From: an uncultured Clostridia bacterium
GTDB lineage: Bacteria > Bacillota > Clostridia > TANB77 > CAG-508
Length of the DNA: 64,000 bases
Reading direction: 5' to 3'
NCBI GenBank assembly: GCA_934168305.1
Contig: CAKPNF010000002.1
Coordinates: 98,789 to 162,788 of the forward strand
Shown: positions 1 to 64,000 of the stretch, one piece after another
Layout: the number at the start of each line of letters is the position of its first letter
Numbering within the stretch: the stretch's first letter is position 1
Notes under the pieces: generated by a model
Databases searched by the model: none
What the model saw: only the letters and a program-made list of their open reading frames with translations
Told to the model about the DNA's origin: nothing
Made by a program: the position numbers and the translations under genes

Positions 1-1
1 A

Positions 2-247
2 AATTTAGGAAAAGACGGAATAAGAGTAAATGCAATATCAGCAGGTCCAATAAAAACATTATCAGCAAAAGGCATAAAAGATTTTAATTCAATATTGACT
101 ATTGTAGAAGAAAAAGCACCTTTACATAGGAATGTAACTACAGAGCAAGTTGGAAATGTAGCAACATTTTTATTAAGCAATATGTCAGATGCGATAACAG
201 GACAAATTATATATGCTGATAGTGGCTATAATATTATGGGAGTTTAA
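2..247 (+). CDS. fabI: Enoyl-ACP reductase (FabI-type) C-terminal fragment; the gene runs off the 5' edge of the window
   Basis: The frame-2 translation reads NLGKDGIRVNAISAGPIKTLSAKGIKDF...GQIIYADSGYNIMGV and stops at 245-247. This matches the SDR-type FabI C-terminus. It lies upstream of fabG-acpP. Confidence 0.65.
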   Translation, partial: NLGKDGIRVNAISAGPIKTLSAKGIKDFNSILTIVEEKAPLHRNVTTEQVGNVATFLLSNMSDAITGQIIYADSGYNIMGV

Positions 248-277
248 TAAAAAAATGTAGTAAGGAGAGGATGATAA

Positions 278-1018
278 ATGTTAAAAGGAAAAGTAGCAGT
301 TATAACAGGAGGTACTAGAGGAATAGGATTTGCAACTGCAAAAAAATTTCTAGAAAATGAAGCAAAAATAGTTTTACTTGGATCTAAACAAGAAACAGTA
401 GAAAAAGCGATAAAAGAATTAAAACAAATAAATTCATCTTACGAGGTGATAGGGTTTTACCCAAATTTATCAAGCAAAGAAGAAATGAATGAAGTGTTTA
501 AAAAAGTAAAAGAAATATATGGTCGCATTGATATATTAATTAATAATGCTGGTATTTCTTCTAAAACTAAAATAGAAGATTATAGTGAAGAAGAATATGA
601 TAAGATTACTAATTTGAATATAAAATCAGTTTTTAACTGTTCAAAGCAAATAATACCATATTTAAAAGAAACAAAAGGTGTGATTTTAAATACAAGCTCT
701 ATGGTAAGCATTTATGGACAACCAAGTGGAGTAATGTATCCTACTACTAAATTTGCAGTTAATGGGATAACTAAATCTTTAGCTCGAGAATTAGCACCAC
801 AAGGAATTAGAGTAAACGCAGTAGCACCAGGAATTATTAATACAGATATGGTAGCAAAGTTACCTAAGGAAATAATAGAACCATTAATAAAAACTATACC
901 ATTTGGCAGAATTGGAGAACCAGAGGATATTGCAAATGCGTTTTTGTTTTTATCAAGTAATTTATCAAGTTATATTACAGGGGTAGTCTTATCTGTAGAT
1001 GGACTGGCAAGAAGTTAA
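278..1018 (+). CDS. fabG: 3-oxoacyl-ACP reductase (SDR family)
   Basis: An N-terminal TGGTRGIG Rossmann motif and a YPTTK (YxxxK) active site are present. The gene sits directly upstream of acpP in a fab cluster. Confidence 0.85.
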   Translation: MLKGKVAVITGGTRGIGFATAKKFLENEAKIVLLGSKQETVEKAIKELKQINSSYEVIGFYPNLSSKEEMNEVFKKVKEIYGRIDILINNAGISSKTKIEDYSEEEYDKITNLNIKSVFNCSKQIIPYLKETKGVILNTSSMVSIYGQPSGVMYPTTKFAVNGITKSLARELAPQGIRVNAVAPGIINTDMVAKLPKEIIEPLIKTIPFGRIGEPEDIANAFLFLSSNLSSYITGVVLSVDGLARS

Positions 1019-1052
1019 AAAATAAAATAAAGAAATCAAGGAGGAAATTATT

Positions 1053-1292
1053 ATGTCAGAAAAAGAAATTTTTCAAAAATTAAAAACTATAGTAGTAGAT
1101 CAATTAGGAGTAAATGAAGAAAATGTAACAATGGAGGCAACTTTTGTTGATGATTTAGCAGCAGATTCTTTAGACATTGTTGAATTAGTAATGACTATAG
1201 AGGAAGAATTTGATTTAGAAATTCCTGATAGTGATGCTGAAAAAATTGTTACAATAGGTGATGTTGTTAAATATATAGAAGAACATAAATAG
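1053..1292 (+). CDS. acpP: Acyl carrier protein
   Basis: The protein is 79 aa with the [10 protein letters not shown] phosphopantetheine attachment motif. The RBS is AAGGAGG. Confidence 0.9.
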
Positions 1293-1315
1293 AATGTGAA
1301 AAAGAAAGGAAAACT

Positions 1316-2374
1316 ATGGAAGGAATAAAAGTAGGAAATAAAAAATCAAAATATCCTATTATTCAAGGAGGAATGGGTGTAGGAGTTTCTATGCACAATT
1401 TAGCTGGTAATGTAAGTAAGGAAGGTGGCATTGGAATAATTTCAACAGCAGATATTGGATATCAAGAGGCAGATTTTAATAAAAATCCGTTGAAAGCAAA
1501 TTTAAGAGCAATAGGAAATGAAATAAAAAAGGCAAGAGAAATTGCAGGAGAAGATAAGATAATTGGTGTAAATATAATGGTAGCTTTAAAAGATTATGCA
1601 GAAATTGTCAAAGAATGTGTAAAACAAAAAATTGACTTGATTATATCTGGTGCAGGAATTCCAAAAGAATTACCTGAATATGTAAAAGAATCTAAAACAA
1701 AAATTGCACCAATAGTATCATCTTTAAGATGTTGTAAGCTAATAGTAAAACATTGGATAAAAAAATATAATTATGTTCCAGACATGATAGTTATTGAAGG
1801 ACCAGAAGCTGGTGGACATTTGGGATTTAAAAGAGAAGAATTAGAAGAAGATACTAAACCAAAATTAGAAAATATAACTAAGGAAATTGTTGACTACATA
1901 AATGAGGTAGAAAAAGAAACAGGAAAGGATATTCCAGTAATTGCGGCAGGTGGAATATGGGATTCTACAGATATTAAAAAATTTTTGAATTTAGGAGCAA
2001 GTGGAGTACAAATGGCCACAAGGTTTGTTGCAACAAATGAGTGTGATGCTTCAATAGAATTTAAAAAAACTTATGTAAATGCTAAAGCTGAAGATATTAA
2101 GATAATTAATAGTCCTGTTGGAATGCCAGGAAGAGCTATATGCAATAACTTTATTAAAAGAGTAGAAAAAGAAAAATGCAAAATAGATAAATGTTATAAT
2201 TGCATTAAAACCTGTAATGTAATAAATAGTCCATACTGCATTACAAAAGTATTAATAAATTCTGTAAAAGGAAAAACAGATAATGGATTAATTTTTTGTG
2301 GTAGTAATGTTAGTAAAATAAAAGAAATTGTTTCAGTCAAATGTTTAATGCAGGAATTGGTTTGTGAATTGTAG
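1316..2374 (+). CDS. fabK: FabK-like enoyl-ACP reductase II / nitronate monooxygenase (NPD) family flavoprotein, with an extra Cys-rich C-terminus
   Basis: The N-terminus is IIQGGMGVGVS and the core is GGHLGF...IPVIAAGGIWD, the TIM-barrel FMN signature. It follows acpP directly. The C-terminal 60 aa carry CKIDKCYNCIKTCNVINSPYC. Confidence 0.7.
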   Translation: MEGIKVGNKKSKYPIIQGGMGVGVSMHNLAGNVSKEGGIGIISTADIGYQEADFNKNPLKANLRAIGNEIKKAREIAGEDKIIGVNIMVALKDYAEIVKECVKQKIDLIISGAGIPKELPEYVKESKTKIAPIVSSLRCCKLIVKHWIKKYNYVPDMIVIEGPEAGGHLGFKREELEEDTKPKLENITKEIVDYINEVEKETGKDIPVIAAGGIWDSTDIKKFLNLGASGVQMATRFVATNECDASIEFKKTYVNAKAEDIKIINSPVGMPGRAICNNFIKRVEKEKCKIDKCYNCIKTCNVINSPYCITKVLINSVKGKTDNGLIFCGSNVSKIKEIVSVKCLMQELVCEL

Positions 2375-2403
2375 TGTTAGAACATGTGGTGTAATACGCA
2401 TAA

Positions 2404-2580
2404 TTATCTAAAAAAAACAATAATGTTAGAAAAAATAACAACCAAAACAGAAAAGCAAATAATAGCAATACCACCTGATTTATTATTTTCTGAATTAATT
2501 TCATATATACCGTAAAAAATCGTTTTAATTAAAATAAATATGGATACAACAATAAATGTAAAATGATAAATTAAATTCAT
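2404..2580 (-). CDS. Small two-TM membrane protein (hypothetical), downstream of the ger operon
   Basis: A GGAGG RBS sits 5 nt upstream of the ATG at 2580. The 58 aa protein is strongly hydrophobic. The six-frame track extends it to a TTG at 2610 that lies inside the RBS. Confidence 0.35.
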   Translation of the reverse strand: MNLIYHFTFIVVSIFILIKTIFYGIYEINSENNKSGGIAIICFSVLVVIFSNIIVFFR

Positions 2581-2608
2581 ATAAACCTCCACTATAGAAA
2601 ATAGAATC

Positions 2609-2669
2609 AAGGATTATCACTTATATGATATTAAAAAGTTTAAGTGATATCCTTAAATTTTTTATTTTT
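2609..2669 (+). terminator. Hairpin AAGGATTATCACTTA...TAAGTGATATCCTT followed by a T-run
   Basis: A 14 bp inverted repeat with a 17 nt loop is followed by TTTTTTATTTTT. It lies between gerAC and the small ORF. Confidence 0.4.
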
Positions 2670-2677
2670 GCTTATTT

Positions 2678-3901
2678 TTAAGTCTGTGTTAATAAAAATC
2701 CAGAATCAATAACAGTATTAATATCAACATTAAAAGTTGAATTACTATAATTTTTTGCCCAATTATAGTTATTAAATTCTGTAGTTGTAGTAAAACTAGG
2801 AATTGCATATTCTCCGAACCCATTTATATCGCTTTTAAAAGTAGTAGAAGTTTTATACAGGTATTTAGTAATTTGACTTTCCAAATATTTATTGCATGAA
2901 TTTGAAATCAAATTCAAAACATCAATATTAAGATATTGAGAATCTTTTTTCATAGAATAAATCTTACCTGAAAATTCTAATTTTATATTTATATGTGGAG
3001 AACCATTAACAAAATCAACATTTATATTATGAGTACTATTTGGTGTTAAATAAACATCAATTTTTGAGTTTTCTTCTTGAGGGTTTGGAACAGATATAAG
3101 AAAATTGTTAACTTTTTTTCTTATACATAAAAAACAAATAGTTTCCATAGCATTTAATTCCCCAACAAGTTTATCATCTTTAAAAACGGAAAGACCAATA
3201 TTTTGAGAAGATCTATTACCAGCTATTGAATTTTCGTTTGTTTTTATAGTGGTGTCATCTGTCATTTGAGATTCATAAGAATTACTTGAGGAAGTTTTTA
3301 CTCCGCCCAATATTGCATAAGGAGAGTCATAGCTACAAACTAAAGCATTAAAAAAATCACCTATAGTTGCATTACAAGTATATCCTGTATATTCACTAGT
3401 ATTAGGGAATATATCATAATATTTTGGAATTAAACTTTCTAAACTTGGAATAGAATTTTTAATATAATATTTAGTGTTACATTTGCTAATAACGATATTT
3501 GCTGAAGGTCGTACCTGAACATCATTTATTAATGAATAAATCTCTTTAGATATTCCTTCTTTTGCTATTTCTTCTGAGAAAACAAATAATTTACAATGAG
3601 AAAGATTAACTTTTTTTCCTAGGTATGCATTCATTATATTTATTGCATTTGTTATGGAAGAACATACAACACTATTAAGTACAGGCTTTGCTTCAGAAGC
3701 ATTTTCACCACTTGGTGAAGTCGATAAAAATTCAAAAGTGATTTCTAATTTATCTGATGAAGATTTGTCAATGCCAAGTGCTACGGCAAATGCACAATTG
3801 CTTATATTAAGTGAATTATATGACGGAGAAAAACTAGAAATAAATATAATGATTAATACTATAATAAAAATTTTTTTAAATATATTAGTTATCTTTAACA
3901 C
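2678..3901 (-). CDS. Spore germination protein, Ger(x)C family lipoprotein
   Basis: A lipoprotein signal peptide with Cys (LNISNCAF) is present. The ~400 aa length and position (third gene of a gerA-type operon) fit. The start overlaps gerAB by 17 bp. Confidence 0.7.
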   Translation of the reverse strand: MLKITNIFKKIFIIVLIIIFISSFSPSYNSLNISNCAFAVALGIDKSSSDKLEITFEFLSTSPSGENASEAKPVLNSVVCSSITNAINIMNAYLGKKVNLSHCKLFVFSEEIAKEGISKEIYSLINDVQVRPSANIVISKCNTKYYIKNSIPSLESLIPKYYDIFPNTSEYTGYTCNATIGDFFNALVCSYDSPYAILGGVKTSSSNSYESQMTDDTTIKTNENSIAGNRSSQNIGLSVFKDDKLVGELNAMETICFLCIRKKVNNFLISVPNPQEENSKIDVYLTPNSTHNINVDFVNGSPHINIKLEFSGKIYSMKKDSQYLNIDVLNLISNSCNKYLESQITKYLYKTSTTFKSDINGFGEYAIPSFTTTTEFNNYNWAKNYSNSTFNVDINTVIDSGFLLTQT

Positions 3902-5009
3902 CTGCCCTTCTTTTTTTTAAATTAGCTATAGTTAATATTGATATACCTAAAATAAAACCTATAGCAATCTGAAAATATCTATAAATATGTGTTTCAAAAA
4001 AATTAGATATAGCATAATTTTTAGGAAGCAAAGCTATTCCAAAAATTAGCATTGCAAAAATATTCAGGGTAGGTTTTATATCACATAAATTAAACATTTT
4101 ATTGAAAATATGTGCAGAAAATTTGCAAATTAAACTTAAATAGCAACAAAAAGATATTATCCAAATTAATAGAAATATTGACTCGAATCTTTGAAAAAAT
4201 GAGCCAAATTCTATATGCCTAGCAGCTGAGAATAGTGGTATTATTTCATCTGTTGTTATAAAAAAAGAAAACATTAAAAGTAAAGTTGCTACACACAATA
4301 ATATAAATGCCCCTGTAAAAATAACGGATATAATAGCAATTTTTTTGAATTTTTTAGGTTCTTTTAGCATGGGCGGTAAAAAATATATATAACATACGCC
4401 ACCAAATGCACCTATATTTCTCAACCCTAAAATAAAAGTATTATAAGCACTATCACCACAAATAGGAAAAATTCGTTTAAAAGAAAAATTATCTATATTA
4501 CCACAAAATAATAATATTACACTTATTGATACAATAGGAAATACAATTGATGTTGCGTTTAAAGAGGAATTAAAACTTAAAGTATTTACTAAAGCAATAG
4601 AAATAATAAACATTAAAACAATAAATACATAATTTGTCAATGAATAATATACAACGCCTAATCCTTCACAGAAATTTCTTAACATTATACTTGAACTTAT
4701 AATGAAATAAGATATAAAAAAACTACCAATAATATTTTTAAAAATATTACCACCTAAAAATTTTGAAATGTCTAAAATATCTAAGCCAGGAAAATTTTTA
4801 AATAATTTACAAATTAACAAAACTAAAATTAAAACGATTGCTGTTACATAAATTATATTTAATAAGGTAGCAGATTTGATTTCATTTATAAAGGTTCTTG
4901 GTAAAGAACTTGTAATGTATGAGATTACAATAGAAAGTGTGAGTATAATAGTACTTATTGTACTGAGTTTTTCATGTTCCATGTTTGTTAATTCACCTCC
5001 TTTTTCCAT
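3885..5009 (-). CDS. Spore germination protein, GerAB/GerKB family (amino-acid-permease-like integral membrane protein)
   Basis: The protein has about 10 predicted TM helices and is ~370 aa. It lies between the GerAA and GerAC homologues. Its start overlaps the gerAA stop. Confidence 0.7.
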   Translation of the reverse strand: MEKGGELTNMEHEKLSTISTIILTLSIVISYITSSLPRTFINEIKSATLLNIIYVTAIVLILVLLICKLFKNFPGLDILDISKFLGGNIFKNIIGSFFISYFIISSSIMLRNFCEGLGVVYYSLTNYVFIVLMFIISIALVNTLSFNSSLNATSIVFPIVSISVILLFCGNIDNFSFKRIFPICGDSAYNTFILGLRNIGAFGGVCYIYFLPPMLKEPKKFKKIAIISVIFTGAFILLCVATLLLMFSFFITTDEIIPLFSAARHIEFGSFFQRFESIFLLIWIISFCCYLSLICKFSAHIFNKMFNLCDIKPTLNIFAMLIFGIALLPKNYAISNFFETHIYRYFQIAIGFILGISILTIANLKKRRAGVKDN

Positions 5010-6691
5010 TTCATAGAAATATTCTTTTGTTTCTTTTCCATTTTGGTAGCTAAATATGGAGCTCTATATTCTCTTTTCCATATAGGTGGAAGTAAAAGAC
5101 CGGTTCTCTTTAAATTTTTTATACTAGAATATGGAATAGAGTAAGATACTCCGAAAGATTCCATATTACATATTATCGATAGATAAACAAAAAGTCCGGT
5201 TCCAATTCCTAAAAATCCAGCAATATACCCAAGAAAAACAAATAAAAATCTAAATACTCTTAAATGAAAGCTAAAACCATAATCAGGAATAGCAAAGGAA
5301 CTTAATGCAGTTATTGCAACTATAATAATTAATATTGGACTAACAATACCAGCACCTACAGCAGCTTGACCTATAACTATTGCACCAACAATACCAATTG
5401 TTGAGCCTATAGCAGAAGGAACTCTAAGACTAGCTTCTCTTATAATTTCAAAGGATACTTCCATTATAAGTATTTCAAATATAATAGGAAAAGGTACATT
5501 TTCTCTTGCAGCCAAAATAGAATAAAGTAATTCTGTTGGTAATATTTCTATATGAAAGCTAGTTAATGCAACATATAAACATGGTAATAGAAGAGCAAAA
5601 AATGTACAAATTACTCTTAGGCATCTTAAAAAGTTTGCAAATATACTTTTTAAATTTCTATCTTCTGGAGAAGTTAAAAAATCAATCATAATTGCTGGAA
5701 GAATTAATGCAAAAGGGGAACCATTTATTAAAACAATAACTCTACCTTCTAAAAGATGCTGCGCTGCGTTGTCTGGTCTTTCAGTAGATAGAGCTTTTGG
5801 AAGTCCCAAAGCGCTATTATCACTTATTAATTGTTCCAATTGTCCTGCTGAAAGAACTGAATCTACATCCACATTATTTATTCGATATTTAACTTCTGCA
5901 ACCAAATCATCATTTGCAATATTTTGCATATAGCATACTGCACATTTCGTTTTTGTCAATTTTCCAACTTCTAAGTTTTCAACAACTAAGTTTTCGTTAT
6001 TTGTAAAGCGTCTTATTAAAGATGTATTTGTACGAATGTTTTCAACAAAAGCTTCGTGGGATCCTTTTATAACAATCTCATTCTCTGGTTTATCAATACT
6101 TCTTTGTTTGAAACCTTTTACATCAATATCAAAAGCAGAATCAAGAGTATCAATAAAAAGAGCACAATTACCAGAATTAACTCCTAAAAAAATATCGTTA
6201 AAAGAAGATTGAAGTTCTATATTATTTTGAGGAATCAAACAAGTTTGAACATAGTCAACTAGGTTAATTTTTTTTACTTTTCTAATTGTAACATTATTTG
6301 TGACTGATTCGGAAATGATATTTGATTGTTGATTTTTTAAAAAATTATTCTGATTTCTCATCATTAATGGTTTTAAAACAAAATCGTTTAATATTTGTGA
6401 ATCAACCATTCCATCAATATAAAGTAAAAATGCTTTAAACTGTTTTCCTTTTGCATTTAAAATAAATTCACGGGTTATAACATCACTGTTGATTAAAAGA
6501 TTATATTTAGTTTTTATATAATCTAAAGTTTTATTTATATCAGTAAAAACATTTTGAGATTTGTTAAAAGTAGTCTCATTATTTTGAGTTGAAGTATCTT
6601 TATTATTTATAGTACTATCTGGTAAAGTAAAATGATATGAATCATTTTGGGTATAACCAAAAGCTTTTGTTAGAATATCTTTTATTTTCAT
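4988..6691 (-). CDS. Spore germination protein, GerAA/GerKA family
   Basis: The hydrophilic N-domain is followed by a C-terminal multi-TM region with a PFPIIFEIL...GIVGAIVIGQAAV-type GerA signature. The likely start is the ATG at 6691 (MKIKDIL), which has a GAGGAG RBS. Confidence 0.8.
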   Translation of the reverse strand: MKIKDILTKAFGYTQNDSYHFTLPDSTINNKDTSTQNNETTFNKSQNVFTDINKTLDYIKTKYNLLINSDVITREFILNAKGKQFKAFLLYIDGMVDSQILNDFVLKPLMMRNQNNFLKNQQSNIISESVTNNVTIRKVKKINLVDYVQTCLIPQNNIELQSSFNDIFLGVNSGNCALFIDTLDSAFDIDVKGFKQRSIDKPENEIVIKGSHEAFVENIRTNTSLIRRFTNNENLVVENLEVGKLTKTKCAVCYMQNIANDDLVAEVKYRINNVDVDSVLSAGQLEQLISDNSALGLPKALSTERPDNAAQHLLEGRVIVLINGSPFALILPAIMIDFLTSPEDRNLKSIFANFLRCLRVICTFFALLLPCLYVALTSFHIEILPTELLYSILAARENVPFPIIFEILIMEVSFEIIREASLRVPSAIGSTIGIVGAIVIGQAAVGAGIVSPILIIIVAITALSSFAIPDYGFSFHLRVFRFLFVFLGYIAGFLGIGTGLFVYLSIICNMESFGVSYSIPYSSIKNLKRTGLLLPPIWKREYRAPYLATKMEKKQKNISMKWKKEVN

Positions 6692-6794
6692 AGTTGGTCT
6701 CCTCACTGAACTGTAAATATTAAATCTAGTATTGGCAAAAAAAATGAAAATATACTAGTTTTTAACAATTAAAAATGTTATAATAAAGTTATAT

Positions 6795-7934
6795 ATGCAC
6801 GAAAGAGAGTGGATGAAAATGAAAACAAAAATAAAATCATTCATAATGACAACAGTAACAATATTAATAATATCAATTTTAGGCATTTTAGGAATATTAA
6901 TATATAATGAAATAACAAAAAGTAATATAGTAGGTGAAGTTCAGGACTTTGTATCTAATATAACAATATCAAGTGGAGAAATAGATGGAAATATAAAAAA
7001 TCAAGAGATAATAAAAGACACAAAAGAAACACTATTATATAACGAAGAAGATATAAATGTTGTAGAAGGCAATAAAGTAGAAAAATATTTTTATAATCAA
7101 TTAGATGAATATTCTAAAATAATATACAAAGAAATAGAGAAAAACAAAGATAATATGAAAACAGGGGTATATCAAATAAATCTTGGAACTGGATTTTCAT
7201 CACTACTTTCTCAAGATAATGGAGAAAAAGCACTAGGGGATTGTTATCAATCTGCAATTGAAGCATTTTCATATGATAATCCTGATGTATTTTATATAGA
7301 GTTTTCAAAATTATATTTAAATATTGAAACTACAACAAAAGGAAATAAAAAAACATATAAAGTGTTTATTAATTCAGGAGAAAATGAAAATTACTTAACA
7401 AGTGGATTAACATCTCAAAAGATAAAAGAAGAATTAAATGAAATAGAAAAGATAAAATTATATTTTACAAACAATAAAAAAAGTAATACATATGAAAACG
7501 TAAAAATGGTACATGATTATTTAGTAGATAGTATAGAATATGATCAAACAATATCTCAAGCCAATATATATGATATATATGGTGCGCTAATAAATAAAAA
7601 AAGCGTTTGTGAAGGATATGCAAAAGCTTTTAAATATCTAATGGATTCAATAAATATACCATGTGTGACAGTATCTGGAAAAGGAACAAATTCAGAAGGA
7701 AATACAGAAAATCATGCATGGAATTATGTACGAATAAATGGAATGTGGTATGCCGTAGATTGCACATGGGATGACCCTATTTTAATAGGATCAGGATATT
7801 TAAGTAACTCATTAAAATATAAATATTTTCTTAAAGGTGAAGATGAATTTAATAAATCACATACACCAAATGGACAGTTTACAGAAAGTGGAAAAATATT
7901 TGAATATCCAAATTTAAGTAAAGAAAATTATTAA
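6795..7934 (+). CDS. Transglutaminase-like (Cys-His-Asp) domain membrane protein
   Basis: An N-terminal TM segment is present. The core is CEGYAKAFKYLMDSINIPC...HAWNYV...DCTWD, the transglutaminase-like cysteine protease core. The start may instead be 6813 or 6819. Confidence 0.7.
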   Translation: MHEREWMKMKTKIKSFIMTTVTILIISILGILGILIYNEITKSNIVGEVQDFVSNITISSGEIDGNIKNQEIIKDTKETLLYNEEDINVVEGNKVEKYFYNQLDEYSKIIYKEIEKNKDNMKTGVYQINLGTGFSSLLSQDNGEKALGDCYQSAIEAFSYDNPDVFYIEFSKLYLNIETTTKGNKKTYKVFINSGENENYLTSGLTSQKIKEELNEIEKIKLYFTNNKKSNTYENVKMVHDYLVDSIEYDQTISQANIYDIYGALINKKSVCEGYAKAFKYLMDSINIPCVTVSGKGTNSEGNTENHAWNYVRINGMWYAVDCTWDDPILIGSGYLSNSLKYKYFLKGEDEFNKSHTPNGQFTESGKIFEYPNLSKENY

Positions 7935-7962
7935 ATAGATAATGAAAAAGGAGAAATAAAAG

Positions 7963-8862
7963 ATGTCATTAAAAGATAAAATACCAAATAAAATGCCTAG
8001 TTTACCAAATTTTTCAAAAATTGGAACAAGTAAAATAAAAGTATATGCATTTGTAGGACCATCAGGGACAGGAAAAAGTTATAGAGCACAAATGGTAGCA
8101 AGTGAAAAAAACATAAAATTTATAATAGATGATGGTCTTCTTATAATGGACAATAAAGTAATTGCAGGTGAGTCAGCTAAAAAAGCTCCAACAAAAATAG
8201 AAACAGTAAAACATGCATTATTTTATAAAGAAGAAGAAAAACAAGAAATAATAAAAGCATTAAAAAAATATAAACCAGAGAGTATATTAATATTAGGAAC
8301 ATCTGATGGAATGGTACAAAAAATAGCAGCTAATTTAGGATTACCAGAAATATCTGATACAACTTATATATCAGATGTAGCAACACAAGGAGAAATGGAG
8401 ACGGCAAGAAGAATAAGGGTAACAGAAGGGAAACATGTAATACCAGTACCAACATTTGAAATAAAAAAAGATTTTTCTGGATATTTATTAGATCCCCTTC
8501 AAATATTCAAAACAAAAGGAAGAGGAAATCAACCATATATATCAGAGAAATCAATTATAAGACCAACATTTAGTTATTTAGGAAATTTTACAATTTCAGA
8601 TACGGTATTTAGACAAATATTAGAATATTTAGCATCAAAAACATTAGGAATATATAAAGTTCAAAAAATAAGAGTAGACAATTTTGGTGAAGGTGTAAAA
8701 ATACATATGGAAGTTACCATAGTATATGGTTTCAATTTGATTGATGGAATTAATGAGTTTAAAAACAAGGCTAAAAAAGAAATAGAAAAATTAACTGCTA
8801 TGAATGTTGAAGAATTTGAAGTTGTAATTAAGAATATATATGTTCCAGAGAAGGGAGAATAA
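7963..8862 (+). CDS. P-loop NTPase domain fused to an Asp23/Gls24-family domain (hypothetical)
   Basis: A Walker A motif GPSGTGKS is at the N-terminus. The C-terminus (FTISDTVFRQILEYLAS...GVKIHMEVTIVYGFNLIDGINEFKNKAKKEIEKLTAMNVEEFEVVIKNIYV) matches the Asp23 / alkaline-shock-protein pattern. Confidence 0.6.
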   Translation: MSLKDKIPNKMPSLPNFSKIGTSKIKVYAFVGPSGTGKSYRAQMVASEKNIKFIIDDGLLIMDNKVIAGESAKKAPTKIETVKHALFYKEEEKQEIIKALKKYKPESILILGTSDGMVQKIAANLGLPEISDTTYISDVATQGEMETARRIRVTEGKHVIPVPTFEIKKDFSGYLLDPLQIFKTKGRGNQPYISEKSIIRPTFSYLGNFTISDTVFRQILEYLASKTLGIYKVQKIRVDNFGEGVKIHMEVTIVYGFNLIDGINEFKNKAKKEIEKLTAMNVEEFEVVIKNIYVPEKGE

Positions 8863-8863
8863 G

Positions 8864-9460
8864 ATGAAAGATATTTTAAAATCAATAGGTAGAGGGATTG
8901 TAAAAGGTGCAATTTGGATTTATTGTAAAATAGTATATAGATTTGAGGTAATAGGAAAAGAAAATATACCAAAAGAGGGTCCTATAATTATATGTGGAAA
9001 TCACAGAAGTTTTTTAGATCCACCATTAATGGAAGTAACAACAGGTAGATATACTAGATTTTTAGCAAAAGAAGAATTAACAAAAAATAAATTTTTAGCG
9101 TTTTTAGGTTATGTATTTGATGCAATATTAGTGAAGAGAGATTCAAAAGAGGTTATTGCACTTAAGGAATCTTTGAAAACTTTAAAGAATGGGGATTGTT
9201 TAGCTTTATTTCCAGAAGGAACAAGAAATGGCTTAGCAAAAGGTGAAAAAGTCAAAGATGGTGCAGCATTTTTTGCTGTAAGAAGCGGTGCACCTGTTGT
9301 ACCTTGTGGTATTAAAGGCGGAGAAAAAGGAAAAAGAAAAGTTACTATTACTTATGGAAAACCTTTAGATTTTAGTGAGTATAAAGGTAGCAAAGATAAA
9401 GAAGTTCTTGATAAGGTTACTGAGGAAATTATGAACAATATTATTGAACTTACAAAATAA
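8864..9460 (+). CDS. plsC: 1-acyl-sn-glycerol-3-phosphate acyltransferase
   Basis: The NHRSFLDPP (HxxxxD) and FPEGTR acyltransferase motifs are present. The ATG at 8864 follows an AGGGAG RBS. Confidence 0.8.
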   Translation: MKDILKSIGRGIVKGAIWIYCKIVYRFEVIGKENIPKEGPIIICGNHRSFLDPPLMEVTTGRYTRFLAKEELTKNKFLAFLGYVFDAILVKRDSKEVIALKESLKTLKNGDCLALFPEGTRNGLAKGEKVKDGAAFFAVRSGAPVVPCGIKGGEKGKRKVTITYGKPLDFSEYKGSKDKEVLDKVTEEIMNNIIELTK

Positions 9461-9512
9461 AATTGTATTTTTTAATAGAAAATTAGTGGAGATAATTTTT
9501 TTTAAAAGGTAT

Positions 9513-9547
9513 AAATAGTAAGTTGTTGTTGAGGTTAGATTTCTAAT
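9513..9547 (+). repeat. Direct repeat copy 1 (AAATAGTAAGTTGTTGTTGAGGTTAGATTT) upstream of the GNAT gene
   Basis: About 30 of 34 positions are identical to the copy at 10095-10129. The two copies bracket the GNAT ORF. Confidence 0.5.
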
Positions 9548-9572
9548 TATATAAAGAAAGGTTGAAAAATAA

Positions 9573-10052
9573 GTGATTGAAATAGTAGAATATAAGAATG
9601 AATATGCAAAAGATTTGTCAGAAATAATACTAGATAATATGTATAAAATTAATATTAAAGAGCATGGAAAAGATATAATAGATAGAATTTCAAAGTATTT
9701 TACGGAAGATGAAATAAAGAAAAATTTTCCACAAAGAACTAAATGCTTAGTAGCATTAAAAAATGAGAAGGTTGTTGGTACAGCAAGTATTGATCGATAT
9801 AAAGGTGATAAAACAGGAAAAAAGTACATTGTATTAACAGTATTTGTAAAAATAAAAAATCATCGACAAGGAATAGGAAAAGAATTAATTGAAAATATAG
9901 AAAAAATTGCAGTAAATGTTGGGTGTAAGGAGCTAGTAATACCTTCTTCTGTTTACGCTTGTGAATTTTACCGTAAATTTGGATTTGATTATCTAGATGG
10001 AAAGAAAATTCAAAATGAAGATAAGGAATATATTTTAACAAAAAAATATTAA
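9573..10052 (+). CDS. GNAT family N-acetyltransferase
   Basis: Motif A (HRQGIGKELIENIE) and a GNAT fold pattern are present. The start is a GTG. Confidence 0.75.
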   Translation: MIEIVEYKNEYAKDLSEIILDNMYKINIKEHGKDIIDRISKYFTEDEIKKNFPQRTKCLVALKNEKVVGTASIDRYKGDKTGKKYIVLTVFVKIKNHRQGIGKELIENIEKIAVNVGCKELVIPSSVYACEFYRKFGFDYLDGKKIQNEDKEYILTKKY

Positions 10053-10094
10053 TTGATTGCTAGAGGCAAATTACAATTTAGTAATTAGTTAGAA

Positions 10095-10129
10095 AAATAG
10101 TAAGTTGTCGCTGAGGTTGAATTTTGAAA
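10095..10129 (+). repeat. Direct repeat copy 2 (AAATAGTAAGTTGTCGCTGAGGTTGAATTT) downstream of the GNAT gene
   Basis: See copy 1. It lies between the GNAT gene and the recombinase gene. Confidence 0.5.
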
Positions 10130-10266
10130 TTTAAATAAAAAACTATAAATTTTTGAGGTGGGTATATAAAGTATGCTCATCTTTTATTATGTCAATTAAA
10201 TATTGTATAATATAGGTAGAGTTCTATATATTGTAAATTATGGAAAAATGTAAGGAGGTAATTGTC

Positions 10267-11262
10267 ATGAGAGAATTGTTTGTTGAAAAAGTAATTGATT
10301 GGGCAGGAGAATTTTTAGACAATAACCAAAGAATAAAATTAAAAGAGATACTTACAGAAATATGTTTAAATTATCACATTGAAATATTAGAACAAAACCA
10401 AAAACAAGAAATACAAAAGAACAATGAAGAAATATTAAATAAATTTATATCATCAAAAGAAATTGAAGGCTGTTCAGTTAGAACATTAAAATATTATAAA
10501 GATAATATAACAAAAATGTTAGATACTGTAAATCTTCCAATAAATGAAATTACAATGGAAACATTAAGAAATTATTTATCAAATTATAAAAACAATTCAA
10601 CTGCGGGTATGGTAACAATAGATAATATAAGAAGAACATTATCAAGTTTTTTTGCTTGGTTGGAAAACGAAGACTATATTGTAAAAAGTCCTGTTAGAAG
10701 AATCCATAAAGTAAAAGCAGTGAAAAAGGTAAAAGAAACGTTAACAGATGAAAATTTAGAAAAATTAAGAGATACTTGCTCAAATGTAAGAGATTTAGCA
10801 ATATTAGAACTATTAATTTCAACTGGTATGAGAGTCGGAGAACTTACTAGATTAAATATATCAGATATGAATTTTCAAGAAAGAAGTTGTATTGTTATAG
10901 GAAAAGGGAATAGTGAAAGAGAAGTTTATTTTAGTGCAAAGAGTAAAATGTATATAAAGAAATATTTGGAAACAAGAACAGATAATAATGAAGCATTATT
11001 TGTTTCACTTATAAAACCCTATAATCGATTAGGAATATCAGGGATTGAAATTGCTATTAGAAACTTAGGAAAACAAGCAAATATAAACAAGGTACATCCA
11101 CATAAATTTAGAAGAACAATGGCAACGATGGCTATTGATAAAGGCATGCCAATAGAACAAGTTCAAAAATTATTGGGACACATAAAAATAGATACTACAA
11201 TGGAATATGCAATGGTAAATCAAAATAATGTAAAAAATTCACATAGAAAATATATTAATTAA
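10267..11262 (+). CDS. Tyrosine-type site-specific recombinase/integrase (XerD-like with an N-terminal extension)
   Basis: The C-terminal catalytic region (HPHKFRRTMATMAIDKGMPIEQVQKLLGHIKIDTTMEYAMV) carries the R..H..R..Y signature. A SAM-like N-domain is present. A strong RBS AAGGAGG sits 8 nt upstream of the ATG. Confidence 0.85.
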   Translation: MRELFVEKVIDWAGEFLDNNQRIKLKEILTEICLNYHIEILEQNQKQEIQKNNEEILNKFISSKEIEGCSVRTLKYYKDNITKMLDTVNLPINEITMETLRNYLSNYKNNSTAGMVTIDNIRRTLSSFFAWLENEDYIVKSPVRRIHKVKAVKKVKETLTDENLEKLRDTCSNVRDLAILELLISTGMRVGELTRLNISDMNFQERSCIVIGKGNSEREVYFSAKSKMYIKKYLETRTDNNEALFVSLIKPYNRLGISGIEIAIRNLGKQANINKVHPHKFRRTMATMAIDKGMPIEQVQKLLGHIKIDTTMEYAMVNQNNVKNSHRKYIN

Positions 11263-11607
11263 ATTGGATAAATAAAAAGTTGAATGTATAAAGCAAAAAG
11301 TCAGGATTAAATGATAAAAAATTCAAAAATTATATTAAAACCTAGTAATATTAACGGTTACATGAAATTTAAAACATCAAAAACAGTTAAGGCCGTTGAT
11401 ATTGCTAGTTTTAGATATTTAATTAATATTTTATTGGATTTTTAAATTCTGAAATAGTTAATTTGGCTGAATATAATTTTATATATTTTTAATATACAAA
11501 AAATTAAATTTTTGTAATAAAAGATTTTTGTAATCCAATTGCATAAAGAATTACAACTTTTAAAAATAAAATTTCATGATTTAGTAATGGCAAAAAGTCA
11601 GAAAATA

Positions 11608-11636
11608 TAGACAATTCAATGTTTTTGTAATATAAT
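11608..11636 (+). promoter_or_regulatory. Sigma-A-like promoter TAGACA-17-TATAAT for the five-gene module
   Basis: The -35 element TAGACA is at 11608-11613 and the -10 element TATAAT at 11631-11636, with a 17 nt spacer. It lies about 30 bp upstream of the Nudix gene. Confidence 0.5.
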
Positions 11637-11663
11637 GATTGTATCAAAAAAGGAGGCATTTAA

Positions 11664-12206
11664 ATGGAAGAGAAGTTAGACGTATTAAATGAACGTGGGG
11701 AGTTTACAGGAAAGGTAGCTACAAGAGAAGAATGTCACAGGGAAGGATTGTGGCACAGAGCTGTATACGGATTCATAATAGATAAAAATTCAAATGTATT
11801 ATTACAAAAAAGAAGTCAAAATAAAAAACTATGGCCGAACAAATGGGATGTAACTGTTGGTGGACATGTGGATTCAGGTGAATTTGGAAGACAAACAATA
11901 ATCAGAGAGTGTAAAGAAGAACTTGGAATTGATGTAAAAGAAAACGAAATAAAATATCTAATATCTTCTACATCTGTGTATGAAAAGAATAACTATTCAA
12001 ATAAGCACTATGATGAATGTTATTTGATTTTGAAAGATGTTGACATTACAAAGTTAAAACTTCAAAAAGAGGAGGTATCTGATGTTCAGTATTTTTCGAA
12101 AGAAGAATTATTAGAAAGAATAGAAAATAATTTTGATGGATTAACAGAAAAAACTGGTTCATGGCATTTTTTAAAGAAAATATTAGAAGATGGTAGAATA
12201 AACTAA
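11664..12206 (+). CDS. Nudix hydrolase
   Basis: A complete Nudix box GGHVDSGEFGRQTIIRECKEELGI (Gx5Ex7REUxEExGU) is present. Confidence 0.85.
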   Translation: MEEKLDVLNERGEFTGKVATREECHREGLWHRAVYGFIIDKNSNVLLQKRSQNKKLWPNKWDVTVGGHVDSGEFGRQTIIRECKEELGIDVKENEIKYLISSTSVYEKNNYSNKHYDECYLILKDVDITKLKLQKEEVSDVQYFSKEELLERIENNFDGLTEKTGSWHFLKKILEDGRIN

Positions 12207-12242
12207 AATAGAGATTACAAATATAACATGGAGGTAAAATGT

Positions 12243-12893
12243 ATGTTGAGCTTACACTATGATTTAGATAATGAAAAAGTAAAATATTTAATTACTACAG
12301 ATGACAAATTAGGTAAATTAATTAAATATATCAATAAAACTGAATTGATAATTGAAGAAGATGGCTTTAAATGTATTGTTAAGTATATAATAGGACAGCA
12401 AATTAGTGATAAAGCTCGTGAAACTATTTGGCAACGTGTATGTGCAATTTTGAAAAATATAACACCTGAAAATATACTAGCGATAAATGATAATGAATTA
12501 AGAAAAGTAGGATTATCAGAACGTAAAATTAATTACATAAAAATATTAGCATCAGCTGTTATCAGTGAAGATATAAATTTTTATGATTTTAAGGAACTCA
12601 CCAATGAAGAAATTATAAAAAAGTTAACTGCATTAAAAGGTATTGGTCAATGGACTGCTGAAATGTATTTGATTTTTTCATTAGGAAGAGAAAATGTACT
12701 TTCAAAAGGAGATGGAACAATTAGACGTACAATACAGTGGATGTACGATTTGGAAAAATTACCATCTTCGGAAATATTGCTTAAATATTTTAGCAGTTGG
12801 ACTCAGTATGCAACAATTGTATCATCATATCTTTGGAAATCAATTGAATTAGGATTGGTGCAAAGACCTTTTAATGAGATTATATCAAATTAG
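12243..12893 (+). CDS. HhH-GPD family DNA glycosylase (AlkA / 3-methyladenine DNA glycosylase II-like)
   Basis: The helix-hairpin-helix LKGIGQWTAEMYLIFSLGRENVLSKGDGTIRR includes the catalytic Asp. The likely start is the ATG at 12243, after a GGAGG RBS. Confidence 0.75.
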   Translation: MLSLHYDLDNEKVKYLITTDDKLGKLIKYINKTELIIEEDGFKCIVKYIIGQQISDKARETIWQRVCAILKNITPENILAINDNELRKVGLSERKINYIKILASAVISEDINFYDFKELTNEEIIKKLTALKGIGQWTAEMYLIFSLGRENVLSKGDGTIRRTIQWMYDLEKLPSSEILLKYFSSWTQYATIVSSYLWKSIELGLVQRPFNEIISN

Positions 12894-12905
12894 GAGGCTA
12901 AAAGT

Positions 12906-14156
12906 ATGGATAATGGAAAATTATATTGGATGAATTATTCTATTAATATTGCTAATGGTTCAAAAGATAATAATTTGCGTGTAGGTGCTGTTTTAGTTAC
13001 AGAAGATAATAAGCTAGTTTGTTCTGCTTATACAGACGAATGTTCTGGTTTATCGTGGTATGAAATATTATTGTCTAAAATAGAAAAAATAAATGTAAAT
13101 AAGGCTTACTATTTATTTTTAACAGTAAATACACTATTTTCGGAATCAGAATTTGACTTAAATAAACTAATGGAAAAAATAGCCATTGAAGAAATATACA
13201 TAGGTGTTCCAGACCCTAATTTGGCAGATTATTTATCGAATGATCCGATTGGTACATTCAGGAATATTTATCGTTATTCAGACAATTTGAAAAGAATGAT
13301 ATTGCAGCAAAATCTTAATTATTACAGAAATGTTAAACAAAATATAAAATCTAGTCCATATTATTCTGCTAAGAGAATAAGCAATATAGTTATGGAAAAA
13401 CTAGAAGAAAAAGGTATTTTTATTTCTAAAGAAGAATTGCAATCAAATAAACAAATTGAAAAATTAATTCAATTGATTGTTGAAAAGTATAAGTTTAATA
13501 TAGATGATGCTAGTAAGCTAGTAAATTTGGTAATGTCTGAAGCATTTGATGAGAAATATGCAACATATAATTATTCAGATGATGCTCGTTCACTTAGTGT
13601 GGATTGGAAGAATAATTTTTTAAAGATATATAACAAACTGTTATTATCTTCATTGGAAAATAAAGATATATTAGATGTTGGTGTAGGAAGTGGTAATGAA
13701 GCAATAGCATTATTTTCTAATTGCCCTAATATTACATTTGTTGATATTGCACCAAATGGTTTGAAAAAGATAAAAAAACAAATTCCGAAATCAAATATTG
13801 TTGTATCAAGGGCTGAAAAGCTTGTTACATTAATAAATAATAGCTATGATATTTATATATCATTAAGAACATATAATTCGTCCTTTTTCAATGTAAAACA
13901 AGCAATTTCAGAAGCACATAGAGTTTTAAAAAAAGATGGTATTATAATTATTTCTATTGCAAATGGTTTTTTAAGCCCAGAGAATCAATATATAATTCCG
14001 GGCTTACTTATTCCAGGAACAGAGTTTGTTGATATTTATAGAGGGTTTGATATTATAAAGAAATTGTCGACAGAACTTTGTAATAATGGTTTTGAAGATA
14101 TTAAATTTTTTCCAACAAAGGTAGAACTTTTTTTAACGGCTAAGGCAAAAAAATGA
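12906..14156 (+). CDS. Fusion of a cytidine/dCMP-deaminase-fold-like N-domain (zinc ligands not conserved) to a class I SAM-dependent methyltransferase
   Basis: The N-domain reads VGAVLVTEDNKLVCSAYTDEC...YLFLTVNTL...IEEIYIGVPDPN. It parallels the CDA fold but lacks the H-A-E and PCxxC motifs. The C-domain carries MTase motif I (LDVGVGSGNEAIALF) and a post-II motif (VLKKDGIIIIS). Confidence 0.6.
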   Translation: MDNGKLYWMNYSINIANGSKDNNLRVGAVLVTEDNKLVCSAYTDECSGLSWYEILLSKIEKINVNKAYYLFLTVNTLFSESEFDLNKLMEKIAIEEIYIGVPDPNLADYLSNDPIGTFRNIYRYSDNLKRMILQQNLNYYRNVKQNIKSSPYYSAKRISNIVMEKLEEKGIFISKEELQSNKQIEKLIQLIVEKYKFNIDDASKLVNLVMSEAFDEKYATYNYSDDARSLSVDWKNNFLKIYNKLLLSSLENKDILDVGVGSGNEAIALFSNCPNITFVDIAPNGLKKIKKQIPKSNIVVSRAEKLVTLINNSYDIYISLRTYNSSFFNVKQAISEAHRVLKKDGIIIISIANGFLSPENQYIIPGLLIPGTEFVDIYRGFDIIKKLSTELCNNGFEDIKFFPTKVELFLTAKAKK

Positions 14157-14181
14157 TGTGAATTTTTAAAGGAGGTACTAA

Positions 14182-14937
14182 ATGATTGAACCAAAAACAT
14201 TTGCTCAGAAAGTAATAGAATTTAATAAAGAATTATCCAAAATATCAATGGAATTACCGGATGGTTTTAAAATTATAAATCCATTTAATGGAAGTCAAAA
14301 AGAAATAGTAAATGAAATTTCAACAGTATTCTACAAAAGGTTTTATAATGACTGTAATAAGCGTCATATAATATTAGGAAGTTCTCCAGCACGTAGAGGA
14401 ACAGCTATTACAGGTGTACCATTTGAGGATGCGGCACATCTTCAAAAAGAAACGGGTATTCTGATTGATAAGTTTTATGTTAACAAGTCATCGTCAGGCT
14501 TTTTATATGATGTAATTGAAAAATATGGTGGCTGCAAAAAGTTTTATTCTGATTTTTATATGAATTTTGTCTGTCCTGTTGGTATAGTTAGAACTAATTC
14601 AAAAGGAAATGAAGTTAACTGTAATTATTATGATAGTAAAAAATTACAAGAAACATTGTATTCACTTATTGTTAATTCAATACAGGCACAAATTGATTTA
14701 GGAATTGATACTTCCATATGTTATTGTATCGGAAGTGGAGAAAATTATACTTTTTTATCTAAGATAAATGAAAAACACAAATTTTTTGAAGAAATTATAC
14801 CATTAGAACATCCACGATTTATAATGCAATATAATTCAAAACATAAAGATGAATTTCTTGAAAAGTATTTGACAGCTTTAAAACAAAATCATAATAAAGA
14901 AAAGGAGAATAATATAGAATATGATAGAGAAAGATAG
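14182..14937 (+). CDS. Uracil-DNA glycosylase superfamily-like protein (divergent)
   Basis: A motif-A-like GSSPARRGTAITGVPFED (GxxPxxxGxxxxGxPF) and a motif-B-like EHPRF (HP) sit near the C-terminus. Several Cys residues are present. The family assignment needs an HMM search. Confidence 0.5.
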   Translation: MIEPKTFAQKVIEFNKELSKISMELPDGFKIINPFNGSQKEIVNEISTVFYKRFYNDCNKRHIILGSSPARRGTAITGVPFEDAAHLQKETGILIDKFYVNKSSSGFLYDVIEKYGGCKKFYSDFYMNFVCPVGIVRTNSKGNEVNCNYYDSKKLQETLYSLIVNSIQAQIDLGIDTSICYCIGSGENYTFLSKINEKHKFFEEIIPLEHPRFIMQYNSKHKDEFLEKYLTALKQNHNKEKENNIEYDRER

Positions 14938-15703
14938 TAAAATATTAGTTCATTTTGATACTAACGATACAAGTATATATCAGCTAAAAGGAGATAGTAT
15001 ATCATTAATAAAAAAAGAAAGAGTTTTTTTTAATGAAACACTAATACATGACGAGTTATTCAAAAAGATTGATTATGTTATTGAAAAACTAAGAATGATT
15101 GTAGAAAAAGTTGATAATGAAAGTGTAAGATTATATGCTACTGGAGTCTTTCAGGAATTTTCAGAAGAAGAACAAACACAATTAATAATACATGTTTTTG
15201 TAAATTCAGGCTTATGTTTTAATATAGTAAAGCCTGATTTAGAACAATTTTACATTGAAAAAGGTTTGGAGAAAAGTAACGAAAAAAATATTATTAATGG
15301 AATTGTTCAACAGGAATTTAGAAAGGTTGTTATATGTGGTAGTTTTCAACAGAATATGCAAGAAATAGGGAACATCATAGGAATCTTAAAAAAACGAAAT
15401 ATTCAGATATTAAGTCCTTGGACAATGGATATTGTTCCTGAGTCCTTAGGTACTGACTTTATTCTTCTAGAAGGTCAAGAGTTAGTAAATGAAAGGGATG
15501 CATGGAGACATAAATATGATCATATGAATAAATTTAAAAAAGCAGATGCTATTATAGTATGTAATCCTGAAGGAAGAATAGGAAAAGGGACTATGTTTGA
15601 ATTTGGTTTCATGATAGCGTATTCAAAAAGAATTATTTTTACAAATGAACCGAAAGACTTATCAATTCCATTTCCATATGAGATAGGATTAAATTTTATG
15701 TAA
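14921..15703 (+). CDS. Unknown N-domain fused to a nucleoside 2-deoxyribosyltransferase / DNPH1(Rcl)-like domain
   Basis: The C-terminal half reads KVVICGSF...ADAIIVCNPEGRIGKGTMFEFGFMIAYSKRIIF. It resembles the NDT/DNPH1 pattern (YFCGSI...ADaviAxLDg..D.GTa.EiGyA.algKpv). The ORF overlaps the upstream gene by 17 bp. Confidence 0.5.
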   Translation: MIEKDSKILVHFDTNDTSIYQLKGDSISLIKKERVFFNETLIHDELFKKIDYVIEKLRMIVEKVDNESVRLYATGVFQEFSEEEQTQLIIHVFVNSGLCFNIVKPDLEQFYIEKGLEKSNEKNIINGIVQQEFRKVVICGSFQQNMQEIGNIIGILKKRNIQILSPWTMDIVPESLGTDFILLEGQELVNERDAWRHKYDHMNKFKKADAIIVCNPEGRIGKGTMFEFGFMIAYSKRIIFTNEPKDLSIPFPYEIGLNFM

Positions 15704-15883
15704 TATTTTATTGAAATAGAATAATTTGAAATTTGCAAAAAGAACAGCTTATATAAGAATTTTTTAGATGTTCTTTTATTAAAAATATAAGTTATGCATC
15801 TTAGCAACAAATTACAATTTATCGTTGAAAATAAATTAGTAACAATTAATTATACTTTACATAAAATAAAGTCAAAAATTCAT

Positions 15884-15911
15884 TGACAAACTTTGAATTT
15901 AGTAGTATAAT
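15884..15911 (+). promoter_or_regulatory. Sigma-A promoter TTGACA-16-TATAAT upstream of typA
   Basis: A TTGACA is at 15884-15889 and a TATAAT at 15906-15911. Confidence 0.5.
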
Positions 15912-15960
15912 TTTAAAGTTAGAAAGAAACGGAATTTAAATAAAAAAAGGGGTAATAAAA

Positions 15961-17775
15961 ATGAACAACAAAAATATAAGAAACATAGCAATAATAGCAC
16001 ACGTTGACCATGGAAAAACAACATTAGTAGATGCATTATTAAGACAAAGTCATGTATTCAGAGAAAATGAACAAGTCCAAGAAAGAGTAATGGACTCAAA
16101 TGACCAAGAAAAAGAAAGAGGAATAACAATACTATCTAAAAACACATCAGTAATGCACGGAGACATCAAAATAAACATAGTAGACACACCAGGACATGCT
16201 GACTTCGGAGGAGAAGTAGAAAGAGTTTTAAAAACAGTTGATGGAGTTTTACTATTAGTAGACGCATTTGAAGGAGCAATGCCACAAACAAGAGAAGTAC
16301 TAAAAAAATCATTAGCATTAGGACTAAAACCAATAGTAGTAATAAACAAAATAGATAGACCTGGAGCACAACCAGAAAAAGTTGTAGATCAAGTTATCGA
16401 ATTATTCATTGAACTAGATGCAACAGACGAACAATTAGACTTCCCTGTAGTATATGCATCAGCAAAAAACGGAATTGCAAAAATGGACTTAGCAGATGAA
16501 ACAACAGATTTATCTTGCTTATTTGAAACTATAATAAACACAATAGAACCACCAAAATGTGAAATAGAAGGACCAGCACAAATGTTAGTATCTAACATAG
16601 ATTATGACGATTATGTTGGAAGAATTGGTATAGGAAGACTTGAAAGAGGAACAATGAAAGTTGGAATGCCAGTCAGCATTTGTGGAAAAGAAGACAAAAT
16701 AACACAAGGAAGAATAGCAAAATTATATACACACGTTGGACTTAAAAAAGTTGAAGTTGAAGAAGTTGGAGCAGGTGATATCATAGAATTTGCAGGACTA
16801 TCAGACATCAACATAGGTGATACAGTATGTGATTTTGAACATCCAGAAAAAATACCATTTGTAGACATTGACGAACCAACAGTAACAATGACATTTAGTG
16901 TAAACAATGGACCATTTGCTGGAAAAGAAGGACAATTTGTAACATCAAGACATATAAGAGATAGATTATATAAAGAACTAGAAAGAAACGTATCATTAAG
17001 AGTAAAAGATGGAGCAACACCAGACTCATTTGAAGTATCAGGTAGAGGTGAATTACATTTATCAGTATTAATCGAAACAATGAGAAGAGAAGGATTTGAA
17101 CTATTAGTTTCAAGACCAAAAGTTATTTTCAAAGAAATTGATGGAGTTAAATGTGAACCAATCGAACTATTAGTTGTAAATGTACCAGATGACTGTGTAG
17201 GAAATGTAATTGAAAAATTAGGAAGAAGAAAAGCTGAAATGGTTAACATGGAACCTGCAGAGGCTGGACATACAAAAATAGAATTCAGAATTCCTGCAAG
17301 AGGAATAATTGGATATAGAACAGAATTCCTTACAGACACAAAAGGTGAAGGAACAATGAACCACATATTTGACGCATATGAACCATATAAAGGAGATATC
17401 CAAGCTCGTGTTAGAGGAACAATAGTTGCATTTGAACCAGGTAAATCAGTAACATACGGATTATATAATGCACAAGATAAAGGTGACCTATTCATAGGAC
17501 CAGGTGTAGATGTTTACGAAGGTATGATTGTTGGATTAAATTCAAGAGGAGAAGATTTAGCAATAAATGTATGTAAAGAAAAACACTTAACAAATACTAG
17601 AGCATCAGGTTCAGATGAAGCATTAAGACTAGTTCCACCAATCCAAATGTCACTAGAAAAAGCTATTGAATTTATTCAAGATGATGAACTAGTTGAAATA
17701 ACACCAAAATCTATTAGATTGAGAAAAAAAATATTAGATTCTAAAGAAAGAGAAAGAGCTAATAGAAACAAATAA
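15961..17775 (+). CDS. typA: Translational GTPase TypA/BipA
   Basis: The G-domain carries AHVDHGKTTL, DTPGHADF and NKID. The 604 aa protein has EF-G-like architecture. Confidence 0.9.
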   Translation: MNNKNIRNIAIIAHVDHGKTTLVDALLRQSHVFRENEQVQERVMDSNDQEKERGITILSKNTSVMHGDIKINIVDTPGHADFGGEVERVLKTVDGVLLLVDAFEGAMPQTREVLKKSLALGLKPIVVINKIDRPGAQPEKVVDQVIELFIELDATDEQLDFPVVYASAKNGIAKMDLADETTDLSCLFETIINTIEPPKCEIEGPAQMLVSNIDYDDYVGRIGIGRLERGTMKVGMPVSICGKEDKITQGRIAKLYTHVGLKKVEVEEVGAGDIIEFAGLSDINIGDTVCDFEHPEKIPFVDIDEPTVTMTFSVNNGPFAGKEGQFVTSRHIRDRLYKELERNVSLRVKDGATPDSFEVSGRGELHLSVLIETMRREGFELLVSRPKVIFKEIDGVKCEPIELLVVNVPDDCVGNVIEKLGRRKAEMVNMEPAEAGHTKIEFRIPARGIIGYRTEFLTDTKGEGTMNHIFDAYEPYKGDIQARVRGTIVAFEPGKSVTYGLYNAQDKGDLFIGPGVDVYEGMIVGLNSRGEDLAINVCKEKHLTNTRASGSDEALRLVPPIQMSLEKAIEFIQDDELVEITPKSIRLRKKILDSKERERANRNK

Positions 17776-17798
17776 TATTATTTTATTGAGGTGAAAAA

Positions 17799-18134
17799 AT
17801 GGCCAAAAAAATGAATAAAAGGGGTAAAATAGAAATACATAGAATTACTCGTGGAGTTACAATCGATAATATTGCTAGAAATATTGAAGTTAGAAATAGT
17901 TCTGTTGCTGGAATAATAAGGGATGATACTAAAAATAGAACATATGTAATAAATAAAATATTGGATAATATGTCTAATGGAATGACAGAAGATGATTCAT
18001 TAGAATTAATAATGCAAGATAAAATTGTTGAACAATTTAAATATCTTGAAAACAATGGATGTAACATAAAGAATTGTTTTAGAAATTGGGCAAGAGGTTA
18101 TAAAAATAGAAAAGAAAAACAAAAAGAAAAATAA
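17799..18134 (+). CDS. Hypothetical protein (111 aa, basic C-terminus)
   Basis: It is an ORF with an RBS directly after typA. A weak terminator hairpin lies at about 18137-18165. No family was recognised. Confidence 0.45.
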   Translation: MAKKMNKRGKIEIHRITRGVTIDNIARNIEVRNSSVAGIIRDDTKNRTYVINKILDNMSNGMTEDDSLELIMQDKIVEQFKYLENNGCNIKNCFRNWARGYKNRKEKQKEK

Positions 18135-18186
18135 AAGTTAGACTTAAAGGTCTGACTTTTTTAAATAAAAAATAGAGGTTATTAAG

Positions 18187-18774
18187 ATGAATAAGAATGA
18201 ATTAGAAATAATAAAACAGAAAGCATTAGAAGCACATATACCTATAATAATGGATGATACTTTAGAGATAATTGAAAAAGAATTAAAAGAAAATCCACCA
18301 AAAAGAATATTGGAAATAGGAGCAGCAGTTGGATATTCTGCAATGTGTTTTTCAGAATTTTTAGCTGATGAAGGTAGAATAGATACAATTGAAAGAGATG
18401 AAGAAAGAATTCAAGAAGCAAAAGAAAACTTCAAAAAAGTTGGAGTAGAAAACAAAATCAACCTTTATGAAGGAGATGCTGTCGAAATTTTACCAACACT
18501 AAATGAAAAATATGATATGGTTTTTATTGATGCGGCAAAAGGAAAATATCCATTTTTCTTAAAGGAATCATTAAGAATGATAAATGAAAATGGAGTTATT
18601 TTTGCAGATAATATTTTGTATAAAGGTTATGTTATGAGTGATTATAACAAACATAAACAACGTACTGCTGTAAGAAATTTAAGAGAATATATAAAAGAAG
18701 TTTCTGAAAATCCAAATCTTGAAACAGAAATTTTGGAAGTAGGAGATGGATTAGCAATAAGTAAAATAAAATAG
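18187..18774 (+). CDS. Class I SAM-dependent O-methyltransferase (YrrM/TrmR-like)
   Basis: Motif I ILEIGAAVGYSAM is present. The ~195 aa size and the caffeoyl-CoA-OMT-like pattern (VFIDAAKGKY) fit. Confidence 0.7.
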   Translation: MNKNELEIIKQKALEAHIPIIMDDTLEIIEKELKENPPKRILEIGAAVGYSAMCFSEFLADEGRIDTIERDEERIQEAKENFKKVGVENKINLYEGDAVEILPTLNEKYDMVFIDAAKGKYPFFLKESLRMINENGVIFADNILYKGYVMSDYNKHKQRTAVRNLREYIKEVSENPNLETEILEVGDGLAISKIK

Positions 18775-18845
18775 TTATAAGTAAAAATTTCTCTATGTAA
18801 GTGGGGATGTTATTCTTTAAATAATTAAAAAAGAAGTGCACTGCG

Positions 18846-19997
18846 TTATAAGTAATGTACTTCTTTTTGTGCATCTTCTTTTTGACTATTAGTTTGTTGA
18901 TTTAATAATTTACAATTTCTAATTTTTGTTCTTAATTCTTTCATTGATATACCAAGTTCTTTTTCAACTTGATAAAGTTCATTTTTAAAGTTTTCATATG
19001 TAATAGGTAAAGTTCTTTTTGATAAACTTAGTTCGTGATTATTTAAAGATGTATTATAATAATGATAAAAACGTTCATTATGTGGAATATCATATACCTC
19101 ATATTTTCCTGTTTCGGGATTTGGAAAAGGTGGGATAACTGAATATGAGGGAACTCTTAAAGAAGAAGTATCATTTAGTAGCCTTGGTTTGTATTTGTTA
19201 TGAGCAATTTCGTTAGAACTTTTTGATTGACTTTCCATATAAAGAGTTCTAATTTGTGTTTCGTAGTCTAAATCTTTATTATTTTTTGATTCCATTTGAA
19301 TATGTAAAGACTGATATCCATTTGGCTTCGGACATTCAATATAATCTCTTGTAATATATTCCTTATCAGAATTTGAACGATTTGAATTAACATCTTCTTT
19401 CATTCTAAAATTTGTATTAATTCTAAAATCATATAATGCCTTTACGACATCATAACAAATTTTTTTTAGAACTTTTTCACTTCTACAATTTTTATACTCT
19501 GTAATTATAATTCTTTCTGCAATAATGTCGTTTATATATGGTGATTTTCCATTTTCTATATTATGGTCTAATTTTGTTATATAACTTTCATAAGATTTTG
19601 TTCTGATTTTTATTGTAAAAACCAAGCCCGGAAATCTCTCTTTTAAGAATTCATTTTCTTTTAATGCATATTCTTTTATTTCATCTACATATTCTTTGGT
19701 ATATAATTGATATCTATTTAGTAAGTCTTGATAGTCTGGATAATTCTTTAAATATGAAAGCTTGTTTTCAACTAAAGGTAATTGAAAAAGCAAATGATTT
19801 GAGGAATCATCTGAAGTATTTGCTAATCTTACATTTAGGTATTTATTATCATCAGATATACTAACTTGTAAATTTTTAGATACATTTAATAAACCTAATT
19901 CGGATAGTATGGAATTTTTATCAAAATTAGAATTGGAAATATTGCTTTTACAAGAAACTTCGTATTTTAAATTTTTTTTAAAATTATTTGTTTTCAA
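18846..19997 (-). CDS. RelA/SpoT-domain (RSH) nucleotide pyrophosphokinase-domain protein, divergent and extended
   Basis: The synthetase-domain motifs are present: IKIRTKSYESYITKL (RxKxxxSxxxK), NDIIAERII (DxxGxR-like), PNGYQSLHIQM (GYxSxH) and ETQIRTLYMES...AHNKYK. These are embedded in a 383 aa protein with about 100 aa N-terminal and 115 aa C-terminal extensions. Confidence 0.7.
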   Translation of the reverse strand: MKTNNFKKNLKYEVSCKSNISNSNFDKNSILSELGLLNVSKNLQVSISDDNKYLNVRLANTSDDSSNHLLFQLPLVENKLSYLKNYPDYQDLLNRYQLYTKEYVDEIKEYALKENEFLKERFPGLVFTIKIRTKSYESYITKLDHNIENGKSPYINDIIAERIIITEYKNCRSEKVLKKICYDVVKALYDFRINTNFRMKEDVNSNRSNSDKEYITRDYIECPKPNGYQSLHIQMESKNNKDLDYETQIRTLYMESQSKSSNEIAHNKYKPRLLNDTSSLRVPSYSVIPPFPNPETGKYEVYDIPHNERFYHYYNTSLNNHELSLSKRTLPITYENFKNELYQVEKELGISMKELRTKIRNCKLLNQQTNSQKEDAQKEVHYL

Positions 19998-20170
19998 AAA
20001 AATTCCTCCTTAAAATAATTTAGCACAAAATCAATTATACCAAATTTTTACTGAAAATACAATAGATAAAAGAAAAAACTTTATGTAAAATGTTGTCGAA
20101 TTATTGACAAAACATATTAAATCAGTGTATATTTAATAAAGAATATATTTGAAGGGATAGAGAATAAAAA

Positions 20171-21406
20171 ATGAAAAAAATAGAACTATTAGCACCAGCA
20201 GGATCATTTGAAAAAGCAAAAACAGCATTTAAATATGGAGCAGACGCAGTATATTGTGGAACATCATCATTATCACTAAGAACAAGAGCAGATATGGATA
20301 ATGACGACTTAATAAAAACAATAGAATATGCACACAGCATAGGAAAAAGAGTACATGTAACACTAAACATATTTGCATGGGACGATAAATATGAAGAAAT
20401 AATAGAAATGGCAAAAATATTAAATGAAGTAAAACCAGACGCAATAATAGCAGCAGACGGAGGAGTAATAGAAACATTAAAACAATATGCACCAAATGTA
20501 CCGATACATGTAAGTACACAAGCAAACATAGTAAGTGTACATGATGCAAACTTCTGGTATAAAAACGGAGCCGAAAGAGTAATAATGGCAAGAGAAATAA
20601 ACAAAGAACAATTAAAATACATAATGGAAAACAAACCAAAAGACTTAGAAGTAGAAATGTTCGGACATGGTTCAATATGTTTTGCGTTTTCAGGAAGATG
20701 TTTTTTGAGTGATTTTATGTGCGGAAGAAGTGCAAATTTAGGAGATTGTGCACAAAGTTGTAGATGGTCGTACAATTTATATGCAGAAGAGAAAAACAAT
20801 CCTGGACAATTATATCCAATAGAAGAAAGCAAATATGGAACAAGTATATTCTCATCAAAAGATTTATGCTTGATAAAAGAGATACCAGAAATAATAGATA
20901 TGGGTATAGATAGCTTAAAAATAGAAGGAAGACTAAAAACAGAGTATTACATAGCAAGCGTGATAAATGTTTATAGAAATGCAATTGACGATTATATGAA
21001 AGACCCAGAAAATTATGATTATACAAAGTATATGAAAGAAATTGAAAAGGTAAAAACAAGAGAATTCACAACATTTTATTTTAATGATAGAAAAAATAAA
21101 GATATCCAAGATTTAAGTGGAAGACAATATAATGACAAATATGAATTTGGTGGAAAAATATTAAAATACGAAGAAGAAAAATCAACAATAGAAATAAAAA
21201 ATAAATTGATGCTAGGAGATACAATTGAAATAATAATTCCAAACAAGCTAGAACCAGAAATATTCAAGATAGAAAAATTATGGGATTATGAAACAGGAGA
21301 AAAAATCGATAGTGTAAGTCCTGGTGTAAAAGGACAAAAAGTATTTATGAAATTGCCAATCAAATGTGAAGAAGGATGGATATTAAGAAGAAAGAAGAGG
21401 GATTAA
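20171..21406 (+). CDS. Peptidase U32 family protein
   Basis: The N-terminus is ELLAPAGSFEKAKTAFKYGADAVYCG and the core is E.GHGS.C, the U32 collagenase-like signature. The last codons (KRD-stop) lie inside a repeat unit. Confidence 0.85.
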   Translation: MKKIELLAPAGSFEKAKTAFKYGADAVYCGTSSLSLRTRADMDNDDLIKTIEYAHSIGKRVHVTLNIFAWDDKYEEIIEMAKILNEVKPDAIIAADGGVIETLKQYAPNVPIHVSTQANIVSVHDANFWYKNGAERVIMAREINKEQLKYIMENKPKDLEVEMFGHGSICFAFSGRCFLSDFMCGRSANLGDCAQSCRWSYNLYAEEKNNPGQLYPIEESKYGTSIFSSKDLCLIKEIPEIIDMGIDSLKIEGRLKTEYYIASVINVYRNAIDDYMKDPENYDYTKYMKEIEKVKTREFTTFYFNDRKNKDIQDLSGRQYNDKYEFGGKILKYEEEKSTIEIKNKLMLGDTIEIIIPNKLEPEIFKIEKLWDYETGEKIDSVSPGVKGQKVFMKLPIKCEEGWILRRKKRD

Positions 21407-21537
21407 GGGGCCACCACACAAAATCCCTCTTTCTTGAACCAAAGTTGACGTTTTGAACCATTGGTTCAAAACTTTGGTTTATTTAAATATTCTAAAAATT
21501 TTAAAAGAGGGATTTTGTGTGGTGGCCCCTTAATCCC
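21399..21537. repeat. Family-1 palindromic repeat: two inverted 29 bp units GGGATTAAGGGGCCACCACACAAAATCCC enclosing nested family-3-like palindromes
   Basis: The units are at 21399-21427 and 21509-21537 (inverted). The inner inverted repeats are AACCAAAGTT/AACTTTGGTT and TTTTGAACCA/TGGTTCAAAA. Both convergent genes terminate (KRD-TAA) within the units. Confidence 0.8.
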
Positions 21538-22090
21538 TCTTTTCTTCATTATTGTCTTCTAATAATATATCAAGTATTTTAGGATATATTTTAGAAGCGT
21601 TTTTATTCCAATTATCCACAATTTTTTTTGCTCTTTCACGAGAACCTGCAAAAGTTTTTACTTCAAATATCGTTTCATTTTTTTCAATAACCCTACATTT
21701 AATAATATAATCATCTTCACTTTTAGGAATAAATTCAGCTACAATAGAAGTTTCATTAGCTATAGTAGTAAATTCTTTCTTAAAAACATTGTCAGCCTTT
21801 AATTTTAATATTCCTGGCAATACATCAATTGTAAGAGAAAGTGCATTTTTTCCTTCGCTTGTTATTTTTAGTACAGATTCTTCTTCTTCATCTTTAGTGA
21901 ATATGCCAACTAATTTGGAATCTAATAAATCAGTCAAAACTTCTTTAAAATAAAAGTAATTAACATTATTTATAGAAGAGATAATTTTATATAATCCACC
22001 TTCCAATATACCATTTGGAATTTTATCTAAGATATATAAAATTAAAACTTTATTTTCAGCCAAAGTAGTTGTATTATCTGAACTAGACAT
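21530..22090 (-). CDS. Hypothetical protein (186 aa), convergent with the U32 gene
   Basis: It is an ORF with an RBS. The C-terminal codons KRD-stop are encoded by the repeat unit. No confident family was recognised. Confidence 0.55.
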   Translation of the reverse strand: MSSSDNTTTLAENKVLILYILDKIPNGILEGGLYKIISSINNVNYFYFKEVLTDLLDSKLVGIFTKDEEEESVLKITSEGKNALSLTIDVLPGILKLKADNVFKKEFTTIANETSIVAEFIPKSEDDYIIKCRVIEKNETIFEVKTFAGSRERAKKIVDNWNKNASKIYPKILDILLEDNNEEKRD

Positions 22091-22231
22091 TTTTATAACA
22101 CTCCCTTCGCTTAGTTTTATGAATTATATCACAAAAAAAACAAAATGTAAATTTTTTTAACATAATCTGTTTAAAAATATAAAAAATAGTTATATAATAA
22201 TATAGTGAAAAAGAATTAGGGAGGTATAAAT

Positions 22232-23188
22232 ATGAAAAAAGGGAAAGTAGTTCTTGTAGGAACAGGTTTTGTAGGAATGAGTATGGCATATTCTATGCTG
22301 AATAGAGGAGGAGTCAACGAATTAGTATTAATTGATATAGATAAAGATAAAACAATAGGGGAAGAGATGGACTTATCTCATGGATTGCCATTTGCACCAC
22401 AAAAAATGGTAATAAAAGCAGGAGACTATGATGAATGTAAAGATGCTCAAGTAGTTGTAATTACAGCAGGAATAGCACAAAAACCAGGTCAAACTAGATT
22501 AGAACTAGCTGAAACAAATACAAAAATAATGAAGGAAATTACACAAAAAATAATGGTAAGCGGATTTAATGGAGTTATAATTGTAGCAAGCAATCCAGTA
22601 GACTTGATGACATATGTTGTTTCAAAAGTATCAGGACTTCCAAAAAATCAAGTATTTGGTTCAGGAACAGTTTTGGATACAGCTAGATTACGTTACATTA
22701 TGTCAGATTACTTAAAAGTTTCTAGTAAAAATATTCATGCATATATAATGGGAGAACATGGAGATTCTTCATTTGTACCTTGGAATCACGCATATGTTGG
22801 TTGCAAAAAAATGAGAGATATTATGAAAGATGGAAATCATCCTATGGAAGATTTAGAAAAAATACATCAAGACGTTGTAAATGCAGCATACGAAATTATA
22901 AATAAAAAGAAAGCCACATATTATGGAATTGGTATGGCTTTAAGCAAAATAGTAAAATCAGTATTGGATAATGATAATTCAATTTTAACAGTTTCTACCT
23001 ATTTAAAAGATGGTGCGTATGGTCAAGATGATATATTCATAGGAGTACCAGCAATAATTAATAGTAATGGAGTAAGGGAATTACTAAATCTTGAATTGAC
23101 TAATGAAGAACAAGAAAAACTTAATAACAGTTGTAAAATTATAAAAGAAATGAGAGAACAGTCTATAGACAGAATAATAAATGAATAG
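22232..23188 (+). CDS. ldh: L-lactate dehydrogenase
   Basis: VLVGTGFVGMSMAYSMLNRG is an NAD-binding motif. The LDH/MDH fold with active-site His (GEHGDS) is present. Confidence 0.9.
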   Translation: MKKGKVVLVGTGFVGMSMAYSMLNRGGVNELVLIDIDKDKTIGEEMDLSHGLPFAPQKMVIKAGDYDECKDAQVVVITAGIAQKPGQTRLELAETNTKIMKEITQKIMVSGFNGVIIVASNPVDLMTYVVSKVSGLPKNQVFGSGTVLDTARLRYIMSDYLKVSSKNIHAYIMGEHGDSSFVPWNHAYVGCKKMRDIMKDGNHPMEDLEKIHQDVVNAAYEIINKKKATYYGIGMALSKIVKSVLDNDNSILTVSTYLKDGAYGQDDIFIGVPAIINSNGVRELLNLELTNEEQEKLNNSCKIIKEMREQSIDRIINE

Positions 23189-23310
23189 GACAATATTATA
23201 AAATATAGAGTTAGTAATGATTATAAGCTAGCTCTATATTAATTTATAGAAACAAATAAAAGTTATTGCTAAAACTTCATAATTAATGTATAATATACAT
23301 AGATTGTAAA

Positions 23311-23364
23311 TCGACAAAAAACAACAAAAATATGAGACAAAAACGGACCGTCCCAAATGTCTCA
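23311..23364. repeat. Family-2 repeat, single arm (TCGACA...TGAGACA-N-GGACCGTCCC-N-TGTCTCA)
   Basis: It shares the TGAGACA / GGGACAGTCC-type / TGTCTCA arrangement with the elements at 38445-38563 and 44207-44282. It lies 12 bp upstream of the 23376 ORF. Confidence 0.6.
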
Positions 23365-23375
23365 CAGGAGAGAAA

Positions 23376-24753
23376 ATGAAAAGTAAAATAACTAATATTA
23401 TATTTTGGATAATTACTTTGATAGCAATAGTTTTAACATTTAATTTTTATAAAAAGAATAATTTTAATGATTTTATAAGAAGTGAAATGAATATGCATAC
23501 ATCAAAATTCCAGAGAGATTCAGAAGTAAAATATTCAAAAAATGATAGCTATAGAATAGTTTCAAGTGAAGAAAATGATGCAACATTTTATAAAACAGTA
23601 AAAGTGCAAAAAAACATGCCATATAAAGTGACATGTATGGTAAAAACAGAAAATGTTGTTGCAGAAAACGATATATCAGGAGTAGGTGCACAAATATCAA
23701 TAGTTGGAACAGCGGAAAAATCAATAGCTATAACAGGAACTCAAGATTGGCAAAAGATAGAAATGATATTTAACTCAAAAGATAGAGAAGAGGTAGATAT
23801 TGGTTTTAGGTTAGGAGGATATTTAGGAAAATGTACAGGAACAGCTTGGTTTTCAGATTTTACATTTGAAGAAGGAACAACTAGCGAAAATAATGATTGG
23901 AATTTTGCATGTTTTATATTTGAAAATACAGATGTGGTTATAGACGGGAAAGAAGTAAAGATATCTATGACTAATAATGATATATTAGATATAAAAGATA
24001 CAATAAAGAGATTTGAAACAAATATAAAAAATTTATCTCAAAACAAAATGACTGCAAATTGCGATGTATATAATATACAAAAGCCAATAAATAAATTAAC
24101 ATATGATGAAGAATTTGGATATTTTGTAGCAGCAGAAGATGTTGAAAGTAGCATAAAAAGCGTAATTGAGTTAAATAATTATGACCATATTTTTGTTATC
24201 ATAAGATTAGGAAATGAACAGTATAAAGATGATATTAAGATAAATGATTGGATAGGGCTTCGGTTCTATGGATTATTATGGAATAGGTTACTCAAATATA
24301 AGATTACCAAACTCATCTAAAAGTTACATATATAGATATGATACAAGAATAAATATATTTCCTGAAGAAGTGTTTTTACATGAATTTCTACATTCATTGG
24401 AAAGAACTTCAGAAGAATACGGGTATGATATACCGGCTTTACATGATTATGAAAAATATGGATATAAAAATCAAAAATTGACAGGTTTAAAAGATTGGTA
24501 CAAAGACTATATGAATAAAAATGTAAAAACTTCAAATGGTTATATAGGATTACCAGAACAAGTATACACTTTAAAACCTGCAAAAAATTCGGACTTTAAA
24601 TATTCTTATAAGATTGAAGAATTTCACGAACCACAAAACTTGTTAGAAGATATTAAACAGTTGTTTAAAAATGTTGTTAACAATGTTAAAAATATAAAAA
24701 AGACATTTGATAATAAGACAATTCAAAATTTAGAAGTTAATAGTACAAATTAG
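23376..24753 (+). pseudogene. Membrane-anchored putative HExxH zinc-metalloprotein, split by a +1 frameshift near 24255-24270 (two ORFs 23376-24320 and 24268-24753)
   Basis: Two adjacent ORFs in different frames overlap by 53 bp. The second carries VFLHEFLHSLE (HExxH). The N-terminal ORF has a TM helix plus a beta-rich domain. This could be a genuine frameshift or a sequencing error. Confidence 0.5.
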
Positions 24754-24769
24754 AAAGAATGGAGTAAAA

Positions 24770-25795
24770 ATGAAAGTATCAGATTTTAATTACAATTTAC
24801 CAGAAGAATTAATAGCACAAGTACCATTAGAAAAAAGAGACGAATCAAGATTAATGATTTTAGATAGAGAAAAACAAACAATTGAACACAAAGTTTTTAA
24901 AGATATAATAGATTACTTAGAACCAGGTGATTGTTTAGTTAGAAATAATACAAAAGTAATTCCAGCAAGAATTTACGGAAAAAAAGAAACAGGAGCACAT
25001 GTTGAATTTCTTTTACTAAATAATATTGAAGGGGATATTTGGGAGAGTATAGTAAGACCAGGTAATAAATTACATATTGGAACAAAAGTAATATTTGGAG
25101 ACGGATTGCTAGAAGCAGAAATATTAGATATAATGCCAGGTGGAACAAGAAAAGTTAAATTTTATTATAAAGGAATATTTAATGAAATATTAGATCAAAT
25201 AGGATTGATGCCATTACCACCATATATACATGAAGAATTAAAAGATAGAGATAGATATCAAACTGTATATGCTAAATATGATGGCTCAGCTGCAGCACCA
25301 ACAGCAGGCTTACACTTCACACCAGAGCTATTGAAAAAATTAGAAGAAAAAGGTGTAAAAATTGCAAATGTAACTTTACATGTTGGAATAGGAACATTTA
25401 GACCTGTAAAAGAAGATACAGTAGAAGCCCATGAAATGCATTCAGAACATTATTATATAAAACAAGAAGACTGTGATAAAATAAATGAAGCAAAAAAACA
25501 AGGACATAAGGTTATATCAGTTGGAACAACATCCTGTAGAGTATTAGAAACTGTTGCAGACGAAAATACTGGAATGGTAAAACCAACTGAAGGTGATACA
25601 CAAATATTTATTTATCCAGGATATAAATTTAAATGCATAGATGGATTGATTACTAATTTTCATTTACCACAATCAACTCTATTAATGCTAGTATCAGCTT
25701 TAGCAGGAAAAGATTATATAATGGGAGCATATGAAGAAGCTGTTAAAGAAAAATACCGTTTCTTTAGTTTCGGAGATGCAATGTTAATAAAATAG
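24770..25795 (+). CDS. queA: S-adenosylmethionine:tRNA ribosyltransferase-isomerase
   Basis: The N-terminus [24 protein letters not shown] and the 341 aa length fit QueA. Confidence 0.9.
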
Positions 25796-25798
25796 CAC

Positions 25799-25827
25799 GG
25801 GATTTTGTGTGGTGGCCCATTGATCCC
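25799..25827. repeat. Family-1 repeat, solo 29 bp unit (GGGATTTTGTGTGGTGGCCCATTGATCCC)
   Basis: It matches the unit found at 21509, 29752 and 47348. It starts 3 bp after the queA stop. Confidence 0.75.
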
Positions 25828-25835
25828 AGGTTTAG

Positions 25836-26972
<1,137 letters not shown>

Positions 26973-26998
26973 TATTTATATTTTGGAGGGGATTACAA

Positions 26999-28381
26999 AT
27001 GAATTTAATTGATGAAAGTTTAGAAACAAAAAAAACAGATAATTCTAAAAAAATAGCTAAAATAATACTTATAGTAATGTTAGTTTTAGTAGTCTTTATT
27101 ATAGGAACAATTATTGCAATAGTATACATAAAAGATAGTGAATTAAAACTTTATATCAATGGAAGTACAAACGAAAAAGTAAAACAAATGATGCTTGTAG
27201 AGAGTGATGGAACAGTATACTTTCCAATAAAAGATATAGCCTCATATTTAGGATATGAAAGCTTTAATGGAGAATATGTAGATAAATCAGAAGACCAAAG
27301 TAAATGTTATATACAAAGTGAAGATGAAATTACCAATTTCACTTTAAATTCTAATAAAATATATAAATTAACAATTTCAGACAATGATACAAATTATAGC
27401 TATTATTATTCATCTAAACCAGTAAAAGCAACAAATGGAAAATTATACGCATCAACAGATATGCTTGAAAAAGCATTTAACATATCATTTAATTATGATA
27501 CAAACAAACAAAGAGTGTATATATATACAATGCCATTTTTAATTGATGCATATAAAACTAAAATTTTAGATTATGGTTATGAACAAATTAGTGATAACTT
27601 TACAAATAAAAAGACTGTACTTAATAACATATTAGTTGTAACTAAAAACCAAGATAAAACTTATGCTGTTATTGATATACAAGGAAATGTTATTATAGAG
27701 CCTAAATATGATTATATAGAATACTTACCAAATTCAGGAGATTTTTTAGTTAAAAGTAATAATAAAGTAGGAATTATATCTACAAAAAGAGAAACAAAAA
27801 TACAAATATTATATGATAGCTTGGAATTAATAGATAGTGATTCTGGATTATACCTAGCAAAAAAAGATAATAAATATGGAGTAATAGACTCAAAAGGAAA
27901 TATAAAAATTTACATTGAATATGATAAAATAGGTGTTGATAATACAAAATTTGAACAAAACAATATAAAAAATAAATATGTATTAGACAATGGAATGATA
28001 CCTGTACAAAAAGGCGATAAATGGGGAGCATTTGATAAAAGTGGAAACCAAGTATTAGGATTTGAATATGATAGTTTTGGATACATTGCATCAAATAATA
28101 GAGACGCAATAAACTTATTAATAATACCAAGTTATAATATGTTAATTGCATGTCAAAATAATAAATATGCATTAATTAATTCATCAGGAAAGACAATAGT
28201 TCAACCTATAATTGATGATGTATATATGACAATAAATTCAGGAAAAAAATACTATTATATGAATGTTAATAATAAAATTATAAATGTAGAAGAATGGTTA
28301 GATGATGTTTATAAACCAAATAAAAACGAAAAAACAAATTCTACTAATACAACAATAGAAGAAAACAAAACAACAGAATAA
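26999..28381 (+). CDS. Membrane-anchored WG-repeat (KWG-type) protein with an amine-oxidase-N-like stalk
   Basis: An N-terminal TM helix is followed by repeated xKYGVIDxKGN / DKWGAFDKSGN / YD units. Confidence 0.55.
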   Translation: MNLIDESLETKKTDNSKKIAKIILIVMLVLVVFIIGTIIAIVYIKDSELKLYINGSTNEKVKQMMLVESDGTVYFPIKDIASYLGYESFNGEYVDKSEDQSKCYIQSEDEITNFTLNSNKIYKLTISDNDTNYSYYYSSKPVKATNGKLYASTDMLEKAFNISFNYDTNKQRVYIYTMPFLIDAYKTKILDYGYEQISDNFTNKKTVLNNILVVTKNQDKTYAVIDIQGNVIIEPKYDYIEYLPNSGDFLVKSNNKVGIISTKRETKIQILYDSLELIDSDSGLYLAKKDNKYGVIDSKGNIKIYIEYDKIGVDNTKFEQNNIKNKYVLDNGMIPVQKGDKWGAFDKSGNQVLGFEYDSFGYIASNNRDAINLLIIPSYNMLIACQNNKYALINSSGKTIVQPIIDDVYMTINSGKKYYYMNVNNKIINVEEWLDDVYKPNKNEKTNSTNTTIEENKTTE

Positions 28382-28538
28382 TAAAATATGAAAAAAAGGA
28401 GATTTCTCCTTTTTTTTGTTGTCACAGTTCAAAAGGACGCCCTTTTTTAACCAAGTTTTTTTATAAAGAAATAACATATTTTTAATAACTTATGAATATA
28501 AATATATATAGCAAACTAAAGATACAAGGAGAATATAT

Positions 28539-29699
28539 ATGTTTAATGTAACAGTATTAAAAATGAAAGATATACTTAAATATCTTGTAGGAATTATATT
28601 AACAGTAACTTTTGTTATATATACCACAAGATATTTTTCATCAAATACAAAAAATAAAGTGAATGAAGAAAAAAAACAAAGTAAAATAGAAATATCTCAA
28701 CAAATAGATCTAACAAGTTGCTTGGATAAAACAATTCCAACCATGTCAAGTATAAATACAGAGAATAATAAAACTGAAAAAAAAACAGAAAATTATTTAG
28801 AAGAATTTATAAAAACAGAAATAAGTAGTATAAAGGGCATTGAGAAGATAGAGAAAAGTAATAATTTTGAAAGTGAAAATAAAGAGTCAGAGCAAAATGA
28901 AAAAAAAGATACAGAAGAAAAAGTAACATTAGCAAACACAGGAGAGACAAATACAGAAGTAGTTACACAAAATCCAATAACAGAAAGTTATAATGCAGAA
29001 TATGGAAAAGTAAAAATAAAAAATCAAACAACATATAATTTAACACAAGAAATATTAAAACCAGATATAGCAATAAATAATAAAAATATTTTAATTTTTC
29101 ATACACACAGTTGTGAAAGCTATACACCAAGTGAAAAATATTCATATACTCAAACAGGAAATTACAGGACAACTGATTTGAATTATACAGTGACAAGAGT
29201 AGGAACAGAGTTAGAAAATTATTTAAAACAATATAATTTAAATGTCGTACATAATACATCTTATCATGACTATCCTTCATACAATGGATCATATACACGC
29301 TCATTGCAAACAGTAGAAAACATGTTACAAACAACATCATCAGATATAATAATAGATTTACATAGAGATGCAATAGGATCAAGACCAGATTATGCACCAA
29401 CTGTGAAGATAGGAGAAGATTATGCAGCACAAATAATGTTTGTAATTGGAACAAATGAAGGTGGATTGTTTCATCCAAATTGGAATGAAAATTTGAAATT
29501 TGCTGTAAAAGTTCAAGAAAAAGCGGAAGAAATGTATCCTGGATTGTTTAAGCCTATTATGCTTACTAAATCTAGGTATAATCAACATACCGGAAAATAT
29601 GCTAATATTATTGAAGTTGGTGCCACGGGTAATACTTTAGAACAGTGTTTGACTAGTATGAAATATTTATCAGCAATTATAAACGAGATTTTAAAATAG
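28539..29699 (+). CDS. spoIIP: Stage II sporulation protein P-like
   Basis: An N-terminal TM helix is present. The C-domain ILIFHTHSCESY...DLHRDAIGS is a SpoIIP-family amidase-like signature. Confidence 0.7.
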   Translation: MFNVTVLKMKDILKYLVGIILTVTFVIYTTRYFSSNTKNKVNEEKKQSKIEISQQIDLTSCLDKTIPTMSSINTENNKTEKKTENYLEEFIKTEISSIKGIEKIEKSNNFESENKESEQNEKKDTEEKVTLANTGETNTEVVTQNPITESYNAEYGKVKIKNQTTYNLTQEILKPDIAINNKNILIFHTHSCESYTPSEKYSYTQTGNYRTTDLNYTVTRVGTELENYLKQYNLNVVHNTSYHDYPSYNGSYTRSLQTVENMLQTTSSDIIIDLHRDAIGSRPDYAPTVKIGEDYAAQIMFVIGTNEGGLFHPNWNENLKFAVKVQEKAEEMYPGLFKPIMLTKSRYNQHTGKYANIIEVGATGNTLEQCLTSMKYLSAIINEILK

Positions 29700-29701
29700 A
29701 T

Positions 29702-29789
29702 GAGTTAAGTGGGAGTAAGGGGCCACCACACAAAATCCCTGTGAACCAATGGGGATTTTGTGTGGTGGCCCCTTACTCCCACTTAACTC
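29702..29789. repeat. Family-1 palindromic repeat: perfect 38 bp arms around a 12 bp centre
   Basis: The left arm is GAGTTAAGTGGGAGTAAGGGGCCACCACACAAAATCCC and the centre is TGTGAACCAATG, followed by the reverse-complement arm. It starts 2 bp after the spoIIP stop and is followed by a T-rich stretch. Confidence 0.85.
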
Positions 29790-29835
29790 ATTCAGGTGCT
29801 TGCACTTTAATTTTTCAAAATTTTTATAGAAAGTG

Positions 29836-29890
29836 TTGACAAAAAAATTCATAAGCATATAATATAATTACATATGAATAATTATTCATA
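29836..29890 (+). promoter_or_regulatory. Promoter (TTGACA...TATAAT) with an 18 bp perfect palindrome TATGAATAATTATTCATA, a putative ArsR/SmtB-family operator
   Basis: TTGACA is at 29836-29841 and TATAAT at about 29858-29863. The palindrome at 29873-29890 lies just upstream of arsR-cadA. Confidence 0.5.
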
Positions 29891-29916
29891 CAATCAAATG
29901 AAAAAGGGAGGAAAAT

Positions 29917-30270
29917 ATGGAAGAAAATTTTACAGAATGCAACATATTGCATGAAGGAACAGTAAAAAAAGTAAAACAAAAAATGCCAGAAGACGGCTTT
30001 ATATATGATTTAGCAGAACTATTTAAAGTATTTGCAGATTCAACAAGAATGAAAATAATATATGCTTTATTAGAAGAAGAATTGTGTGTATGTGACATTG
30101 CAAATATTGTAGGAACAACGCAATCAGCAATATCACATCAATTAAGATTATTAAAACAATCAAAATTAGTAAAATTTAGAAGAGAAGGAAAAATAATATT
30201 TTACAGTTTAGACGATGAGCACATCGAACAAATTGTAAAGAAAGGAAGTGAACATATTGAAGAGTTATAA
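29917..30270 (+). CDS. ArsR/SmtB family metalloregulator
   Basis: The HTH region LAELFKVFADSTRMKIIYALLEEELCVCDIANIVGTTQSAISHQLRLL carries a CVC metal site. Confidence 0.8.
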   Translation: MEENFTECNILHEGTVKKVKQKMPEDGFIYDLAELFKVFADSTRMKIIYALLEEELCVCDIANIVGTTQSAISHQLRLLKQSKLVKFRREGKIIFYSLDDEHIEQIVKKGSEHIEEL

Positions 30271-32320
30271 GTATACATTAGAAGGGTTGGACTGTGCGGC
30301 ATGTGCAAAAAAAGTAGAAGATGAAATAGCAAACACAGAAGGATATGAAGATGTAGTTGTTAATTTTTCAACACTAAAATTAACGTTTAAAACAGATAAA
30401 CCAAGTCCAAAAAAGGAAATAACAAAATTAGTTCAAAAATTAGAACCAGATGTTGAAGTTCTTGAAGATGGGGAAGAAAATAAAGATAAAGAAGAACATA
30501 ATGGAAATGATATTGCTAGAATTATTATAGGAATTGCAATATATTTAATTGCTTTAATTGGAAATCTCAATACAATTGTTACAAGTGCATTAACAATAAT
30601 AGCATTTGCAATATTACTATACAAAACAACCAAAAAAGGATTTAAACAATTATTTAAAAACAAAGTATTAGATGAAAATATGTTAATCGTTGTATCAGCA
30701 ATTGGAGCATATTTGGTTGGAAAAAATTCAGAAGGATTAATGGTTATAACTTTATATGAAATAGGAAAAATATTAGAATCAAAAGCAGTTAACAAAACAA
30801 GAAAATCAATATCAAATTTAATGAATATAAAACCAGAATATGCAAATCTAAAACAAGGTGAAGAATGGAAACAAGTAACTCCAGATGAAGTAAAAATAGG
30901 AGATGTAATTCTTATAAAAACAGGAGAAAAAATTCCACTAGATGGTATTGTTATAAAAGGAAATGCTCAAATTGATAATTCAGCATTAACAGGTGAAAGC
31001 AAATTAATAGAAGTCGCGGAAAATAGCAAAGTTTTATCAGGAAGCATAAATACAAATGGCCTAATAGAAGTAAAAGTTGAGCAAACATATGAAAATAGCA
31101 CAGTAAGTCAAATTTTAAATTTAGTTGAAAATGCAACAGATAAAAAAGCAAAAACAGAAACATTTGTATCAAAAGCAGCAAAAATATATACACCAGTTGT
31201 AATGGGGCTTGCACTATTAGTAGCAATATTCATGCCACTAATTATAGCAGGAGTTACTTACAAAGAAAGTATTTACAAAGCACTAATATTTCTAGTAATT
31301 TCATGTCCATGCTCAATAGCAATATCAGTTCCATTAAGTTATTTTTCAGGAATAGGAAAAGCGTCTAAAAAAGGAATATTAATTAAAGGTAGTGAATATC
31401 TAGATGGAATAAAAGATATCAAAGAAATTATATTTGATAAAACAGGAACAATTACAACAGGAAAATTTGCGGTATCAGAAATAAATGCAATTGATGCAAA
31501 TTATACTAAGCAAGATGTTTTAAAATATTTTGCAATGGGTGAAAAAAATTCAAACCATCCAATAGCAAAATCGATATTAAAGAAATATGAAGAAGTATCA
31601 AAAGAAATAGAAAACGTTGAAAATTTTGAAGAAGTTTCGGGAAAAGGACTTCAATATCAATATGAAGGAAAGACAATAAAAATAGGAAATGCAGAATTCA
31701 CAAATGCAGACAAAGAAAATATTGTCGGAACAGTTTTATACTTAAATATAGACGGAAATGTTGTTGGAAAAATAGTTCTAACAGACGAAATAAAACCATC
31801 AACAAAAGCAACAATGGAAAAACTTCATAAGTTAGGAATAAAAACAAAAATGTTTACAGGAGACAAAAAAGAAATTGCAGAAAAAATTGCAAAAGAAGTT
31901 GGTATAAAAGCAGTAAAAGCAGAAATGTTGCCACAAGACAAATACAATGAATTAGATACAATAATTGCAAAAAGAGATGAACATCAAAAAGTTGCATTTG
32001 TTGGTGATGGAATAAATGATAGCCCAGTACTAGCAAGAGCAGATGTTGGAATTTCAATGGGCGGAATCGGTTCAAGCTCAGCAATAGAAGCATCTGATGC
32101 TGTAATTATGACAGATGAACTTTCTAAAATTGTTGATGCAATTGAAGTTTCTAAAAAGACAAATAAAATTATTAAACAAAATTTAATATTCTCAATAGGT
32201 GTTAAAATATTGACATTAATTTTAAGTTTACTAGGTGTTGCAGATATGTGGCAAGCGGTTTTTGCTGATGTTGGTGTTACTTTGATTACAATATTTAATA
32301 CACTTAGAATTTTAAAATAA
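30248..32320 (+). CDS. cadA: Heavy-metal-translocating P1B-type ATPase (Cd/Zn type)
   Basis: The N-terminal HMA motif is GLDCAACA and the TM CPC motif is SCPCSIAIS. DKTGTIT and GDGINDSPVLA are present. The start is GTG 30248 or TTG 30257. Confidence 0.85.
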   Translation: MNILKSYKYTLEGLDCAACAKKVEDEIANTEGYEDVVVNFSTLKLTFKTDKPSPKKEITKLVQKLEPDVEVLEDGEENKDKEEHNGNDIARIIIGIAIYLIALIGNLNTIVTSALTIIAFAILLYKTTKKGFKQLFKNKVLDENMLIVVSAIGAYLVGKNSEGLMVITLYEIGKILESKAVNKTRKSISNLMNIKPEYANLKQGEEWKQVTPDEVKIGDVILIKTGEKIPLDGIVIKGNAQIDNSALTGESKLIEVAENSKVLSGSINTNGLIEVKVEQTYENSTVSQILNLVENATDKKAKTETFVSKAAKIYTPVVMGLALLVAIFMPLIIAGVTYKESIYKALIFLVISCPCSIAISVPLSYFSGIGKASKKGILIKGSEYLDGIKDIKEIIFDKTGTITTGKFAVSEINAIDANYTKQDVLKYFAMGEKNSNHPIAKSILKKYEEVSKEIENVENFEEVSGKGLQYQYEGKTIKIGNAEFTNADKENIVGTVLYLNIDGNVVGKIVLTDEIKPSTKATMEKLHKLGIKTKMFTGDKKEIAEKIAKEVGIKAVKAEMLPQDKYNELDTIIAKRDEHQKVAFVGDGINDSPVLARADVGISMGGIGSSSAIEASDAVIMTDELSKIVDAIEVSKKTNKIIKQNLIFSIGVKILTLILSLLGVADMWQAVFADVGVTLITIFNTLRILK

Positions 32321-32323
32321 AAA

Positions 32324-32368
32324 GAAAAAACTGTTTTTAAGGACGGAGGAGAAAAACAGTTTTTTTCT
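32324..32368 (+). terminator. Rho-independent terminator (GAAAAAACTGTTTTT...AAAAACAGTTTTTTT)
   Basis: A 13 bp stem is followed by a T-run after cadA. Confidence 0.6.
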
Positions 32369-32489
32369 ATTTTTTATATAATTAAAAAAATTAAAAAAAT
32401 TAAAAAAATTAATACATAACTCTTTTATAACTTAAAAACTTATGGTATATTATAAGCATAAAATAATTATGCGAAAGGGAAAAAGAAAA

Positions 32490-34181
32490 ATGAAACAAAG
32501 AATGACAAAAGAACAAATAGAAAAAAAGAAAAAAAGAATAATAAAAATATTTATAACAATAATATCAATTATAATAATAGGAATTATAGCTTATAACATA
32601 AATAATTACATAATACTTGACAAAAATAAAAATATCAATTTAGTAATAAACAACAAAAATGTAACATCAAACTTAAAAAAAGAAATCATAATAGAAGATG
32701 ACAACGTATATTTATCAAAACAAGATTTAGGAAACTTTTTTGATAAATACATATATGAAGATACAGAAAATGATAATATAGTAACAACCTACAATAACAA
32801 AATAGCATCAATAAGTTTAGAAAAAAATCAAATAAATATAAATGGTTCAAACAAAAATATATATGCACATGCAGAAAATAGAGATGGAACAATTTATATT
32901 CCAATAAAAGAACTAGAAGATATATATGGAATTGAAATTAAATACATAGAGAATACAAAAGTATTAACAATTGATTCAATATCAAAAGAACAAAAAAAGG
33001 CAATAATAACAAAAAATGTAGCAGTAAAATCATCAACAAAATTTATTGCCAAAACAATAGATAGAGTGAAAAAAGGAAGCTATGTTATAGTGATTTCAGA
33101 AGATAATGGCTATGCAAAAATAAGAACAGAGAATGGAAAAGTAGGGTTTGTAAAATCTAATAAAATTGCAAATACTGTTATTGTAAGAGAAGAAATACAA
33201 GAACAAAAGCAAATAGATGGAAAAGTAAATTTAGTTTGGGATTATTACTCAGAAGTAGCTTCTGCACCTGATAGAACAGGAGTTACAATGGATGGAGTGA
33301 ATGTAGTATCACCGGCATTTTTTCACTTAAATTCTAAGGGAAATCTAACAGAAAATATAGGACAAGAAGGCAAAAAGTATATAGAATGGGCACATAATAA
33401 TGGATATAAAGTTTGGCCAATGGTACAAAATGCTGGAAGTGGAATGATAAGTGTAACATCAGAGATAATGAACGATTATAATAAAAGGCAAGAGTTAATA
33501 AATGAAATAGTATCTGCATGTGTTAAATACAAATTAGATGGAATTAATTTAGATTTTGAAAATATGAAACAAGAAGATAAAGATATGTATTCAAGATTTG
33601 TAATAGAATTAACACCAAGATTAAAAGACATGGGAGTGGTAATCTCAGTTGATGTTACTGCACCAGATGGATCAGAAACATGGTCAATGTGTTTTGATAG
33701 ACACGTAATAGGTGATGTTGCTGATTATATAGTATTTATGGCGTATGACCAATATGGAGCATCAAGTAATAAATCAGGAACTACTGCAGGGTATAATTGG
33801 GTTGAATTAAGTCTTAACAAATTTTTAAAAACAGAAGAAATAGAAAATTCAAAAATAATATTAGCAATTCCATTATATGCAAGATTATGGACTGAAGATA
33901 GTTCGGGAAAAGTCGTAAAACAAAGTACAGTTCCATTAAAAAATATGAATAGTATAATTCCAGAAAGCACTAACAAACAATGGAATGATGATTTAAAACA
34001 ATACTATGTAGAATATAAGGATAATTCGTACACTAAAAAAATATGGATTGAAGATGAAAAGTCATTAAAAGAAAAAATATCTTTAATTACAAATAATAAT
34101 TTAGGTGGAGTAGCATCTTGGGAAAAGGGAATGGAAACAGATAATTTCTGGAAATTTTTAAAACAAGAAATTAGTAAATAG
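32490..34181 (+). CDS. Glycoside hydrolase family 18 protein (spore peptidoglycan hydrolase YaaH/YdhD-like) with an N-terminal TM anchor
   Basis: LDGINLDFEN (DxxDxDxE) is the catalytic motif. An N-terminal TM helix is present. The start is taken at MKQRMTKEQ (32490); the six-frame ORF begins at 32442. Confidence 0.7.
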   Translation: MKQRMTKEQIEKKKKRIIKIFITIISIIIIGIIAYNINNYIILDKNKNINLVINNKNVTSNLKKEIIIEDDNVYLSKQDLGNFFDKYIYEDTENDNIVTTYNNKIASISLEKNQININGSNKNIYAHAENRDGTIYIPIKELEDIYGIEIKYIENTKVLTIDSISKEQKKAIITKNVAVKSSTKFIAKTIDRVKKGSYVIVISEDNGYAKIRTENGKVGFVKSNKIANTVIVREEIQEQKQIDGKVNLVWDYYSEVASAPDRTGVTMDGVNVVSPAFFHLNSKGNLTENIGQEGKKYIEWAHNNGYKVWPMVQNAGSGMISVTSEIMNDYNKRQELINEIVSACVKYKLDGINLDFENMKQEDKDMYSRFVIELTPRLKDMGVVISVDVTAPDGSETWSMCFDRHVIGDVADYIVFMAYDQYGASSNKSGTTAGYNWVELSLNKFLKTEEIENSKIILAIPLYARLWTEDSSGKVVKQSTVPLKNMNSIIPESTNKQWNDDLKQYYVEYKDNSYTKKIWIEDEKSLKEKISLITNNNLGGVASWEKGMETDNFWKFLKQEISK

Positions 34182-34291
34182 AAAACAACAAAAAATTACA
34201 ATAATATTCTAATTTTTTGCGAAAACTCTTGACTTTTAAGAGGTTACAAATATATAATGACAAAAAGCACATTTGGAGGTATTTTAGACAT

Positions 34292-34927
34292 ATGCAAAAA
34301 GAAAACATTTATTATACAACTGACAAATATGGAAATTTAACAGATGAACAAATAATATCTCAAATAAAAGAAGGAGACGAACAAGCTTTATCCTTTTTAT
34401 TAGATAGGTATAAAGATTTAGTAAATTCAAAAGTAGGAAAATACTTTATAATTGGAGCAGAAAGAGAAGATATTATACAGGAAGGTATGATAGGTCTATT
34501 TAAGGCTATAAAAAACTTTGATAGCAATAAACAGAATACATTTAAAACATTTGCGAATTTATGTGTAGAAAGACAATTAATAACAGCTATTAAAAGTTCA
34601 AATAGACAAAAACATATGCCACTTAATTCTTATCTGTCATTAAATACGTCTGCTTATGATAATGATGAAGATGGAACAGAATTAATAGAGACATTTGAAG
34701 TAGATACAATTGAAGATCCTTTGGAAACAATAATGAAAAAAGAATATTTTAACGAAATCCAAAATACCATGCATAAATCTTTAAGTAAATTTGAAGAAAA
34801 AGTATTAGATAGATATATACAAGGGGAAAGTTACGAAGTTATTGCTAAAAGACTTGAAACTCCTGTGAAATCAATTGATAATGCTATTCAGAGAATTAGA
34901 AAAAAAGCAATAAAGAATATGTTTTAA
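34292..34927 (+). CDS. sigH: RNA polymerase sporulation sigma factor SigH
   Basis: Region 2 reads LVNSKVGKYFIIGAEREDIIQEGMIGLFKAIKNFD. Region 4 has an HTH. The ~210 aa size fits. A GGAGG RBS lies before the ATG at 34292. Confidence 0.8.
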   Translation: MQKENIYYTTDKYGNLTDEQIISQIKEGDEQALSFLLDRYKDLVNSKVGKYFIIGAEREDIIQEGMIGLFKAIKNFDSNKQNTFKTFANLCVERQLITAIKSSNRQKHMPLNSYLSLNTSAYDNDEDGTELIETFEVDTIEDPLETIMKKEYFNEIQNTMHKSLSKFEEKVLDRYIQGESYEVIAKRLETPVKSIDNAIQRIRKKAIKNMF

Positions 34928-35000
34928 TAATATTTAGAAATTGGAAATTAGATGTTTGAATCTAGCTTCCAATTTCTACTATTGAATAAAATTTATAGAT

Positions 35001-35076
35001 GCTTGCATAGCTCAGTTGGTAGAGTACTGCTTTGGTAAAGCAGAGGTCACGGGTTCAATTCCCGTTGTAAGCCCCA
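35001..35076 (+). tRNA. tRNA-Thr (anticodon GGT)
   Basis: The cloverleaf has acceptor GCTTGCA/TGTAAGC, D-stem AGCTC, anticodon stem CTGCT/AGCAG with loop TTGGTAA (anticodon GGT), T-arm ACGGG-TTCAATT-CCCGT and an encoded CCA. Confidence 0.9.
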
Positions 35077-35101
35077 ACTTAAGAAAAATGTGTTATGATG
35101 A

Positions 35102-36043
35102 TTAAATATTAATTTCCCATTTTGGTGGATAAAAATAGTCTATTTTATTTTGTTTTGGTACATATTTTTTCTTTATTTTAGTTCTGTTAGATTTTAAATC
35201 AGGCAATGCCTGTCTACAATATTTATCTAATTCACAAAATATATTTTGACAATCAATTAATTGTAAAGGCCTATTACCAATTCTTTTGAAATTCAAATTA
35301 AGTCTTTTAAATTCCTCATCTTGATGTTTATACATATATTTAATAATATTTTCATTAGTCATTTTACCTTTATCAATAAAGCATTTTTTTATTCCACGGA
35401 GTGAACCTGGTCCAGCAACTGTAAATTCATCTTCTTTCCAATCGACAACTTCACTATAATTAATATCAGTTACTAATTGGTAAGCCATAAAATTACCAAT
35501 TAATGGATAACTTTTAATAATATTGAATGCTTCTTCCATTGTTTTACATTTAACAATTTTATTTTGCAATTTATCTTCATTAAACATTTTATTTAATAAC
35601 GCTAAATGATTATCATGTTTTCTATCATATCCAAATGCTTTATTAGCACAGCTTATATAAGCATCATTATATATTTTTATATCATTTGATATAGCATTTT
35701 CTAATACTTTAGAGTAATTATTCATATTAAATGTTTTTAAAGTAATATCTTCAAAATTATTTAATAATAATTCCCAAGTGGATTCTTTATTAAATAGCTT
35801 AAATAGTAGTATTCTAAACAACATATCTTCATCTGAATAATTTTTACCGTTATATATAACATTTTTTAATAAATATTGACTAACTCTATCATTAACTCTA
35901 TAACTATTGCAAAATTTATATTCTTGTAAAATTGGATCTTCAGTCCATGGAGCTGACTCTCCATTTCTTTTCTTCCAAAATATATTTTGTCTTTCACATG
36001 CAAAATACCAATATAAATCATATACTTCCTGTCTTAATTTCAT
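35102..36043 (-). CDS. Hypothetical protein; the N-terminal motif resembles the aGPT-Pplase / 'nucleotide kinase domain' (putative DNA base hypermodification) family
   Basis: It is a 313 aa ORF ending 26 bp from tRNA-Thr. The N-terminus reads YDLYWYFACERQNIFWKKRNGESAPWTEDPILQEYKFCNSYRVNDRVSQYL. The pattern R..IY.FW....ER..I..KR....PWTEDPIL.EYKFCN.YR..DR is recalled from memory for alpha-glutamyl/putrescinyl thymine pyrophosphorylase clade-3-like proteins, and needs an HMM check. Confidence 0.55.
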   Translation of the reverse strand: MKLRQEVYDLYWYFACERQNIFWKKRNGESAPWTEDPILQEYKFCNSYRVNDRVSQYLLKNVIYNGKNYSDEDMLFRILLFKLFNKESTWELLLNNFEDITLKTFNMNNYSKVLENAISNDIKIYNDAYISCANKAFGYDRKHDNHLALLNKMFNEDKLQNKIVKCKTMEEAFNIIKSYPLIGNFMAYQLVTDINYSEVVDWKEDEFTVAGPGSLRGIKKCFIDKGKMTNENIIKYMYKHQDEEFKRLNLNFKRIGNRPLQLIDCQNIFCELDKYCRQALPDLKSNRTKIKKKYVPKQNKIDYFYPPKWEINI

Positions 36044-36244
36044 AAAATATACACCTCTTTTTTAATAAATTTTTAATATAATACACTAAATATTAAAAGA
36101 TTTCCATATTTTTATAAAAATAAATAGAATTATATTTTTATAAGTTATAACAAATTTTAATATCAAATATAGAAAATTATGAAAATTAATTGACTTTTAC
36201 ATAAAAACGTATTAAAATTATAGATAGTTAAATATAAAAAACAA

Positions 36245-36460
36245 GTAAGAGAAAAAGTAAAATAAAGGTTTCTTAAAGAGAGAATTAGCTGTGGCTGAAA
36301 GCTAGTTCAAGAAAACATATTTGAAAAACTACCTCTTCAAGTTTTTGGTGAACAAGCCAAACGTGTAAGATACGTTATAATCTTTTAATTAAGTAAAAAT
36401 TAGGATGGAACCGTGTAATAAATGCACTCCTATAGATGTAAAAATCTATAGGAGTTTTTT
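36245..36460 (+). promoter_or_regulatory. T-box riboswitch leader (Thr-specific) for thrS
   Basis: A conserved T-box sequence AAATTAGGATGGAACCGTG is at 36398-36415. An AGAGAG GA-motif is present, and ACC lies in the putative specifier region. The terminator hairpin GCACTCCTATAG...CTATAGGAGTTTTTT is at 36423-36459. Confidence 0.75.
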
Positions 36461-36521
36461 CGACCATGTGACGTTCTTGAGTGAACCATTGGTCTACTGG
36501 TTAAAAAAAGGAGGAATTATT

Positions 36522-38447
36522 ATGATTAAATTAACATTAAAAGATGGTTCAATAAAAGAAGTTGAACAAGGAAGCACAATATATGAAGTAGCAAAAGAAA
36601 TAAGTGAAGGATTAGCAAGAGTAGCAACTTGTGGAATAGTAAATGGAGATGTAAAAGATTTAAGATATGAATTAAATGAAGATTGCAATTTAAGCATAGA
36701 AACATTTGATAGCAGTTTAGACGGTAAAAAAGCATATTGGCACACAACATCACACATTATGGCTCAAGCAGTGCAAAGATTATTTCCAAATGTGAAATTT
36801 GCTATAGGACCAAGTATCGAAAATGGATTTTACTATGATTTTGATGTAGAAAAACCATTTACAGACGAAGATAAAGCAAAAATAGAAGCTGAAATGAAAA
36901 AAATAATTAAAGAAGATATCGAAATAGAAAGATTTTCTTTACCAAAACAAGATGCCTTAAAATTAATGGAAGGACAACCATATAAACAAGAATTAATAAA
37001 TGATTTAGCAGATGGAGAAGAAATAAGCTTCTATAAACAAGGAGATTTTACGGACTTATGTGCAGGACCACATTTAATGAAAACAGGAAAAGTAAAAGCT
37101 GTTAAAATATTATCATCATCTGGAGCTTATTGGAGAGGTGACGAGCATAATAAAATGTTACAAAGAATTTATGCAATATCATTCCCAAAAGCAAGCCAAG
37201 TTGACGAATATATGCAAAAGCTAGAAGAAGCAAGACAACGTGACCACAGAAAAATAGGAAAAGATTTAGAATTATTTATGACAAGCCCATTAGTAGGTTC
37301 AGGACTTCCAATGTATTTACCAAATGGTGCAACAGTAAGAAGATTATTAGAAAGATATATTCAAGATAAAGAAGTTGAAATGGGATATCAACATGTATAT
37401 ACACCATCACTTGCAAATACAGAATTATATAAAGTTTCAGGACATTGGGATCACTATAAAGAAGACATGTTCCCTGTTATGAAAATGGATAATGAAGAAA
37501 TGGTATTAAGGCCAATGAACTGTCCACATCATATGTTAATATATAAAAATAAAATGCACTCATATAGAGATTTACCAATAAGAATTGGAGAATTGGCACA
37601 TGACTTCAGATATGAAGATAGCGGAAGTGTTTGTGGGCTTGAAAGAGTTCGTGAAATGTGTCAAAACGATGCACATTTATTTGTAAGACCAGACCAAATA
37701 AAAGAAGAATTTGGAAAAGTTGTTCAATTGATTTTATCAGTATATAAAGACTTTGGATTTAAAGACTATGAATTCAGATTATCTTTAAGAGATAAAAATA
37801 ATAAAGAAAAATACTTCGATGATGATGAGATGTGGGAAAAAGCAGAGAGTCAGTTAAGAGAAATATTAACAGAACTTGGAGTACCATTCTATGAAGCTGA
37901 AGGAGAAGCTGCATTTTATGGACCAAAACTAGATGTGCAATTAAAATCAGCAGTAGGACATGATGTAACAGTATCAACTTGCCAATTAGATTTTTTATTA
38001 CCAGAAAGATTTAAACTAGAATATGTTGGTGAAGATGGAGAAAAACATAGACCAGTCGTAATCCATAGAGCAATTTTAGGAACATTTGATAGATTTATGT
38101 GCTTCTTAATTGAAGAAACAAAAGGTGCATTTCCATTATGGCTTTCACCAACACAAGTAAAAATATTACCAATTACAGATGCACAACATGATTACGCAAA
38201 AACAATTGAAGAAAAATTACACAAAGCTGGAATTCGTGTAGTTCTTGATGATAGAAACGAAAAAGTAGGATACAAAATTCGTGAAGCACAACTTGAAAAA
38301 GTTCCATATATGTTAGTTATAGGGGCTAAAGAAGTTGAAGAAAATACAGTTTCAATTCGCTCAAGAGAAAGTGCTGAAAACGAAACTATGAAAGCTGATG
38401 AATTTGTTTCTAGAATAAAAGAAGAAGTTATAAATAAAACAAAATGA
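36522..38447 (+). CDS. thrS: Threonine--tRNA ligase
   Basis: A TGS N-domain (MIKLTLKDGS) is followed by class II aaRS motifs and a C-terminal anticodon-binding domain. The true start is 36522; the six-frame ORF begins at 36405 within the leader. Confidence 0.9.
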   Translation: MIKLTLKDGSIKEVEQGSTIYEVAKEISEGLARVATCGIVNGDVKDLRYELNEDCNLSIETFDSSLDGKKAYWHTTSHIMAQAVQRLFPNVKFAIGPSIENGFYYDFDVEKPFTDEDKAKIEAEMKKIIKEDIEIERFSLPKQDALKLMEGQPYKQELINDLADGEEISFYKQGDFTDLCAGPHLMKTGKVKAVKILSSSGAYWRGDEHNKMLQRIYAISFPKASQVDEYMQKLEEARQRDHRKIGKDLELFMTSPLVGSGLPMYLPNGATVRRLLERYIQDKEVEMGYQHVYTPSLANTELYKVSGHWDHYKEDMFPVMKMDNEEMVLRPMNCPHHMLIYKNKMHSYRDLPIRIGELAHDFRYEDSGSVCGLERVREMCQNDAHLFVRPDQIKEEFGKVVQLILSVYKDFGFKDYEFRLSLRDKNNKEKYFDDDEMWEKAESQLREILTELGVPFYEAEGEAAFYGPKLDVQLKSAVGHDVTVSTCQLDFLLPERFKLEYVGEDGEKHRPVVIHRAILGTFDRFMCFLIEETKGAFPLWLSPTQVKILPITDAQHDYAKTIEEKLHKAGIRVVLDDRNEKVGYKIREAQLEKVPYMLVIGAKEVEENTVSIRSRESAENETMKADEFVSRIKEEVINKTK

Positions 38448-38563
38448 GACATTTGGGACAGTCATAAGATGTCTCATAAAAAATGAAGAAAAATGTCGAA
38501 TAAAATAATATAACAAAATTCGACAAAATTTATGAGACAAAATAGGACTGTCCCCAGTGTCTC
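38445..38563. repeat. Family-2 palindromic element (~120 bp, two inverted ~55 bp arms)
   Basis: The left arm is TGAGACATTTGGGACAGTCATAAGATGTCTCATAAAAAATGAAGAAAAATGTCGAAT. The right arm is its imperfect reverse complement (…TTCGACAAAATTTATGAGACAAAATAGGACTGTCCCCAGTGTCTCA). It overlaps the thrS stop codon and ends 15 bp before ychF. Confidence 0.75.
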
Positions 38564-38578
38564 AAAAAGGAGGAAAAA

Positions 38579-39670
38579 ATGAAACTAGGAATTGCAGGAC
38601 TTCCAAATGTAGGAAAAAGTACATTATTTAATAGTATAACAAAAGCTGGTGCAGAATGTGCAAACTACCCATTTTGCACAATAGAACCAAATGTTGGAGT
38701 AGTGGCTGTACCAGATGAAAGATTAGATAAATTAGCAGAAATGTATAAACCAGAAAAAACAACACATGCTGTAATTGAATTTGTTGATATAGCAGGTTTA
38801 GTAAAAGGAGCAAGTAGAGGAGAAGGACTAGGAAACAAATTCTTATCACATATACGTGAAACAGATGCCATAGTTGAAGTGGTTAGATGTTTCGAAGATT
38901 CAAATGTTGTACATGTTGATGGAAGTGTAAATCCAATAAGAGATATAGAAACAATCAATTTAGAATTAATATTTGCAGACATAGAAACAGTAAATAAAAG
39001 ACTAGATAAAGCAAGAAAAAATCTAAAAGCAGATAAAAAATATCAAGAAGAAATTGATTTATTAGAAAAAATATTAAAAGTATTAGAAGATGGAAAATCA
39101 GCAAGAACAATAGATTTTAATGAAGATGAACAAGTTTTAGTAAAAGATATGTTCTTGTTAACAACAAAACCAATTTTGTATGTTGCAAATGTATCAGAGG
39201 AGCAATTAGAAGATGCTGAAAATGACGAATTGGTAAAACAAGTAAAAGAATATGCATTATCAGAAAAAGCAGAAGTAATACCACTTTGTGTAAAAATCGA
39301 GGAAGAATTATCTGGATTAGAAGATGATGATAAAAAAGAAATGTTAGAAGCTTTAGGATTAGAAGAATCTGGATTAGATAAAGTTATAAAAAGAAGTTAT
39401 GATTTATTAGGATTAATGTCATTTTTAACAGCAGGTGAACCAGAAGTAAGAGCATGGACAATAAAAAAAGGAACAAAAGCACCACAAGCAGCTGGAAAAA
39501 TACATTCTGATATAGAAAGAGGATTCATAAAAGCAGAAGTTGTATCATATGATGATTTGATAAGAGAAGGCTCAATGGTAGCAGCTAAGGAAAAAGGATT
39601 GGTTCGCTCTGAAGGAAAAGAATACATTATGAAAGATGGAGATATTGTATTATTTAAATTCAATGTGTAA
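38579..39670 (+). CDS. ychF: Ribosome-binding ATPase YchF
   Basis: The G1 motif is GLPNVGKST, with an NxxE-type G4 and a C-terminal TGS domain. The protein is 363 aa. Confidence 0.9.
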   Translation: MKLGIAGLPNVGKSTLFNSITKAGAECANYPFCTIEPNVGVVAVPDERLDKLAEMYKPEKTTHAVIEFVDIAGLVKGASRGEGLGNKFLSHIRETDAIVEVVRCFEDSNVVHVDGSVNPIRDIETINLELIFADIETVNKRLDKARKNLKADKKYQEEIDLLEKILKVLEDGKSARTIDFNEDEQVLVKDMFLLTTKPILYVANVSEEQLEDAENDELVKQVKEYALSEKAEVIPLCVKIEEELSGLEDDDKKEMLEALGLEESGLDKVIKRSYDLLGLMSFLTAGEPEVRAWTIKKGTKAPQAAGKIHSDIERGFIKAEVVSYDDLIREGSMVAAKEKGLVRSEGKEYIMKDGDIVLFKFNV

Positions 39671-39838
39671 TATATGTAATTAACTTGTAATAAAAATGTA
39701 AAAAAAAAACGATAAAAAAGTATTGACTTATTTTAATATAAAGTATACAATTTATTTAGACTAAATTATACAAAAGATAAAAAATGGTATAATTATGTTT
39801 TATAGTAGAATAATAAATATAATAAAGGAGAGAAAATA

Positions 39839-40210
39839 ATGAAAAATTCAAAAATAACAAAAATAGTTTTAATAATAATGATATGTTTATCAATGATATT
39901 AGTTACAAGATATGTATTTGCTGATGAAATAAATTTAGACCAAACAAATTCTTTATTAGGAAATAATTTTATAACTCTTAACAGCGATGATAATGGAAAT
40001 ACTGTAGGGAATAATACAGTAAATAATACAGTGAATAATACAGCGAATAAAGTAGTATTAACAACAAATAATACAAGTAATTATAACAACAATACTTCTT
40101 TACCAAAAACAGGTGTAGGAGATTCTATTCCAGGAGTAATTTTTGTAGTTGTATTAGGAATATCTGCAGTATATGCATACAAAAAAATGCAAGATTATAA
40201 AAACATATAA
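39839..40210 (+). CDS. Small LPXTG cell-wall-anchored protein (Asn/Thr-rich)
   Basis: A signal peptide and NNTVNNTVNNTAN repeats are present. The C-terminus has LPKTG, then a hydrophobic segment, then a KKMQDYK tail. Confidence 0.65.
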   Translation: MKNSKITKIVLIIMICLSMILVTRYVFADEINLDQTNSLLGNNFITLNSDDNGNTVGNNTVNNTVNNTANKVVLTTNNTSNYNNNTSLPKTGVGDSIPGVIFVVVLGISAVYAYKKMQDYKNI

Positions 40211-40226
40211 TTAAGTATAAAATTAA

Positions 40227-42314
<2,088 letters not shown>

Positions 42315-42324
42315 AAATCAGTAG

Positions 42325-42396
42325 GGACGTTGTTTAACTGGTTGAAAAATAAAAAAATAAATTCAGTAACTATTCAACTAGTTAAACAACGTCCCC
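42325..42396 (+). terminator. Long palindrome (23-24 bp arms GGGACGTTGTTTAACTGGTTGAA / TTCAACTAGTTAAACAACGTCCCC) followed by a T-run, after ligA
   Basis: It is a near-perfect inverted repeat with a 25 nt AT-rich loop, followed by ATTGGTTTTT. It shares GACGTT / CCATTGG cores with the family-3 elements. Confidence 0.6.
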
Positions 42397-42426
42397 ATTG
42401 GTTTTTAAATTGCGAAAGGAGAAAAG

Positions 42427-42669
42427 ATGGAAGAAAAGTATACTTTTGAAATGATGTGGGAAGACTTAAATAATGGATATCAAATATATTATACATATGT
42501 AAGAAATAGATATTTATTATTCAAGACAGCACCGAATTGCTACACACAAAAACTATTATCAGAACATAAAAAAAACCCACAACCTAAAATGTCAATGCTT
42601 ACATTAAAAAGAGTTAGAGAAATGTTTCCAGATATGGAAGATATAGAATATAAAGTTATTTCTGACTAG
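42427..42669 (+). CDS. Hypothetical protein (80 aa)
   Basis: It is an ORF with an AGGAG RBS. No family was recognised. Confidence 0.4.
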   Translation: MEEKYTFEMMWEDLNNGYQIYYTYVRNRYLLFKTAPNCYTQKLLSEHKKNPQPKMSMLTLKRVREMFPDMEDIEYKVISD

Positions 42670-42692
42670 TAATTAAAATTTTGGAGGTAAAA

Positions 42693-43301
42693 GTGAATAT
42701 AGGAATTGATTTAGACGGTGTTTTAACAAATTACAGAAAATTTGCAATAGAAAAAGGACAAAAATATTGTGAAGAAAATGGTAAAGGGAGATTAGTAAAT
42801 CCAAAAGCTTATTATATAAATGATATGTTTAATTGGGACGAAGAAACAGAAGTAGATTTTTGGACACAAAATATATTTTTATATGCAGAAAACAACCCTG
42901 CAATTCCAGGAGCATCAGATAATATAAAAAAATTAAAAAAAGATGGAAATACTATATTTATTATAACTGCAAGATTATTTGCAAGTCCAGATACTGAATG
43001 TTCAGACGAAATTAAAGAAAAAATGAGAAAAACAGTTAAAAATTGGCTAGATAAAAACCAAATTGAGTATGATTATTTAATATTTTCAAGAGAGAATAAA
43101 ACAAAAGATATTATTGAAAATAACATTGATATTATGATAGAAGATTCACCAAATAATTTAAAAAAATTATCAGAATTAACCCAAATGATATGTGTTGATT
43201 GGCCATATAACAAAAGTGTAGAAAATGATAATATATATAGATGTTATAATTGGAATGAAATATACAAAAAAATAATAGAAATAGGTAAAAAAAGGAGATA
43301 A
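42693..43301 (+). CDS. 5'(3')-deoxyribonucleotidase, HAD superfamily (NT5C/YorS-like)
   Basis: IGIDLDGVL is the HAD DxDGV motif I. The likely start is the GTG at 42693 after GGAGG; the six-frame ORF starts at a TTG inside the RBS. Confidence 0.6.
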   Translation: MNIGIDLDGVLTNYRKFAIEKGQKYCEENGKGRLVNPKAYYINDMFNWDEETEVDFWTQNIFLYAENNPAIPGASDNIKKLKKDGNTIFIITARLFASPDTECSDEIKEKMRKTVKNWLDKNQIEYDYLIFSRENKTKDIIENNIDIMIEDSPNNLKKLSELTQMICVDWPYNKSVENDNIYRCYNWNEIYKKIIEIGKKRR

Positions 43302-43304
43302 AAA

Positions 43305-44162
43305 ATGGCTATAATAATTGATGGAAAAGAATTAGCAAAAAAAATAAGAATGAATTTAAAAATAGAATATCAAGAGCTGAAACAAAAAAATATAAAATCA
43401 AAATTAGTTGTAATAATGGTAGGAGACAATTCAGCATCAAAAATATATGTAAAAAACAAGAATAAAGCATGTGAAGATGTTGGGATAGAATATGAAGAAT
43501 ATTTATTAGGAATGGAAACATCACAAAAAGAATTAATAGATTTAATTGAAAAATTAAATGAAGATAAATCAGTAAATGCAATATTGTTACAAAGTCCAAT
43601 ACCATCAAACTTAAATATAAATGAAGCATTTACAACAATATCACCAGAAAAAGACATTGATGGTTTTAATACATTAAATGTTGGAAAACTAGTTTTAAAT
43701 CAAGATACTTTCGTACCTTGTACTCCATATGGAATTATGAAAATATTTGAAGAATACAACATTGACTTAAGTGGTAAGAATGTGGTAATATTAGGAAGAA
43801 GCAATATTGTAGGAAAACCTTTAATACATTGTTGTTTAAATAGAAATGCAACAGTAACAACTTGTCATTCTAAAACTCAAAATATAAAAGAAATTACATT
43901 AAAAGCAGATATTTTAATTTCTGCAATAGGAAAAGCTAATTTCGTAACAGCTGATATGGTAAAGGAAAATGCTGTTGTAATTGATGTAGGAATTAACAGA
44001 TTAGAAAATGGAAAAATTACAGGAGATGTAGATTTTGATAATGTAAAAGAAAAAGCAAGCTATATAACACCAGTTCCTGGGGGAGTGGGACCGATGACGA
44101 TAGCTATGCTTATGAACAATGTTATTAAGGCAACAAAAAGGCAAAATGGAATAATAGATTAA
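43305..44162 (+). CDS. folD: Bifunctional methylenetetrahydrofolate dehydrogenase/cyclohydrolase
   Basis: The N-terminus is IIDGKELAKKIR. The 285 aa protein shows the FolD pattern (GRSNIVGKP, PVPGGVGPMT). Confidence 0.9.
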   Translation: MAIIIDGKELAKKIRMNLKIEYQELKQKNIKSKLVVIMVGDNSASKIYVKNKNKACEDVGIEYEEYLLGMETSQKELIDLIEKLNEDKSVNAILLQSPIPSNLNINEAFTTISPEKDIDGFNTLNVGKLVLNQDTFVPCTPYGIMKIFEEYNIDLSGKNVVILGRSNIVGKPLIHCCLNRNATVTTCHSKTQNIKEITLKADILISAIGKANFVTADMVKENAVVIDVGINRLENGKITGDVDFDNVKEKASYITPVPGGVGPMTIAMLMNNVIKATKRQNGIID

Positions 44163-44206
44163 TAATAAAAATGTGGGACACCTTTATTTTGGTGTTCTTT
44201 TTATTT

Positions 44207-44282
44207 GAGACAAATGGGACAGTCCATGAGACAAATGGGACAGTCCAAAAATGTCTTATAAAAAATGTCGAAAAATGTCAAT
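44207..44282. repeat. Family-2 repeat arm with an internal 21 bp tandem duplication (TGAGACAAATGGGACAGTCCA x2)
   Basis: It is followed by AAAATGTCTTATAAAAAATGTCGAAAAATGTCA, which matches the left-arm continuation of the 38445 element. It lies 50 bp upstream of dprA. Confidence 0.7.
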
Positions 44283-44334
44283 TAATTATATTAAAAGAAA
44301 ATAAAAGACAAAATGTATATTAAGGAGGAAAGAA

Positions 44335-45219
44335 TTGGAAAATTTGGAAGAAAAAAGATATTGGATATGGTTAAGCTTAATTAAAAATTTAGGAGCAATA
44401 AGAAAAAATAAACTATTAGAACTATATAAAAGTCCTAAAAAAATATATGATTTAAAAAATGAAGAACTTTTAAAAGTAGATGGAATAGGAGAAGAAACAG
44501 TTAAAAATATAATAAATTCAAAGAACAAACAATTATTGGATTATCATATAAAATATATGAAAGAAAATAATATTGATATTATCAACATATATGAAGAAGA
44601 TTATCCACAACAATTAAAAGAAATCTATGATCCTCCAGTAACTTTATATATAAAAGGAAATAGAAAGATATTAAATAATAAAAATATAGGAATAGTAGGG
44701 TGTAGGGAATGTACTAATTATGGAAGGAAATCATCTAAATATTTTGCCTATAATTTATCAAAACAAAATATAAATATTGTAAGTGGATTAGCAAAAGGTG
44801 TGGATAGTTATGCACATATAGGATGTTTATCCACATGTATAGAAAATAAAAGTTATGGAAAAACAATAGCTGTTGTGGGAAATGGGTTAGATATGGTGTA
44901 TCCTAGAGAAAATTTAGAAATAGCAAAAGAAATTTTGAAAAGTGGAGGTACTATTATTTCAGAATATCCTTGTGGCACTAAGCCAGACAAGATGAATTTT
45001 CCCGCTAGAAATAGGATTATTAGTGGTATTTGTTCTGGAATAATTGTGGTTGAAGCTAAAGAAAAAAGTGGAACTTTAATAACTGTTGATTTTGCACTAG
45101 AACAAGGAAGAGATGTTTTTGTTGTTCCTGGAAATATTAATTCAATCAATTCTGTTGGTACAAATGAACTAATAAAGAAAGGAGCAAAAATGATTACATC
45201 CTATATTGAAGTTTTATAG
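44335..45219 (+). CDS. dprA: DNA processing protein A
   Basis: A SAM-like N-domain is followed by a Rossmann-like DprA domain (GIVGCRECTNYG...GLAKGVDSYAH). It uses a TTG start after an AAGGAGG RBS. Confidence 0.8.
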   Translation: MENLEEKRYWIWLSLIKNLGAIRKNKLLELYKSPKKIYDLKNEELLKVDGIGEETVKNIINSKNKQLLDYHIKYMKENNIDIINIYEEDYPQQLKEIYDPPVTLYIKGNRKILNNKNIGIVGCRECTNYGRKSSKYFAYNLSKQNINIVSGLAKGVDSYAHIGCLSTCIENKSYGKTIAVVGNGLDMVYPRENLEIAKEILKSGGTIISEYPCGTKPDKMNFPARNRIISGICSGIIVVEAKEKSGTLITVDFALEQGRDVFVVPGNINSINSVGTNELIKKGAKMITSYIEVL

Positions 45220-45410
45220 ATGTATTTTTTGTATTTTAATTTACAAATTAGTAATTTTGTGATATACATAATATTACTATATAGTAATATAGTTTTTATT
45301 CAAATTTTTTATATTAAATTTTAGTCTTGTAAATTTCCACAAAATTAAGTAAATTATAGATAATAAATTAATGAGGAAAAAATATTTATAAATAAACCTT
45401 AAAATTAATG

Positions 45411-45439
45411 TTGACAAATTGGTTATGCAATAATATAAT
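45411..45439 (+). promoter_or_regulatory. Consensus sigma-A promoter TTGACA-17-TATAAT
   Basis: TTGACA is at 45411-45416 and TATAAT at 45434-45439. It lies in a 300 bp AT-rich intergenic region upstream of the coiled-coil repeat gene. Confidence 0.6.
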
Positions 45440-45532
45440 GTTTTTACTAAATTGAATTAATAAGATTAAGAGGCATTTATTCCAAAAATAGGTATTACTA
45501 TATAGTAAATATTTAAGGAGGGAGGAGTGCGT

Positions 45533-45934
45533 ATGGAAGAGAAGATATTAAAAGAACTTAAGGCTATTAATGTAAAACTTCAAGAAACAGAAGAAAAAAT
45601 AACTGCAACAATGAGAAAAGAAATACAAGAAACAGAAGAAAAAATAACTGAAACAATGAGAAAAGAAATACAAGAAACAGAAGAAAAAATAACTACAACA
45701 ATGAGAGAAGAAATACAAGAAGCAAAAGAAAAAATAACTGCAACATTGAGAAAAGAAATGAATCAAAGAATAGGACAATCTACAACAGAAATATCAAATG
45801 AAATTAAAGATTTGTGCGAGGTTATTGAGAAAAAAGAAAATAAAAATAAAGATGACATGAAAAAAGATCTAAGACAACATGAAAACAAAGTTTTAAAAGG
45901 AGTAGAGGCATTAAAAAAAGTTTTAGCTAGCTAA
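45533..45934 (+). CDS. Small coiled-coil protein with four tandem 15-aa repeats (QETEEKITxTMRKEI)
   Basis: A strong RBS AAGGAGGGAGGAG is present. The 45 bp DNA tandem repeats at 45584-45763 encode the repeated peptide. A terminator hairpin lies at about 45998-46030. Confidence 0.6.
   Translation: MEEKILKELKAINVKLQETEEKITATMRKEIQETEEKITETMRKEIQETEEKITTTMREEIQEAKEKITATLRKEMNQRIGQSTTEISNEIKDLCEVIEKKENKNKDDMKKDLRQHENKVLKGVEALKKVLAS
45584..45763 (+). repeat. Coding tandem repeat, 45 bp x 4
   Basis: CAAGAAACAGAAGAAAAAATAACTGCAACAATGAGAAAAGAAATA and variants are repeated directly. Confidence 0.8.
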
Positions 45935-46113
45935 GTTATTTTTAAAGTGATGCATTAAAAAAATGTAATATTATTTATAATAAAATTATCAACAATCTGC
46001 AAAAGAACACTTGAAAAGTGTTCTTTTTTGTTATAAAATTGTATTACCTTAACAAAAAAGGTAAATACTATAAAAAATACCAAATTTTATAAATTTAGGA
46101 GGAATGAAAAATT

Positions 46114-47298
46114 ATGAATAAAAAAACTGTAAAAGACATTAATTTAAAAGGAAAAAAAGTATTTGTAAGATGTGATTTCAACGTACCAATGGACGAAAAT
46201 CAAAAAATAACAGACAACACAAGAATAGTTGCAGCATTACCAACAATAAAATATTTATTAGAGCAAAATTGTAAAATAATATTAGCATCACATTTAGGAA
46301 GACCAAAGGGAGAAGTAAAACCAGAATTTTCTTTAAAACCAGTAGCAAAAGAATTATCAAAATTATTAAATAAAGAAGTTATTATGGCAAATGATGTAAT
46401 AGGAGAAGATGCTACATCTAAAGCAGCAAACCTAAAAGAAGGAGAAATAATGCTACTTGAAAACGTAAGATTCCACAGAGAAGAAACAGACAATGACCCA
46501 GAATTTGCAAAAAAATTAGCATCAATGGCAGAAATATTTGTAAATGATGCATTCGGAGCAGCACATAGAGCACATGCATCAACAGCAGGAATAGCATCAT
46601 ATATACCTGCAGTATCAGGTTTTCTAATAGAAAAAGAATTAAATGTATTAGGAAATGCAATAAACAATCCTGAAAGACCATTTGTAGCAATACTTGGTGG
46701 GGCAAAAGTATCTGATAAAATAGGAGTAATTGATAGCTTATTAGACAAAGTAGACACATTAATGATAGGTGGAGGAATGGCATATACATTCTTTAAAGCA
46801 CAAGGATATAATGTAGGAAATTCACTATGTGAGGTAGACAAAACAGGATTAGCATTAGAAGCTATGGAAAAAGCAAAACAAAAAGGTGTAAAACTATTAT
46901 TACCTGTTGACACAAAAGTAGGAAAGGAATTTAAACCAGATACAGAAAGCAAAACAGTTGCATGGACAGAAATACCAGATGATTGGGAAGGTTTTGATAT
47001 TGGAGAAAAAACAATTGCGATGTTTAAAGAAGAATTAAAAAATGCCAAAACAGTAATATGGAATGGACCATTAGGATTATTTGAATTTGATCAATTTGCA
47101 ATTGGAACAAATGAAATAGCAAAAGCTTTAGCCGAATTAGATGCAACAACAATTATAGGAGGAGGAGACTCTGGAGCAGCAGTAGAAAAAGCAGGATTAG
47201 CAGACAAAATGACACATATTTCTACAGGTGGAGGAGCATCACTTGAGTTCTTAGAAGGAAAAAAACTACCAGGAATTGAATGCTTACAAGATAAATAA
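46114..47298 (+). CDS. pgk: Phosphoglycerate kinase
   Basis: The N-terminus is [14 protein letters not shown]. The 394 aa PGK fold with GGGASLE is present. Confidence 0.9.
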
Positions 47299-47303
47299 AA
47301 AGA

Positions 47304-47376
47304 GGGATTAAGGGGCCACCACACAAAATCCCTCCAAAAAATTAGCCGGGATTTTATGTGGTGGCCCATTAATCCC
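47304..47376. repeat. Family-1 palindromic repeat (inverted pair of 29 bp units, second copy slightly diverged) between pgk and tpiA
   Basis: GGGATTAAGGGGCCACCACACAAAATCCC is at 47304-47332 and GGGATTTTATGTGGTGGCCCATTAATCCC at 47348-47376. It begins 5 bp after the pgk stop. Confidence 0.8.
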
Positions 47377-47402
47377 GAAAATTTTTGAAATGGAGAAAAA
47401 TT

Positions 47403-48155
47403 ATGAGAAAAAAAGTAATTGCAGGTAATTGGAAAATGAATATGCTTCCAAATGAAGCAATAGATTTTATAGAAAAATTGGCGCCATTAGTAAAAAATAC
47501 AAAAAACGAAGTAATATTATGTGTGCCTTATACAGATTTATTTTATGCATTATTAACAGCACAAGGAACAAATATAAAAATAGGAGCACAAAATATGCAT
47601 TTTGAAGAAAAAGGAGCATATACAGGAGAAGTCTCAGGAAAAATGCTAAAATCAATTGGAGTAGAATATGTTATAATAGGTCACTCTGAAAGAAGACAAT
47701 ATTTTAATGAAACAGATGAAACAGTAAATAAAAAAATAAAAGTAGCATTTGATAATGGATTAAAACCAATTGTATGTGTTGGAGAGACACTAGAACAAAG
47801 AGAAGCAAACCAAACAAAAGAAGTAATCACAAAACAAACAGAACTAGCATTGAAAGGATTAACAGAAGAACAAGTAGAAAATACAATAATAGCATATGAA
47901 CCAATATGGGCAATAGGAACAGGAAAAACTGCAACATCAGAACAAGCAAATGATGCAATAAAATCAATTCGTGACAAAATTTGTCAAATCTATGGACAAA
48001 ATGTAGGAAACGGAGTTATAATACAATATGGCGGTAGCGTAAAATCATCAAATGCTAAAGAAATATTTGAGATGTCAGATATAGATGGAGGATTAGTTGG
48101 TGGAGCAAGCTTAAAGCCAGACGAATTTGCTAAAATAGTAAATTATGAATTATAA
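47403..48155 (+). CDS. tpiA: Triosephosphate isomerase
   Basis: The N-terminus is VIAGNWKMN and the active site is [11 protein letters not shown]. The start is taken at 47403 (after a GGAG RBS) rather than the upstream in-frame ATG inside the repeat. Confidence 0.9.
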
Positions 48156-48187
48156 AACTCTAATAATTAAAGAAAGGAAGCATAATA

Positions 48188-49726
48188 ATGAATAACAAAG
48201 TAACAATGCTAATGATATTAGATGGGTTTGGAGATAACAAAAATAAAGATGGAAATGCAATAAAACTAGCAAAAACACCTAATATTGATAAACTAATGAA
48301 AAAATATCCTAATACAGATATATATACAAGTGGATTACATGTTGGACTACCAGAAGGGCAAATGGGAAATTCTGAAGTAGGTCACACAAATATAGGTGCA
48401 GGAAGAATAGTATATCAAGAATTAACAAGAATAACAAAATCTATAGAAGATGGAGACTTTTTTAGTAATCCAGAATTTATAGCAGCAATAGAAAATTGTA
48501 AAAAACACAATTCAAAATTGCACATTTTAGGGTTAGTATCAGATGGCGGAGTTCATAGCCATATAAGACATTTATATGGATTATTAGAAATGGCAAAAAG
48601 AAGAGATTTTGAAGATGTATATGTGCATTGTTTCTTAGATGGAAGGGACACACCACCAGCATCTGCCGAAAATTATATTGCTGAACTACAAGAAAAAATG
48701 AAAGAAAAAGGAATAGGAAAAATAGCAACTCTTTCAGGAAGATTCTATGCAATGGATAGAGATAAAAGATGGCAAAGAGTTCAAAAATGTTATGATGCCT
48801 TGGTAAATGGAGAAGGAATAAAAGCAGGAGATAGTATAAAAGCAATTGAAGATTCATATCAAAAAGAAGTATTTGATGAGTTCGTAGAACCAACAGTAAT
48901 ATGTAACGGAAATGAACCAGTTGCAAAAATAGAAGAAAATGATTCTGTAATATTCTTTAATTTCAGACCAGACAGAGCAAGAGAAATAACAAGAGCTCTA
49001 GTTGATAAAGACTTTAATGAATTTGAAACAAAGAAAATGAATTTATATTATGTATGTTTTACAAGTTATGACGAAACAATGCCAAATGTTCATATTGCAT
49101 TTAAAAAAGAAAGATTAAATAATACATTTGGAGAAGTAGTATCAAAACACAATTTGACACAGTTAAGAATTGCAGAAACAGAAAAATATGCACATGTAAC
49201 ATTTTTCTTTAATGGTGGAGAAGAAAAACAATATCCAGGAGAAGATAGAATTCTAGTTCCATCACCAAAAGTAGAAACATATGACATGAAACCAGAAATG
49301 AGTGCATATGAAGTAACAGATAAAGTATGTGAAGCATTAGAAAATGAAAAATATAATGTAGTAATATTAAATTATGCAAATACAGATATGGTAGGGCACA
49401 CAGGAAGTTTACAAGCTGCAATAAGAGCGGTAGAAACAATTGATGAATGTGTAGGTAGAGTCGTAAAAGTTATAGAGGAGAAAAAAGGAAACTTAATTAT
49501 TACAGCAGACCATGGAAATGCAGAACAAATGATAGATTATAAAACTGGAGAACCACATACAGCACATACAACAAACCCAGTGCCAATAATATTAGTAACA
49601 GATAATAAAGATTATAAATTAAAAGAAAATGGAAAATTAGCAGATTTAGCACCAACAATGCTTGACTTAATGGGTATAGAAAAACCAGAAGAAATGACAG
49701 GAGAAAGCTTGTTAGTCAAAGAATAG
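48188..49726 (+). CDS. gpmI: 2,3-bisphosphoglycerate-independent phosphoglycerate mutase
   Basis: The 512 aa protein shows the iPGM pattern ([23 protein letters not shown]). Confidence 0.9.
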
Positions 49727-49734
49727 GGGTAAAT

Positions 49735-50409
49735 ATGTTAAAACATACGAAGAAAATAAAAGAGATGTATGAAGATATTCAAAGAAGAATATTTTATATG
49801 ATACCAGAAAAATGGGATAAAATGTATTTATATGCTTCAGTAACTGACTTAATAGATGAACATAAAACAGGGGAATTGTTCTTCTATTATATTCCAAAAG
49901 GAATATTTAAGAAGAACCCCGTTAATGTCTATGAAATACCCCAAAAGTTCAATTTAGATGAAAAAGAGTATCTAAAATTAGTAAATATTTTATATCAAAA
50001 AATCATAGAATTAAGAGAAGAGTTTAAGAAAATAGAACTTGTACCAACATGGACTAATATTATAATGTCAATTGAAGGCATAAAATTTAAAATTGAATAT
50101 GATTATGAAGATTTAAGTAAATCTAAATTTTCAAGTTATGAAAGACATATAATATGGAGGTATAATTATCTAGGAATTAAAGAAGAACAACTTAATAAAA
50201 AAGAAAAAGAAATAATAGAAAGATATTTAATAGGCGAAAAAGTTATTAGACGAAGAGAAAGGTACGAAGCGGGAATATACATAAAAAATATAAAAAACAT
50301 AGTAGATTATGACACTGAAAATTATTCATCAGAACAAAATATAGAGTATGTTGCAACAAGAGATAAAATGGCTAGAAATCAGATTATAATGACAGATAGC
50401 AAAAATTAA
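49735..50409 (+). CDS. DUF600 / YezG-family immunity-protein homologue (TIGR01741-like), orphan
   Basis: MYEDIQRRIFYMIPEKWDKMYLYASVTD...GELFFYYIPKG...ELVPTWTNIIMSIEGIKFKIEYDYEDL...IIWRYNYLGI matches the DUF600 pattern (MYNEIAN.I..MIPxEWEKVY...GGEVFF.Y...PW...F.F.REG.L...FDY). Confidence 0.7.
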   Translation: MLKHTKKIKEMYEDIQRRIFYMIPEKWDKMYLYASVTDLIDEHKTGELFFYYIPKGIFKKNPVNVYEIPQKFNLDEKEYLKLVNILYQKIIELREEFKKIELVPTWTNIIMSIEGIKFKIEYDYEDLSKSKFSSYERHIIWRYNYLGIKEEQLNKKEKEIIERYLIGEKVIRRRERYEAGIYIKNIKNIVDYDTENYSSEQNIEYVATRDKMARNQIIMTDSKN

Positions 50410-50488
50410 AAAAAGTTATTAATTATTGGAAGAAGTTCTAATAATAATATAAAATATAAAAACAAAGTATTGAAGGGAGCAATGAAAG

Positions 50489-51181
50489 ATGATTTATTCA
50501 AAAGAATTAGAAGGAATGTGCACAGTAGCAAAAGGAGTAAACCATGGACCAGCACCAATTCCAGAAGAAGGAAAATGGGTAAAAGCAAAAGAAATAAAAG
50601 ATATATCAGGATTAACACATGGTATTGGATGGTGTGCACCTCAACAAGGAGCATGTAAATTAACATTAAATGTAAAGGACGGAATAATCCAAGAAGCATT
50701 AATAGAAACAGTTGGATGTTCAGGAATGACACACTCAGCTGCAATGGCAGGAGAAATTTTAACAGGAAAAACAATATTAGAAGCATTAAACACAGATTTA
50801 GTATGTGATGCTATAAATACTGCTATGAGAGAATTATTCTTGCAAATAGTATATGGTAGAACACAAACAGCTTTCTCAGAAGGAGGACTTCCAGTAGGAG
50901 CAGGACTTGAAGATTTAGGAAAAGGACACACATCACAAGTAGGAACAATTTATTCAAGTTCATTAAAAGGACCAAGATACTTAAATCTTGCAGAAGGTTA
51001 CATAGTTGAATTAGGTTTAGATAAAGATGACCAAATTATTGGTTATAAATATGTTCATTTAGGAAAAATGATGGATAACATCAAAAAAGGAATTGATCCT
51101 AAAGAGGCTATTGAAAAAGCTTCTGGTACATATGGAAGATTTGATGAGGCTGTTAAGAAGATTGATCCAAGAGAGGAATAA
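50489..51181 (+). CDS. NifU/IscU-like Fe-S scaffold-domain protein (partner of GGGtGRT protein)
   Basis: The Cys-containing motifs GWCAPQQGAC and VGCSGMTHSAAMAGEIL resemble the IscU N-terminal scaffold. A GGGtGRT-family gene lies downstream. The assignment is moderate and needs an HMM check. Confidence 0.5.
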   Translation: MIYSKELEGMCTVAKGVNHGPAPIPEEGKWVKAKEIKDISGLTHGIGWCAPQQGACKLTLNVKDGIIQEALIETVGCSGMTHSAAMAGEILTGKTILEALNTDLVCDAINTAMRELFLQIVYGRTQTAFSEGGLPVGAGLEDLGKGHTSQVGTIYSSSLKGPRYLNLAEGYIVELGLDKDDQIIGYKYVHLGKMMDNIKKGIDPKEAIEKASGTYGRFDEAVKKIDPREE

Positions 51182-51362
51182 AAAACGAATGAAAAGCACT
51201 ATCTTGAGTTGCCAAACTTCATAAAAATTTTAGCGATATACAAACGTACTATCTCAAAAATTTTTATTAGTTTTCTCAGCAATATAGCACTTTTGCTTCG
51301 TTTTAGATAATAAATAAAACTTATAAAAAAATATAAAACCATAATTTAGAGGAGGAATAAAA

Positions 51363-52364
51363 ATGGCAGTAACATTTGAAAGTTATGAAAGAAGAATAGA
51401 CCAAATAAAGCCAGTAATGGAAAAATACGGAATAAAAGATTTTGAAGATGCATTAAAAATATGCACAGACAAAGGATTCAACCCATACGAAATAGTAAAA
51501 GGAATTCAACCAATATGTTTTGAAAACGCAGCATGGGCATATACATTAGGAGCAGCAATAGCAATAAAAAAAGGATGTAACAAAGCATCAGATGCAGCAA
51601 AAGCAATCGGAGAAGGATTACAAGCATTCTGTATTCCAGGTTCAGTTGCAGATGATAGAAAAGTTGGATTAGGACATGGAAACTTAGCATCAATGCTATT
51701 ATCAGAAGATACAAAATGTTTTGCATTCTTAGCGGGACATGAAAGCTTTGCAGCAGCTGAAGGAGCTATTGGTATAGCAAAATCAGCAAACAAAGTTAGA
51801 AAAGAACCATTAAGAGTAATCTTAAATGGACTTGGAAAAGACGCAGCACAAGTAATATCAAGAATTAACGGATTTACATATGTAAAAACAGACTTTGACT
51901 TCTTCACAGGAAAAGTAAACATAGTAGAAGAAATCAAATATTCAGAAGGTGAAAGAAGCCAAGTTAGATGCTACGGAGCTAACGATGTTAGAGAAGGTGT
52001 AGCAATAATGTGGTTAGAAGATGTTGATGTATCTATTACAGGTAACTCAACAAACCCAACAAGATTCCAACATCCAGTTGCAGGTACATATAAGAAAGAA
52101 AGACTTGAAGCAGGTAAAAAATACTTCTCAGTTGCTTCAGGTGGTGGAACAGGTAGAACATTACATCCAGACAATATGGCTGCTGGACCAGCTTCTTATG
52201 GTATGACAGATACTATGGGAAGAATGCATTCAGATGCTCAATTTGCAGGAAGTTCTTCAGTACCAGCTCATGTTGAAATGATGGGATTAATTGGTATGGG
52301 TAACAACCCTATGGTTGGTGCTTCAGTTGCAGTAGCTGTTGCAGTAGAAGAAGCTATGAAATAA
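51363..52364 (+). CDS. GGGtGRT family protein
   Basis: The literal motif VASGGGTGRTLHP is present. The ~330 aa length fits. Confidence 0.75.
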   Translation: MAVTFESYERRIDQIKPVMEKYGIKDFEDALKICTDKGFNPYEIVKGIQPICFENAAWAYTLGAAIAIKKGCNKASDAAKAIGEGLQAFCIPGSVADDRKVGLGHGNLASMLLSEDTKCFAFLAGHESFAAAEGAIGIAKSANKVRKEPLRVILNGLGKDAAQVISRINGFTYVKTDFDFFTGKVNIVEEIKYSEGERSQVRCYGANDVREGVAIMWLEDVDVSITGNSTNPTRFQHPVAGTYKKERLEAGKKYFSVASGGGTGRTLHPDNMAAGPASYGMTDTMGRMHSDAQFAGSSSVPAHVEMMGLIGMGNNPMVGASVAVAVAVEEAMK

Positions 52365-52380
52365 AAAATGAATTAAAATA

Positions 52381-52575
52381 AATCTTTGAACCATCGGTGA
52401 CGTTCTTAAATTGGTTGAAATTAATGGATTAATTATAATTAAATATAATAAATCTCACTTAATTTCAACCAATTTAAGAACGTCATCGATGGTTCAACTG
52501 TTTCGCAACCAATCTAAGAACATTCCCAATAGTTCAAAAAGAGAGGGATTGAAAGTCCTGGCCCCTCAATCCCTA
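52381..52575. repeat. Family-3 palindromic repeat cluster (GTGACGTTCTTAA / TTAAGAACGTCA arms and a GGGATTGA...TCAATCCC hairpin)
   Basis: A ~40 bp inverted repeat GAACCATCGGTGACGTTCTTAAATTGGTTGAAATT ... AATTTCAACCAATTTAAGAACGTCATCGATGGTTCAA is present. A degenerate third copy is CAACCAATCTAAGAACATTC. The terminal hairpin is GGGATTGAAAGTCCTGGCCCCTCAATCCC. It lies between convergent genes. Confidence 0.7.
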
Positions 52576-52579
52576 TTTT

Positions 52580-53482
52580 TTATTTCTTTTCATCTTTTAT
52601 AACTTCTTTAATGGCACCTAAACTTGAAAGTGCACTAGTTGCTTCAAAAGGAATAAATACTTTGTTGGCTTCACCATCAGCAACTTTTTCTAAAGCTTCT
52701 AAAGATTTTAATTGAACTAATTTATCATCTGGATTTGCATTTTTAATAGCTTCATAAACCATTTGAATTTCTTTAGCTTTAGCTTCAGCAACTTCTTTAA
52801 TAGCTTGTGCTTCACCGGCAGCTCTAGTTATTTTTGCCTCTCTATCAGCTTCTGCTTCTAAAATAGCAGCTTGTTTTTTACCTTCAGCAATTGTTATAGC
52901 AGATTGTCTTTGAGCTTCAGATTCAAGAATTAAAGCTCTTTTATTTCTTTCTGCATTCATTTCCTTTTCCATTGCATCTCTGATATCAGCAGGTGGTGTA
53001 ATATCTTTAATTTCAACTCTATCAACTTTACATCCCCATCTATCAGTAGCTTCATCTAAAACAATTCTTAATTGATTATTGATTCCATCTCTTGAACTAA
53101 ATGTTTCGTCTAGAGACATTTTACCAATTATATCACGAATTGTTGTAATGGCTAAATATTCAATACCTTTCTTTAAACTTTGAATTTCATAAACTGCTTT
53201 TGCAGGATCTGTTATTTGATAGAAAACAACAGTGTCTATTGTTATTGTAACATTATCTTTTGTAATAACTCCTTGAGGTGGAACATCCATTGTTTGTTGT
53301 TTTAAACTTACAACACTTCTAACACGATCAAAGAATGGAATTATAATTGTAAGACCAGCGTCTGCAACTTTATAAAATTTACCTAATCTTTCAATTACAT
53401 ATACCTCAGCTTGTTTAACGATTTTAATTGATTTAAATGCTATAATTAATATTATAACTAATAAAACTAATAAAAACCACAT
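52580..53482 (-). CDS. SPFH/band-7 (stomatin-like) protein
   Basis: An N-terminal TM helix is followed by an SPFH domain (IVKQAEVYVIERLGKF...) and a C-terminal coiled-coil (EAQRQSAITIAEGKKQAAILEAEA). Confidence 0.85.
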   Translation of the reverse strand: MWFLLVLLVIILIIAFKSIKIVKQAEVYVIERLGKFYKVADAGLTIIIPFFDRVRSVVSLKQQTMDVPPQGVITKDNVTITIDTVVFYQITDPAKAVYEIQSLKKGIEYLAITTIRDIIGKMSLDETFSSRDGINNQLRIVLDEATDRWGCKVDRVEIKDITPPADIRDAMEKEMNAERNKRALILESEAQRQSAITIAEGKKQAAILEAEADREAKITRAAGEAQAIKEVAEAKAKEIQMVYEAIKNANPDDKLVQLKSLEALEKVADGEANKVFIPFEATSALSSLGAIKEVIKDEKK

Positions 53483-53525
53483 AAAAATTCCTCCTTTTAT
53501 AATATATATATTAAAATATTAAAAA

Positions 53526-53963
53526 CTAAATTTGAGTTGTTACTTTTACAGATTTTACTATTGCTTTAACACCTTTTATTTGTAAAATTTCTACTTCAGA
53601 ATCTTTTGGAATAATCTCATCATTTTCACTTTCTGCAGACCAAACTTCACCATTGATTTTTATTTGCCCAACAGAATGTGAATTAATTTCCTTTATAACT
53701 AAAGCTTTTTTTCCAATTATAGAAAAAGCATTTGTTTTTGTAGGTTTAACGTCAACAAATTTTTTGACAAAAGGTTTAGTTGCAAATAATAAAATTGAGG
53801 ATGATAATATAAATACAGCTGTTTGAATAATTATATTTGAAGTGAAAAAACTAACAATCATTGCAATTAAAGCACCTACACCAAACCAAAATACTAAAAA
53901 ACCAACTGTAATTATTTCAGCTACAAAAAATAGCCCAGCAATTATTAACCAAACTTGCCACAT
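53526..53963 (-). CDS. NfeD-family membrane protein (stomatin operon partner)
   Basis: An N-terminal TM region is followed by a C-terminal OB-fold-like domain. It sits upstream of the SPFH gene in the same operon. Confidence 0.75.
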   Translation of the reverse strand: MWQVWLIIAGLFFVAEIITVGFLVFWFGVGALIAMIVSFFTSNIIIQTAVFILSSSILLFATKPFVKKFVDVKPTKTNAFSIIGKKALVIKEINSHSVGQIKINGEVWSAESENDEIIPKDSEVEILQIKGVKAIVKSVKVTTQI

Positions 53964-54133
53964 AAAATCATCTCCAGTATTTATAAAATAACTAAATATA
54001 TTATACTATAAAATAATGGAAAAATAAAGTATTTAGAACAAATTTAATTAATTAAGGTTCAAACATTGTTTTTTTTACAAAAAAATGATATATTATAACA
54101 GTAAAAAATATATAATTTTAGGAGAGAAAAATT

Positions 54134-54589
54134 ATGAACATAAGAAAAGAACAAGGAATAACATTAATGGTATTAGTTATAACAATTATTTTATTATTAA
54201 TTATATCAGGAATATCAATAACAGGAACATTAAGAGGACATGAAGAAACAGAAGAAGCTTCAGAAATTTCAGAATTAAACATGATACAACATGCGATTTT
54301 AGAAAGATATACAAAAGCACAATTAACAAAAGAAACTTTACCAGGAACAGATATAAAAAAAGAACAAGTTCAAAATATTATAGATGAAATAAAAAATGAA
54401 TCAAAGGAACAGATATCCTTAAAAGGAACAGAATATAAAAGATTAGATACAACGGATTTAAGTAACTTAGGAATAAAAAAAGAAAAAGATACATTTATAG
54501 TAAATTATAAAACTGGAGAAGTTATTAATGAAACAAAAAAAACAACAAAATCAGGAAAAGCATTATACATTTATGCTAAAAATGAATAA
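54134..54589 (+). CDS. Hypothetical membrane protein with a prepilin-like N-terminus (no Glu at +5)
   Basis: KEQG-ITLMVLVITIILLLII resembles a class III signal peptide / pseudopilin N-terminus but lacks the conserved Glu. The assignment is uncertain. Confidence 0.4.
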   Translation: MNIRKEQGITLMVLVITIILLLIISGISITGTLRGHEETEEASEISELNMIQHAILERYTKAQLTKETLPGTDIKKEQVQNIIDEIKNESKEQISLKGTEYKRLDTTDLSNLGIKKEKDTFIVNYKTGEVINETKKTTKSGKALYIYAKNE

Positions 54590-54609
54590 TAAGAAGGTGA
54601 GTGTAAAAA

Positions 54610-55530
54610 TTGGATAACAGTAATATATTAAAAGGCTTAGAAGAAATTATTTCAAAAGAAAAAATAAAACAAAATGAACCAATGAAAGAACACACTTCAT
54701 TAAAAATAGGAGGCCCAGCTGACTTTTTTATAAAAGTAAACTGCATAGAAGAACTAAAAAATATATTACAATTCAGTAAAAATAATAAAATACCATTAAC
54801 AATAATAGGCAATGGTAGCAATTTATTAGTGAAAGATAAAGGAATAAGAGGAATTGTTTTAAAAGTTGAATTAAAAAATATACAAATAAAAAATGTTGAT
54901 CAAAGAAATGTAGAAATAACAGTTGGAAATGGAATACAGATGGGATTTCTTGCACAAAAATTATTAAAAGAAGAAATTACAGGATTTGAAGAATTATCAG
55001 GAATTCCAGGAACAATAGGTGGAACAGTTATTATGAATGCTGGTGCACACGGAAAAGAAATGAAAGATATAGTAGCTGAAGTTACCACAATAGATTATGA
55101 TGGAAACATACATGTATTTACAAATGAACAATCACAATTTGCATATAGACATAGCAAATTTATAGAAGAAAAATACATAATTTTACAAGTAAAAATATTG
55201 CTAGAAAAAGGAAAAAAAGAAGATATAAAATCTAAAATGGATGAATATGCAAAATACAGAAAAGAAAAACAACCAACAGAATACCCATCTGCAGGAAGTA
55301 CATTCAAAAGAGGAACAGATTTTATAACAGCTAAATTAATAGATGATGCAGGTTTAAAAGGATATTCAATAGGGGGAGCTAAAGTTTCAGAAAAACATGC
55401 AGGTTTTGTAATCAATACAGATAATGCAACTGCACAAGATGTTTTAGATTTGGTTAAATATGTAAAAGACACAATATATAAAAAATTTGGAAAAGAAATA
55501 GAATTAGAAATTAAAATTTTAGGAGAATAG
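54610..55530 (+). CDS. murB: UDP-N-acetylenolpyruvoylglucosamine reductase
   Basis: The FAD-binding domain is TSLKIGGPADFFI...IIGNGSNLLV. The C-terminal MurB domain has SAGSTFKR. It uses a TTG start. Confidence 0.85.
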   Translation: MDNSNILKGLEEIISKEKIKQNEPMKEHTSLKIGGPADFFIKVNCIEELKNILQFSKNNKIPLTIIGNGSNLLVKDKGIRGIVLKVELKNIQIKNVDQRNVEITVGNGIQMGFLAQKLLKEEITGFEELSGIPGTIGGTVIMNAGAHGKEMKDIVAEVTTIDYDGNIHVFTNEQSQFAYRHSKFIEEKYIILQVKILLEKGKKEDIKSKMDEYAKYRKEKQPTEYPSAGSTFKRGTDFITAKLIDDAGLKGYSIGGAKVSEKHAGFVINTDNATAQDVLDLVKYVKDTIYKKFGKEIELEIKILGE

Positions 55531-55532
55531 AA

Positions 55533-57260
55533 ATGAATGGATTTATAAAATGGTTTGACTCAAAAAGTAAATTAAAAAGATGGATGTTTTTAATATTAAT
55601 TGGTGTAATACTAATGTGCTATGGAACAGCTGAAATATTAGTATTAAAAGAAATGTCATTTTCAGAACTAGCAAAAATAGTAGTTATTTTTGTAATTGGT
55701 GTTGTTTCAATAGTATTAGGATTAATATTTTTAAATAAAAGGACACTTGAAATTCTAATTGAATCAACAGATGACAGAATGAATGACAAAAATAATGTAA
55801 ATATAAAATCATTAATATTTAATAAAAAAGTATATCATCAAGGACCTAATATTGTAGTAATTGGAGGAGGAACAGGATTAAATACTGTTCTTTCTGGATT
55901 AAAAAAATATACTGATAATTTAACAGCAATTGTAACAATATCTGATTATGGAGAAATGGAAACAGAATCTAGAAAAGAACTACAAACTATGCCATTAGAT
56001 GACGTAAGAGATAGTATGATAGCATTGGCAAATCAAGATAGACAACTTGGAAAATTGTTAAACTACAAATTTACGGAAGGAAAACTAAGAAATCTAACAT
56101 TTTCAGATATATATTTTAGTGCAATGAAAGATATAAACAAAGATTTTTCTGATTCAATAATGAAAAGCAATGAAGTCCTAAATATAGTTGGAAAAGTTAT
56201 CCCAGTTACATTAGATGAAATGAATATAACAGCAGAGCTTGCAAATGGATATATTGTAACAGAAAAATCTAAAATACCAGAAATGGTATATGAAAAAGTA
56301 ACAAAAATAAATAGAATTTATTTAAACCCAACAAACTGTAGACCTGCACCAGGAGTTATTGAAGCAATAAAAGAAGCTGACTGTATAGTAATTGGACCAG
56401 GAAGTTTATATACAAATGTAATTCCAAACCTTTTAGTAAATGGAGTAGCTAAAGCAATAAAAGAATCAACAGGACTAAAAGTATATATAAGTAATATAAT
56501 GACAGAACCTGGACAAACAGACGAATACAGTGTATCAGACCATTTAAATGCAATTATAGAACATTGTGGAAAAGGAATAGTTGATTATTGTATATATGAT
56601 ACTGGAGAGATTGTACCTGAATTTATAAAAAAATATAATTTAGAAGGACAAGATTTAGTTATTCCTGATGTAGACAAAATAAAAGGAATAACATTTTTAC
56701 AAAGAAATTTATCAATGATTTCAAATGAATGTATTAGACATGATCCAGAATTAGTTGCAGAATCAATAATAGGACTTATATGCGACGATTTGAAATATCA
56801 AGACAAACAAAATGACCCACAATATTTGATGTTGAACAATAAATTAAGAGAAGATAAAAGAATAAATAAAATAAAGAAACAAATGCAGAAAGATGAGAAA
56901 AAAGGCAAAAAGGATAATAAAAATTCTCGTAAAAAAGGAAGCAAATTTAGTAGCAAATATAGTGATAGAATTGAATCAATAAAACAAGCTGATGAAATGA
57001 TAAAGCTAAAAGAGCAAAAAATGAAAAAAGAAGCCAAAAAAGTGAAAAAAACCAAAAAACAAAAAGATGAAAATATTAAGGAAAATGAAGAAATACTAAA
57101 ATTTAGAAAAGAATATGAAGAGACTATTAAACAACCATCAAATAAAGATAAAAAAAGCACAACTTCAATTCCAAAGAGTCAAAGAGGTAGAAAAAGGAGA
57201 ACTCCACAAGAAATAAGAGAAGATATGTTAAAAAAATTAGAGGATAGTAATTTAAAATAA
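55533..57260 (+). CDS. YvcK/CofD-like (UPF0052, gluconeogenesis factor family) protein with two N-terminal TM helices and a long Lys-rich C-terminal tail
   Basis: The core is GPNIVVIGGGTGLNTVLSGLKKYTDNLTAIVTISDYGE. About 60 aa of N-terminal TM helices and about 150 aa of K/E-rich low-complexity C-terminus are extra relative to a canonical ~320 aa YvcK. Confidence 0.7.
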   Translation: MNGFIKWFDSKSKLKRWMFLILIGVILMCYGTAEILVLKEMSFSELAKIVVIFVIGVVSIVLGLIFLNKRTLEILIESTDDRMNDKNNVNIKSLIFNKKVYHQGPNIVVIGGGTGLNTVLSGLKKYTDNLTAIVTISDYGEMETESRKELQTMPLDDVRDSMIALANQDRQLGKLLNYKFTEGKLRNLTFSDIYFSAMKDINKDFSDSIMKSNEVLNIVGKVIPVTLDEMNITAELANGYIVTEKSKIPEMVYEKVTKINRIYLNPTNCRPAPGVIEAIKEADCIVIGPGSLYTNVIPNLLVNGVAKAIKESTGLKVYISNIMTEPGQTDEYSVSDHLNAIIEHCGKGIVDYCIYDTGEIVPEFIKKYNLEGQDLVIPDVDKIKGITFLQRNLSMISNECIRHDPELVAESIIGLICDDLKYQDKQNDPQYLMLNNKLREDKRINKIKKQMQKDEKKGKKDNKNSRKKGSKFSSKYSDRIESIKQADEMIKLKEQKMKKEAKKVKKTKKQKDENIKENEEILKFRKEYEETIKQPSNKDKKSTTSIPKSQRGRKRRTPQEIREDMLKKLEDSNLK

Positions 57261-57288
57261 ATATAATTAATTTATACTGGAGGTAACA

Positions 57289-59310
57289 ATGAAATTTACA
57301 AAAGAAGATTTGAACTTAGAAAATGGATTAACTAAAGAATGGATAATAACAAATGGATTAGGAGGATTTGCAAGTTCTACTATAATTGGTGCAAATACAA
57401 GAAAATACCATGGATTACTAATTGCACCATTAACACCACCTGCAAGAAGATATCTAATTTTATCAAAATTAGATGAAAGCATTCATATTGAAGACAATAA
57501 ATACGATTTATATACAAACATAGGTGAAAATTACATATCACAAGGATACAAATATCAAGTTTCATTTGAAAATGAAACTTTTCCAACATACAAATATGAA
57601 ATTCAAGGAGTTGAAATATCAAAAACAATATGCATGGAAAAGGGAAAAGAAATTGTAGGTGTATATTATAAAATTAAAAACATAAATAAGATATCCAAAT
57701 TAACAATAGCACCGATAGTTAATTTCAGAGATTTTCATACAATGAGTACAGACCATATTTTTAATGTAAAACAAATAATAAATGGAAATAAAGTTAAGTT
57801 AATAATAGATAAAAGAGCAGATTTTCCAGTATATATGAACATATCAGAAGGAAAATATATAAGACACGAAAATGATACATATAAAGATATGTTTTATATA
57901 GAAGAAGAAAAAAGAGGATTTTATCCAAAAGAAAATCATAGCGTTACTGGAGTATATGAAATAGAATTAAAACCAAATGAAGAAAAAAATATTTCGTTTG
58001 TATGTGGTTTTGAAGAAAATATAGAAGAAATAAATCTTAAAGATATATTGAAACAAGAAACACACAGAGAAAATCAATTGATTGAAAAAACAGAATTATT
58101 AAAAAATACAAATGGCATTCCAAAAGAAAAGATAGAACTAATAAAAAAATTAATAAAAGCCTCAGACCAATTTATAGTGTATAGACCATCATTTGGATTA
58201 CATACAATTATAGCAGGATATCCATGGTTTTTAGATTGGGGAAGAGATAGTTTAATATCTTTTGAGGGATTATTATTAAAGACAAAAAGATATGATATAG
58301 CAAGAGAAATAATATTAACAATGACAAGAGACATGAAATATGGACTAGTTCCAAATGGATATTCAGGATTTGACAATAGACCATTATATAATAGTGTTGA
58401 TAGTTCATTACTTTTATTTGAACAAATACAAAAATATATAAATTATACAGGTGATTATGAATTTATAAAAGAAAATATATATAACAAATTAGAAAAAATA
58501 ATAGAAAACTATATAAAAGGAATAGATATTGATAATAACAATATATATTTAGACGAAGATTACCTTATATCATCTGGAACAGAAAATACACAAAATACAT
58601 GGATGGATGCAAAGTGTTATGATATAGCTGCAACACCTCGAAATGGTAAGGCAGTAGAAATAAATAGTTTATGGTATAATGCTTTGATGATAATGGCAGA
58701 TTTGACAGAAAAAATAGGTGAAGAAGAAAATATCAAAAAATATATAACTCTAGCAAGAAAATGTAAAAAAACATTTAATGAAAAATTTTATAATCCAAAA
58801 AGAAAATGTTTGTATGATGTAATAGGAGATAACAAAATAAGACCAAATCAGTTATTTGCTTTAAGTTTAACATATCCTGTAATTGATCCAAACTCAGAAA
58901 AAGCATACAACATAATAAATGTTGTTGAGAAAAAATTATTGAACAATTATGGATTAAAATCATTAGCAAAAGGAGAAACAAATTATATAGAAATATACGA
59001 AGGAGACAGTTTTAAAAGAGACATGAGTTATCATCAAGGAATTACATGGACCTGGCTATTAGGACTATATTATGATTCATTAAAAAATATGATAAAAATG
59101 GAAAAAAGAAAAACATATAAAATAAAACTAGAAGAAAAGTTAGAAACATTTATAGAAAAAGTGACAAAAACATTTGAAAAAGAAGTAAATCAAAGAGGAT
59201 GTATAGGAAATATAGCTGAAATATACGATTCGGCAAAACCATATTTACCAAAAGGAGCAATTGCTCAAGCTTGGAGTGTATCCGAGATATTAAGGATAGT
59301 ATCAAATTAA
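57289..59310 (+). CDS. Amylo-alpha-1,6-glucosidase / glycogen debranching enzyme family protein
   Basis: The N-terminal GDE_N-like region is GLGGFASSTIIGANTRKYHGLL. The C-terminal (alpha/alpha)6 GDE_C-like region has GYPWFLDWGRDSLIS and NTWMDA. Confidence 0.75.
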   Translation: MKFTKEDLNLENGLTKEWIITNGLGGFASSTIIGANTRKYHGLLIAPLTPPARRYLILSKLDESIHIEDNKYDLYTNIGENYISQGYKYQVSFENETFPTYKYEIQGVEISKTICMEKGKEIVGVYYKIKNINKISKLTIAPIVNFRDFHTMSTDHIFNVKQIINGNKVKLIIDKRADFPVYMNISEGKYIRHENDTYKDMFYIEEEKRGFYPKENHSVTGVYEIELKPNEEKNISFVCGFEENIEEINLKDILKQETHRENQLIEKTELLKNTNGIPKEKIELIKKLIKASDQFIVYRPSFGLHTIIAGYPWFLDWGRDSLISFEGLLLKTKRYDIAREIILTMTRDMKYGLVPNGYSGFDNRPLYNSVDSSLLLFEQIQKYINYTGDYEFIKENIYNKLEKIIENYIKGIDIDNNNIYLDEDYLISSGTENTQNTWMDAKCYDIAATPRNGKAVEINSLWYNALMIMADLTEKIGEEENIKKYITLARKCKKTFNEKFYNPKRKCLYDVIGDNKIRPNQLFALSLTYPVIDPNSEKAYNIINVVEKKLLNNYGLKSLAKGETNYIEIYEGDSFKRDMSYHQGITWTWLLGLYYDSLKNMIKMEKRKTYKIKLEEKLETFIEKVTKTFEKEVNQRGCIGNIAEIYDSAKPYLPKGAIAQAWSVSEILRIVSN

Positions 59311-59337
59311 AAACGTCCAAGAAAGGACAAGGATAAA

Positions 59338-60360
59338 ATGACAATAGAAAATTTAGAAAAAGAATTAAAAGAAGGCAAATTAAGCAGTTTATATCTTTTA
59401 TATGGAGAAGAATTGTTTTTAATAGAAAACAATCTAAAAAAAATAAAAACAGTATTTGGCGAATGCGTAAAAGGAATAAACTACATATTAATTGACGAAC
59501 AAAATGTATCAGAAATTATTTCGGATATTGAAACACCAAGTTTTGGATATGAAAAAAAGTTGATTATTGCAAGAAATACTAGATTGTTCAAAAAAGAAGC
59601 AAAGAAAAAATCAGGAGATAGTTCAAAGTTAAAAGATAAAATAACTCAATATATAAATGAAAATATAAAAATAATAAATGAATCTGCTATCTTAGTTTTT
59701 ATTGAAGAAGAAGCTGATAACAAATCAGAACTATATAAAGCTATTGAAAAAAATGGTATAGTATGCAAAGTTGATTTTCAAAAACCTATTCAAATAGAAC
59801 AAAGAATTAAAACTATATGCAATGGATATAAAGTTCAAATAGATTCACAAACAATAAAATATTTTATTGAATGTTGCGGTACTAATATGCAAGACTTGAT
59901 AAATGAAATTAGAAAATTAATTGAATATGCTGGCACAAATGGAACAATAAAAAAAGAAGATATTGATAAATTATCAATAAAAAAATTAGAAAGTGTTATA
60001 TTTGATTTAACAGATGATTTGGGAAAAAAAGATATAACAGGAGCTTTACAAGTTTTAAAAAACTTGATTTATGCAAAAGAACCTTTGGCAAAAATTATGA
60101 TAACATTATACAATCATTTTAAAAAATTATATATAACCAAAATGGCACTAAATACAAATAAAGATTTAGCTTCTAGCCTAAATTTAAAACCAAATCAAAT
60201 GTTTTTAACAACAAAATATAAAGTACAATCTAAGTTTTTTACAGAAAATGATTTAAGAAACATTATACAAGAATTATGTGATTTAGATTATAATTTTAAA
60301 AGTGGAAAAATTGATTTGCAAGTTGGATTAGAAACTGTATTGTGCAGATACTGCTCTTAA
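59338..60360 (+). CDS. holA: DNA polymerase III subunit delta
   Basis: The 340 aa protein starts LYLLYGEELFL and shows the delta-subunit AAA-like pattern. Confidence 0.7.
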   Translation: MTIENLEKELKEGKLSSLYLLYGEELFLIENNLKKIKTVFGECVKGINYILIDEQNVSEIISDIETPSFGYEKKLIIARNTRLFKKEAKKKSGDSSKLKDKITQYINENIKIINESAILVFIEEEADNKSELYKAIEKNGIVCKVDFQKPIQIEQRIKTICNGYKVQIDSQTIKYFIECCGTNMQDLINEIRKLIEYAGTNGTIKKEDIDKLSIKKLESVIFDLTDDLGKKDITGALQVLKNLIYAKEPLAKIMITLYNHFKKLYITKMALNTNKDLASSLNLKPNQMFLTTKYKVQSKFFTENDLRNIIQELCDLDYNFKSGKIDLQVGLETVLCRYCS

Positions 60361-60457
60361 TAACATATTTTTTAAATTAAAAAGTTATAAAAATGTATAA
60401 TAAAACCAAATATTGATAAAAATAAAATAAACATTTTTATTAATAGGTGGTTTTTAT

Positions 60458-61171
60458 ATGTTTAAAAAATTAAAAAGTAAAAAAATATTAACAATAATAT
60501 TAACTGTTATTATTATTGGATTAACATTAATATCAACAATATGCATTTATAAAAAATATAAAGAACAAAATGCTACATTAGAAACATTATCAAAATATGG
60601 ATCAAGAGGAACAGAAGTAACACAGATACAAACTAAATTAAAGAGATGGGGATATTATACAGGAAATATTGATGGAATATATGGAACACAAACAGTGAAT
60701 GCGGTAAAATATTTTCAAAGAAAAAACGGATTAACAGCAGATGGAATAGCAGGGCCAGCAACATTAAAAGCGATGGGAATAATGACATCTTCTTCATCAT
60801 CTAGCAGTTCTTCAAGTTATAATAGTAACCTAAATTTATTATCAAGAGTAATCTACGGAGAATCAAGAGGAGAACCATATACTGGACAAGTTGCAGTTGG
60901 AGCTGTTGTAATGAATAGAGTAAAAAGTAGCTCTTTCCCAAATACAATATCAGGAGTAGTATATCAATCAGGTGCATTTGATGCAGTAAAAGATGGTCAA
61001 ATAAATTTAACACCTGATTCAACAGCAAAAAAAGCAGCACAAGATGCATTAAATGGATGGGACCCTAGTTATGGAGCTATATATTATTTTAATCCTTCAA
61101 CAGCAACAAATAAATGGATTTGGTCTAGACCGATGACAGTTACAATTGGTAAACATAGATTTTGCAAATAG
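60458..61171 (+). CDS. sleB: Spore cortex-lytic enzyme SleB-like (PG-binding domain plus hydrolase_2 domain)
   Basis: The PG_binding_1 domain reads GSRGTEVTQIQTKLKRWGYYTGNIDGIYGTQTVNAVKYFQRKNGLTADGIAGPATL. A poly-Ser linker follows. The hydrolase domain reads LLSRVIYGESRGEPYTGQVAVGAVVMNRV. Confidence 0.8.
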   Translation: MFKKLKSKKILTIILTVIIIGLTLISTICIYKKYKEQNATLETLSKYGSRGTEVTQIQTKLKRWGYYTGNIDGIYGTQTVNAVKYFQRKNGLTADGIAGPATLKAMGIMTSSSSSSSSSSYNSNLNLLSRVIYGESRGEPYTGQVAVGAVVMNRVKSSSFPNTISGVVYQSGAFDAVKDGQINLTPDSTAKKAAQDALNGWDPSYGAIYYFNPSTATNKWIWSRPMTVTIGKHRFCK

Positions 61172-61217
61172 TTAAAACTAAAAACTTTAGAATTTTATAA
61201 TTCTAGAGTTTTTATTA

Positions 61218-61688
61218 GTTACAATTCACAGCCTCAGAAAATTTTTGTGTATAAGTTGCCGTCTTAAGGGTTGTATATATTGGATATTGTATCCGTTTGA
61301 TTGAAGTAAAAAATAGAAAATCTTAAATAAAAAACTGAGAAATGCTCACGGGAAAAATGTATATATGTATATGATTTGAAACATTTTCTCGGTTCAATAC
61401 ACAACATAAGAATTTCTAAAATAAATTTATGGCACCCTTCCACTTAGTCCTCGCTTCGCTCGACGTGAACTCTTTCCATAAATTTATTTGAGAAATTCTA
61501 ATATTGCTCCAATCACATTCGAAAAGTTTAAAATCGTATACATATATACATTTTAAGCCTGAGAGAGGCTCCGTTTTTTATTTTAGATTTTCTTTTTGAA
61601 CGTAATGAACAGGATACAATATCCAATATATACAACCCTTAAGACGGCAACTTATACACAAAAATTTTCTGAGGCTGTGAATTGTAAC
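61218..61688. repeat. 470 bp nested-palindrome element (77 bp near-perfect terminal inverted repeats, palindromic interior, no ORF); MITE-like or structured RNA
   Basis: Positions 61218-61294 match the reverse complement of 61611-61688 at about 76/77. Inner inverted repeats are AAAATGTATATATGTATATGATTT/AAAATCGTATACATATATACATTTT and AGAATTTCTAAAATAAATTTATGG/CCATAAATTTATTTGAGAAATTCT. A terminator-like hairpin AGCCTGAGAGAGGCTCCGTTTTTTA lies at about 61558-61585. Confidence 0.7.
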
Positions 61689-61782
61689 TTTTATTATATA
61701 TAAAAATTAAAAATTCATAAAAAATGGTTGATATTTTTAATAAATTAATATAAAATCTAAAAAGGAAAAAAGGAGGAAACGA

Positions 61783-62442
61783 ATGATAACTTTAAAAGAC
61801 GTTAAGGAAAATCCAGAAGTGGATGCACTAATAAGAGGTGCACAGAAACAGCTAAATGCACTAGGTTATACGGAACACGGACACAGACATATATCAATAG
61901 TATCAAAAAGAGCAGGAGATATACTAGAAAAATTAGGATATCCAGAAAGAACAGTTGAATTAACAAGAATAGCTGGATACATGCATGACATAGGAAACTG
62001 TGTAAACAGAGTAGATCACGCACATAGTGGAGCAATACTAGCATATAACATTTTAAAAGACATGGGAATGCCAGTTGAAGAAAGAACAGAAATAATGATG
62101 GCAATAGGAAATCATGATGAAAATACAGGAAATGCAATAAGTGATATATCGGCAGCTATAATATTAGCAGATAAATCAGATGTGCATAGAGATAGAGTTG
62201 TAAATAAAAATTTGTCAACATTTGATATACATGATAGAGTAAATTATGCAGTAACGAATGCAAATTTGGACTTAGATGAAAAAGAAAGAAAAATAATTCT
62301 AGATTTAACAATTGACACAAAAATATGTCCAGTATTAGATTATTTTGAAATATTTATGGACAGAACAATGATGAGCAAATATGCTGCTAAATTTTTAAAA
62401 ATATGGTTTGAATTAATAATAAATGATACAAAACTACTATAG
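61783..62442 (+). CDS. HD-domain phosphohydrolase
   Basis: GHRHISIVSKRAG...YMHDIGN supplies the H...HD metal-binding motif. Confidence 0.75.
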   Translation: MITLKDVKENPEVDALIRGAQKQLNALGYTEHGHRHISIVSKRAGDILEKLGYPERTVELTRIAGYMHDIGNCVNRVDHAHSGAILAYNILKDMGMPVEERTEIMMAIGNHDENTGNAISDISAAIILADKSDVHRDRVVNKNLSTFDIHDRVNYAVTNANLDLDEKERKIILDLTIDTKICPVLDYFEIFMDRTMMSKYAAKFLKIWFELIINDTKLL

Positions 62443-62457
62443 TATGGAGGAAATAAA

Positions 62458-63828
62458 ATGAAAGAACAAAATAAAAAAGCGAATAACAAAAATATTAAAA
62501 ATACAATAAAAATATTAACAATTATTTTACTAATTATATTAGTATCAATGATAGGATTTTTTGGTATATATAAACAAAATAAAAACCAAATGAGTAATAT
62601 AATTAAAGATTATTCTTATGCTATGAATCTAAAAGGAGCTAGAACTATAAAACTAAAAGTAAATACAGAAGTTAGTGATGAATCAAAGAATGAAGAAAAT
62701 TACAATAAATCTAAAGAAATTATAGAAAAAAGATTAAAATCATTAAAAGTACAAGAATATAATATTAATTTGAATACAAAAACAGGAGAAATTATAGTAG
62801 AAATACCAGAAGATTCAAATACAGATACAATAGTTTCAAATTTAAACACAATTGGAAAATTTGAAATTATAGACAGTAATACAAAAGAAGTATTATTAGA
62901 CAATAGTAATATAAAATCATCTAATGTATTATACAATAATGCAACATCTGGAACAACTGTATATTTAGAGATAGAGTTTGACAAAGATGGAAAAAATAAA
63001 TTAGAAGAAATCAGTAAAACATATGTGGATTCAGAAGAAAATAACACAACTTCAGAAGAAAACAATGCAACTTCAGAAGAAAATACAGCTGAAGAGACAA
63101 AAACTGAAGACTCAACTAAAAAACAAATTACAATGAAAATAGATGATGAAGAAATAATGACAACGAGCTTTGATGAACCAATAACAACAGGAAAAATGCA
63201 ATTATCAATAGGAAAAGCAACAACAGACTCTAATACATTAAAAGGCTATATATCTCAAGCTCAAAATATTGCAACAGTATTAGATAATGGTAACTTACCA
63301 GTAGAATATGATATAGAAAAAAATCAATATATATTATCAGATATAACAGAACAACAAGTATTATATGTAGTTATTACTATAGCAATAATTGCAGTTATTG
63401 GTATAATCTTTTTAATAATAAAACATAAAGTAAACGGATTATTAGCTGGAATTTCATATATAGGTTTAACAGCCTTATATTTATTATTAATAAGATATAC
63501 AAATGTAATTATATCAATCGAATCAATATTTGGAATAACAATAGTAATGATATTAAATTATATATTTATATTTAAACTATTAGAAAATATAGAAAAAATC
63601 AGTAAAGAAAAAGCTGAAAATATAGTAAATAAAGCTATAATAGAAACATACAAAAGATTCTTTAGTAGAGTAATACCAATATGCATAATAGCAATAGTAT
63701 TTTGTTTTGTAAAATGGATACCTATGAGTAGTTTTGGAATGATATTATTCTGGGGATTAGTAATTATTGCGATTTATAACATACTAATAACAAGAAATAT
63801 ATTATATATAAAAGAAAAAAATAAATAA
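62458..63828 (+). CDS. secD: Protein translocase subunit SecD-like
   Basis: An N-terminal TM helix is followed by a periplasmic domain (MNLKGARTIKLKV, GEIIVEIPEDS) and C-terminal multi-TM helices. An insert is rich in Asn/Glu/Thr. It is followed by a secF-like start. Confidence 0.6.
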   Translation: MKEQNKKANNKNIKNTIKILTIILLIILVSMIGFFGIYKQNKNQMSNIIKDYSYAMNLKGARTIKLKVNTEVSDESKNEENYNKSKEIIEKRLKSLKVQEYNINLNTKTGEIIVEIPEDSNTDTIVSNLNTIGKFEIIDSNTKEVLLDNSNIKSSNVLYNNATSGTTVYLEIEFDKDGKNKLEEISKTYVDSEENNTTSEENNATSEENTAEETKTEDSTKKQITMKIDDEEIMTTSFDEPITTGKMQLSIGKATTDSNTLKGYISQAQNIATVLDNGNLPVEYDIEKNQYILSDITEQQVLYVVITIAIIAVIGIIFLIIKHKVNGLLAGISYIGLTALYLLLIRYTNVIISIESIFGITIVMILNYIFIFKLLENIEKISKEKAENIVNKAIIETYKRFFSRVIPICIIAIVFCFVKWIPMSSFGMILFWGLVIIAIYNILITRNILYIKEKNK

Positions 63829-63860
63829 AGAGTGACTTAAGTAAAAAGGAGGTATTAAAT

Positions 63861-64000
63861 ATGAAACAAAAAAGTACGAAAATTTTAGCAATATTAATAG
63901 CTATTATATTAATTTTGGGAACAATAATGATATTTACAAAAGGTTTAGCATTTGAACTAAAATATCAAGATAGTAAAAAAATAGAAATAAATTTAGGAAA
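63861..64000 (+). CDS. secF: Protein translocase subunit SecF-like, N-terminal fragment (runs off the 3' edge)
   Basis: An AAGGAGG RBS precedes it. The N-terminal TM helix is KILAILIAIILILGTIMIF. It lies directly after secD. Confidence 0.5.
   Translation, partial: MKQKSTKILAILIAIILILGTIMIFTKGLAFELKYQDSKKIEINLG

Follow-up and report, generated by a model that had tools for sequence, protein, structure and literature searches.

A solitary PF18723 gene beside tRNA-Thr in an uncultured Clostridia bacterium is the surviving half of a horizontally mobile radical SAM/SPASM cassette

A single minus-strand gene, lying between a tRNA-Thr gene and the leader of thrS in an uncultured Clostridia bacterium, raises the question of what a relative of phage thymidine-hypermodification proteins does in a bacterial chromosome and how it came to be there. 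We examined this question in a window of 64 kb, by which we mean the whole stretch of DNA that was analyzed, and in related loci from a collection holding one genome per species. The features on which the argument draws are the following.

35102..36043, minus strand: PF18723 coding sequence, 313 aa, ATG start (ORF call, Pfam, conservation, AlphaFold2, dN/dS)
36052..36059, minus strand: ribosome-binding site AAGAGGTG, 8 nt 5' of the ATG of the PF18723 gene (read from sequence)
36078..36106, minus strand: weak, putative sigma-70-like promoter match, TGGAAA-17-TATTAT, 9/12 (consensus scan), which could drive the PF18723 gene
35001..35076, plus strand: tRNA-Thr(GGT) (ARAGORN; Rfam tRNA, 70 bits)
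36190..36218, plus strand: thrS promoter-like site (sigma-70-like scan, 10/12)
36235..36434, plus strand: thrS T-box leader (Rfam RF00230, 73.8 bits, E=2e-15, short of the gathering score of 93)

The open reading frame named in the preliminary description is present, the peptide quoted from it corresponding to residues 8-58 of the translation, and it is a genuine gene and no chance reading frame, because its product matches Pfam with E=1.7e-106 and 80 related copies are all intact with a median dN/dS of 0.09. ARAGORN and Rfam confirm the adjacent tRNA-Thr(GGT), whose 3' end is separated from the stop codon by 25 nt and not by the 26 first given; the two genes are convergent, and no terminator or stable hairpin was found between them. 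On the other side, the AT-rich noncoding flank reported earlier is indeed there (36044-36404, ~20-24% GC), but it is not anonymous DNA: the thrS promoter-like site and the T-box make up most of it and are part of thrS, not of the finding. This leaves only ~145 nt 5' of the gene for a ribosome-binding site and promoter of its own, and the promoter-like matches around 36078-36106 are no more numerous in the consensus scan than in shuffled sequence. With tRNA-Thr, a sigH-like gene and thrS as its neighbors, the gene is surrounded by core and housekeeping functions, with no defense island around it, and its GC content (23%, versus 27% for the window) is unremarkable for this group.

The family assignment is unambiguous at the level of Pfam. 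The 313-aa protein matches PF18723 (HMUDK_hel) over positions 2-280 of the 281-position model with 356 bits (cut-off 25), and no other family is significant, the two further matches listed being unrelated (E at least 0.06). The accession named in the preliminary description was therefore the right one, this being the sole strong match, and the associated “nucleotide kinase domain” naming is sound as well, since RefSeq labels bacterial homologs “nucleotide kinase domain-containing protein.” The assignment to clade 3 did not survive, because homologs in phage records are labeled clade 1, PF18723 alone is significant in Pfam, and NCBIfam models give no match; PF18723 thus seems to correspond to what was aGPT-Pplase clade 1. 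The old clade 2 is now named ADDT (PF18724), a model that did not match our protein at E≤1 and that detected the positive control, M6 gp51, with E=1.4e-46. No PADLOC model matches the protein either. PHROGs returned only a family of unknown function and one labeled “terminase small subunit,” a label that we rejected since that family is really a kinase-PF18723 fusion.

In phages, the all-alpha PF18723 domain is either fused to a P-loop 5-hmdU DNA kinase or encoded beside one, and its place within the phage thymidine-hypermodification gene set is supported. The further claim that the family acts on 5-hmdU DNA goes beyond the evidence: such activity is established for no proteins other than the P-loop kinases and the clade 2 transferases, and the PF18723 protein of phage M6, gp55, could be omitted from the in vitro reaction with the product unaffected. 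We found no paper that gives the former clade 1 a function, in agreement with the earlier statement that stand-alone bacterial copies have none assigned. What can be said is that the 313-aa protein is a stand-alone, intact and selectively maintained member of PF18723.

Partners of a hypermodification pathway, including the 5-hmdU kinase and the hydroxymethylase that had been proposed as companions, were sought next to the gene and beyond it. By tblastn (E≤0.01), the 64-kb window contains no homolog of the kinase, dUMP hydroxymethylase, transferase, MazG, TIR, Nmad2-like or TS-like proteins, and among the immediate neighbors checked in 80 related loci (the best 80 of 292) no partner was identified other than a radical SAM (rSAM) enzyme. 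Because 64 kb pass without kinase, dUMP hydroxymethylase or transferase, hypermodification of host DNA by this protein is unlikely.

Nor does the position beside tRNA-Thr point to an island. Island-style acquisition at the tRNA had been suggested, but there is no integrase among the called genes within 20 kb on either side and no att-like direct repeat of the tRNA-Thr end, so that insertion of a tRNA island is unsupported. No empty site was found within the species: on every contig that has an identical sigH-like protein and sufficient flank, the same offset is occupied by a minus-strand gene, which is called PF18723 wherever the ORF fits in full. Across species the gene occurs in many contexts, and a tRNA of any kind lies within 600 nt of it at only 10 of the best 80 of 292 related loci, with six tRNA kinds represented. 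We therefore regard tRNA-Thr as context only, its role as an integration site being unsupported. A similar separation applies to the shared base-modification theme that had been drawn between this gene and positions 11.6-15.7 kb: the base-handling module exists in the window, but it lies 20 kb from the PF18723 gene, and none of its genes was found within 8 kb of PF18723 in the same 80 loci; we found no link between the two.

What the relatives do reveal is selection and movement. They comprise 292 stretches, the best 80 of which encode proteins 72-99% identical to ours; all 80 ORFs are intact, and with a median dN/dS of 0.093 the gene is under strong purifying selection. Since housekeeping proteins are just as alike across these species (97% identity for GGGtGRT, for example), we rejected amino acid identity as a sufficient sign of transfer and turned to synonymous divergence. 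The dS of the PF18723 gene is 0.051, versus 0.52-0.72 for sigH, GH18, SpoIIP and a WG-repeat gene, and the allele has therefore been exchanged recently between species. Together with copies that are 86-88% identical in unrelated contexts, this contrast upholds the horizontal part of the acquisition claim. The company that the gene keeps is varied: one copy adjoins resolvase, TnpV, Zot and Rep genes, some solitary copies adjoin an OGG-type glycosylase, dGTPase or dCMP deaminase, homologs at 41-50% identity adjoin TIR, MazG or rSAM genes, and close relatives carry fusions to thymidylate-kinase-like, MazG, glycosyltransferase or MT-A70 domains. In a gut phage the PF18723 gene is flanked by 5-hmdU kinase 2 and a TS-like gene. 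The one close viral match is at a contig edge, with an integrase and a CI-type repressor ~4 kb away, a setting in which the gene may or may not be phage cargo.

The survey also brought to light what the preliminary description had missed. Directly upstream of PF18723, usually at a distance of 2-7 nt, 44 of the best 80 of 292 loci carry rSAM/SPASM sequence, and homology between genomes begins no more than 50 nt ahead of the rSAM start and runs as far as the PF18723 stop, with unrelated flanks on either side. This delimits a 2-kb cassette consisting of an rSAM/SPASM gene followed by the PF18723 gene. In the sister species L024, the same locus retains the 3' end of the rSAM gene upstream, and homology to the window stops exactly at the ATG (36043). 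Comparison of the upstream regions of the 80 loci showed decayed rSAM remnants in other genomes, and tblastn (E≤0.01) found no rSAM homolog anywhere in our 64-kb window. The window gene is thus the surviving half of a horizontally mobile rSAM/SPASM and PF18723 cassette that occurs widely among low-GC gut bacteria; the rSAM gene is missing here and in many other genomes has decayed or disappeared. The survey of relatives and this cassette are what is new in the present work. As the loci were gathered via PF18723, an rSAM gene without PF18723 could not appear in the sample, which contains 33 solitary PF18723 copies, all intact. The rSAM itself is of a generic SPASM type to which no function is assigned; a viperin-like identity was considered and rejected, because the generic radical SAM core alone matches and a SPASM domain is present.

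The AlphaFold2 model is of high quality (pLDDT 96.3, pTM 0.93), and against viral structures Foldseek aligned it to the C-terminal half of the SP10 5-hmdU DNA kinase (TM 0.83), to other phage PF18723 proteins (TM 0.65-0.77) and, more distantly, to amino-acid:DNA transferase domains (TM 0.48-0.51, probability 0.93-1.0). The PDB gave no match by sequence or by profile; by structure, nearly all top matches were HhH-GPD DNA glycosylases, at E of at least 0.8 and hence not significant. At about residues 178-189 the model shows an HhH-like hairpin, behind which comes a Gly/Pro-rich loop. In an alignment of 70 sequences (34-53% identity), 11 columns are invariant (R18, R49, D52, F84, Q189, D193, G213, G217, E271, K274 and P306), and C270 is kept in at least 90% of sequences. 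The corresponding CE.DK motif near the C terminus is also found in M6 gp55 and in the PF18723 protein of the E. coli system DS-4, and the key residues are 100% conserved in rSAM-linked and solitary copies alike. With a 29-sequence clade 2 alignment, hhalign placed C270 on gp51 C247, the only highly conserved Cys of clade 2, in a match that is weak (E=8e-4, probability 24%); a profile against a single clade 2 sequence was not significant, and the larger alignment improved the match only modestly. In clade 2, mutating this conserved Cys or the neighboring Glu abolishes activity (PMC8989533), and attack of the Cys on C6 of the base is the chemistry shown for these amino-acid:DNA transferases.

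From these observations we put forward, at a little short of an even chance, that the remnant of the cassette encodes an HhH-type DNA-binding enzyme that uses Cys270 and Glu271 on C5-modified pyrimidines, probably in conflict with phages. The helix-hairpin-helix element (approximately residues 169-195) would bind DNA, a pocket of invariant Arg, Asp and Gln residues would receive the pyrimidine, and Cys270, beside the invariant Glu271 and Lys274, would attack C6 of the base, making a reaction at the C5 substituent possible. The protein might then act against phages with 5-hmU-type DNA by recognizing, trapping or altering such bases. A role in phage conflict is favored over host self-modification, which is unlikely, and it fits DS-4, the one validated bacterial system with a PF18723 protein. 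The TIR, MazG or rSAM neighbors of the homologs at 41-50% identity, the domain fusions of close relatives and the gene order in the gut phage count in favor of this role as well. Several facts speak against the proposal: no PF18723 protein has a demonstrated activity, and the one from M6 is dispensable in vitro; Pfam calls the family a “helical domain”; the alignment of C270 with the clade 2 Cys is weak; no PADLOC model matches and the surroundings are housekeeping genes, not a defense island; the DS-4 protein shares just 29% identity and acts as part of a five-gene operon; and the analysis covers 64 kb of the genome, so that partners could be elsewhere. The substrate could also be a free nucleotide rather than DNA, which is conceivable because of the kinase and MazG fusions.

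An extension of this proposal, which we consider unlikely yet worth stating, takes the rSAM/SPASM and PF18723 pair as an undescribed mobile two-gene system of gut bacteria that acts on DNA bases by a route bypassing the phage kinase and hydroxymethylase. The rSAM would make a reactive or oxidized C5 substituent, on which PF18723 would carry out Cys-mediated chemistry, and solitary copies would keep an independent activity by which 5-hmU-type bases in the DNA of invading phages could be erased, hijacked or trapped covalently. If true, the former clade 1 would thereby gain its first function.

The state of the cassette itself suggests another arrangement, in which DNA or nucleotides are harmed or marked by the rSAM, an effect that PF18723 reverses or tolerates, so that loss of the rSAM is harmless and loss of PF18723 is not, much as orphan methyltransferases outlive their restriction enzymes. 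The repeated decay or deletion of the rSAM beside intact PF18723, the tight coupling of 2-7 nt in most linked loci, the sharp ends of a mobile cassette, and the purifying selection on solitary copies that retain all key residues would be expected of such a pair. However, collecting loci via PF18723 hides the reverse case, an orphaned antidote should eventually decay and yet all 33 solitary copies are intact, and an rSAM of generic SPASM type has no known toxicity, which leaves us to judge this improbable.

We give about the same low weight to a housekeeping role in sanitation or repair, in which the protein would handle damaged or unusual pyrimidines, such as oxidized thymine (5-hmU), in the DNA or nucleotide pool of small-genome gut bacteria. 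Its presence and strong conservation in many species, the position of the window copy amid core genes, the glycosylase, dGTPase and dCMP deaminase genes beside some solitary copies, and the thymidylate-kinase-like and MazG fusions of close relatives are all compatible with this. Those nucleotide-metabolism neighbors vary by genome, though, and may be coincidence, and one copy sits next to resolvase, TnpV, Zot and Rep; because its position varies, its flanks are unshared and its allele was recently exchanged (dS 0.05 vs 0.5-0.7), an accessory gene fits better than a core one.

Self-DNA hypermodification, the reading of the preliminary description, would have the host convert 5-hmdU in its own DNA to a hypermodified thymidine by means of partners encoded in other parts of the genome. 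It draws on the family's membership in a gene set unique to thymidine-hypermodifying phages, on the other base-handling genes at 11.6-15.7 kb, and on a view limited to 64 kb of the genome; but tblastn (E≤0.01) detects none of P-loop 5-hmdU kinase, TS-like hydroxymethylase, clade 2 transferase, MazG and rSAM in the window, the immediate neighbors checked in 80 related loci add no such partner except rSAM, the base-handling genes are not found near the gene in relatives, and the phage reaction proceeds in vitro without the PF18723 protein, all of which makes this reading very improbable. Equally doubtful is a noncatalytic accessory that only binds DNA, as a structural or regulatory leftover or a slowly decaying relic: the Pfam name, the dispensability of M6 gp55 and the missing usual partners would suit it, but a decaying relic is ruled out because dN/dS is ~0.09 and no copy among 80 is disrupted, and the invariant Cys, Glu, Lys, Asp, Arg and Gln residues, preserved between phages and bacteria despite an overall identity of 24-29%, look like an active site.

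Whichever role applies, conservation of PF18723 extends from phages to bacteria, and the published in vitro reconstitution with M6 proteins did not need it. Our locus and its relatives constitute a natural experiment, in which the same protein occurs with and without a tightly coupled rSAM and is under strong selection in both states, and the gene moves among many species of abundant, uncultured gut bacteria. Two genes and a few point mutants suffice to test the question. Should the protein act on modified phage DNA, it would be a single-gene player in the contest between hypermodified phages and their hosts, and it could also be the source of a new enzyme that handles 5-hydroxymethylpyrimidines in DNA.

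Among known systems, the phage PF18723 proteins (M6 gp55, PhiW-14 C9DG43 and the C-terminal half of SP10 gp186) share the Pfam family, the predicted fold and the CE.DK motif with the window protein, at just 24-29% identity. In these phages a P-loop 5-hmdU kinase is joined to the protein or encoded next to it, with a dUMP hydroxymethylase nearby, whereas the window gene has neither, a difference of context and not of sequence. In SP10 the PF18723 domain is part of gp186, the 5-hmdU DNA kinase, in M6 adjacent genes encode the kinase (gp54) and the PF18723 protein (gp55), and C9DG43 of PhiW-14 is a stand-alone protein, as in the window. Unlike the phage kinase, the ancestral partner of the window gene is a radical SAM/SPASM enzyme. 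For the HhH-GPD fold class (AlkA, OGG1, endonuclease III), which the literature predicts for the family, the likeness consists in the HhH-like hairpin and the Gly/Pro-rich loop behind it. The window protein has no Pfam HhH-GPD match, its Foldseek matches to these enzymes have E of at least 0.8, the position of the catalytic Asp is occupied, by eye, by a G-P-G loop, and the invariant residues are elsewhere (Q189, D193, E271 and K274, and also C270).

The clade 2 transferases (PF18724; M6 gp51 and ViI gp247) have a distant likeness in fold (TM ~0.5), and the weak profile match aligns the HhH-like hairpin and sets C270 on their conserved Cys. The residues around that Cys differ (LCKWKSH, versus FCExDK in the window family), and clade 2 depends on a pathway to a phosphorylated 5-hmdU substrate that has no counterpart in the 64-kb window. 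By analogy, this likeness would support Cys-C6 chemistry in PF18723, as an argument that one protein may work like the other. A further system for comparison is E. coli DS-4 (“NTTI,” from DefensePredictor), a validated anti-phage operon of five genes: TS-like, dNMP kinase, PF18723, TIR and Nmad2 (PMC13092281). The other four genes are found neither near the window gene nor anywhere in the 64 kb, while the DS-4 PF18723 protein is stand-alone, carries the same motif and is 29% identical to ours (E=8e-34). DS-4 is the only cellular context of PF18723 we found that comes with an experimental phenotype.

The window gene clearly belongs to the known family PF18723 (Pfam HMUDK_hel), and the peptide quoted in the preliminary description lies within its translation. 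The elements of the locus are:

35102-36043, minus strand: PF18723 open reading frame, 313 aa (ORF translation)
8 nt before the PF18723 ATG: good ribosome-binding site, AAGAGGTG
35001-35076, plus strand: tRNA-Thr(GGT) (ARAGORN and Rfam)
36190-36218: thrS promoter-like site
36235-36434: thrS T-box leader (E=2e-15, score under the Rfam gathering score)

The PF18723 and tRNA-Thr genes are convergent, with 25 nt between the PF18723 stop codon and the tRNA end and no terminator or stable hairpin found there; with a spacer this short (35077-35101), PF18723 transcripts would cross the tRNA gene antisense. The AT-rich DNA at 36044-36404 is largely the thrS control region, and about 145 nt of upstream region is left to the PF18723 gene itself. 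The family had been proposed under the correct accession but as clade 3. Phage homologues (26-29% identity to the window protein) carry the record label 'aGPT-Pplase clade 1', and a control scan of phage M6 proteins assigned gp51 to PF18724 ('ADDT', former clade 2), gp54 to the P-loop kinases (PF18748) and the adjacent gp55 to PF18723, so that the clade is 1. Bacterial homologues are labeled 'nucleotide kinase domain-containing protein' or 'putative DNA base hypermodification protein', the PHROGs match is a family of unknown function, and searches of NCBIfam and PADLOC with the protein returned no match. As a separate matter of annotation, RefSeq names the 5-hmdU DNA kinase 'terminase small subunit' in both M6 (gp54, 11686-12249 of phage contig L007) and SP-10 (NC_019487, 113312-114169), and phrog_800 (PHROG 800) is labeled likewise, so an erroneous name for the kinase-PF18723 protein seems to have been propagated.

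Scanning one genome per species, we found 292 stretches encoding a PF18723 relative. The best 80 of these show 72-99% identity and are labeled as uncultured gut lineages (Clostridium sp. CAG, Tenericutes, Bacilli, Erysipelotrichaceae, Clostridia). Radical SAM (rSAM) sequence lies directly upstream of the PF18723 gene at 44 of the 80 loci, the gene is solitary with no rSAM upstream at 33, and the upstream sequence is too short to classify at three. The cassette rSAM (about 334 aa) is of the radical SAM/SPASM type, fits no named subfamily and is encoded on the same strand as PF18723, usually 2-7 nt from it. Between genomes, homology begins no more than 50 nt before the rSAM start and ends at the PF18723 stop; the flanks are unrelated. 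One metagenome-assembled genome (CALXCA01) holds two cassette copies on separate contigs (L054 and L056), with PF18723 genes 87-88% identical to the window gene.

The window holds no trace of the rSAM. A sister species (L024) has the same sigH-like/tRNA-Thr/PF18723 arrangement; its homology to the window stops exactly at the PF18723 ATG, upstream of which it keeps the last 23 rSAM codons before its contig ends. Elsewhere, the rSAM persists as multi-frame fragments (L042, L055, L063), with a frameshift common to two loci (L037 and L053) or as the final six codons only (L057); at L073 it is split over three frames, in an old assembly whose breaks may be errors. Judged from these sequences, decayed copies in several genomes indicate that the solitary state is a repeated outcome of rSAM loss. 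The window gene is a genuine, selected, stand-alone remnant of a mobile rSAM + PF18723 cassette.

All of the best 80 PF18723 genes are intact; compared with the window copy, they show a median dN/dS of 0.093 (0.06-0.14), and key residues are fully conserved in linked and solitary copies alike. Two of the main rival readings are that the protein is the orphan protective half of the cassette or that it is a housekeeping sanitation enzyme. High amino acid identity by itself does not count as evidence of transfer, because housekeeping genes, GGGtGRT among them, reach 97% as well in these species. In the comparison of the window with L024, dS is 0.051 for PF18723 versus 0.717 for the sigH-like gene, 0.688 for GH18/SH3, 0.516 for SpoIIP and 0.693 for the WG-repeat gene; by this measure PF18723 is roughly tenfold younger than the genes around it and was therefore exchanged recently between these two species. 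Horizontal movement is also clear from two copies at 86-88% identity whose DNA similarity does not extend beyond the coding sequence: one lies between an OGG-type glycosylase gene and rpmG-secE-nusG, and the other adjoins resolvase, TnpV, Zot and Rep genes.

Insertion targeted to the tRNA, as suggested in the preliminary description, is unsupported: the locus has neither an integrase nearby nor an att-like repeat, and any tRNA lies within 600 nt at only 10 of the best 80 loci (Thr-GGT, Thr-CGT, five Gly-TCC, His, Arg + Pro, and Trp). The GC content of the gene is only slightly under that of its surroundings, and all conspecific contigs reaching beyond the sigH-like gene carry it.

Only 3 kb from the PF18723 gene lies an apparent second segment of recent exchange (29917-32320), which codes for an HTH_5 regulator and a P-type metal ATPase; its DNA is 96-97.5% identical to that of L024, with dS 0.11-0.17 versus 0.5-0.7 in neighboring genes. 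One conspecific strain (L003, 16333-18562) carries, between the HTH_5 gene and SpoIIP, an insert absent from the window that comprises a UPF0236-family gene, which may encode a transposase (512 aa), and a 128-aa ORF. Another (L005, 2110-7031) has an insertion between thrS and ychF that resembles a diversity-generating retroelement, with an RVT_1 reverse transcriptase, a bAvd-like protein and a 786-aa protein; the site is uninterrupted in the window (38448-38578). A GC-rich palindromic element with arm GGGGCCACCACACAAAATCCC (7 matches versus none expected by chance) occupies four intergenic places (21407-21529, 25799-25819, 29719-29772 and 47312-47368), forms a perfect hairpin with 40-nt arms directly after the SpoIIP gene (29700-29790) and also has matches in L024. 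It resembles dispersed repeats of the REP or terminator type and stands out in a genome of 27% GC. Between the iPGM and NifU-like genes lies a gene for a YezG-like immunity protein (49735-50409; Pfam E=2.5e-27), with no toxin partner noted adjacent.

A further main rival holds that PF18723 is a self-modification enzyme with distant partners. Within the 64-kb window, tblastn (E ≤0.01) gave no match to the M6 kinase, TS-like enzyme, transferase or rSAM, the TS-like enzyme or dNMP kinase of the E. coli DS-4 operon, the kinase and MazG domains of fusion proteins, the TIR and Nmad2-like proteins of plasmid loci, or the cassette rSAM. The glycosylase module previously proposed as part of a common theme does exist at 11.6-15.7 kb (NUDIX, HhH-GPD, methyltransferase, UDG-superfamily and deoxyribosyltransferase-like proteins), but no link to PF18723 was found, and module genes were not found near the gene in relatives. 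The module genes follow a tyrosine recombinase (integrase family) gene, all on one strand (10240-15703), and include a 416-aa methyltransferase-domain protein; the nucleoside 2-deoxyribosyltransferase-like match is weak. On a metagenome phage contig, a TS-like gene and a 5-hmdU kinase 2 gene flank a PF18723 gene of 38% identity, so the habitat may be shared with phages that use this chemistry.

An AlphaFold2 model built from a 70-sequence alignment is all-alpha and very confident (pLDDT 96.3, pTM 0.93). It superposes at TM 0.83 on the SP10 5-hmdU DNA kinase (gp186, 637 aa), whose C-terminal half is the PF18723 domain and whose gene adjoins a dUMP hydroxymethylase. The PDB contains no solved structure for the family by sequence or profile search, and the top structural matches are almost all HhH-GPD glycosylases, none significant. 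Across 70 homologues at 34-53% identity, R18, R49, D52, F84, Q189, D193, G213, G217, E271, K274 and P306 are invariant and C270 is kept in at least 90%; the motif FCExDKYxR recurs in M6 gp55 and the DS-4 protein. When its profile is compared with that of 29 clade 2 sequences, the HhH-like hairpin regions line up and C270 falls on the one Cys that is highly conserved in clade 2, with modest support (E=8e-4, probability 24%). Fusions to thymidylate-kinase-like kinases or to MazG + MazG_C occur among close relatives (45-53% identity) and fusions to a glycosyltransferase or MT-A70 methyltransferase among more distant ones (40-42%), while plasmid-borne homologues adjoin TIR, MazG or radical SAM genes. 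Taken together, we infer a putative HhH-type DNA-binding enzyme in which Cys270 and Glu271 would act on C5-modified pyrimidines, most likely in phage conflict rather than in modification of the host's own DNA.

In phages, 5-hmdU in DNA is phosphorylated by P-loop kinases and receives amino acids through clade 2 enzymes (PMC8989533; PMC5889632), the latter a reaction that depends on an essential Cys and a neighboring Glu (PMC8989533). Omitting M6 gp55 from the reaction had no effect (PMC8989533; PMC5889632); this is the protein that our scan assigned to PF18723, and the family therefore has no known activity. The last main rival is that the protein is a non-catalytic binder. The window protein model matches clade 2 transferase domains at TM ~0.5. 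Only one cellular PF18723 context with a phenotype was found, the DS-4 ('NTTI') operon of E. coli (TS-like, dNMP kinase, PF18723, TIR and Nmad2), which was validated as anti-phage (PMC13092281); the PF18723 protein in it shares 29% identity with the window protein. What is new is the rSAM-derived, partner-less architecture of the window gene and the spread of the gene across many gut bacterial species.

Follow-up and report, generated by a model that had tools for sequence, protein, structure and literature searches.

The element located at positions 61218–61688 of the window, i.e., of the whole 64,000-nt stretch of DNA that was analysed, is very probably a non-autonomous, non-coding MITE of the foldback type, which belongs to a new family of a well-known kind. 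Its ends are defined (GTTACAATTCACAG ... CTGTGAATTGTAAC), an 8-bp target-site duplication (TSD) flanks it, and relatives with the same ends and the same TSD length occur at unrelated loci. TSDs of constant length and differing sequence, shared termini, lack of coding capacity, and dispersal of the copies together lead to this assignment. The initial annotation had listed a MITE-like non-autonomous element among several options, and this option is now supported by the 8-bp TSDs, the dispersed copies, and the differences at the locus among strains and species. It had also set against that option a single-copy structure, conserved in all relatives and devoid of a TSD, which is clearly not what was found.

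The family is previously undescribed, and its carriers are uncultured, AT-rich, Clostridium-like bacteria of the human gut. MAGs of gut Clostridia lack an annotation for this repeat, and the present work supplies a family name, its boundaries, and the termini plus centre as a pattern to search with. The element is ordinary in kind, but unusually long and symmetrical, and its conserved core is the only mildly novel aspect. At this locus, it is most probably a neutral passenger.

Anatomy of the element and its surroundings

The element lies between a sleB-like cell-wall hydrolase gene, which ends at 61171 and whose product carries the Pfam domains Hydrolase_2 and PG_binding_1, and an HD-domain gene, which starts at 61783. 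It had been described as filling this intergenic region entirely; in fact, it occupies 471 of the 611 bases, and both a terminator and a promoter-like site of the HD gene lie outside it. The neighbouring genes (GDE, holA, sleB-like, HD, and a membrane protein gene) include no recombinase. The membrane protein encoded after the HD gene (62458–63828, 456 aa) has no Pfam match, and its length varies among strains with identical neighbours (431, 449, 456, 461, or 463 aa), probably owing to an acidic repeat region of the TSEEN type. The features of the locus are as follows.

61184–61209, + strand: intrinsic-terminator-like hairpin of the sleB-like gene, outside the element; stem ACTTTAGAATT/AATTCTAGAGT with a 4-nt loop
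61210–61217, no strand: left 8-bp TSD, TTTTATTA, identical to 61689–61696
61218–61688, no strand: the element, very probably a non-coding foldback MITE, subfamily A; bounds from the family-conserved termini and the TSD
61218–61231, + strand: left terminus GTTACAATTCACAG, 14 nt, common to subfamilies A, B, and C
61218–61294, + strand: left arm of the perfect 77-bp terminal inverted repeat (TIR), specific to subfamily A past the 14-nt terminus
61295–61334, + strand: left inner stem layer, present in subfamilies A, B, and C; pairs with 61574–61611
61335–61352, + strand: left asymmetric loop CTGAGAAATGCTCACGGG, opposite 61555–61573
61353–61388, + strand: left strand of stem P1, of changing sequence but constant complementarity among members
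61389–61405, + strand: conserved left internal loop TCGGTTCAATACACAAC, containing the first direct-orientation segment
61406–61432, + strand: left strand of stem P2, an inner repeat; helix 5 in the covariation test
61433–61475, + strand: GC-rich unique centre of 43 nt, forming the apical loop; the most conserved part of the family
61476–61502, + strand: right strand of stem P2, an inner repeat, in the covariation test
61503–61520, + strand: conserved right internal loop ATTGCTCCAATCACATTC, containing the second direct-orientation segment
61521–61554, + strand: right strand of stem P1, in the covariation test
61555–61580, + strand: right asymmetric loop with a weak terminator-like hairpin (AGCCT GAGAG AGGCT) and a T run, conserved in the family
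61574–61611, + strand: right inner stem layer; pairs with 61295–61334
61612–61688, + strand: right arm of the perfect 77-bp TIR, ending in the terminus CTGTGAATTGTAAC (61675–61688)
61689–61696, no strand: right 8-bp TSD, TTTTATTA, identical to the left copy
61728–61756, + strand: sigma-70-like promoter match TTGATA-17-TAAAAT ahead of the HD gene, outside the element

The whole 471 bp form a near-complete palindrome. Its terminal repeats, initially given as near-perfect (76/77) with a right arm from 61611, are real; they are in fact exact reverse complements over 77/77 positions, and the right arm begins at 61612. Pairing reaches one base further, to 61217/61689, only by the coincidence that the bases of the flanking duplication match there. 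Between the arms, the 317 bp are about 80% self-complementary outside the 43-nt centre and three asymmetric loop pairs, in agreement with the palindromic interior and inner inverted-repeat pairs that had been anticipated; a repeat search recovered interior arms of 76 nt at 80% and of 31 nt at 90%, and BLAST aligned the element with its own reverse complement at 79.7% over 477 nt. Both core segments of about 17 bp that had been noticed in direct orientation are present (61389–61405 and 61503–61520), and they correspond to asymmetric internal loops conserved in all family members. Similarly, the predicted terminator-like hairpin was located at 61556–61570, followed by a T run. The T run that follows the other hairpin, at 61184–61209, overlaps the left TSD. 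The promoter-like site at 61728–61756 is kept in relatives without the element, and no promoter-like site occurs inside 61218–61688.

It was confirmed that the element contains no open reading frame of 60 aa or more, the largest being one of 59 aa with a GTG start on the minus strand. The only short reading frame of the centre is disrupted by 1-nt indels in relatives, and a small peptide encoded there was rejected on account of these frameshifting indels in the family. Within the 64-kb window, BLAST and an nhmmer core profile detected this one copy and no second one.

Two other kinds of palindromic repeats were observed in the window. The 19-mer GGCCACCACACAAAATCCC of a second, unrelated family occurs 7 times, with none expected by chance (21395–21541, 25799–25828, 29700–29791, and 47314–47366); it is found mostly in perfect 38–40-bp hairpin arms at gene ends and looks REP-like or terminator-like. 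The outer arms of subfamily B, described below, carry a similar stretch, TTTGTGTGGCNCCCCTT. A third type, with arms of 38–39 nt containing GACGTT..TT.AA.TGGTTGAA, is located at 42309–42410 and 52386–52497 and also in the spacer at 21432–21504; four matches were found against 0.15 expected.

Dispersed copies, target-site duplications and deletion scars

Looking for further copies and for TSDs, as had been suggested at the outset, revealed many copies in unrelated flanks, with a TSD here and at four other loci. The exact 31-mer of the arm occurs in only one of 185,579 GTDB representative genomes, a MAG named 'uncultured Clostridium sp.'. Its copy, L011 (MAG CAYQBQ010000007.1), sits in another context, 20 nt after a feoB-like gene; its identity is 97.1% with the window copy and 98.9% with L033, a copy from a sister species. 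When metagenome contigs were scanned for the centre pattern, 29 from the human gut were recovered, and the flanks of the window copy were present in none of them (0/29). The 93 flanks obtained fall into 44 clusters, which indicates about 20 different genomic contexts, including feoB, ftsH-tkt, anti-sigma-addA, and secF-mutL. The presence of copies with more than 97% identity at separate loci argues that some of the transposition is comparatively recent.

Full-length copies measure 468–489 bp and have the ends GTTACARTTCACAG ... CTGTGAAYTGTAAC. The 14-nt termini GTTACARTTCACAG are common to subfamilies A, B, and C, and the outer arms beyond them differ completely, which defines these three subfamilies. 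The orientation relative to the neighbouring genes varies among copies. In the sister species, some strains have a subfamily-C copy in the interval that separates a secF-like gene from mutL, and others have a 102-bp derivative there. BLAST against 72,556 plasmids and 50,697 phages gave no match to the element, the centre pattern returned nothing from IMG/VR viral contigs, a full-text literature search for the terminus string had no match, and literature searches on MITEs and Clostridium yielded no description of this element family. Taken over the Rfam, plasmid, phage, and literature searches, no sequence similarity to any described MITE family was detected.

For the analysis of TSDs, the element ends were set at GTTACA/TGTAAC. 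The window and all same-species contigs have the perfect 8-bp duplication TTTTATTA; perfect 8-bp duplications also flank L046 (ATAATATT), L057 (AAACTAAA), L030 (TATTTAAA), and a 41-bp mini-derivative in L041 (ATGTATTC), and L042 has a duplication matching at 7/8 positions. Perfect TSDs are therefore present at five independent loci, with sequences that differ between loci, and the chance of an 8/8 match is estimated at about 6e-5 per site at the local base composition. At L044, L048, L058, and L068, the left and right flanks do not match, but flanks are common among these contigs: at L044, L048, L058, L068, L061, and L053/L063, one unique flank was seen joined to different partners or to opposite sides of the core. 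Such mismatched flanks are either assembler chimeras across near-identical copies or the result of real recombination between copies. In short-read assemblies, the family is visibly a source of broken contigs, of ends folded back on themselves, and of chimeric joins. At L011 (7503–8000), the right end is followed by the exact reverse complement of the 11 bases before the left end, probably an assembler fold-back at the end of the contig; the same MAG also has contig 10 (L030), which bears the sister-species sleB-HD scar. In L040 (1–50), a Nextera adapter (TCGTCGGCAGCGTCAGATGTGTATAAGAGACAG) is joined inside the left terminus, an adapter contamination of a public contig.

The sleB-HD locus itself could be followed in other genomes, as the exact SleB-like and HD proteins are encoded on many human-gut metagenome contigs. 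In 16/16 same-species contigs inspected, the element is present with no variation in either its position or its orientation; the L002/L035 lineage has a 125-bp internal deletion of it. In the sister species, which has an unchanged gene order and an HD protein of 97% identity, the sleB-HD spacer is only 175 nt long and retains a 36-bp remnant ending in GTGAATTGTAAC, the right terminus of the element, with the terminator and promoter on either side intact. One sister-species contig, L033, has the full element, which is 96.6% identical to that of the window, though the flanks are only 88–92% identical; this copy is reversed in orientation, and its left junction is not the same. The remnant corresponds exactly to what would be left by a deletion between TGTG microhomologies in the L033 arrangement.

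A polymorphism between long and short alleles was found at three loci, and every short allele retains a part of the element. The initial annotation had proposed a search for an empty site in related strains; the locus does differ among strains and species, yet at the sister sleB-HD spacer, at secF-mutL, and at ftsH-tkt no virgin empty site was found, and all the short alleles are deletion scars. At ftsH-tkt, the filled allele is L046 and the short alleles are L069–L077, with eight close-relative contigs reading TTTTTTTATTG, GCTGTGAACTGTAAC, and ATAATATT in succession; the short allele equals the filled one minus the span between two TTTTATTG direct repeats. The short allele of the sister sleB-HD spacer (L012) is likewise explained exactly by a deletion between TGTG direct repeats, and the scars at both loci retain the last 10–15 nt of the element. 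Insertion into a pre-existing hairpin serving as a 'landing pad' was also considered and rejected; the microhomologies at the junctions are explained in the direction of deletion and not of insertion.

Downstream of secF, the alleles comprise a 472-bp form, two different 102-bp forms, and a 57-bp form. One of the 102-bp forms has the left and the other the right version of a 30-nt arm segment, and the 102-bp and 57-bp derivatives keep both termini and the TSD. In the species of the window, 102-bp and 57-bp subfamily-C derivatives were observed downstream of the secF-like gene (L034/L035, ~8774–8875, and L036/L038), about 0.5 kb beyond the 3' end of the window; the orthologous site of the sister species carries either a 472-bp full copy (L026, L028, and L031) or a different 102-bp derivative (L024 and L030). 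The repeated deletions of the palindrome type argue that many of the insertions are old and under erosion. Together, these alleles form a natural series from full elements through internally deleted ones and minis of 102, 57, and 41 bp to scars with one terminus, and the series illustrates, for uncultured gut bacteria, the tolerance of long palindromes, their homogenisation, and their eventual removal.

The following course of events is inferred. Insertion would depend on a transposase acting in trans, which would bind the 14-nt termini and cut with an 8-bp stagger in AT-rich intergenic DNA; in the window, the insertion would have taken place immediately past the sleB-like terminator and before the promoter of the HD gene. 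Once inserted, in keeping with the known behaviour of long palindromic DNA, the arms would exchange sequence, with complementarity kept while the sequence drifts; the element would also be lost repeatedly by slipped-strand deletion between short direct repeats, which would leave the terminus-bearing scars. The better-conserved core of 150 nt may carry extra binding sites for mobilisation.

No autonomous partner, i.e., no element with these termini that also carries a transposase gene, came to light in the window or in the 77 fetched loci, where the extra terminus matches are mini-derivatives or neighbouring copies and not IS ends. Directly next to a truncated core copy at L066 (7173–8757; also L045 and L056) lies a fragment of 129 aa with Phage_integrase and IS91-type zinc-binding transposase domains; the fragment is cut off at the junction and followed by a PDDEXK_2 (PD-(D/E)XK 'transposase') gene, so that the region resembles a small mobile-element graveyard. 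The integrase/IS91-type gene was rejected as the partner, since it is truncated and elements of the IS91 type make no duplication.

Conserved core, arm homogenisation and alternative readings

A core of about 150 nt, comprising the apical loop and the asymmetric internal loops, is far better conserved than the stems. Its central stretch, CACTTAGTCCT.GCT.CGCTCGACGTGAAC, is nearly invariant across the subfamilies, as are the loops GGTTCAATAC and TCCAATCAC. Core-only copies at L041, L052, and L060 have unrelated yet perfect stems and no recognisable termini or TSD, and the centre and loops are invariant in them as well. A TTCAC-like motif is found repeatedly, in the termini as well as in the loops and the centre. 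The process that perfects the stems has left the loop asymmetries in place, and for this reason the loops are probably under selection; resistance of asymmetric loops to arm homogenisation is what purifying selection on them would predict. Strong conservation of a core relative to the arms is not expected for the interior of a purely neutral MITE, and the core-only copies do not fit such an interior either; both observations count against it. Our preferred guess is that the conserved loops and centre serve as internal binding sites for mobilisation. A less favoured idea, to which we give a small chance, is that the core, taken as the 43-nt apical loop, stem P2, and the loops GGTTCAATAC and TCCAATCAC, is a functional structured module, either RNA or a single-stranded-DNA signal, that is borne on hairpin scaffolds of arbitrary sequence and spread among gut Clostridia by the transposon. 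If this were true, the MITE would be a vehicle for a small functional gene or site and not junk. The core is the only feature that could raise the importance of the element, whether as transposase-binding sites or as an RNA or DNA signal. TGGCAC in the centre was not accepted as a part of a sigma-54 promoter, since no -12 element accompanies it and the family does not conserve it.

A long structured RNA gene, or an RNA module borne by the MITE, with loops functional on a hairpin scaffold, is the strongest of the competing explanations of the element as a whole, though still quite improbable. The near-invariance of the centre and loops, even on the different stems of the core-only copies, speaks for it, as does the conservation on the + strand of the weak terminator-like hairpin with its T run. 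The stems also covary: in an alignment of fifteen diverse cores, both-sided changes occur in 35/73 predicted pairs, compared with 10–20 in slid controls, and 95.2% of the cells are paired versus 84.8% in shuffles; in stem P1 (helix 2), 23/26 pairs show both-sided changes. Covariation above both shuffles and slid controls indicates that complementarity is actively kept. Nevertheless, the compensatory changes are of the Watson–Crick kind only and one-sided G-U changes are rare, and the arm mismatches show no excess compatible with G-U pairing on either strand (69 G:T versus 68 A:C). The two strands fold equally well, each into one hairpin, with -232 kcal/mol (z = -26 against shuffles) for the + strand and -235 kcal/mol (z = -25) for the - strand. 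Because G:T and A:C mismatches are about equal in number and both strands fold equally well, the palindromy is regarded as a property at the DNA level.

Covariation could, moreover, have another source. At the window locus, the arms of different strains differ from each other at 0, 2, or 4 positions and exist in three different perfect versions, although short-read assemblers may collapse nearly identical arms (bubble-collapsing) and so create false arm perfection. This variation of arm haplotypes within the species points to conversion from arm to arm or to template switching, and arm conversion would yield covariation in the absence of selection on an RNA. Furthermore, the whole window at gathering thresholds matched in Rfam only a tRNA located elsewhere, and the element region, with E up to 10, gave only chance matches to plant miRNA hairpins. 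The lack of an internal promoter-like site and the variable orientation relative to neighbouring genes are additional points against an RNA gene. The long hairpin RNA put forward in the initial annotation is thus not upheld.

That annotation had also raised an inversion substrate. As an invertible switch, the element would have its 317-bp interior turned around through recombination of the two 77-bp arms, with an effect on HD or sleB expression. This explanation is very unlikely, somewhat more so than an RNA. In its favour, the inverted repeats are long and perfect, the arm sequences are mosaic between strains, and L033 has the same gene neighbours with the interior in the opposite orientation. 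L033, however, comes from a different species, with flanks 84–92% identical, and has a different left junction, and its interpretation as an inversion in situ was not adopted on these grounds. The single orientation in all 16 contigs of the window's own species, the absence of an adjacent recombinase gene, the position of the HD gene's promoter-like site outside the element and of none inside it, and the TSDs and dispersed copies, which are not features of invertons, all speak against inversion.

A regulatory or structural palindrome specific to the sleB/HD spacer (a cruciform or an operator) is extremely unlikely. It would agree with the fixation of the element between terminator and promoter in every sampled own-species contig, but the same element occurs between unrelated genes elsewhere, and the sister species retains only ~36 bp of it with terminator and promoter intact. 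Finally, an assembly artefact, i.e., a fold-back or chimeric join, is hardly conceivable. Palindromes are a real source of such artefacts: at its end, the L011 contig repeats its left flank as a reverse complement, and flanks that do not match were seen in several SPAdes contigs. The structure of the window and its junctions, with both flanks unique, nonetheless recur in at least 16 independent metagenome assemblies that differ in assembler and k value.

Comparison with known systems

With a non-autonomous MITE as the preferred reading, the insertion sequences that make duplications of the same length are of interest. In Firmicutes, TSDs of 8 bp are also made by ISL3, IS6, IS66, and IS1595. 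Elements of the IS256 family, such as ISCth4 of Clostridium thermocellum, generate 8-bp TSDs and prefer A/T-rich targets (PMC7780238), and IS6-like elements of Clostridia make 8-bp duplications as well (PMC6807381). The occurrence of the IS256 family in Clostridia and its 8-bp TSDs are shared with the element as a lead only. MITEs derived from MULEs, the eukaryotic relatives of IS256, are similar in having very long TIRs. In contrast to the IS256 family, the subterminal TGTAAA is absent from the corresponding place and orientation, the very end of the element being TGTAAC, and no IS256-type transposase was found near any copy. Among the published terminal motifs of IS256, IS6-like, ISL3, IS66, and IS1595 elements, none matches GTTACA, and described families include no known parent IS for the element. 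A comparison of its TIRs with those published for IS6/IS26 and IS256 yielded nothing beyond the shared TSD length of 8 bp.

Other palindromic sequences of bacteria resemble it in some respects. REPINs, the REP doublets mobilised by RAYT (PMC3116915), are also palindromic, non-coding, dispersed, and intergenic, with compensatory changes that keep the hairpin. Unlike REPINs, which are about 100 bp long, tied to RAYT, and lack a TSD, the element has an 8-bp TSD and is five times longer; membership in the REPIN/REP group, characterised by 20–40-bp units in doublets, a RAYT gene, and no TSD, was rejected for a sequence of 471 bp with an 8-bp TSD. A palindrome derived from IS200/IS605, which have neither TIRs nor TSDs and insert 3' of a fixed tetra- or pentanucleotide, is ruled out by the TIRs and by TSDs that vary with the locus. 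Invertons of gut bacteria are likewise segments of ~300 bp bracketed by inverted repeats in gut anaerobes; their repeats are typically much shorter, and they have a promoter inside and a site-specific invertase, none of which was found here.

The process of decay has a parallel of its own. In 'nearly precise excision', the long inverted repeats of transposons of the Tn10/Tn5 type bring short direct repeats close to each other; the transposon is deleted between these, and a small piece of one end stays behind. The scars of L012 and L069–L077 are of exactly this form, a parallel that concerns the decay process and not the family and that is drawn from sequence comparison only.

The closest similarity is to the bacterial MITEs, for example Correia/NEMIS of Neisseria, RUP of Streptococcus pneumoniae, ERIC/IRU of enterobacteria, MITEAba12 of Acinetobacter, and the Coxiella MITEs (PMC6382973, PMC5896051, and PMC3184786), which are likewise small and non-coding. 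Like them, the element has TIRs and a TSD, it is intergenic, dispersed, and hairpin-forming, and it is presumed to be mobilised in trans. It differs from them in that its 471 bp lie at the large end of their size range and in that it is palindromic nearly throughout and not just at its ends, with a TIR of 77 bp. Its TSD of 8 bp and an internal core that is more conserved than the arms further set it apart within this otherwise familiar group.
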